Assembly: GCF_051903065.1 (NCBI RefSeq)
Contig: NZ_CP178438.1
Reading direction: 5' to 3' (one strand)
Origin: Escherichia coli
GTDB lineage: Bacteria; Pseudomonadota; Gammaproteobacteria; Enterobacterales; Enterobacteriaceae
DNA: 64,000 nucleotides
Under the pieces are notes generated by a model. The model did no database searches, had not been told where the DNA came from, and was given only the letters and a program-made list of their open reading frames with translations. Made by a program: the position numbers and the translations under genes. Of the stretch, positions 1 to 64,000 are shown piece after piece (position 1 is the stretch's first letter; every line of letters begins with the position of its first letter).

Positions 1-860
1 AGAATGCGATGGGTGGTGTAGATAGCAATGGTGTTGGAGCCAATCACATTCAGCAGGCTGGTGGAGCGCATACCGAAACGTTGCTCGTATTGATAAAACA
101 GCTTCATGATCACCACAATCGATACCAGCGACAACAGCAGCGATATAGTAAACAACCAGGCACCGACCGCCAGAACGGTCAGCAAAGAAGCCATCAGCAG
201 ATGGCGGCGCAACGGCACCTCTTTAACACAGGTCATTATTGTTGCGCCAAACCATGCGCCAAGGCTGTAATAAGGCAAATTGCGGATCACACTGTTCATT
301 CCCCACCACGGCGTGGTAACGAAATTAACCGCCACACTCAGCAGTACAAACAAGGCGAATAGTGGCAGCGCCAGACGGCTAAAAATTTTACATACCACGA
401 AATAGACAATTAACGCATACAGATACCACAAGCTGGTGCTGGCGGTGATCATCCCGTGCAGGAACTCACCGGTGGAATCGGCATACGCTGCATTGGAGGC
501 ATTGCTTAAATCGCGCTCAGGTGCCAGCCACTGGTTCAGCGCACTTAACGCCAGCCACTGCACCACGCCCCAAAGCGCCAGCACCCAGAAGATGTTCCAG
601 ATCCGTTTATCGAGACAATTTCCCCACGGTACGCTGTCGATATAGCGGCGAATCAAATAGCCGGATATAAAGAAAAAAACCGGCATACGAAAGGGTGCAA
701 GGTAAAGATTGAAATAGATCCAGCATTTGCTCAGGACTTCCGATAACGGATGCTGAAAAGTGGTCATATGCGGATAAAAGGTAATGACCGAGTGATAAAT
801 CACCACCAGACAAATACATAACCCTTTGATCTGGTTAATCCATAGCTCTTTTTGTTTCAT
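1..860 (-). CDS. ycfT: Inner-membrane acyltransferase-family protein, 3' end cut by window edge
   Basis: Manual minus-strand translation from ATG near 860 gives a stop-free hydrophobic ORF (MKQKELWINQIKGLCICLVVIYHSVITFYPH...) running off the window; missing from the ORF track because it is partial; sits upstream of lolC as in K-12. Confidence 0.6.
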   Translation of the reverse strand, partial: MKQKELWINQIKGLCICLVVIYHSVITFYPHMTTFQHPLSEVLSKCWIYFNLYLAPFRMPVFFFISGYLIRRYIDSVPWGNCLDKRIWNIFWVLALWGVVQWLALSALNQWLAPERDLSNASNAAYADSTGEFLHGMITASTSLWYLYALIVYFVVCKIFSRLALPLFALFVLLSVAVNFVTTPWWGMNSVIRNLPYYSLGAWFGATIMTCVKEVPLRRHLLMASLLTVLAVGAWLFTISLLLSLVSIVVIMKLFYQYEQRFGMRSTSLLNVIGSNTIAIYTTHRI

Positions 861-1010
861 CAGGACAACACGCTCTTTTTTAATTTACATGCGGTTGATC
901 CTGCGGGTTATGACCCGAGGTGTAATGGGTATCTGTCTGTATTGGATGATTTTTCAGATTAAGATCAGGCGGCAAGATTGATGATAAAACATGGCAATTT
1001 AGCCGATTGA

Positions 1011-4259
<3,249 letters not shown>

Positions 4260-4287
4260 AGGCAGTACATTAAAACAAGGAGTGGCA

Positions 4288-5199
4288 ATGTATTACGGGT
4301 TTGATATTGGTGGAACAAAAATTGCGCTTGGCGTGTTTGATAGCGGTCGGCAGTTGCAGTGGGAAAAGCGGGTGCCGACACCGCGTGACAGCTATGACGC
4401 ATTTTTAGATGCAGTGTGTGAGCTGGTAGCTGAAGCTGACCAACGTTTTGGCTGTAAAGGTTCTGTCGGCATCGGTATTCCGGGAATGCCGGAAACAGAA
4501 GATGGTACGCTGTATGCCGCTAATGTCCCCGCTGCCAGCGGCAAACCGCTGCGTGCCGACCTGAGCGCACGTCTTGATCGCGATGTACGCCTTGATAACG
4601 ATGCCAACTGTTTTGCCCTTTCAGAAGCCTGGGATGACGAATTTACGCAATATCCGTTGGTGATGGGGTTGATTCTCGGCACCGGCGTTGGCGGCGGGCT
4701 GATTTTCAACGGCAAACCGATTACTGGTAAAAGCTACATTACCGGCGAGTTTGGCCATATGCGTCTGCCGGTTGATGCGTTAACCATGATGGGGTTGGAT
4801 TTCCCGTTACGCCGCTGCGGCTGTGGTCAGCATGGCTGCATTGAAAATTATCTGTCTGGTCGCGGTTTTGCGTGGCTGTATCAACACTATTATCATCAAC
4901 CGTTGCAGGCTCCCGAAATTATTGCGCTTTATGATCAAGGCGATGAGCAGGCAAGGGCGCACGTTGAGCGTTATCTGGATTTATTAGCGGTTTGTCTGGG
5001 AAATATCCTGACCATTGTTGACCCTGACCTGGTCGTCATTGGTGGTGGCTTATCGAATTTCCCGGCAATCACAACGCAACTGGCGGACAGGCTGCCTCGT
5101 CATCTCTTACCTGTAGCTCGTGTTCCGCGCATTGAACGCGCGCGCCACGGTGATGCGGGAGGAATGCGTGGTGCGGCCTTCCTACATCTAACCGATTAA
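4288..5199 (+). CDS. nagK: N-acetyl-D-glucosamine kinase (ROK family)
   Basis: Start at [18 protein letters not shown] with AAGGAG RBS just upstream; ROK zinc motif CGCGQHGC. Confidence 0.92.
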
Positions 5200-5214
5200 A
5201 CAACAGAGGTTGCT

Positions 5215-6036
5215 ATGCTGTCGCGTCGGGGTCATCGGTTAAGTCGTTTTCGTAAAAATAAACGCCGCCTGCGCGAGCGTTTGCGTCAGCGTATTTTTTT
5301 CAGAGATAAAGTGGTGCCGGAAGCAATGGAAAAACCAAGAGTACTCGTACTGACAGGGGCAGGAATTTCTGCGGAATCAGGTATTCGTACCTTTCGCGCC
5401 GCAGATGGCCTGTGGGAAGAACATCGGGTTGAAGATGTGGCAACGCCGGAAGGTTTCGATCGCGATCCTGAACTGGTGCAAGCGTTTTATAACGCCCGTC
5501 GTCGACAGCTGCAGCAGCCAGAAATTCAGCCTAACGCCGCGCATCTTGCGCTGGCTAAACTGCAAGATGCTCTCGGCGATCGCTTTTTGCTGGTGACGCA
5601 GAATATAGACAACCTGCATGAACGCGCAGGTAATACCAATGTCATTCATATGCATGGGGAACTGCTGAAAGTTCGTTGTTCACAAAGTGGTCAGGTTCTC
5701 GACTGGACCGGAGACGTTACTCCAGAAGATAAATGCCATTGCTGCCAGTTTCCGGCACCCTTGCGCCCGCACGTAGTGTGGTTTGGCGAAATGCCACTCG
5801 GCATGGATGAAATTTATATGGCGTTGTCGATGGCCGATATTTTCATTGCCATTGGTACTTCGGGGCATGTTTATCCGGCGGCTGGGTTTGTTCACGAAGC
5901 GAAACTGCATGGCGCGCACACCGTGGAGCTGAATCTTGAACCAAGTCAGGTCGGTAATGAATTTGCCGAGAAATATTACGGCCCGGCAAGCCAGGTGGTG
6001 CCAGAATTTGTTGAAAAGTTGCTGAAGGGATTATAA
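5215..6036 (+). CDS. cobB: NAD-dependent protein deacylase (sirtuin), long isoform with Arg-rich N-terminal extension
   Basis: Sir2 motifs [14 protein letters not shown] and zinc Cys pairs; the in-frame internal Met (MEKPRVLVL) matches the known short isoform. Confidence 0.92.
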
Positions 6037-6048
6037 AGCAGGAAGCAT

Positions 6049-6079
6049 TGCCTGATGCGCTACGCTTATCAGGTCTACA
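6049..6079. repeat. REP-like palindromic element
   Basis: gcctgatgcgctacgcttatcaggtctac resembles the REP consensus; lies in the cobB-potD intergenic region. Confidence 0.55.
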
Positions 6080-6154
6080 AGCGGACCACAATACCGACGA
6101 AAGAGCGGGATAAAACTTTACTGTCCTGACTCATTAGTCACATCCTTGCTAAAT

Positions 6155-6188
6155 AAAAAACGGGCGGTAATACCACCGCCCGTTTGCT
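6155..6188. terminator. Bidirectional rho-independent terminator between convergent cobB and potD
   Basis: Stem aacgggcggt / accgcccgtt flanked by an A-run and a T-run. Confidence 0.7.
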
Positions 6189-6191
6189 GAA

Positions 6192-7238
6192 TTAACGTCC
6201 TGCTTTCAGCTTCTGATAATACTCTTCATAAATGCTGCTGGCTGCGCCAACGTCATTTTGCCATTCACCATTTTTAATGGTTTCAGCATCCGGGTAGAGC
6301 GTTTTATCGTTCGCCACTTCCGGGCTTAACAGCTTACGCGCCGCAAGGTTTGGCGTTGGATAACCGATAGTTTCGGCAACCTGTTTTGCCACATCCGGGC
6401 GCAGCAGGAAGTTGATCAATTTCAGCGCGCCTTCTTTGTTTTTGGCATTTGCCGGGATCGCCAGGCTGTCCATCCAGAAAATGCCGCCTTCTTTCGGCCA
6501 CACCACGTCAATAGGCGTACCCGCCTGGCGTGCAACGAAAGCAGAACCGTTCCAGATCATGCCGAGGTTAACTTCGCCTTCCATGTACGGGTTAGCCGGG
6601 TTATCGGAGTTAAACGCTGCGACGTTTGGCATCAGTTTTTTCAGCTCGTTATATGCAGCTTCAATCTCTTTCGGATCGGTGGTGTTACCGGAGTAGCCCA
6701 GCTTACGTAGCGCCATCTGGAACACTTCACGGGCATCGTCGGTCAGCAGCAGGCTGCCTTTGTACTCAGGCTTCCACAGATCGGCCCAGCTGGTAACGGA
6801 TTTCGGATCTACCGCATCACCGTTAACGCCAATCGCCGTCGCCCCCCAGATATACGGAATGGAGTAGTCGTTATTCGGGTCAAACGGCTTGTTGAGCATG
6901 TCTGGATCGAGGTTGCTGAAATTGCTTAACTTCGACTTGTCGATCTTCTGGATCATCCCTTCTTTACGCATTTTATCGACGTAATAGGTTGAAGGAACCA
7001 CCAGGTCGTAGGCACCGTCTTTGTACGTTTTCAGCTTGGCGTACATGGTTTCGTTCGACTCGTAAGTCGAATAGATAACCTTAATACCGGTTTCTTTGGT
7101 GAACTGTTCAAGCAGTCCTGGCGGCACGTACTCGGTCCAGTTGTAGAAATACAGCGTGTTGTTGTCATCGGCGTGAGCGGCGCTCATGCCCAGTGCCAGA
7201 GCACCCGCCGCGAGCAGGTGGCGTGACCATTTTTTCAT
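6192..7238 (-). CDS. potD: Spermidine/putrescine ABC transporter periplasmic binding protein
   Basis: 348-aa ORF with signal peptide MKKWSRHLLAAGALALGMSAAHA; potABCD order. Confidence 0.93.
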   Translation of the reverse strand: MKKWSRHLLAAGALALGMSAAHADDNNTLYFYNWTEYVPPGLLEQFTKETGIKVIYSTYESNETMYAKLKTYKDGAYDLVVPSTYYVDKMRKEGMIQKIDKSKLSNFSNLDPDMLNKPFDPNNDYSIPYIWGATAIGVNGDAVDPKSVTSWADLWKPEYKGSLLLTDDAREVFQMALRKLGYSGNTTDPKEIEAAYNELKKLMPNVAAFNSDNPANPYMEGEVNLGMIWNGSAFVARQAGTPIDVVWPKEGGIFWMDSLAIPANAKNKEGALKLINFLLRPDVAKQVAETIGYPTPNLAARKLLSPEVANDKTLYPDAETIKNGEWQNDVGAASSIYEEYYQKLKAGR

Positions 7239-8029
7239 TTAACGTCCCCTGTGTTACCTTTCGTTTTATCACGAGCAATAAGCTGGCTGGCAATAACCAT
7301 CACCAGCGACAGCACCAGTAATATGGTTGCCAGCGCGTTAACTTCCGGCGATACGCCGACTTTGACCATCGAATAAATTTTTAACGGCAGAATTTCATAA
7401 CTTGGTCCGGTGACGAACGAAGAAACTACCACATCGTCCATCGACAGGGTAAAGCTTAACACCCAGCCCGCCGCCACCGCTGGCATTGCCAGTGGCAGAA
7501 TGATTTTTCGCAGAATGGTAAATTCGCTGGCACCGAGATCTTTCGCCGCTTCCAGCATTCGCACGTCAAAACCTTTCAGGCGCGAATACACCGTCACCAC
7601 CACAAATGGCAGGCAGAAGGTGATATGCGAGAACAGCAGCGACCAGAAGCCAAGCTGAATACCCAGCAGCATAAACAGCACCAGCAGCGAAATCGCCATC
7701 ACGATATCTGGTGACATCATCACCACAAACAGCATTCCGCTAACGAACGGCTTACCACGAAAGCGATAACGGTACAGCGCAACTGCCGTCAGTGAACCGA
7801 TAAGCGTAGCAAACGTCGCCGAAAACACCGCCATTGTCAGTGAATGCTGCGCTGCCTGTAACAGGCTGTCGTTGTTCATCAGCAAGCTATACCATTTAGT
7901 GGTAAAACCCTGCCAGTTGATGCCAAAGCGCGAGCTGTTAAAGGAGTTCACAATCAAAATAATGATTGGGATATACAGGTACGCGTAGATAGCGGTCATA
8001 AAACCGCCGCGAAGCAGTCGACCGATCAT
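7235..8029 (-). CDS. potC: Spermidine/putrescine ABC transporter permease
   Basis: 264-aa polytopic membrane ORF; 4-nt overlaps with both neighbours. Confidence 0.92.
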   Translation of the reverse strand: MIGRLLRGGFMTAIYAYLYIPIIILIVNSFNSSRFGINWQGFTTKWYSLLMNNDSLLQAAQHSLTMAVFSATFATLIGSLTAVALYRYRFRGKPFVSGMLFVVMMSPDIVMAISLLVLFMLLGIQLGFWSLLFSHITFCLPFVVVTVYSRLKGFDVRMLEAAKDLGASEFTILRKIILPLAMPAVAAGWVLSFTLSMDDVVVSSFVTGPSYEILPLKIYSMVKVGVSPEVNALATILLVLSLVMVIASQLIARDKTKGNTGDVK

Positions 8030-8883
8030 TCGAGTTCCACCTTCTTATTCAGCAGACGAGAAGCGCGCCAGTAAACCAGCAACATCAGGCCCATTACGAT
8101 AGTCAGCGTAATGCTGGTGGCTGCACCAAACGGCCAGTCACGAATATTAAGGAACTGGACCTTGATGACGTTACCGATCAGCAGGTTTTTCGCACCGCCC
8201 ATCAGGTCGGACACATAGAACAGGCCCATCGCTGGCAGCATCACCAGCAGACATCCGGCAATAATCCCCGGCATCGTCAGTGGAATAATGATACGGATAA
8301 AAGTCTGTAACTTGCTGGCACCGAGATCGCGCGCCGCCTCAAGCAACGGCTTATCCAGTTTTTCGATACTGGAGTACAGCGGCATCACCATAAACGGCAG
8401 CAGAATGTAAACCAGACCGATAATCACCGCACTGGGCGTGAACATGATACGGATTGGTGTGTCGATAACGCCCAGCCAGAGCAAAAACTCGTTGAGGTAG
8501 CCTTTGGTGCTGAGGAAAATTTTCAGCCCGTAGATGCGAATCAGTGAGTTGGTCCAGAAGGGAACAATCAGCAGAAACAGCAGCAGCGGACGCACCTTGT
8601 GTGGCAGCTTCGCCAGAAACCAGGCAAACGGATAGCCCAGCACCAGGCAGGCGAGGGTGGCGATCAGCGCCATATTCAGCGAGTGCAATAGCACTTCAAA
8701 ATAGAGCGGATCGAGCAGACGTGTGTAGTTATCCAGCGTAAAGACCATTTTGACGAAACTGGCGTCGTCGCGGGTCAAAAAGCTGGTGCCAATGATCATC
8801 AGGTTGGGCAGAAAGACAAACAACACAAGCCAACCGACAATAGTGACAATCACTACATTCTGGAACTTACTTGTGTTCTTCAT
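8026..8883 (-). CDS. potB: Spermidine/putrescine ABC transporter permease
   Basis: Membrane permease ORF between potA and potC; exact start is uncertain (track start used, it overlaps the potA 3' end). Confidence 0.88.
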
Positions 8884-10003
8884 CAGCCAGTACGACCTCC
8901 CAGCTTTCTACCCAATTAATGGCCATTTTTTGGTCGAGAGAGTGGTCAAAGTCAGGATCGTCTTCATTGAAGAATTCGCTGACCATCACCATCTTGCCAT
9001 TTTCCAGTTCAACAACCGACTCCAGCGTCATGCCTTTGTAGTTACGCTCGCGAACGTAACCAATCAGCCCTTCAGCGTGGTTGTCGTCGTTAATCTCTTC
9101 AACACGTAAGTCTTCCGGGCGCAGCAGAACATGCAGTTTTTGCCCCGGTTCAACGGCGAAGTTAACGTAGATATTACATTCGCGGCCTTCAACGTTGGCG
9201 CGTACGCGCTGCTCGTCGAGACGTTCGATGACAGTGGCGTTAAACATATTGATTTCGCCAATGAACCCGGCAACAAACAGGTTTTTCGGCTCTTCGTAGA
9301 TTTCACGCGGCGTGCCGTCTTGCTCAATGCGACCATCGCGCATCACCACAATCCTGTCCGACATGGTGAGTGCTTCTTCCTGGTCGTGAGTCACGAAGAC
9401 GAATGTAATGCCAAGCTTACGCTGTAACGCTTTCAGCTCGTTCTGCATTTGCTTGCGCAGTTTGTAATCCAGCGCTGAGAGCGACTCATCCAGCAACAAC
9501 AGACGAGGCTTGTTAACCACCGCGCGAGCAATGGCGACGCGTTGCTGTTGACCACCAGAGAGCTGATGCGGTTTACGTTGAGCGAAGGTTTCCAGCTGCA
9601 CCATCCGCAGGGCTTCCATCACGCGGGGCGTAATTTCAGCAGCGGGGGTTTTTTGCATGCGCAACCCAAAGGCCACATTTTCGAACACGGTCATGTGGGG
9701 GAAAAGTGCGTAGCTTTGGAAAACAGTGTTCACATAGCGGTTTTCCGCCGGAACGTGGGTGATGTCCTCGTTATCCAACATGATGCGTCCGGAATCAACA
9801 GTTTCCAGACCTGCAATCAGGCGAAGAACGGTTGTTTTACCGCAGCCAGAAGGGCCAAGCAGCGTGAGGAACTCGCCATTGTTGATAGTCAGATCCAGCT
9901 GGGGAATGACCTCTTTACCATCAAAGCATTTGCGAATTCCCGCCAATTGCACCAGCGGTGAAAGCGAACTCGGTTGTTTATTCAATTTTTTACTCTGTCC
10001 CAT
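8867..10003 (-). CDS. potA: Spermidine/putrescine ABC transporter ATPase
   Basis: 378 aa; Walker [10 protein letters not shown] and signature LSGGQQQR; starts [10 protein letters not shown]. Confidence 0.93.
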
Positions 10004-10252
10004 GTAAACGCAACGGATGGCTTACCGATGCGGGGTTTGTGGTTAACCACCTTGGTGACTCTTAATGAGGGCGGTAATTCTACGGCAAACCGCTTGAATC
10101 GCCAATCTTTGTTGTGAATTACTGGCTTAGCTTTATATTCATTAAGGTAATGCTGATAAATATTCCCGCTTGCAGGGGTAAAAGTGACCTGACGCAATAT
10201 TTGTCTTTTCTTGCTTCTTAATAATGTTGTCACAAAAAGTGAGGGTGACTAC

Positions 10253-11479
10253 ATGGATAAACTACTTGAGCGATTTTTGAACTACGTGTCTCTGGATACC
10301 CAATCAAAAGCAGGGGTGAGACAGGTTCCCAGCACGGAAGGCCAATGGAAGTTGTTGCATCTGCTGAAAGAGCAGCTCGAAGAGATGGGGCTTATCAATG
10401 TGACCTTAAGTGAGAAGGGCACTTTGATGGCGACGTTACCGGCTAACGTCCCTGGCGATATCCCGGCGATTGGCTTTATTTCTCATGTGGATACCTCACC
10501 GGATTGCAGCGGCAAAAATGTGAATCCGCAAATTGTTGAAAACTATCGCGGTGGCGATATTGCGCTGGGTATCGGCGATGAAGTTTTATCACCGGTTATG
10601 TTCCCGGTGCTGCATCAGCTACTGGGTCAGACGCTGATTACTACCGATGGTAAAACCTTGTTAGGTGCCGATGACAAAGCCGGTATTGCAGAAATCATGA
10701 CCGCGCTGGCGGTATTGCAACAGAAAAACATTCCGCATGGTGATATTCGCGTCGCCTTTACCCCGGATGAAGAAGTGGGCAAAGGGGCGAAACATTTTGA
10801 TGTTGACGCCTTCGATGCCCGCTGGGCTTACACTGTTGATGGTGGTGGCGTAGGCGAACTGGAGTTTGAAAACTTCAACGCCGCGTCGGTCAATATCAAA
10901 ATTGTCGGTAACAATGTTCACCCGGGTACGGCGAAAGGAGTGATGGTAAATGCGCTGTCGCTGGCGGCACGTATTCATGCGGAAGTTCCGGCGGATGAAA
11001 GCCCGGAAATGACAGAAGGCTATGAAGGTTTCTATCACCTTGCGAGCATGAAAGGCACCGTTGAACGGGCCGATATGCACTACATCATCCGTGATTTCGA
11101 CCGTAAACAGTTTGAAGCGCGTAAACGTAAAATGATGGAGATCGCCAAAAAAGTGGGCAAAGGGTTACATCCTGATTGCTACATTGAATTGGTGATTGAA
11201 GACAGTTACTACAATATGCGCGAGAAAGTGGTTGAGCATCCGCATATTCTCGATATCGCCCAGCAGGCGATGCGTGACTGCGATATTGAACCGGAACTGA
11301 AACCGATCCGCGGTGGTACCGACGGCGCGCAGTTGTCGTTTATGGGATTACCGTGCCCGAACCTGTTCACTGGCGGTTACAACTATCATGGTAAGCATGA
11401 GTTTGTGACTCTGGAAGGTATGGAAAAAGCGGTGCAGGTGATCGTCCGTATTGCCGAGTTAACGGCGCAACGGAAGTAA
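10253..11479 (+). CDS. pepT: Peptidase T (tripeptide aminopeptidase, M20 family)
   Basis: Start at [18 protein letters not shown] (ATG 10253) rather than the track start. Confidence 0.92.
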
Positions 11480-11486
11480 GCGAAAA

Positions 11487-11515
11487 GGGATGCGGCATGT
11501 GATGCCGCATCCGGC
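11487..11515. terminator. Hairpin terminator between convergent pepT and roxA
   Basis: Palindrome gatgcggcat / atgccgcatc immediately after the pepT stop. Confidence 0.6.
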
Positions 11516-11527
11516 TTAAATCCAAAC

Positions 11528-12649
11528 TTACCCTTCGAAGAACCAATACCCGCTATTGACCAGCGCCGCGAGCATCGCGAGGAATGACGGATCTTCCAGC
11601 GCATCGCCAAAATTCTCCGCAGTCAGCGCAATGTTGCTGGCGAGTGCATCCAGTGCCGGACGGTGCGGGGAATCGATCTTCTCACCATTGGCATACACGT
11701 CGTCGCCAATGCGCAATACGCGCAGACCACCCAGGCGCACCAGCACATCACCTTGTTTCAGCGCATCGTAGATTTCATCCGGCTGATAAGGCGGCTCTGG
11801 CGGCGCGATATCCAGTTCATGACGTGACTGGGATATAAACTCCCCAAACCATTGCTTAAAGTGTTCCGGCTGGTTGATCAATTCGAGCATCATCTCACGC
11901 AGTTTATCCATCTCTTGCGGCAGAACATCCGCAGGATGAGCGCGAGGTGGAACATCAGGATCGCTGTAGTAGTTGCCGCCCAGTTCACGTTGCAGCACAT
12001 AATCGGCAAATCCACTAATCAGTTCCCGCGTATTTGGCGCGCGAAAACCCACGGAATAGTTCATCGCATTTTCCAGCGCGTAGCCTTCATGCGGGAATCC
12101 TGGCGGAATATAAAGAATATCGCCAGGCTCCAGCTCTTCATCGATGATGGCTTCGAACGGATCGACCTGTAACAGATCCGGGTGCGGACAGTGCTGTTTC
12201 ATTTGCAGCTTTTCGCCCACTCGCCAGCGACGACGACCGGTACCCTGAATGATAAACACGTCGTACTGATCGAGATGCGGGCCGACGCCGCCGCCAGGTA
12301 CAGAAAAAGAGATCATCAGATCATCAATACGCCAGTCCGGTAGTTCACGGAACGGTCGCATCAGCGCGGCGGTCGGCTCATGCCAGTGGTTCACTGCTTG
12401 CACTAACAATGACCAGTTAGTTTCACCGAGATGATCGTAGCTTTCGAACGGACCGTGGCTGACCTGCCATTTTCCATCCTGGTGACTGACCAGTCGACTG
12501 TCGACTTCGCTTTCCATCGCCAGACCCGCCAACTCGTCTGGAGAGATCGGGTCAATAAAATTATTAAAGCCGCGTTTTAACACCACCGGGCGTTTCTGCC
12601 AGTGACGTTCAAGAAAATCGGGCCAGTTAAGAGTGAGTTGGTATTCCAT
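11528..12649 (-). CDS. roxA: Ribosomal protein L16 arginine hydroxylase (JmjC/cupin)
   Basis: Start at MEYQLTLNWPDF, three codons inside the track ORF; position between pepT and phoQ. Confidence 0.9.
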   Translation of the reverse strand: MEYQLTLNWPDFLERHWQKRPVVLKRGFNNFIDPISPDELAGLAMESEVDSRLVSHQDGKWQVSHGPFESYDHLGETNWSLLVQAVNHWHEPTAALMRPFRELPDWRIDDLMISFSVPGGGVGPHLDQYDVFIIQGTGRRRWRVGEKLQMKQHCPHPDLLQVDPFEAIIDEELEPGDILYIPPGFPHEGYALENAMNYSVGFRAPNTRELISGFADYVLQRELGGNYYSDPDVPPRAHPADVLPQEMDKLREMMLELINQPEHFKQWFGEFISQSRHELDIAPPEPPYQPDEIYDALKQGDVLVRLGGLRVLRIGDDVYANGEKIDSPHRPALDALASNIALTAENFGDALEDPSFLAMLAALVNSGYWFFEG

Positions 12650-12724
12650 GTTAAGCATCCACAGGCTGGTATCTGCAACCGATTATAACGGATGCTTAAC
12701 GTAATGCGTGAAGTATGGACATAT

Positions 12725-14185
12725 TTATTCATCTTTCGGCGCAGAATGCTGGCGACCAAAAATCACCTCCATCCGCGCACCGCCCAGCATGCTCTCTCCG
12801 GCGACGATTTTACCCTCATATTGCTCGGTGATTTCGCGGGCTACCGCCAGCCCCACACCTTGCCCAGGGCGTAAAGTATCAACCCGTTGACCACGGTCGA
12901 AAATGACCTCTCGCTTGCTTAATGGAATACCGGGTCCATCATCCTCGACCACAATATAGAGATGCTCGTCGGTTTGCCTTGCAGAAATTTCGACAAACTC
13001 GAGGCAATATTTACAGGCATTATCCAGCACATTGCCCATCACCTCGACAAAATCGTTCTGCTCACCGACAAAGCTGATCTCTGGCGAAATATCGAGAGAG
13101 ATATTGACCCCTTTGCGTTGATACACTTTGTTCAGCGCCGAGGTGAGATTGTCCAGCAGTGGGGCGACCGGATGCAGCTCGCGGCTGAGCAATGTCCCGC
13201 CGCGCATACTGGCACGATGCAGGTAGTAGCCAATTTGCTGTGAAATGCGGCTGATTTGCTCCAGCATTACCGGTTCAGCATCACTGACGCTCATCTTTTC
13301 ACTACGCAGAGAACGCAGCGTACTTTGCAGCACCGCCAGTGGCGTTTTCAGACTATGGGTCAGGTCGGTGAGCGTTGTACGGTATTTGTCGTAACGTTCG
13401 CGTTCGCTTTTTAACAATCGGTTCAGGTTTCGTACCAGACTGGTCAGTTCTCGCGTTGTGGCTGGATTGAGCAATTCGCGGTTATGTTCTTCCAGTTCGC
13501 GGACTTCTTTTGCCAGGGCTTCGATGGGGCGTAAACTCCACCAGGCGGCGACCCACAGCAGCGGGATCACTAACAGCAGATTGGCTGAGAGCACATAGAT
13601 AAACCAGCTCCAGACCATATAGGAACTTTTTAGCTCCACCGGAATGGTATCCACCACCACAATGGTTAACTTTGGCATCCGCGATGTTGCCGGGTAGACA
13701 TTTACCGCCACCGAGTGGGTCATCTCCGCGTCGTCATCATCTTCCCGCACTTCCTGCAACTGTTGCTGTATCGAATGATCTCCACTCAGCAAGAGGCTGG
13801 TATCGTTAACATCCGCTTCAATTTCATGAAAACCATTCGATTTCAGCCAGTCAGGCTGGATCATCTTCATCAGCCAGGGCACGTCACGTTGCGCCCATAA
13901 AAGCTGCCCGTTCTCATCATAAATTAGCGTCATGGTGGGGCTTTGCTTGTCGATATTTTCGGGTAACTCGACATGCAACTTATTGTTTTCCCACTTCGCA
14001 AGGGTATAGAACAGATTGCTCTCGCCACGTAACAGCCGAAACGTAGTTTTATCGAAACTGACGCTATAACCGATCAGCGCGACCATTCCGTAGGCAAGCG
14101 AAAGCACCAGTACTACCGCTGCCGTTGCCAACAGAAAACGTACCCGCAGCGAGAGCGGGAAAAAAAGACGCAGTAATTTTTTCAT
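12725..14185 (-). CDS. phoQ: Sensor histidine kinase PhoQ
   Basis: 486 aa with two transmembrane segments, a periplasmic sensor region and an HK core; overlaps the phoP stop. Confidence 0.95.
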
Positions 14186-14856
14186 CAGCGCAATTCGAAC
14201 AGATAGCCCTGGCCGCGAACGGTGGTAATCACTTCTTGGGGATATTGTGCCTGAATTTTTTTGCGCAGACGTCCCATCAGTACATCAATGGTATGGCTTT
14301 CCCGCAGCTCCGCATCCGGATAGAGTTGGAGCATTAACGAATCTTTGCTCACCACTTTGCCATTATTGCGTATCAACGTTTCCATAATGGTGTATTCGAA
14401 CGCGGTCAGTTTGATCACTTCGTCATTAATAGATAATTCACGGCGAGAGAGATCAACCTGAAACGGGGGGAGCGAAATGACCTGTGAAGCCAGGCCGCTA
14501 TTACGCCGCATTAATGCCTGCATTCGCGCCATCACCTCTTCAATATGAAACGGTTTAGTCACGTAATCATCAGCACCGGCACTTAATACTTCGACTTTGT
14601 CCTGCCAGCTTTCACGGGCGGTTAATACCAGAATCGGCAGTGAAACATCATTGCTACGCCAGCGGCGAATCAGTGACAGACCGTCCTCGTCTGGCAATCC
14701 GAGATCGACAATCGCAATATCCGGTAAATGTTCATTGAGATAATAATCGGCTTCTTTGGCATCTTCTGCATCATCGACCTGATGACCAGCATCCTGAATC
14801 TGAACTTTAAGGTGGTGACGTAACAACGCATTGTCTTCAACAACCAGTACGCGCAT
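14185..14856 (-). CDS. phoP: Response regulator PhoP (OmpR family)
   Basis: 223 aa, [16 protein letters not shown]...; receiver plus winged-helix domains. Confidence 0.95.
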
Positions 14857-14906
14857 TTTTATTTCTCCCTGTCTTAATTATTAAAATAGTGTAACGCGAT
14901 TATGTG

Positions 14907-14923
14907 GTTATGGGGGTAAACAT
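14907..14923 (-). promoter_or_regulatory. PhoP box (direct repeat GGTTTA-N5-TGTTTA) in the autoregulated phoPQ promoter
   Basis: The minus strand reads GGTTTATTTAATGTTTA about 50 nt upstream of the phoP start. Confidence 0.7.
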
Positions 14924-15024
14924 TAAATAAACCAGCGGGGGAGGGGAGGTAAAGTGAAAAAATAAAAAGCGGATAATCTTAATAAGCAGGCCGGACAGCA
15001 TCGCCATCCGGCACTGATACGAGT

Positions 15025-16398
<1,374 letters not shown>

Positions 16399-17040
16399 TC
16401 ACAACTCCGGGGTTAAATGAGCAAGAATTTGTTTTGCCTGAGTGGTCAGGCGATTACGAGAAAACATCAGTTGCAGACGTCCGCCGCCGACCTGGTGCCA
16501 GAGCACGGCGGCGCGAATGCCTGCCAGCAGGGTTGCGCGAACTTTCGCCTGCACTTGTGGGCTTTGCAGTACAGCAGGGGAGCCGGTGACCTGAATGCGC
16601 GGGCCAAGCGGGCTAATCACATCAACATAGATAGCAGCCATCGCGCTCATCAGCGTTTCGGACTGTAAATCGAAGTGTTCGAGCTGGCGTTGCAGGCCGT
16701 TGATCCGGTTGCCCAGAGTGTCGAGCGCACCTTTCGCTGAGGAGAGTTTGCGCTCAAGCACCATCAGGCTGAGTGTGTAGCGGGTTAATTCGGCGTTTAA
16801 GCCCTGGCGACTGCTGGCATTGAGCACGCCGAGCAGGGTTTCCAGCCCGACGCGCAGGTTGGCTTCGCTACCGCCAAAAACCGCCAGCGTCGAGCTGGGG
16901 TTCATATCAATAATACTGTTGAGTGAGACGTGTAGCGCATCGGCATCACAATGCCCCTGGTGAGCGAGTTGTTGCACCAGGCGTGCCGACTGACAAATAC
17001 CGGCCAGGGCGAGGGTGATGTCATAGTAATTCTTTGCCAC
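16399..17040 (-). CDS. hflD: High-frequency lysogenization protein HflD
   Basis: Protein matches HflD from [14 protein letters not shown], read from a GTG start two codons inside the track ORF. Confidence 0.88.
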
Positions 17041-17075
17041 GTTCACTGCTTCCTTGTTTTAAGTAAAGATAATAA

Positions 17076-18697
<1,622 letters not shown>

Positions 18698-18707
18698 TTT
18701 TGCATCC

Positions 18708-19361
18708 TTAATCTGTCACTTCTCGCCATTCGCCATAAGCAAGATTATCCAAAGAGTAATCACCCATCGCATAACGAATCAGTCGCAGCGTGGGGAAACC
18801 AACATGGGCGGTCATGCGGCGCACCTGGCGATTACGTCCTTCATATAAGGTGATCTTCAGCCAGCTGGTGGGAATACTTTTGCGTTCACGAATTGGTGGA
18901 TTCCGCGGCCATAACCACGCAGGTTCGTCAACCAGCTCCGCGCCGGCGGGCAGGGTAGGGCCATCATTTAAGGTTACGCCATTGCGCAAGGCTTCAAGTG
19001 CATCTTGTGTGGGAATGCCTTCCACCTGCACATAATAGATTTTTCCAGTGCGTTTGCCTGGCTGGGTTAAACGCGCCTGTAGTGCACCATTATTGGTCAG
19101 CACCAATAACCCTTCGCTATCTCTGTCAAGACGACCTGCTGCATAAACGCCCTGAACCGGGATGAATTCTTTTAATGTTTTGCGTCCGGCTTCATCGGTG
19201 AACTGCGGAAGAACATCGTAGGGTTTATTGAACAGGATCACACGCGTGGGCTGGTTTTCAGGTTTACGCCTGGTAGAACGTTGCGAGCTGAATCGCTTAA
19301 CCTGGTGATTTCTAAAAGAAGTTTTTTGCATGGTATTTTCAGAGATTATGAATTGCCGCAT
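18708..19361 (-). CDS. rluE: 23S rRNA pseudouridine synthase RluE
   Basis: 217 aa, RsuA-family motif [11 protein letters not shown]. Confidence 0.92.
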
Positions 19362-19532
19362 TATAGCCTAATAACGCGCATCTTTCATGACGGCAAACAA
19401 TAGGGTAGTATTGACAAGCCAATTACAAATCATTAACAAAAAATTGCTCTAAAGCATCCGTATCGCAGGACGCAAACGCATATGCAACGTGGTGGCAGAC
19501 GAGCAAACCAGTAGCGCTCGAAGGAGAGGTGA

Positions 19533-20783
19533 ATGGAAAGTAAAGTAGTTGTTCCGGCACAAGGCAAGAAGATCACCCTGCAAAACGGCAAACTCAACGT
19601 TCCTGAAAATCCGATTATCCCTTACATTGAAGGTGATGGAATCGGTGTAGATGTAACCCCAGCCATGCTGAAAGTGGTCGACGCTGCAGTCGAGAAAGCC
19701 TATAAAGGCGAGCGTAAAATCTCCTGGATGGAAATTTACACCGGTGAAAAATCCACACAGGTTTATGGTCAGGATGTCTGGCTGCCTGCTGAAACCCTTG
19801 ATCTGATTCGTGAATATCGCGTTGCCATTAAAGGCCCGCTGACCACTCCGGTTGGTGGCGGTATTCGCTCTCTGAACGTTGCCCTGCGCCAGGAACTGGA
19901 TCTCTACATCTGCCTGCGTCCGGTACGTTACTATCAGGGCACTCCAAGCCCGGTTAAACACCCTGAACTGACCGATATGGTTATCTTCCGTGAAAACTCG
20001 GAAGACATTTATGCGGGTATCGAATGGAAAGCTGACTCTGCCGACGCCGAGAAAGTGATTAAATTCCTGCGTGAAGAGATGGGCGTGAAGAAAATTCGCT
20101 TCCCGGAACATTGCGGTATCGGTATTAAGCCGTGTTCGGAAGAAGGCACCAAACGTCTCGTTCGTGCAGCGATCGAATACGCAATTGCCAACGATCGTGA
20201 CTCTGTGACCCTGGTGCACAAAGGCAACATCATGAAGTTCACCGAAGGCGCGTTTAAAGACTGGGGCTACCAGCTGGCGCGTGAAGAATTTGGCGGTGAA
20301 CTGATCGACGGCGGCCCGTGGCTGAAAGTTAAAAACCCGAACACCGGCAAAGAGATCGTCATTAAAGACGTGATTGCTGATGCATTCCTGCAACAGATCC
20401 TGCTGCGTCCGGCTGAATATGATGTTATCGCCTGTATGAACCTGAACGGTGACTACATTTCTGACGCCCTGGCAGCGCAGGTTGGCGGTATCGGTATCGC
20501 CCCTGGCGCAAACATCGGTGACGAATGCGCCCTGTTTGAAGCTACCCACGGTACTGCGCCGAAATATGCCGGTCAGGACAAAGTTAACCCAGGCTCTATT
20601 ATTCTCTCCGCAGAGATGATGTTACGCCACATGGGTTGGACCGAAGCCGCAGACCTGATTGTTAAAGGTATGGAAGGCGCAATCAACGCCAAGACCGTAA
20701 CCTATGACTTCGAACGTCTGATGGAAGGCGCTAAACTGCTGAAATGTTCAGAGTTTGGTGATGCGATCATCAAGAATATGTAA
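19533..20783 (+). CDS. icd: Isocitrate dehydrogenase (NADP)
   Basis: 416 aa, [38 protein letters not shown]...; uninterrupted 3' end. Confidence 0.97.
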
Positions 20784-20805
20784 TCACTACATGTGTTAAA
20801 TATTT

Positions 20806-20838
20806 AAACGGGCGTATAACACGCCCGTTGTTTTATTT
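20806..20838 (+). terminator. icd rho-independent terminator
   Basis: Stem acgggcgt / acgcccgt followed by a T-run, about 25 nt after the icd stop. Confidence 0.75.
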
Positions 20839-20885
20839 ATGTGGATATTATTAATAGCATATCGAGCATATTTATATAAAACCTA

Positions 20886-21209
20886 TTACTTGAGCCCATA
20901 TGGGCATATTTTTATAATGCAACTCTTATGCAAACATTTATTTGTTATTTCGCTTTCTCCTGGAGGACACTCTTGACTGCTTTTAAGTAAACTCCATAAA
21001 TTCTTGTTGAATGGTGCAATGTTATAAATAGTAATAGGATATTCTTTATCCTTAAGGATAATACCAGGCTTAACCGGTGTAAATATACTTCCAGGAGGAA
21101 GAAATATAGTAGATTGATACCAGATAATCATTTTCATATCACCCCATATGGCTGAAAAAGATATGCCGCATGTAGGTTGAATTACCGTGTCAATTACTAC
21201 CCACTTCAT
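20886..21209 (-). CDS. iraM: Anti-adaptor protein IraM-like (RssB inhibitor)
   Basis: 107-aa [26 protein letters not shown]...CPYGLK in an AT-rich setting next to icd; identity recalled from memory, not searched. Confidence 0.6.
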
Positions 21210-21665
21210 TTGTTATGTCTTATCCCACGGTATTTAATATAGTTCATTTGGATGTTCATTTCTTTATTTTGCATATGAGTATATTACCCCTTCAAAAAAT
21301 AAATTAATTAAAACGATTGCTTATATAAAACAAAATTTAAAGCAAGGAATCTCAATGGATGTTAAACAAAATGAGATTTAGTGAAAACAATAAATTATTC
21401 ACTTCGTTTTAGATTTGTTTAGCTATAATGTTATACATTCAAATGACTGACCATCCTGTAATTAAAACATAGCCTTTATGCTACTTTGTGCCAATTTGCT
21501 AAACATTATGGTTGCCTTTTTATATAACGATAATAATGAATATAAGCATGACATGAGAATAAGGTTTCAATTTTTGAGTTATATAGGAAAGGTTTAACCT
21601 GTTCCTGGCTAAAATACATATAACTGGATGATGACTAAACCAAAACACATGTGCGTTAAGTATTG

Positions 21666-21696
21666 AAACGGGCGTATGGCACGCCCGTTGTTTTTA
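21666..21696 (+). repeat. Second copy of the icd-terminator hairpin (orphan, possible att-site remnant)
   Basis: acatgtgcgttaagtattgaaacgggcgtatggcacgcccgttgttttt closely matches 20791-20838; no plus-strand gene upstream of it. Confidence 0.6.
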
Positions 21697-21904
21697 TAAA
21701 TATATTAACCGTTATAAAATAACGTATAGAAAGTCAAGTGATCACATTTCAAATGTCAATTTGATAGTATTGGCCTGGTGATTATTTATGGGTAGCAATA
21801 AAAGGACAGTATTTATCATCCATAGGGATAGTCTCTGTACTTTTATTCCCATTATGCTAATGCCTTACTGAATTATGAAGCATTTCTTAAGCATCCAACT
21901 TTAG

Positions 21905-22309
21905 CTAGATTAATGGTTTATTATTTTCTACATCTTCAATATATAAAAGCGTATTATCAATGGCGTAGTAACTGCGTTTGTTATGATTAACATCAGTAAC
22001 CCAACGGAAAACGCCCGCGTCTGCCAGTATTGAACAGTATTCCCGAAATGTAGATTTTCCGCAAATATGAAGCAATGCGGCCTCTTTTATTTTAGCAGGG
22101 TTCTTGGTCGTACTAACTTTTAACAGGTTCCTGGTTCCTCTTAATAACAAAACCGTGTCATCGTGAGTAATAATTCTGATGTTATCCGTAGCCAGATAAT
22201 AAATGTAATGTGCAATACGGTGATGTTTTAATTCTGAATAAAACCAGGAGAAGTTTTGCTCTTTTCTCACTTGCTCAAACATCTTTTGAAAAACAACGAC
22301 CTGATCCAT
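21905..22309 (-). CDS. ycgX: Uncharacterised 134-aa protein (YcgX-like)
   Basis: 134-aa ORF between iraM and bluR, matching K-12 order; assignment rests on position and length. Confidence 0.55.
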   Translation of the reverse strand: MDQVVVFQKMFEQVRKEQNFSWFYSELKHHRIAHYIYYLATDNIRIITHDDTVLLLRGTRNLLKVSTTKNPAKIKEAALLHICGKSTFREYCSILADAGVFRWVTDVNHNKRSYYAIDNTLLYIEDVENNKPLI

Positions 22310-22529
22310 CAGGATAATAACCTCTTGTTAGTTGTGAGACTGCGTAGTGTGCACGATCGGTTTTACCACTTCAATCTGGTCTGTCCTTTGGCTGTGATAT
22401 GTACAAAGTGTGAAAGGGGGATTACCTGAATTCTCCCGGTGAGCATTTTGTAATGGACCAGCTCCGGTACAAACGCTGTTGTGGGTTCAGATTATAACAT
22501 TCTGTCTAAGGGGCGGGATAAAGGTGAAA

Positions 22530-23261
22530 TTAGGGGGCATGAAAGATGACTTTATAACCTTGCTCACCCCAGTGTTGTAAAAGTTCATTTTGCCTTCTCG
22601 TTGGTGCCATGCCTGTCCAGACAATCAATGTTTGCGTCGGGAACAGTTCCGGGCGCGGTGATTCAATGGGATCAGCAAGAACAGAAATATGCCATCCTGA
22701 CAATGATAAACGCCATGCTTCCAGCCACAATCGAGCTCTCTCTTCAACATTCCACGCCATCAGAATGGCTTCTTTACCGGGCTTACGGCGCATTTCGAAA
22801 AGCGAGGCTGCTGCATATTCAATTAATGCGCCGTCAAACATACTGCTCATAATGCGGGAGGTGTTGTGATCAAGCACGAGACGCTGGCGAACAGGAAGGT
22901 AAACATGATTAATCAATTGATCTACTGGGTACTCTCGACCCAGTGAAATAATTCTCGCGCGTAGTTTGGCAGGATTAGCCATACGAAGAATTGACATCAT
23001 CTCTTCTTGCAAGCGGCTCCAGTCATCTTCCGTATCCTGGCTGGTGGTTTCCAGTAATGCTTTAACTTTGCCTACAGGGACGCCATTACTTATCCAACGC
23101 TTGATCTCTTCGATACGTTGTATGTCTTCTTCATCAAAGAGTCGGTGTCCGCCTTCACTGCGCTGTGGTTTTAACAAACCGTAGCGGCGTTGCCAGGCCC
23201 GGAGAGTGACAGGATTAATCCCGCAACGTTCAGCAACATCACCAATGCTGTAATAAGCCAC
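22530..23261 (-). CDS. bluR: MerR-family transcriptional repressor BluR
   Basis: N-terminal MerR helix-turn-helix ([30 protein letters not shown]); 243 aa; adjacent to bluF. Confidence 0.9.
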
Positions 23262-23464
23262 AATTCCTCCTTGCGGTCATAAATCTCCGTCGCCTGTATA
23301 CGACCCAATAATACTTTGTACAATATACGCTAAAATTGTACAAAGTATAAATAAGATTTTAGCTAAATTGGATGAAACATTATTTTTAATGTGGATTAAA
23401 TTAAAACATAACGTATTAATTTTCACGATGATTTCCAGAAACATGCAAAATAATGTGCTGAAAA

Positions 23465-24676
23465 TTATTTTTTCTCCGGCCACGCAACTGAAGGGATACC
23501 ATTCAATTTAGCTTTAGCAAACAGATCCCCCTGAAACATCTCAATTCCTGCGGATTCAAGCCACATCCACTCTTCTGGTGTTGCCACGCCCATAGCACTG
23601 ACTTGAATTTCAAGTGATGTACAGCATTTTATGATCGCCTGAATAATTGCCTGCCGTGGTCCGCTTTTATGAACATTGGTAATCAATTCCTGACTGATTT
23701 TAATTCTGTCAGGCTGGAAGCGTGACAGGAGTAACAAACCAGCAAAACCTGCGCCAAAATGATCAATTGCTACACTGATACCGGCAGCCTTTAGCGATTT
23801 AACCGCTTCGGCAAACTCATCAAACCGAGATATGACTTCACTTTCAGTAAATTCAACGATGATTTGTTCAGGCACCAGACCATTGGCCTTTATTTCATCA
23901 AGTAAAAAAGAGACTGCGTCAGGCTCGTTAACCAGGGTCATAGGTAATAGATTGATAGATATCATTTTATCACCGAGCTCAAGTGCGTGTGCCATCGCGA
24001 ATACAAGCGCCTTACTTTTGAGATCCGCTGTGTAGATTTCCCCGTCTTTACGCTGCCCAACCGCTATAGCTGACGGGCTGTCTTCATTTTTTTGCACAAT
24101 GGCTTCAAAAGCGATTATCCGCCGCGATAAGGGATCAACAATAGGATGAAAGGCAAAGTGGTCGTTTATATTTGGTGAAAGGGTACAGGAATCAAGTTCT
24201 TTATCAGATCCGTCAGCGATAAAAAGCCAGGAGTCTTCAGCAGGAATCTCGAAATAGGTTGATTGTTCGGTTGCAAGGACAAAAGTACGAAAAAATTGTA
24301 GCGCTCTGTCATCATAAGTTAGCTGAAATTTTGATGTGCCTTTGTCGAATACGGCCTGTAAAACGTCATCTCGCTCGTGCAGGCGTAAATCAAATAATTC
24401 CATTCCCGCTTTGCCAAAACGGCGAGCAGGCGCGTAATCGCACAGCAGCTCAACAATATTATAGTGCCGTGGATCCTGGCATATAGCCCGATATATCATT
24501 TTAACCTGTTCTTCCGGACCTTCCAGAAGCTGGAAAAAATGAGAACCATTAAACAGTAAGATCCCTGTTACGTCAGACTGCATGTTCCTGCGATTTGCTA
24601 TCGAAACCATTTCTTCGATTTTTTTGACAGGTTCGTCGTCACGTATATGGCTACGATAAATAAGGGTGGTAAGCAT
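23465..24676 (-). CDS. bluF: Blue-light sensor BluF (BLUF domain plus degenerate EAL domain)
   Basis: Start at MLTTLIYRSHIRDD (BLUF), 26 codons inside the track ORF; C-terminal EAL-like domain. Confidence 0.9.
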   Translation of the reverse strand: MLTTLIYRSHIRDDEPVKKIEEMVSIANRRNMQSDVTGILLFNGSHFFQLLEGPEEQVKMIYRAICQDPRHYNIVELLCDYAPARRFGKAGMELFDLRLHERDDVLQAVFDKGTSKFQLTYDDRALQFFRTFVLATEQSTYFEIPAEDSWLFIADGSDKELDSCTLSPNINDHFAFHPIVDPLSRRIIAFEAIVQKNEDSPSAIAVGQRKDGEIYTADLKSKALVFAMAHALELGDKMISINLLPMTLVNEPDAVSFLLDEIKANGLVPEQIIVEFTESEVISRFDEFAEAVKSLKAAGISVAIDHFGAGFAGLLLLSRFQPDRIKISQELITNVHKSGPRQAIIQAIIKCCTSLEIQVSAMGVATPEEWMWLESAGIEMFQGDLFAKAKLNGIPSVAWPEKK

Positions 24677-24989
24677 TAACTGTCCAGGGTAATGGGAGAG
24701 GCGAGAGTAAGACGGTAACAGACATATCTTCCGGTGTCTTTCTTTTAATACCAAAACATAACTGTTTCTTTACATTGATAAAAAATGGAAAAAGTTGAAC
24801 ACGAGTTGGCGAAAATTTTTGTATAGGTTGTCAGTTAAATGATGCAATATGTTTTATCATAACGTATTGTTTTATATGCATTAGCACTAATTGCAAAAAA
24901 TTAATTTATCATTCTGTACACATATTTCGTACAAGTTTGCTATTGTTACCTCACTTAACATTGATTAACATTTTTAACAGAGGCGTAGC

Positions 24990-25226
24990 ATGCATCAAAA
25001 TTCAGTGACTTTAGATTCTGCGGGAGCAATCACTCGTTACTTTGCAAAAGCGAACTTGCCTACTCAGCAGGAAACTCTCGGGGAAATTGTGACTGAGATT
25101 TTGAAAGATGGACGTAATCTGAGTCGAAAGTCGCTTTGTGCCAAACTTCTTTGCCGACTGGAACAAGCGACAGGGGAAGAGGAACAGAAACATTATAATG
25201 CACTAATTGGGTTGCTTTTTGAATAA
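24990..25226 (+). CDS. ycgZ: Small protein YcgZ (connector to the Rcs system)
   Basis: 78-aa ORF divergent from bluF; first gene of the ycgZ-ymgA-ariR-ymgC run. Confidence 0.88.
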   Translation: MHQNSVTLDSAGAITRYFAKANLPTQQETLGEIVTEILKDGRNLSRKSLCAKLLCRLEQATGEEEQKHYNALIGLLFE

Positions 25227-25268
25227 TGCAACAGCCTGATTATTTAACAGGTTAGCTATGAAGTCGTT

Positions 25269-25541
25269 ATGAAGACATCTGATAATGAAAGTATAAAATA
25301 TGAAATTACTGGCCAGGCGGTGCTCCAGATACTGCGCATGAAGATAAATTTTTCGGTGCAGACTCTTATTAAGCAATTACTCGTAATGAAATCGGCTGAG
25401 GAAAATGCTTTCCGACGAGATTTAATTGACAGCATAATTCGTGATTTTAGCAACAGTGATACAGGAGGGCCAAACCGAAGAACAGCGATAGCTGACAATA
25501 AAAGTATGTTCAATGGTAAGAAAATAAACAGAATACATTAA
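25269..25541 (+). CDS. ymgA: Small protein YmgA
   Basis: 90-aa ORF in the expected operon position. Confidence 0.88.
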   Translation: MKTSDNESIKYEITGQAVLQILRMKINFSVQTLIKQLLVMKSAEENAFRRDLIDSIIRDFSNSDTGGPNRRTAIADNKSMFNGKKINRIH

Positions 25542-25569
25542 AATTTCATAAGTAAGATGAGAGGTTACC

Positions 25570-25836
25570 ATGCTTGAAGATACTACAATTCATAATGCAA
25601 TAACTGATAAAGCGTTATCAAGTTACTTTCGCAGTTCGGGTAATTTGTTAGAAGAAGAGTCAGCAGTGTTAGGGCAGGCTGTGACTAATTTAATGCTTTC
25701 AGGCGATAATGTTAATAATAAAAATATTATCTTAAGTCTGATACACTCCCTGGAAACAACAAGTGATATTCTCAAAGCTGATGTGATCAGAAAAACACTG
25801 GAAATCGTGTTGCGATACACAGCGGATGACATGTAA
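25570..25836 (+). CDS. ariR: Biofilm/acid-resistance regulator AriR (YmgB)
   Basis: 88-aa ORF in the expected operon position. Confidence 0.88.
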
Positions 25837-25948
25837 CTTTTAATTATTAAGTATAAGTTTATAGAAAACTCATTCATCTTATTTTTGTCTGTCGCTTTAG
25901 ACTATACACAGCATAATTTTATTGGGTTAATATTTCTACGAGGCTGAC

Positions 25949-26197
25949 ATGAATAATTCAATCCCAGAGAGATTTATTTTTCAATGTGCTTTGTTTAAAA
26001 ATCTCGAGAGGGAGGTGTTCATGACGCATGGGTATGTTGATAGTCATATTATTGATCAGGCTTTACGCTTGCGTTTAAAAGATGAAACCAGTGTGATTCT
26101 TTCTGATCTCTATCTGCAAATCTTGCAGTACATTGAAATGCATAAGACTACACTAACGGATATCATTATTAATGACAGGGAATCCGTGCTCTCTTAG
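25949..26197 (+). CDS. ymgC: Small protein YmgC
   Basis: 82-aa ORF ending the operon. Confidence 0.85.
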   Translation: MNNSIPERFIFQCALFKNLEREVFMTHGYVDSHIIDQALRLRLKDETSVILSDLYLQILQYIEMHKTTLTDIIINDRESVLS

Positions 26198-26532
26198 AAC
26201 TTGAGTAAGGTTATAGAATAAACATCAGCTGTATCATCATGCTGGTGCAAAGTGAGCATTTCAGGCGTTATGCTTTCTTAATATATCCGCAATATCAGGG
26301 GGCAAACAGGAATGGAGAGCGCTCGTTTTCCATTCTTGACGCCTGATATCCCACCTAATTTGTTTAACTCTGCCTACATTGTGCTCAATAATTAATAGGT
26401 TAGATGAAGATGGAGAAAATTTTATCTTCGGCGTGGATATTTCTTATGCTCTCTACCATGCTCTCTGTAGACGCCAGCGCGAGCGAATGAACGTCATTTT
26501 CATGTATTAAACCCTTTGTTCGGGACAAGCGA

Positions 26533-28056
26533 ATGCGCAATACACTCATACCCATCCTCGTTGCGATATGCTTGTTTATAACCGGTGTCGCTATTTTGAA
26601 CATCCAGCTCTGGTATTCCGCAAAAGCAGAGTACCTGGCGGGAGCAAGATATGCCGCCAACAATATCAATCATATACTTGAAGAAGCGTCACAGGCGACT
26701 CAAACAGCGGTTAACATTGCCGGGAAGGAATGCGACCTCGAGGAGCAATATCAGCTTGGCACTGAAGCAGCTCTGAAACCTCACCTGCGCACAATCATCA
26801 TTCTCAAACAGGGAACGGTCTGGTGTACATCCTTACCGGGGAATCGGGTCCTGCTGTCTCGTATTCCTGTTTTCCCGGACAGTAATTTACTGTTGGCTCC
26901 GGCAATCGACACCGTTAATAGATTACCTATCCTGCTCTATCAGAGCCAATTTGCAGATACGCGCATTTTGGTTACGATAAGTGATCAGCATATTCGCGGG
27001 GCGCTTAATGTACCCTTGAAAGGGGTAAGGTATGTATTACGCGTGGCGGATGACATTATTGGACCTACGGGTGATGTGATGACGCTTAATGGACATTATC
27101 CCTATACCGAGAAGGTTCACTCCACAAAATATCATTTCACTATTATCTTTAACTCGCCGCCACTCTTTAGCTTCTACAGACTTATCGATAAAGGCTTTGG
27201 GATTTTGATCTTTATTCTGTTAATCGCCTGCGCCGCTGCCTTCCTGCTAGATAGGTATTTCAATAAAAGCGCAACGCCTGAAGAGATCCTGCGGCGGGCT
27301 ATAAATAATGGGGAGATCGTCCCTTTTTACCAACCAGTGGTGAATGGTCGGGAAGGGACATTGCGGGGAGTTGAGGTGTTAGCCCGCTGGAAACAACCTC
27401 ACGGTGGATATATTTCACCCGCGGCATTTATTCCACTTGCTGAAAAATCCGGATTAATCGTTCCGCTTACGCAAAGCCTGATGAATCAGGTTGCCAGACA
27501 GATGAACGCTATCGCGAGTAAATTGCCGGAAGGTTTTCATATTGGAATTAATTTTAGCGCCTCGCATATTATTTCGCCGACGTTTGTCGACGAGTGCTTA
27601 AATTACCGTGACAGTTTTACCCGCCGCGATTTAAACCTCGTTCTGGAAGTTACCGAGCGTGAGCCATTAAATGTTGATGAAAGTCTGGTTCAGCGGTTGA
27701 ACATTCTGCATGAAAATGGTTTTGTCATCGCGCTGGATGATTTCGGTACTGGCTACTCAGGGCTTTCTTATCTGCATGACCTGCATATTGATTATATCAA
27801 AATTGATCACAGTTTCGTTGGTCGCGTCAACGCAGACCCAGAATCAACCCGAATTCTGGATTGTGTATTGGATCTGGCGCGTAAACTTTCGATCAGTATC
27901 GTCGCTGAAGGTGTCGAAACGAAAGAACAACTTGATTATCTGAACCAAAATAATATCACATTTCAGCAGGGTTATTATTTCTATAAACCTGTTACATACA
28001 TCGACCTGGTCAAAATTATCCTTTCTAAACCGAAGGTGAAGGTTGTGGTTGAGTGA
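26533..28056 (+). CDS. pdeG: CSS-motif periplasmic sensor / EAL-domain c-di-GMP phosphodiesterase
   Basis: 507 aa; N-terminal transmembrane segment, periplasmic domain with Cys pair, second transmembrane segment, then an EAL domain (EVLARW, DDFGTGYS). Confidence 0.9.
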   Translation: MRNTLIPILVAICLFITGVAILNIQLWYSAKAEYLAGARYAANNINHILEEASQATQTAVNIAGKECDLEEQYQLGTEAALKPHLRTIIILKQGTVWCTSLPGNRVLLSRIPVFPDSNLLLAPAIDTVNRLPILLYQSQFADTRILVTISDQHIRGALNVPLKGVRYVLRVADDIIGPTGDVMTLNGHYPYTEKVHSTKYHFTIIFNSPPLFSFYRLIDKGFGILIFILLIACAAAFLLDRYFNKSATPEEILRRAINNGEIVPFYQPVVNGREGTLRGVEVLARWKQPHGGYISPAAFIPLAEKSGLIVPLTQSLMNQVARQMNAIASKLPEGFHIGINFSASHIISPTFVDECLNYRDSFTRRDLNLVLEVTEREPLNVDESLVQRLNILHENGFVIALDDFGTGYSGLSYLHDLHIDYIKIDHSFVGRVNADPESTRILDCVLDLARKLSISIVAEGVETKEQLDYLNQNNITFQQGYYFYKPVTYIDLVKIILSKPKVKVVVE

Positions 28057-28187
28057 AAATCGATCAGTAAGGCCATAGTGCGGTGTAATTATAGACAGCT
28101 AATTAGCTCGTTGCCTCTTGTTACTATTGTTCATTATTTTATTTGCTATAATTGTTTGAAAGTTTTGACAGGATTGCCATTAGTAGC

Positions 28188-28406
28188 ATGAACAATAGTA
28201 ATAATCTGGATTATTTCACTCTCTATATCATCTTTTCCATTGCATTTATGCTGATCACTCTCCTGGTCATCCTTATTGCAAAACCCAGTACCGGGCTGGG
28301 AGAAGTGCTTGTGACGATAAATTTGCTTAATGCCCTTGTTTGGCTGGCGATCAATCTGGTTAATCGATTAAGGGAAAGACTCGTCAGCCACAGGGATCAG
28401 CAATAA
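28188..28406 (+). CDS. ymgF: Small inner-membrane protein YmgF
   Basis: Start at MNNSNNLDYFTLYII (ATG 28188); the track ORF begins at an upstream TTG; two predicted transmembrane helices. Confidence 0.8.
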   Translation: MNNSNNLDYFTLYIIFSIAFMLITLLVILIAKPSTGLGEVLVTINLLNALVWLAINLVNRLRERLVSHRDQQ

Positions 28407-28805
28407 TCTTTCAGTTTCTCACTGTCAGTATGCGGCTGAATGGGGTGCTGACAGTGAACGCCTGGATCATTGAAGGAAAGGAATTATTGCGCAAATAGTT
28501 GTCAACCCTGGTGTTATCACAGTTGTTTTTATATATCATTGAAATAATTTCTATGGCAACTATCAATGATAGTGATGTCGAAGAGTTATTTGTTAAACAA
28601 AATCGTCACCTCAAAGTGATCAATGTCATGAAAATAAGGTGAAAAATGATAATGCCGACTTATTTATCATTTATATATTGTAGCTGTTTATCTATTTAAA
28701 TTTCTTGTGCTTTTGTTTTTGTCTTTACCCTCCGTTTTGGTAATCTGAACTCATAGGTTATTTGACCAGGAATGTTTGTTAATCCAATGAATGGATGGTT
28801 AATCT

Positions 28806-29394
28806 ATGAAACTGAAAAAACTCCCCGGGTTTAGTTTAGGACTTATTGCTCTGGCGGTGGGTAATGCATATGCAACACAATTGTTGGATGATTATAGTAT
28901 AATTTCCTATATAACCGATGAAGAATCGCCGATTCAAATCAAAGATAATACTTTGAAAAGTAATGAAGAATATCTAACCACTGAAGACGAAAGTCATGCT
29001 GTGAAAGTGGATGACGGTGTAACTAGATATATAAATAATGCCAGTGTGATGACTAGTGGTGATGGATCTTATGGTATTTCTGTTGATAGTCAAAACAAAG
29101 TATTATATATAAGCGATAGCGATATTAAGACCTCTGGAAGCGTATCTAACAAAGAAAATAACCAAGATGTTAATGGAGGGATAACAGCCAGCGCAGTAGT
29201 CAGTGAATTTGGTGGCACCATCGTTATGAATGGTGATAATTTAGTCGAGACGGGGGGGGCATATTCAGCGGGACTTTTAAGTCAGGTTAATGATTCTGGA
29301 AATGTGGAAAATAACACTCGTCTTGAAACCACAGATAAAACGATCATTGTTACCTCTGGGGAAAATGCAGTAGGTGTTCTTGCATGTTCAAGTC
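28806..29394 (+). pseudogene. ycgH: Autotransporter gene, 5' part (signal peptide and passenger start), interrupted by IS903
   Basis: Sec signal MKLKKLPGFSLGLIALAVGNAYA; the reading frame runs into the IS left end and stops inside the inverted repeat. Confidence 0.85.

Positions 29395-64000: not shown

Follow-up and report, generated by a model that had tools for sequence, protein, structure and literature searches.

Direct adjacency of cobB and potD in an Escherichia coli genome: the probable scar of an old and widely shared deletion

The genes cobB and potD are separated by a spacer of only 155 bp in the stretch of Escherichia coli DNA analysed here (64,000 nucleotides, hereafter the window). 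This spacer is very probably the scar of one old deletion of 1,287 bp, by which the distal member of a pair of REP elements, all of ycfZ and all of ymfA beyond its first ~15 codons would have been lost. The initial annotation of the window, made from the sequence alone, had noted that the two genes converge across about 155 bp and had placed ycfZ and ymfA between them in K-12. It had then left open whether a strain-specific deletion had occurred in the window or an insertion in K-12. The evidence given below supports a deletion, but one that is shared by about a tenth of complete E. coli genomes and that occurred at a site which had itself been filled much earlier.

Gene order at the locus and elements left in the spacer

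Both genes were identified with NCBIfam models (Table 1), with cobB on the plus strand and potD on the minus strand, and the stop-to-stop spacer as read from the window occupies positions 6037-6191. The adjacency first reported was thereby confirmed, as was the gene order given for K-12, which is indeed cobB, ycfZ, ymfA, potD, with ycfZ and ymfA on the potD strand and overlapping each other by 4 nt. The same arrangement of ycfZ and ymfA is found in a B1-type strain and in Nissle 1917.

Positions 5200-7300 of the window are 100% identical to E. coli ECNB21-M121 (NZ_CP083585), the annotation of which also has cobB and potD as direct neighbours in this identical stretch. Over the 14.7 kb from 7300 to 22000, just 96 genomes reach at least 99% identity, relatives in this region including O157:H16 Santai (99.4%) and O55:H7 (99.0%), and by these comparisons the window strain is taken to be an E. 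coli that is neither K-12 nor O157:H7. Against NZ_CP083585 there are ~9 scattered SNPs in the first 29.4 kb of the window, after which register is lost from ~29395, which suggests an indel or a structural difference at that point. The source of the window is thus closely related to ECNB21-M121 without being that strain itself; over 7300-22000, slightly higher scores than its own are reached by 23CRST027 and 23CRST031. In a near-identical genome (equivalent to window positions ~19500-21200) iraM lies directly after icd, and the e14 prophage, which sits at icd in K-12, is therefore absent here. A phage integrase gene directly follows potC in an O157-type genome and in E1433, at the place where the window has potB and potA (8026-10003), and a prophage appears to be inserted into the pot operon of both.

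When the window was compared with undeleted genomes, the spacer resolved into two blocks, the first (6037-6086) corresponding to the cobB-proximal REP region and the second (6089-6191) to the first ~15 codons of ymfA together with its leader and the potD terminator. As a piece of ymfA is kept in this "empty" allele, the state found in the window is therefore derived by deletion.

Table 1. Features of the cobB-potD locus in the window, and coordinates of ymfA, of lesions and of other noted features in fetched loci (the latter numbered within each locus).
Feature	Position	Strand	Basis
cobB, Sir2-family NAD+-dependent deacylase, 273-aa form	5215-6036	+	NCBIfam NF001755 (E 1.8e-180, 597.9 bits)
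cobB stop codon TAA	6034-6036	+	273-aa form
REP, single; putative survivor of the two-REP BIME of undeleted genomes	6050-6078	+	pattern match, GCCTGATGCGCTACGCTTATCAGGTCTAC
ymfA' remnant ORF, 19 codons (MSQDSKVLSRSFVGIVVRL followed by a stop)	6075-6134	-	direct reading and homology to B1-type, K-12 and ERR7450729-contig ymfA
Probable deletion junction, GGAC-CA-CAAT	6083-6092	.	alignment to long forms, spacer comparisons, parental-type allele
ymfA 5' leader and ribosome-binding region, intact (reverse complement ...AGCAAGGATGTGACTA-ATG)	6135-6157	-	long-form comparison
Predicted intrinsic terminator of potD (potABCD operon): 12-bp stem, 4-nt loop, U-rich tail	6158-6185	-	terminator scan
potD, spermidine/putrescine ABC transporter substrate-binding protein	6192-7238	-	NCBIfam NF007048 (E 8e-239, 791.3 bits)
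ymfA, B1-type strain (L002)	2761-3222		fetched locus
ymfA, K-12 (L007)	2583-3044		fetched locus
ymfA, Nissle 1917 (L008)	2373-2834		fetched locus
ymfA, ERR7450729 contig (L091)	3001-3462		fetched locus
Loss of ycfZ alone, leaving MKKFI joined to the last few codons, ERR7450729 contig (L091)	3462-3560		fetched locus
IS1 replacing the 3' part of cobB, all of ycfZ and the 3' end of ymfA, E1433 (L009)	2068-3374		fetched locus
cobB stop region, K-12 (L007)	1655-1680		fetched locus
Phage integrase gene after potC, O157-type genome (L003)	3997-4101		fetched locus
Phage integrase gene after potC, E1433 (L009)	5436-6298		fetched locus
icd followed directly by iraM, near-identical genome (L092)	28769-30445		fetched locus
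IS200C between ymfA and potD, FDAARGOS_1286 (L010)	2399-2857		fetched locus

The REP elements of E. coli are imperfect palindromes of ~30-35 nt with the consensus halves GCC(G/T)GATGCG and CTTATC(A/C)GGCCTAC. The element in the spacer, which had been described as REP-like, reads GCCTGATGCG-CTA-CGCTTATCAGGTCTAC with one mismatch to the pattern, and folds into a hairpin of -11.5 kcal/mol. The 43-nt stretch around it occurs at no fewer than 40 places per E. coli genome, in 4,685 records. Being a consensus palindrome, extragenic and dispersed in many copies, it can be classed as a REP on sequence grounds. In undeleted genomes a second, inverted REP follows 33 nt beyond the first (GGGCCGGATAAGGCG...CATCCGGC), and the loss of this second copy leaves the window with one REP in place of the inverted pair that makes up a BIME. 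A regular-expression search of the 64-kb window found no REP other than this one.

The reading frame left from ymfA (ymfA') starts with the ATG at 6134-6132, and its ymfA-derived part runs from codon 1 to about codon 15 (6134-6089), after which it reads through the junction and the REP to a TAG (6077-6075). Following the ATG, the minus strand reads AGT CAG GAC AGT AAA GTT TTA TCC CGC TCT TTC GTC GGT ATT G.., corresponding to MSQDSKVLSRSFVGI. An intact ymfA has ~153 codons and encodes a DUF3592 domain at residues 40-112 of the protein; the ORF in the window has 19 codons. The leader preceding the remnant equals the long-form potD-ymfA intergenic sequence except at two positions.

The hairpin next to potD had been put forward as a bidirectional terminator, and this could be upheld for one direction only. 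The terminator scan called it solely on the minus strand, where it begins 7 nt past the potD stop and has the tail UUUUUUAUUU, while on the plus strand the stem is followed by UUUGCUGAAUU, a poor U tract, and no terminator was called. The two strands fold with -20.3 kcal/mol (minus strand, z -4.7) and -19.8 kcal/mol (plus strand, z -5.2), and the hairpin is conserved in all of the aligned Escherichia loci. On sequence grounds it is the canonical intrinsic terminator of potABCD, and any bidirectional action on behalf of cobB would at best be weak. After the deletion it is the sole strong hairpin downstream of cobB. An Rfam scan of positions 5600-6600 at E ≤ 1 returned no family, so that the spacer contains neither a known sRNA nor a known riboswitch.

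The stop of cobB was itself found to be polymorphic (window 6028-6050). The window, O157, O121, B1 and Nissle sequences read GGA TTA TAA and encode 273 aa; K-12 and HS have one T fewer (GGA TTA AAA GCG GGA AGC ATT GCC TGA), giving six extra codons, a protein of 279 aa and a TGA stop that lies within the REP.

Frequency of the deleted state, its junction and its spread

Loci with ycfZ-ymfA between cobB and potD are referred to here as long forms and the deleted ones as short forms. Measured from anchor to anchor, long forms have a spacer of 1,445 or 1,444 bp and short forms one of 158 or 157 bp, a difference of 1,287 bp. The ycfZ-ymfA segment was matched in 4,850 of 5,426 complete E. coli genomes (89%), and adjacency in most strains, which the initial annotation had named as the outcome that would speak against its proposal, was thus not what was found within E. 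coli. A 350-bp probe centred on the window junction was covered contiguously in 574 of the 5,426 genomes (10.6%), and a 60-nt probe spanning the junction matched 558 genomes with megablast and 560 with blastn, with one match per genome. The deleted state is therefore present in 560-574 of these genomes (~10%, in a collection that over-samples O157:H7, ~385 of the junction matches being O157/O145-type sequence), among them O157:H7, O145:H28, O121:H19 and HS. It is also present in Escherichia sp. E1V33, which is treated as a separate species by the GTDB-based collection and as "unclassified Escherichia" by NCBI. The proposal of a deletion thus stands but its description as strain-specific does not. 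Between 14 and 16 genomes that lack ycfZ-ymfA or have a near-contiguous cobB-potD miss the junction probe (576 and 574 versus 560), and these may carry secondary changes or independent deletions.

Variable presence of these genes has been noted before. The presence or absence of ycfZ (b1121) among E. coli strains is known from its use as a virulence-array marker (PMC2749873), b1121/ycfZ is listed as an array marker in a further study (PMC3091784), and YmfA and YcfZ are among the membrane proteins reported as variably present (PMC10304320). The absence of ycfZ-ymfA is a real but ordinary polymorphism, already visible in public annotation and array studies, and is not novel.

At the junction, homology to the left flank extends through 6086 and homology to ymfA begins at 6089 with CAAT, a motif common to both parental flanks, while the CA at 6087-6088 is unlike either sampled parent, the sampled left flanks having G. 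The breakpoint is placeable only within 6083-6092. On the left it lies 5-10 nt past the REP, between the two inverted REPs of the BIME, in agreement with the earlier suggestion that the REP may mark the junction.

No intact ymfA identical to the remnant was found in the 4,850 long-form complete genomes, the best match being 95.9% (B1 type). A protein search yielded the ymfA allele P0004 (MSQDSNVLSRSFVGIGL...), with seven member sequences from Logan assemblies. The P0004 contig from Logan run ERR7450729 reads ...GTACCAAAC-CAAT-ACCGACGAAAGAGCGGGATAAAAC, and its sequence ...AAACCAATACCGACGAAAGAGCGGGATAAAAC is an exact 28-nt match to window positions 6089-6116, encoding SRSFVGI as does the remnant. 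The apparent "substitutions" in the remnant are therefore those of a divergent parental allele and not decay, the nucleotide sequence of this parental-type allele coming from a single Logan assembly that itself has lost ycfZ alone (Table 1). The junction of that ycfZ-only deletion occurs in 0 of the 5,426 complete genomes, so it was rejected as the cause of the 14-16 probe-negative genomes.

Every long form has the sequence ...G(G)AC-G-CAAT-TAATTG immediately beyond the proximal REP. CAAT is thus found at both parental endpoints (in the long-form left flanks and in ymfA of the ERR7450729 contig), while the junction has a single copy (6089-6092), a pattern suggestive of a short-homology deletion. 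There is a discrepancy of 1-2 nt in the join (CA versus G), and the parent is pieced together from two different sequences. No long-form left flank with the CA of the junction (GGACCACAATTAATTG) was found in the collection, where the best match was 95.4%, so that an extra change of 1-2 nt or an unsampled parent is needed.

Based on these endpoints, the deletion may have joined two CAATs lying 1.29 kb apart, one past the proximal REP and the other at codons 15-16 of ymfA. The route would be RecA-independent short-homology recombination of the slippage type, perhaps aided by hairpins of the REP/BIME. As a result both membrane proteins are lost, the 19-codon ymfA' ORF would possibly still be translatable, and transcripts of cobB would now run first into the single REP and then into the weak side of the potD terminator.

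Whether this happened once or repeatedly was judged from six short forms, namely the window, the O157:H7-type FSIS11705876, O145 RM8995, O121 RM8352, HS and Escherichia sp. E1V33. All six have the identical junction string GGAC-CACAATACCGACGAAAGAGCGGGATAAAAC (GGACCACAATACCGACGAAAGAGCGGGATAAAAC). Across the final 800 nt of cobB, the O121 short form and the B1 long form differ by 1 SNP and HS and K-12 by 4 SNPs, and E1V33 differs from all of the E. coli sequences by 33-42 SNPs; the flanking SNPs follow strain background with no clustering by deletion status. The remnant differs from B1-type ymfA at 3 of 17 positions and from the K-12 type at ~9 of 24, and is the same on every background, including that of HS. 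The combination in HS of K-12-like flanks with a remnant that is not of K-12 type therefore disfavours recurrence in situ. One junction and one type of remnant on differing flanks point to one old event, later spread by homologous recombination. We infer that the deletion arose a single time, on a chromosome with a rare ymfA allele, and that recombination then carried it to phylogroups E, B1 and A as well as to a non-coli Escherichia.

It is unlikely, in our estimate, that the same deletion instead recurred independently, with the REP/BIME as a site-specific hot spot on which gyrase or a REP-associated transposase, among others, might act. Recurrence would account for the deleted state being found on different flanking haplotypes and also for the left flank of HS, which is K-12-like right up to the junction, such that a simple transfer would call for a crossover placed to within a few nucleotides, or else for REP conversion or mutation afterwards. 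The locus is also prone to rearrangement, as seen from the IS1 deletion in E1433, IS200C in FDAARGOS_1286, IS1 inside the ycfZ-ymfA segment of S56 (NZ_CP010242) and the ycfZ-only deletion of the ERR7450729 contig. However, all of the short forms examined have in common the breakpoint, the unusual CA at 6087-6088 and a remnant that belongs to a single class of rare allele, whereas deletions arising separately on A, B1 and E backgrounds would be expected to leave remnants of the local alleles. A deletion that struck once, on a rare-allele chromosome, and then spread by homologous recombination is thus the preferred reading.

Polarity of the change and the older insertion

Outside E. coli, ycfZ-ymfA is present at this site in E. 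albertii, E. whittamii, two further Escherichia representatives and two species of Phytobacter, the proteins of the latter being 50-59% identical. A sample of 80 species-level Enterobacteriaceae loci around potD was also inspected. Forty-two of these have a potD-cobB gap of 18-215 bp with no remnant of ymfA, including Salmonella enterica subsp. arizonae and many loci of Trabulsiella, Lelliottia, Enterobacter and Citrobacter, and the start motif of ymfA occurs in the Escherichia loci only. The GC content of ycfZ-ymfA is 42-44% compared to 51-52% in the cobB and potD flanks. From its distribution and composition, ycfZ-ymfA represents an older low-GC insertion, acquired at or before the Escherichia ancestor, with the deletion in the window derived from the filled site. 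The suggestion that the K-12 genes are an insertion thus holds at this deeper level but does not explain the window, where ymfA has left a remnant.

The window could alternatively be the ancestral empty site, with K-12 and most E. coli having gained ycfZ-ymfA by insertion, and the 42 adjacent-gene loci, the low GC content of the two genes and the unrelated cargo that the site carries in other genera are all in keeping with this. It is nevertheless very improbable, as the window retains the ymfA leader, the ATG and ~15 codons, a motif with no counterpart in outgroup spacers, and a site still awaiting the insertion could not contain a fragment of the inserted gene. An artefact of the assembly or of the window, such as a repeat collapsed at the REP, can be dismissed almost entirely given that, although the REP is a dispersed repeat of at least 40 copies per genome, the identical single-copy junction occurs in ~560 independently finished genomes and the deleted segment is unique sequence and not itself a repeat.

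The cargo in the potD/cobB gaps of other genera consists of unrelated ORFs spanning 0.4 to more than 4 kb, among which an ORF for a hydrophobic protein of 168-170 aa recurs. Our analysis flags this convergent gap as an insertion hotspot across the family, and ymfA as unusually divergent.

The lost genes and comparison with known systems

A signal peptide and a TPM domain (PF04536) are present in YcfZ (262 aa), and hydrophobic C-terminal segments are visible by inspection. In YmfA (153 aa), a DUF3592 domain (PF12158) lies between two hydrophobic segments and the protein has a basic tail, also by inspection. Neither protein matched a PADLOC family at E ≤ 1 (0 families), so that they do not classify as a known anti-phage defence system, and searches against NCBIfam and PDB sequences gave no match, Pfam TPM and DUF3592 being the only domains recognised. 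No functional study turned up in the literature searched on ymfA, ycfZ and DUF3592.

Between the K-12 and B1 alleles, protein identity is 75% for YmfA and 97% for YcfZ. The dS of ymfA for this pair is 0.83 (dN/dS 0.18) against 0.14 for potD of the same two strains, a divergence within E. coli on par with that of orthologues from different genera. This divergence is mosaic along ycfZ-ymfA; recombinant alleles exist (P0002), and ycfZ of Nissle has a divergent block of its own.

Taken with the presence of the null allele across A, B1, E and a separate species, the divergent ymfA (dS ~0.8) and the mosaic alleles raise the idea that ycfZ-ymfA is a long-lived balanced polymorphism of an envelope module, which we regard as doubtful. 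If true, frequency-dependent selection by phages, colicins or grazers could be acting on this periplasm-exposed pair, and the deletion would be a maintained "absence" allele and not neutral decay. The old ymfA alleles and the cross-species null allele are at most compatible with balancing selection.

As one among many small differences in content between K-12 and other E. coli, affecting two genes of unknown function, the deletion is of low importance in itself. The junction GGACCACAATACCGAC can nevertheless serve to track recombination among E. coli phylogroups and cryptic clades, being a clean marker of single origin, and O157:H7, O145:H28, O121:H19 and HS are natural ycfZ-ymfA knockouts usable for finding the function of these y-genes.

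Several known systems resemble parts of this picture. The "K-islands" are reportedly K-12 segments absent from O157:H7, said to have been described in 2001 by Perna et al. and Hayashi et al. when EDL933 and Sakai were compared with MG1655. Like these, ycfZ-ymfA is a short K-12 segment of two y-genes that is absent in O157:H7 and relatives, and O157:H7 has exactly the junction of the window. Unlike them, the polarity is settled here by a gene remnant, the deleted state is shared well beyond O157:H7, and the window is not O157:H7. The locus likewise resembles the b1121 marker of virulence and CGH arrays, ycfZ being variably present among E. coli, but the array papers, unlike the present analysis, give no junction, mechanism or evolutionary direction.

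Deletions between direct repeats of a few bases, independent of RecA, were classically mapped in lacI. The endpoints here similarly fall at a 4-nt direct repeat, CAAT, which the nearby REP/BIME palindrome could juxtapose; they differ from the lacI cases in the short length of the repeat (only 4 nt), in a join that is off by 1-2 nt and in a parent reconstructed from two sequences. REP and BIME elements are also found at the join points of rearrangements, as in the REP-mediated duplications of Salmonella and E. coli. The left breakpoint here likewise falls between the REPs of a BIME, 5-10 nt away from a REP stem, but the right breakpoint lies in coding sequence without a REP, and the event is therefore not a case of REP-REP recombination.

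Follow-up and report, generated by a model that had tools for sequence, protein, structure and literature searches.

A duplicated icd terminator module around the iraM cassette of Escherichia coli, a probable trace of phage-type integration

Introduction

In the stretch of Escherichia coli chromosome analysed here (64,000 nucleotides, referred to as the window), the terminator hairpin that follows icd is found a second time on the far side of iraM, with no e14 prophage at the site. The locus therefore raises the question of how this terminator came to be duplicated, and what the two copies tell about the origin of the AT-rich segment between them. iraM is under PhoP control in K-12, and its product stabilises RpoS under Mg2+ starvation. 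An earlier note, made from the sequence of the window alone, had described the two hairpins as an att-site-type duplication at the icd hotspot and iraM as part of an old integrated remnant. In the literature, iraM was found to be absent from CFT073, it was termed evolutionarily labile together with iraL and rssC, and it was stated to be 'found on the e14 prophage' (PMC4045071).

Results

Gene layout of the icd–bluR interval

The window chromosome is 100% identical to NZ_AP045789 across the region, and the RefSeq annotation of NZ_AP045789 was used for the gene calls (Table 1). The gene order given in the earlier note, an intact icd followed by iraM, ycgX and bluR with e14 absent, was correct as far as it went; the RefSeq annotation adds two minus-strand genes that had been overlooked, ymgK and ymgL, whose small proteins have both been detected in K-12 (PMC6001520). 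On the minus strand the order is ycgX, ymgL, hairpin B, ymgK, iraM and hairpin A, the whole series converging on icd. The GC fraction drops from 0.51–0.54 in icd to 0.27–0.33 over 20750–21950, which agrees with the previous description of the iraM segment as AT-rich. The only open reading frames or annotated genes within the cassette (20839–21644) are iraM and ymgK; no integrase, excisionase or other phage gene was found there, so the cassette is at most a remnant and not an element. An Rfam scan of 19000–24000 gave nothing at gathering score, the sub-threshold hits (E 0.4–0.8) being of the chance kind, and thus no known sRNA ends at copy B.

Table 1. Features of the locus. Positions are those of the window, except for the last row, which refers to loci of the EC42405-type allele.
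Feature	Position	Strand	Basis
icd (NADP isocitrate dehydrogenase), intact, no prophage inserted	19533–20783	+	ORF list; RefSeq annotation of NZ_AP045789
icd 3′ end and terminator segment; att homology block common to phage 21-family phages and e14 attP	20619–20836	+	blastn against phages; phage 21 annotation; K-12 icdC pseudogene spans the same block
Repeat copy A: icd 3′-UTR spacer, hairpin (stem-loop 20807–20829), T-run	20785–20836	.	Repeat search, terminator scan, alignment
AT-rich iraM cassette, 806 bp, unique DNA between copies A and B	20839–21644	-	GC; population presence/absence
iraM (anti-adaptor of RssB; PF11183; phrog_4407)	20886–21209	-	ORF list, RefSeq annotation, profile matches
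ymgK, 14-aa small protein gene, region upstream of iraM	21462–21506	-	RefSeq annotation
Repeat copy B: spacer starting at palindrome CACATGTG, hairpin (21667–21689), T-run	21646–21695	.	Repeat search, terminator scan, alignment
Copy B right flank, putative degenerate e14-type arm-site repeats (TAACCGTTATAAAAT...GTATAGAAAG)	21696–21744	.	Local alignment against e14-like arms
ymgL, 36-aa small protein gene; stop 53 nt upstream of hairpin B (minus strand)	21742–21852	-	RefSeq annotation
ycgX (DUF1398; phrog_413), phage-family gene beyond copy B	21905–22309	-	ORF list, RefSeq annotation, profile match
bluR	22530–23261	-	ORF list, RefSeq annotation
EC42405-type island: copy-A-type hairpin, e14-like left arm, 455-aa hypothetical gene, IS remnants, trkG, diverged iraM′ with own terminator, extra YmgB/AriR-family gene, ymgK-like region	L029 14006–22091; L028 5400–7400		

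The duplicated unit

The repeat search returned an ungapped direct repeat of 43 nt (20792–20834 against 21652–21694), with 88% identity and a spacing of 860 nt. When a 2-nt indel is allowed, the homology reaches left to (C)ACATGTG, with identity at 42 of the 46 aligned positions and a unit of about 50 nt, so that the sequence of roughly 45 nt seen twice in the earlier reading (at about 20791–20838 and 21650–21696) is confirmed as a repeat, with the limits given in Table 1. The unit begins at the palindrome (C)ACATGTG, 2–6 nt past the icd stop, and ends with the T-run. Both copies are terminator-like on the plus strand, each consisting of a 9-bp stem with six GC pairs, a 5-nt loop and a T-run (terminator scan). 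This hairpin pattern is present at exactly two sites in the 64-kb window, with a chance expectation of 0.03, and that count was not attained in any of 100 shuffles.

About 20 nt of spacer 5′ of the hairpin are common to both copies, so the likeness exceeds the stem, and the case in which the second copy would align over a generic hairpin only does not apply: by pairwise alignment, copy B also carries the icd 3′-UTR spacer. Intrinsic terminators do have one general shape, which is all that could be said for two generic GC-rich terminators looking alike by chance; the near identity includes an AT-rich spacer, the pattern occurs far more often than expected and at precisely these two sites, and the edges of the repeat are the edges of an indel in the population (see below). 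A chance resemblance is already refuted by these observations.

The right flanks of copies A and B are unrelated to each other (p = 0.92). An icdC remnant upstream of copy B, at which a MAFFT alignment had hinted (~58% identity), was dropped: local alignment of 21300–21644 with the icd 3′ end gave a score of 20, against 20.3 ± 2.7 for the dinucleotide-shuffled null (p = 0.58).

Phages that attach at icd carry the terminator

A 301-nt query from the icd 3′ end was compared with phages by blastn and matched them with 93.5–98.2% identity over query positions 60/66–277, which correspond to 20619/20625–20836 in the window. The match always stops at 20836, which is the end of the hairpin T-run and also the right edge of the repeat. 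In phage 21 and its relatives (4A7, ev017, 1H12 and others), attP contains the last ~165 nt of icd and a hairpin identical to copy A, in a block of ~212 nt, and the annotation of phage 21 gives the order icd′ pseudogene, terminator, arm sites P1–P3 and int. In K-12, e14 supplies the icd 3′ end, a homologous hairpin whose stem differs (AACGGGAGCG/CGCTCCCGTT) and three TTATCAAAA arm repeats, the stacking being icd′, e14 hairpin, e14, icdC, copy A, iraM, copy B and ymgL. The comparison with the e14 attachment sites and with icdC that had been proposed for this locus thus finds the same hairpin module in e14 attL, and icdC covering the 20619–20836 block. Since the attP sites of the phage 21 family and e14 include the icd end and the hairpin, every phage that uses icd adds a terminator of its own, and the one already present is displaced.

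The hairpin was also found in 41 viral contigs, 30 of which end at the icdC–copy A–iraM flank and four at an icdC–single copy–ymgL flank, the remaining seven having arms of the phage 21 or e14 type. None of these 41 loci has a B-type left flank; the icd stop is on the left in all of them. In Escherichia phage D2 and vB_EcoM-689R6 the match already begins at the first position of the 301-nt query and so reaches further upstream than the block of phage 21 and e14, a hint of a further crossover position within icd.

Population alleles of the interval

The population survey comprised 5426 complete E. coli genomes. DNA of the cassette (20839–21644) is present in 3945 of them at 92.8–100% identity, most with an uninterrupted icd–iraM junction, and an empty junction with a single hairpin is found in 1037 (counted as genomes covering at least 80% of the E2348/69 junction). 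In E2348/69, SE15, ZH063, BEN2908 and others, icd (or icdC, the pseudogene that a prophage left) is followed by one hairpin and then by the right flank of copy B and ymgL, the empty site joining the left flank of copy A to the right flank of copy B. The repeat unit therefore delimits a presence/absence polymorphism of the cassette. A placement of iraM within e14 was considered and rejected, because the window, which lacks e14, does contain iraM, and because the K-12 gene is located beyond icdC/attR.

A rare third allele, found in 19 genomes (for example EC42405, NZ_CP043414), carries, between icd and ycgX, an island of 8 kb (Table 1), and has neither copy B nor ymgL. Its iraM′ is 79% identical to iraM at the nucleotide level. 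The small-ORF region of ymgK is kept upstream of this diverged gene at ~71% nucleotide identity (L028 5575–5640; window 21462–21506), and from this conservation it may be a leader element of iraM, not an independent gene. The ycgX of EC42405 is 11.7% diverged and falls outside both other haplogroups, which differ from each other by 2%, and iraM′ still lies beside it.

A midpoint-rooted tree built from the 480 nt on the right side of the hairpin separates the empty alleles from the iraM+ alleles, each group being a clade, except for Nord1 (NZ_CP139953), an empty allele that sits within the iraM+ haplotypes. In Nord1, two tandem copies of IS200C follow the single hairpin (L032 2054–3500); in the related strain 20Ec-P-124 (NZ_AP017610), IS200C abuts the T-run of each of the two hairpin copies (L038 208–380 and 1781–1953). 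The nested position of the Nord1 allele, with IS200C at its junction, means that secondary loss of the iraM cassette does occur. The icd terminator module looks like a preferred target of IS200C, and paired copies of this element could drive the loss. In Nord1 the hairpin loop itself is inverted (L032 2054–2081), reading GTTAT instead of ATAAC with the stem unchanged, which looks like a quasi-palindrome change of the template-switch type.

Because the ycgX of EC42405 stands outside the other haplogroups and yet has iraM′ beside it, the sequences mildly favour a secondary loss of the cassette in B2-like strains over a late gain. Right-flank haplotype divergence was tried as a dating tool and was uninformative, since in the first 200 nt K-12 (iraM+) is nearer to E2348/69 (empty) than to the window. 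A BluR-based scan of genome contigs for an outgroup locus recovered Citrobacter, Klebsiella, Kluyvera and similar genera only, with no Escherichia, and a search for BluF homologues passed directly from E. coli (at least 94%) to Citrobacter (76%), with no non-coli Escherichia between. YcgX homologues at 69–76%, taken as candidate outgroup loci, proved to be prophage or unrelated loci. bluF and bluR are found together in Citrobacter, Klebsiella, Kluyvera, Cedecea and others (L005–L016), where they are not beside icd, ycgX or iraM, and among the taxa recovered the icd–(iraM)–ymgL–ycgX–bluR arrangement appears to be specific to the E. coli lineage.

Possible arm-site traces beside the copies

The 50-nt right flank of copy B, like that of the lone hairpin in empty strains, can be aligned with e14-type arms at an identical offset (TAACNGTTATNAAAAT ... 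GTATCAAAAG). Local alignments were tested against dinucleotide shuffles as the null, with the T-run excluded. For the common allele of this AT-rich flank (E2348/69, K-12), p was 0.0000–0.012 against four e14-like arms and 0.98 against the phage 21 arm; for the more mutated allele of the window, p was 0.035–0.09 against the e14-like arms. This similarity suggests that hairpin B may once have been the attL hairpin of an e14-like element, the remains of which would include ymgL and ycgX. A corresponding search to the right of copy A was significant against one of the four arms; the region is the 3′ flank of iraM, also common to the diverged allele, and the match was set aside as probably spurious.

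An e14-like arm beside copy B would imply that the junction between icd and copy B predates the cassette. This can be reconciled with a secondary loss in B2-like strains if all of the layers predate the split of the haplogroups.

Copy A is constant and copy B decays

Copy A is invariant in all 37 sampled genomes and contigs, and identical to the hairpin in the attP of phages 21 and 4A7. Copy B has six alleles among 35 sampled copies, 33 of which are mutated: 28 have changes that weaken the stem, five have a broken T-run, and two, including that of the window, are intact. The predicted folding energies of the copy B stem mutants are -8.2 to -11.0 kcal/mol, compared with about -15.4 kcal/mol for the intact form; one allele differs in the T-run alone. 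The single hairpin of empty strains is intact in seven of eight. For copy A, a stability of about -15.3 kcal/mol is predicted on either strand, and the copy B of the window folds equally well on both. Read from the sequence, the minus-strand U-tract is fair after copy A and poor after copy B (UUUCAAUACUU). In the supplements of papers on 3′-end mapping (Term-seq), no entry was found for the sites of hairpins A and B.

The constancy of copy A fits a selected terminator for icd and, by its position, also for the convergent iraM, with the activity predicted from its structure; it may be continually refreshed from the phage copies. Copy B would fit a decaying relic under little constraint, despite lying downstream of ymgL. 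As the earlier note had it, there is no plus-strand gene for copy B to terminate, to which it has to be added that the hairpin is two-sided and lies downstream of the minus-strand ycgX–ymgL. The same note had named the conserved terminator of a missed gene as the case that would overturn its reading. Such a gene, ymgL, had indeed been missed, yet copy B is mutated in 33 of 35 copies while copy A never varies, and this argues for a relic and not for a conserved terminator.

In K-12-type copy B (RP437, L003 2553–2580), both partners of one stem pair are changed, from G-C to A·G, and there is a further A-to-G change beside the loop. These changes are not compensatory. An allele with the first change only also exists (L049).

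It could still be argued that copy B is kept as a functional terminator of ycgX–ymgL that shields the iraM promoter, and is thus an adaptive insulator and not a scar. On the minus strand, ymgL stops 53 nt before copy B, both ymgL and ymgK are expressed, the hairpin of the window is equally stable on its two strands (about -15.3 kcal/mol), and in single-copy strains the lone hairpin lies between the convergent icd and ymgL. Nearly all copies of B, however, have lost stem stability (to between -8.2 and -11.0 kcal/mol) or an unbroken T-run while copy A stays constant, and the minus-strand U-tract that follows copy B (UUUCAAUACUU) is poor. We regard an insulator as quite unlikely; even if true, it would account for the retention of copy B and not for its origin.

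Phage affinity of iraM and ycgX

IraM matches phrog_4407 over its full length (E = 1e-50). Homologues with 63–65% amino acid identity are encoded in Stx2 phages, where the gene follows stxB, and in E. albertii prophages, where it lies between Q and the lysis genes; to judge from these matches, IraM is a member of a phage 'moron'-type protein family. YcgX, beyond copy B, matches phrog_413, and a homologue with 69% identity lies between the lysis genes and the terminase in a lambdoid prophage of E. albertii. When phage genomes were searched with the cassette, the iraM coding sequence alone gave matches (72% nucleotide identity), and no non-coding cassette DNA was found. A search of phage genomes with copy B and its flank matched the bare hairpin alone, with no hairpin of the B type. 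The iraM cassette has the look of a phage moron that stayed behind at the icd integration hotspot and was domesticated.

Discussion

The explanation we favour, and hold to be probable though well short of certain, is that copies A and B both represent the icd 3′-UTR/terminator module, which a site-specific integration of the phage type at the icd hotspot duplicated. The att-site-type duplication of the earlier note is thus upheld as the preferred reading, by an indel bounded by the repeat unit, an attP homology ending at 20836 and a cargo gene of a phage family. Its second proposal, that iraM belongs to an old integrated remnant, is supported by the cargo, the repeats and the empty sites, and falls short in that the locus has neither an integrase nor an icdC remnant.

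Temperate phages with icd as their attachment gene, such as the phage 21 family and e14, each carry their own icd 3′ end and terminator, so that icd stays functional after insertion, and each integration thus shifts the resident terminator downstream, the phage copy coming to adjoin icd. At the locus studied here, an old integrated element would later have been trimmed by deletion to its cargo, namely iraM, the region upstream of it and ymgK. The working copy would be A, the one beside icd, placed to stop the transcription of both icd and the convergent iraM. Copy B would be the displaced earlier terminator, now decaying, followed by arm remnants of an even older insertion on the ymgL–ycgX side. 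The repeats would also delimit the loss of the cassette. The repeat, the indel that it bounds, the attP homology with its boundary, the phage affinity of IraM and YcgX and the contrast between a constant copy A and a mutating copy B are observed. What we infer is that an integrase was responsible for the duplication, in which order the layers arose, and that the terminators are active.

The left boundary requires an additional step. Since no icdC precedes copy B, a crossover of the e14/21 kind, about 165 nt inside icd, cannot by itself give this boundary. It would have been produced either by a deletion that ended almost exactly at the old icd stop, or by a different crossover, at the left edge of the repeat. 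One elaboration of the latter, which we consider unlikely, is that (C)ACATGTG was the crossover core of a third att specificity at icd, and that iraM was delivered by an element carrying the terminator module only and not the 165-nt coding end. Counting the putative arm scar as well, phages would then have landed in the interval at least three times in succession, every landing leaving a terminator copy behind, and IraM would have been domesticated from the middle layer. Searches of phage genomes and viral contigs did not find an extant element with a crossover of this kind.

A different origin would dispense with site-specific recombination, the duplication having arisen by illegitimate or short-homology recombination, or by replication slippage at the hairpin, with the resemblance to att incidental to the hotspot. 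The lack of an integrase and of an icdC remnant would be expected of such an event; the hairpin is recombinogenic, to judge from IS200C after the T-runs in two strains and the inverted loop in one, and the flanks of the cassette are in no phage searched. Against this, a sharp-edged target duplication of ~50 nt is unusual for an illegitimate insertion, its right edge is where the attP homology of phages ends, the cargo gene comes from a phage family, and repeats resembling e14-type arms follow copy B. In our judgement these observations leave a non-site-specific origin with a small chance of being right.

The site-specific origin would place the source of a studied stress regulator, IraM, at the icd hotspot, and the position of iraM outside icdC/attR corrects its published placement in e14 (PMC4045071). 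The absence of iraM from strains of the B2/ExPEC type is structurally accounted for by a clean single-hairpin site, whether by gain or by loss. The locus involves no new mechanism and is another prophage/att remnant at a classical hotspot, but it illustrates on a small scale how phages equipped with a substitute gene end and terminator may leave 'fossil' terminators, which record past integrations.

Compared with the integration of e14 and phage 21 at icd, the locus, the terminator hairpin inside the homology block and the right boundary are the same, direct repeats flank foreign AT-rich DNA, and other strains have a single-copy empty site. The iraM repeat differs in being only ~50 nt long and starting past the icd stop, whereas the duplication made by e14 and phage 21 includes ~165 nt of coding sequence as well; the insert, which has no int or xis, measures 0.8 kb instead of 15–45 kb. 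With bidirectional intrinsic terminators, copy A shares a GC stem between an A-run and a T-run and a position between icd and iraM, and the hairpin of single-copy strains is likewise interposed between icd and ymgL; copy B, in contrast, has no plus-strand gene and is degenerating, and termination at this locus is predicted from sequence. The likeness to grounded prophage remnants and morons lies in the survival of a single AT-rich accessory gene of a phage family (phrog_4407), with homologues in the moron slots of lambdoid phages, and in the phage-family character of the neighbouring ycgX. Unlike these systems, the cassette resembles phage DNA in its coding sequence alone (72% nucleotide identity), with no flanking phage DNA in common, and iraM is a regulator used by the host.

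Follow-up and report, generated by a model that had tools for sequence, protein, structure and literature searches.

The stretch of DNA analysed here, 64,000 nucleotides of an Escherichia coli chromosome (the window), almost certainly carries the canonical, characterised BluR/BluF blue-light and low-temperature module in undamaged form, with pdeG beside it (Table 1). The window differs from strain 23CRST027 at 3 of its 64,000 positions, and gene names were taken from the near-identical annotated record NZ_AP045789.1. The module is already known biology, as the first-pass annotation had correctly stated.

In K-12, the MerR-family MlrA paralogue BluR represses ycgZ-ymgA-ariR-ymgC, which is transcribed as a single polycistronic sigma-S-dependent message, and two GTACA half-sites covering the -35 and spacer of the ycgZ promoter have been defined by DNase I footprinting and mutagenesis (PMC3509220). 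BluF antagonises BluR to allow expression of ycgZ-ymgABC, and the Rcs phosphorelay is activated by YmgB (AriR) and to some extent by YmgA (PMC3509220). Applied to the window, this published mechanism predicts that BluR bound to the two half-sites at the sigma-S-dependent ycgZ promoter would repress the four small genes, and that blue light would be sensed by the BLUF domain of BluF, whose degenerate, catalytically dead EAL domain would bind BluR and remove it from DNA. AriR and YmgA would then switch on the Rcs phosphorelay, raising colanic acid production and lowering that of curli. The earlier description of a MerR-like repressor, a BLUF-EAL sensor and a divergent small-protein operon as a known circuit feeding Rcs is in keeping with the domains and operator reported below and with the literature.

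Table 1. Coordinates of the genes and regulatory features discussed, counted from the first letter of the window
Feature	Position	Strand	Description	Basis or context
bluR (ycgE)	22530-23261	-	MerR-family, MlrA-like repressor, 243 aa, GTG start	K-12 match, Pfam and annotation
Palindrome	23311-23348	-	Perfect 14-nt inverted repeat ATACTTTGTACAAT-N10-ATTGTACAAAGTAT, candidate BluR/MlrA-type operator	Over bluR core promoter
bluR promoter	23315-23351	-	-35-like TTTATA 23351-23346, 18-nt spacer, -10-like TATATT 23327-23322, start ~23315	Consensus scan
bluF (ycgF)	23465-24676	-	BLUF-EAL blue-light sensor and anti-repressor, 403 aa	K-12 match and Pfam
SrsR (YgfI) box	23742-23752	-	GCAGGTTTTGC, inside 3' part of bluF	Exact match to reported box
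bluF/ycgZ divergent control region	24677-24989		313 bp	Comparison with K-12
Upstream box	24819-24826		TTGTATAG (TTGTACAA in most other genera), candidate auxiliary site	95 bp upstream of ycgZ operator
BluR operator at ycgZ promoter	24915-24933	+	TGTACACATATTTCGTACA	Identical to K-12
ycgZ promoter	24941-24954	+	-10-like TATTGT 24941-24946, start site ~24954	Hexamer read from sequence; start from PMC3509220
ycgZ	24990-25226	+	78 aa	K-12 length; Pfam YmgB/AriR family PF10798
ymgA	25269-25541	+	90 aa	K-12 length; annotated ymgA
ariR (ymgB)	25570-25836	+	88 aa	K-12 length; PF10798, E = 6.8e-26
ymgC	25949-26197	+	82 aa	Protein identical to K-12
pdeG (ycgG)	26533-28056	+	Membrane CSS-domain EAL phosphodiesterase, 507 aa, full-length allele	K-12 length; Pfam
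ycgR	55938-56672	-	Flagellar brake protein	Annotated in near-identical record

Integrity of the module and of pdeG

When compared codon by codon with K-12 MG1655 (NC_000913.3), all seven genes (bluR, bluF, ycgZ, ymgA, ariR, ymgC and pdeG) have the lengths, start codons and stop codons of their K-12 counterparts, and no internal stops, frameshifts or indels were found in any of the seven coding regions. The first-pass annotation had placed these genes at the positions given in Table 1 with intact reading frames, and the comparison with K-12 bears this out.

BluR has an N-terminal MerR helix-turn-helix at residues 4-71, recognized by the MerR_1/MerR pair of Pfam families (PF13411, E = 1.4e-18; PF00376, E = 8.4e-13), followed by matches to the MlrA_helical and MlrA_C domains (PF22270, E = 5e-29; PF22267, E = 3e-32). 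Toxicity has been reported upon raised expression of BluR, in keeping with the autoregulation of bluR proposed below. For BluF, a mechanical list of open reading frames extends the gene to a TTG start and 429 residues, but the gene encodes 403 residues, as in K-12. The BLUF domain occupies residues 2-92 (PF04940, E = 2.8e-24) and the EAL domain residues 173-388 (PF00563, E = 1.5e-49). Y7, Q49 and M92 are in place in the BLUF domain; these are the flavin-pocket Tyr, Gln and Met that are key to the photocycle of such domains. The EAL domain is degenerate at the same residues as in K-12, namely H177, I193, Q195, T247, H306, S328, M362 and A365, which are the eight positions that Tschowri et al. 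(2012) mutated in the M8 variant to restore the consensus (PMC3509220). The box of SrsR (YgfI) has been reported upstream of bluR in a gSELEX table (PMC9181523); its sole exact match in the window lies within bluF, and six further sites match with one mismatch.

The four small genes follow one another in the order ycgZ-ymgA-ariR-ymgC and are divergent from bluF. No Pfam family match was obtained for YmgA or YmgC. Between bluF and ycgZ, the divergent control region differs from that of K-12 by 13 substitutions and no indel (95.8% identity), so the region is preserved as had been claimed, but its size is 313 bp and the earlier figure of 235 bp is wrong. The published start sites (PMC3509220) map to 24706 for bluF (30 nt upstream of the ATG) and 24954 for ycgZ (36 nt upstream), which are 248 bp apart, and thus no reading of the region yields 235. 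A search of the control region for operators, as the first-pass annotation had proposed, located the published BluR operator; TGTACA-N8-GTACA has no other exact match in the window. In each of the 11 other loci in which the region is found, this operator is kept with a centre-to-centre spacing of 13-14 bp. The bluR-bluF/ycgZ-ymgA-ariR order is retained in 11 loci from Citrobacter, Cedecea, Superficieibacter, Klebsiella, Kluyvera and Silvania, such that in the window and in six other genera BluF is encoded beside a BluR-like gene and a ycgZ-ymgAB-like unit.

The second EAL protein noted next to the module, PdeG, has a CSS-motif domain at residues 31-217 (PF12792, E = 1.4e-31) with cysteines C67 and C98 present, and an EAL domain at residues 251-486 (PF00563, E = 2.3e-66). 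Hydrophobic stretches at about residues 5-25 and 222-242, seen by eye in the translation, flank the CSS domain. Members of the CSS-domain class have two transmembrane segments around a periplasmic domain of about 200 residues with two conserved cysteines, and PdeG is one of five such phosphodiesterases in K-12, the others being PdeB, PdeC, PdeD and PdeN (PMC5897775). The EAL catalytic residues are intact in the predicted protein: the EVLAR, N (GINFSA), ExxE (LEVTERE) and DDFGTG motifs can be read from the translation, and D403, D425, E459 and E462 are present where BluF is degenerate in the alignment. Phosphodiesterase activity of full-length K-12 YcgG was seen in a colony assay that used a V. 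cholerae strain as reporter (PMC6385356). In B2 ExPEC strains, the truncated ycgG2 allele encodes 283 residues and lacks the membrane and sensor part (PMC6385356), whereas the PdeG of the window has both; its 507 residues with CSS and EAL domains rule out that allele here. Within the collection of complete genomes, the 5' half of pdeG was found in 3,926 and the 3' half in 5,002, and therefore the sensor half is missing from roughly a fifth of the genomes. PdeG is a separate, membrane-bound c-di-GMP phosphodiesterase that lies outside the conserved module, since the two are adjacent only in E. coli. The region had also been described as dense in c-di-GMP-related genes. That description holds for pdeG and for ycgR, which is in the same window as claimed, but BluF is only a degenerate relative. 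With an EAL domain that does not bind c-di-GMP and does not degrade it (PMC3509220), BluF should not be included among the c-di-GMP enzymes.

Candidate operators beyond the ycgZ promoter

Comparison of the noncoding DNA suggests that boxes other than those of the ycgZ operator are candidate additional BluR/MlrA-type operators. The palindrome at the bluR promoter contains two TTGTACAA boxes, with hexamers at 23317-23322 and 23337-23342; among perfect inverted repeats within 40 nt, it is the longest of the interval 22300-26600. Primer extension placed the bluR start site 54 nt upstream of the GTG (PMC3509220), and the -35- and -10-like hexamers in Table 1 were matched to that start, from which they appear to constitute the bluR promoter. 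The palindrome spans positions -35 to +5 of bluR, covering the -10 and the start site. Its arms do not vary among four diverse strains of E. coli, and a TGTACA pair 17-20 bp apart occurs at the same place in six genera (E. coli, Citrobacter, Cedecea, Superficieibacter, Klebsiella and Silvania), whereas the DNA on either side has diverged. The separation between the hexamers is 14 nt in E. coli, 13 nt in Citrobacter, 12 nt in Klebsiella and Cedecea, and 11 nt in Superficieibacter and Silvania.

The upstream box forms an invariant island (T144, G145, T146, A147 and A149) in a 12-sequence alignment (A3; mean column identity 57%). The distance from this box to the ycgZ operator is 94-96 bp in 10 of 11 sequences and 120 bp in K. 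pneumoniae.

BluR recognises GTACA and shifts the MlrA box, TGTACA-N12-TGCACA, in electrophoretic mobility shift assays (PMC3509220). A probable further target of BluR, or of its paralogue MlrA, is the candidate TTGTACAA pair over the bluR core promoter, and binding there would lead to negative autoregulation of bluR; the single conserved box upstream of the ycgZ operator may serve as an auxiliary site. Based on the position and conservation of the boxes, it is tentatively proposed, at somewhat less than an even chance, that BluR is negatively autoregulated through the double TTGTACAA operator, and that it may also, perhaps through DNA looping, contact the third box, which lies nine helical turns (about 95 bp) upstream of the ycgZ operator. 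In that case, relief of BluR by blue light would also raise transcription of bluR, and the circuit would contain an inherent negative feedback that goes beyond the published model as far as that model could be read. No mention of the palindrome as an operator was found in the accessible literature.

The genus-dependent spacing of 17-20 bp at the bluR promoter, as opposed to 13-14 bp at the proven ycgZ operator, means that the same BluR dimer geometry cannot serve both sites. It is conceivable, though unlikely, that the palindrome is bound by MlrA rather than BluR, which would place bluR under the curli activator pathway. The hexamer separation of 11-14 nt is indeed closer to that of the MlrA box than to the N7 of the ycgZ operator. 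A site spanning -35 to +5, however, is where a repressor would be expected, whereas the role described for MlrA at csgD is that of an activator. Apart from Kluyvera, moreover, all genera examined have the pair together with bluR, as would be expected of an autoregulatory site.

Somewhat less likely again is that the TGTACA boxes beyond the known operator have no regulatory role, having arisen by chance in AT-rich intergenic DNA or belonging to an unrelated factor. TGTACA is short, and the operator pattern with one mismatch allowed is expected 0.68 times per window, with 7 of 100 shuffles reaching the observed count; moreover, E. coli itself has a degenerate form of the upstream box (TGTATA), and the bluR-promoter pair is absent in Kluyvera. 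Against chance, exact TGTACA occurs just nine times in the 64-kb window, and the only exact pair 8-30 bp apart is the one at the bluR promoter, where 0.03 such pairs would be expected. In alignments with mean identities of 45-57% the boxes are the sole invariant islands, and the near-constant distance of the upstream box from the ycgZ operator likewise argues for a regulatory role.

Allelic differences from K-12

Relative to K-12, the number of amino-acid changes is one in BluR (T152A), eight in BluF, two in YcgZ, five in YmgA, one in AriR, none in YmgC and six in PdeG. Those in BluF are A165T, T169N, A225V, T227A, N260D, A266G, I292V and I397V, all outside the BLUF domain. The ycgZ promoter carries one substitution, T to C at 24950 (position -4). 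The bluR-bluF-ycgZ core is present at a coverage of at least 80% in 4,916 of 5,426 complete E. coli genomes (~91%), and in most complete genomes the module is just ~97-98% identical to the allele in the window, so this level of difference is normal within the species. From protein identities of 97-100%, the module of the window is predicted to function as in K-12. It is most improbable that the BluF substitutions, T152A of BluR or the -4 change have weakened or rewired the light response. The eight BluF changes do fall in the linker and the EAL domain, which contacts BluR, and one change does lie in the ycgZ promoter, but the BLUF domain, the eight studied EAL positions (PMC3509220) and the operator are untouched, the C at 24950 is common to CFT073 and AVS0151 such that, of the four strains compared, it is K-12 that deviates, and the differences are of the ordinary within-species kind.

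Comparison with known systems

The locus shares gene order, orientation, domain content, degenerate BluF EAL residues and the BluR operator with the K-12 BluR/BluF (YcgE/YcgF) and ycgZ-ymgA-ariR-ymgC system (Tschowri et al. 2009, 2012; PMC3509220). The differences are allelic only and include a 1-bp deletion in the bluF-bluR spacer; in the upstream context, the strain of the window, unlike K-12, has no e14 prophage at icd.

Class II LitR regulators, which also belong to the MerR family, bind TGTACA-N12-TGTACA (PMC9758184). Like those operators and the MlrA box at csgD (PMC3509220, PMC9758184), the bluR palindrome contains two TGTACA hexamers, which are exactly 12 nt apart in Klebsiella and Cedecea. 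LitR Site 1 overlaps a core promoter, as does the bluR palindrome. The separation in E. coli is 14 nt and not 12, and therefore the site only resembles the TGTACA-N12-TGTACA class and membership is not claimed.

MerR represses its own divergent promoter through one operator shared by both divergent promoters. The bluR gene is similar in that it encodes a MerR-family repressor and has a palindrome of its product's own recognition type over its promoter. Unlike the arrangement in MerR, the candidate site of bluR is a second, separate one; it lies about 1.6 kb away from the ycgZ operator, at a promoter of bluR that is independent.

The blue-light module and pdeG

The blue-light module in the window and the neighboring phosphodiesterase gene pdeG are real and represent biology that is already known, as the first-pass annotation had concluded from the sequence by itself. 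In the published circuit, BluR represses the sigma-S-dependent ycgZ-ymgA-ariR-ymgC operon, and blue-light-activated BluF binds directly to BluR to remove it from DNA. The Rcs phosphorelay is in turn activated by AriR (YmgB) and YmgA, with increased colanic acid and decreased curli as the outcome (PMC3509220). A 7-kb query around the module matches 5,107 of 5,426 complete E. coli genomes, including a 100% match to strain 23CRST027 (NZ_AP045789.1; human faeces, Ecuador). Since the window differs from NZ_AP045789.1 at only 3 positions over its full 64,000 bases, RefSeq annotation is directly transferable, and genes were assigned from the RefSeq records of that genome and of K-12 MG1655 together with the ORF list. 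The positions originally proposed for the genes were upheld by these assignments. No Rfam match indicating an RNA gene was obtained in 20000-30500 at the gathering threshold.

Coordinates of the module genes, pdeG and two sequence elements in the window
Feature	Position	Strand	Basis or location
bluR	22530-23261	-	ORF list and annotation
bluF	23465-24676	-	ORF list and annotation
ycgZ	24990-25226	+	ORF list and annotation
ymgA	25269-25541	+	ORF list and annotation
ariR	25570-25836	+	ORF list and annotation
ymgC	25949-26197	+	ORF list and annotation
pdeG	26533-28056	+	ORF list and annotation
Perfect 14-nt inverted repeat	23311-23348	-	bluF-bluR spacer; covers bluR -35, -10 and start site
SrsR (YgfI) box GCAGGTTTTGC	23742-23752	-	exact copy of the published box, within the 3' portion of the bluF coding sequence

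The reading frames are intact. Compared codon by codon with K-12, ten genes (the seven listed in the table plus iraM, ycgX and ymgF) show no frameshift and no internal stop, and their lengths, starts and stops are those of K-12. Amino acid changes relative to K-12 number one in BluR (T152A), eight in BluF, two in YcgZ, five in YmgA, one in AriR, none in YmgC and six in PdeG. In a full DNA alignment over 20784-28900, indels are confined to non-coding DNA (1 bp at 23441 and 4 bp each at 21293 and 26306-26309), the further gaps being the icdC segment and the alignment ends. The last of these indels is an insertion in the ymgC-pdeG spacer (26198-26532), which is the region's most diverged segment with 90.7% identity to K-12 and which contains no Rfam match and no annotated gene.

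BluR possesses the Pfam domains MerR HTH, MlrA_helical and MlrA_C, while BluF consists of a BLUF domain (residues 2-92) and an EAL domain (173-388). BluF retains Y7, Q49 and M92, as well as H177, I193, Q195, T247, H306, S328, M362 and A365, which are exactly the non-consensus residues mutated in BluF-M8 (PMC3509220); none of its eight changes from K-12 falls in the BLUF domain or at a BluF-M8 position. YcgZ and AriR match the YmgB/AriR family PF10798, and no Pfam match was found for YmgA or YmgC. PdeG, one of five CSS-domain phosphodiesterases in K-12 (PMC5897775), combines a CSS-motif domain (31-217), in which residues 67 and 98 are cysteines, with a complete EAL domain (251-486); the latter has the consensus residues D403, D425, E459 and E462 at positions where BluF is degenerate. 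Nothing in the sequence of this allele suggests a departure from the published mechanism.

Distribution of the module in E. coli and other genera

The bluR-bluF-ycgZ segment is present at a coverage of at least 80% in 4,916 of 5,426 complete E. coli genomes (~91%), and the module is therefore near-core. Coverage of pdeG differs between its two parts: the 5' 672 nt encoding the sensor half (26533-27204) is covered in 3,926 of the 5,426 genomes (~72%) and the 3' 852 nt encoding the EAL half (27205-28056) in 5,002. Roughly one in five complete E. coli genomes therefore keeps the EAL part of pdeG alone. These counts are consistent with the truncated ycgG2 allele of B2 ExPEC strains, in which the membrane and sensor part is missing (PMC6385356). 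Because such truncated alleles occur, describing pdeG as intact is somewhat informative; in contrast to the B2 ExPEC allele, the window carries the full-length, majority form.

A cross-species scan with BluR, limited to one genome per species, yielded 12 loci in Citrobacter (five, plus one Citrobacter-like MAG labelled Raoultella), Cedecea, Superficieibacter, Klebsiella (two), Kluyvera and Silvania. All 11 full-length loci outside E. coli keep bluR-bluF followed by divergent ycgZ-(ymgA)-ariR, in agreement with the synteny statement of the 2012 paper (PMC3509220). The possibility that pdeG belongs to the conserved module was rejected, as no full-length pdeG relative adjoins the loci of other genera, where the sole pdeG matches are to the EAL domain of bluF itself. 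pdeG is an E. coli neighbor rather than part of the conserved unit.

Several features were observed in the flanking DNA. The e14 prophage is absent, with icd (stop at 20783) running straight into the iraM region from 20784, whereas in K-12 the 3' end of icd holds the 15.2-kb e14 element, accompanied by the icdC remnant. The autotransporter gene ycgH (28857-32535) is interrupted by an IS903B (IS5-like) element at about 29394-30453 with its transposase gene at 29427-30395; K-12 ycgH is likewise a pseudogene, but without an annotated insertion element. By reference annotation, the dadX-ldcA interval (50423-54216) contains a gene for a leucine-rich-repeat protein (50423-51859), a pair of small hypothetical genes and, at 52546-54216, a cvrA pseudogene without its C-terminus. 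The ymgE-treA interval (57177-63603) has annotated genes for a TonB-dependent receptor, ModD, a SAM methyltransferase and an iron ABC transporter (ATPase, permease and binding protein).

The main finding brings no novelty and describes a human faecal E. coli lineage with the standard intact blue-light/cold biofilm switch and full-length PdeG. Its use lies in a clean annotation and in a negative outcome for a novelty scan.

The bluF-ycgZ control region

The divergent region between bluF and ycgZ (24677-24989) had been assigned a size of 235 bp, a figure that no definition of the region reproduces; it is 313 bp in length here and in K-12, from which it differs by 13 substitutions and no indels. 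Tschowri et al. 2012 (PMC3509220) placed the 5' ends 54 nt (bluR), 30 nt (bluF) and 36 nt (ycgZ) ahead of the respective start codons, which corresponds to 23315, 24706 and 24954 in the window. In the BluR footprint at the ycgZ promoter, a palindrome TGTAC...GTACA and a direct repeat GTACA...GTACA overlap; the site spans the -35 and spacer of the promoter, and point mutations in it abolish binding and repression (PMC3509220). An operator search of the control region located TGTACACATATTTCGTACA at 24915-24933, where the window has its sole exact match to this pattern. This operator is unchanged in K-12, CFT073 and AVS0151. In the 75 bp preceding the ycgZ start codon there is one substitution relative to K-12 (T to C at 24950, position -4), which is downstream of the operator; the C is common to CFT073 and AVS0151, making K-12 the outlier among the four strains compared.

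Allowing one mismatch in the operator pattern gave 3 matches versus 0.68 expected, a count equaled in 7 of 100 shuffles. These matches are too weak on their own, and reliance was therefore placed on cross-genus conservation. In an alignment of 12 sequences, the distal bluF-ycgZ spacer has just one invariant island, a single TTGTACAA-like box at 24819-24826, which reads TTGTATAG in E. coli and TTGTACAA in most other genera. This upstream box lies 94-96 bp from the operator in 10 of 11 sequences and 120 bp from it in K. pneumoniae. Given this spacing, the box could be an auxiliary or looping site for the ycgZ operator.

An inverted repeat at the bluR promoter

Among perfect inverted repeats with arms within 40 nt, the one in the bluF-bluR spacer is the longest in 22300-26600. 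On the bluR strand, from 23348 to 23311, it reads ATACTTTGTACAAT-N10-ATTGTACAAAGTAT, and both arms carry TTGTACAA and with it the GTACA motif of BluR and MlrA. It overlaps a sigma-70-like promoter (TTTATA, 18-nt spacer, TATATT, at 23351-23322) whose -10 precedes the published bluR start by 7 nt, and a protein on the repeat would therefore occlude RNA polymerase. A consensus scan of 22300-26600 was uninformative overall, with 10 promoter-like sites versus 11.4 expected and 1 terminator-like site versus 3.5 expected, and the only site used from it is the one coinciding with the published bluR start.

An exact TGTACA pair 8-30 bp apart occurs nowhere else in the 64-kb window, while shuffles lead one to expect 0.03. 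The repeat arms are invariant across four diverse E. coli strains, CFT073 having one loop change. A TGTACA pair 17-20 bp apart occupies the equivalent position in Citrobacter, Cedecea, Superficieibacter, Klebsiella and Silvania (six genera including E. coli), in DNA with a mean column identity of only 45%. Separately, six of the nine exact TGTACA hexamers of the window lie within 22400-26824 (4.4 kb), among them one at 22400 (upstream of ycgX) and one at 23618 (inside bluF).

Based on these comparisons, the pair is a candidate BluR autoregulatory operator. Alternatively, it is a candidate operator for MlrA, which binds TGTACA-N12-TGCACA at csgD; BluR binds this csgD fragment weakly in EMSA (PMC3509220). 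A spacing that varies and differs from that of the ycgZ operator speaks against reading the pair as an operator, as does the absence of the pair from Kluyvera in the cross-genus comparison. The one bluR input on record is SrsR/YgfI, reported as an activator (PMC9181523). Neither bluR autoregulation nor extra BluR sites were found in the full-text literature searched (including PMC3509220, PMC5491885, PMC9181523 and PMC10505187), a scope too narrow to prove that no report exists. The candidate extra operators are a small addition that does not change the classification of the module as known biology, and the bluR-promoter palindrome is the one point of potential relevance to specialists. If real, a BluR autoregulatory site at this palindrome would add a feedback loop to the textbook anti-repressor circuit and would tie BluR to the TGTACA-pair type of operator, which the candidate site resembles and which is used by MlrA and by the light-responsive class II LitR proteins, MerR-family repressors that bind TGTACA-N12-TGTACA and are released by a blue-light LOV protein (PMC9758184).
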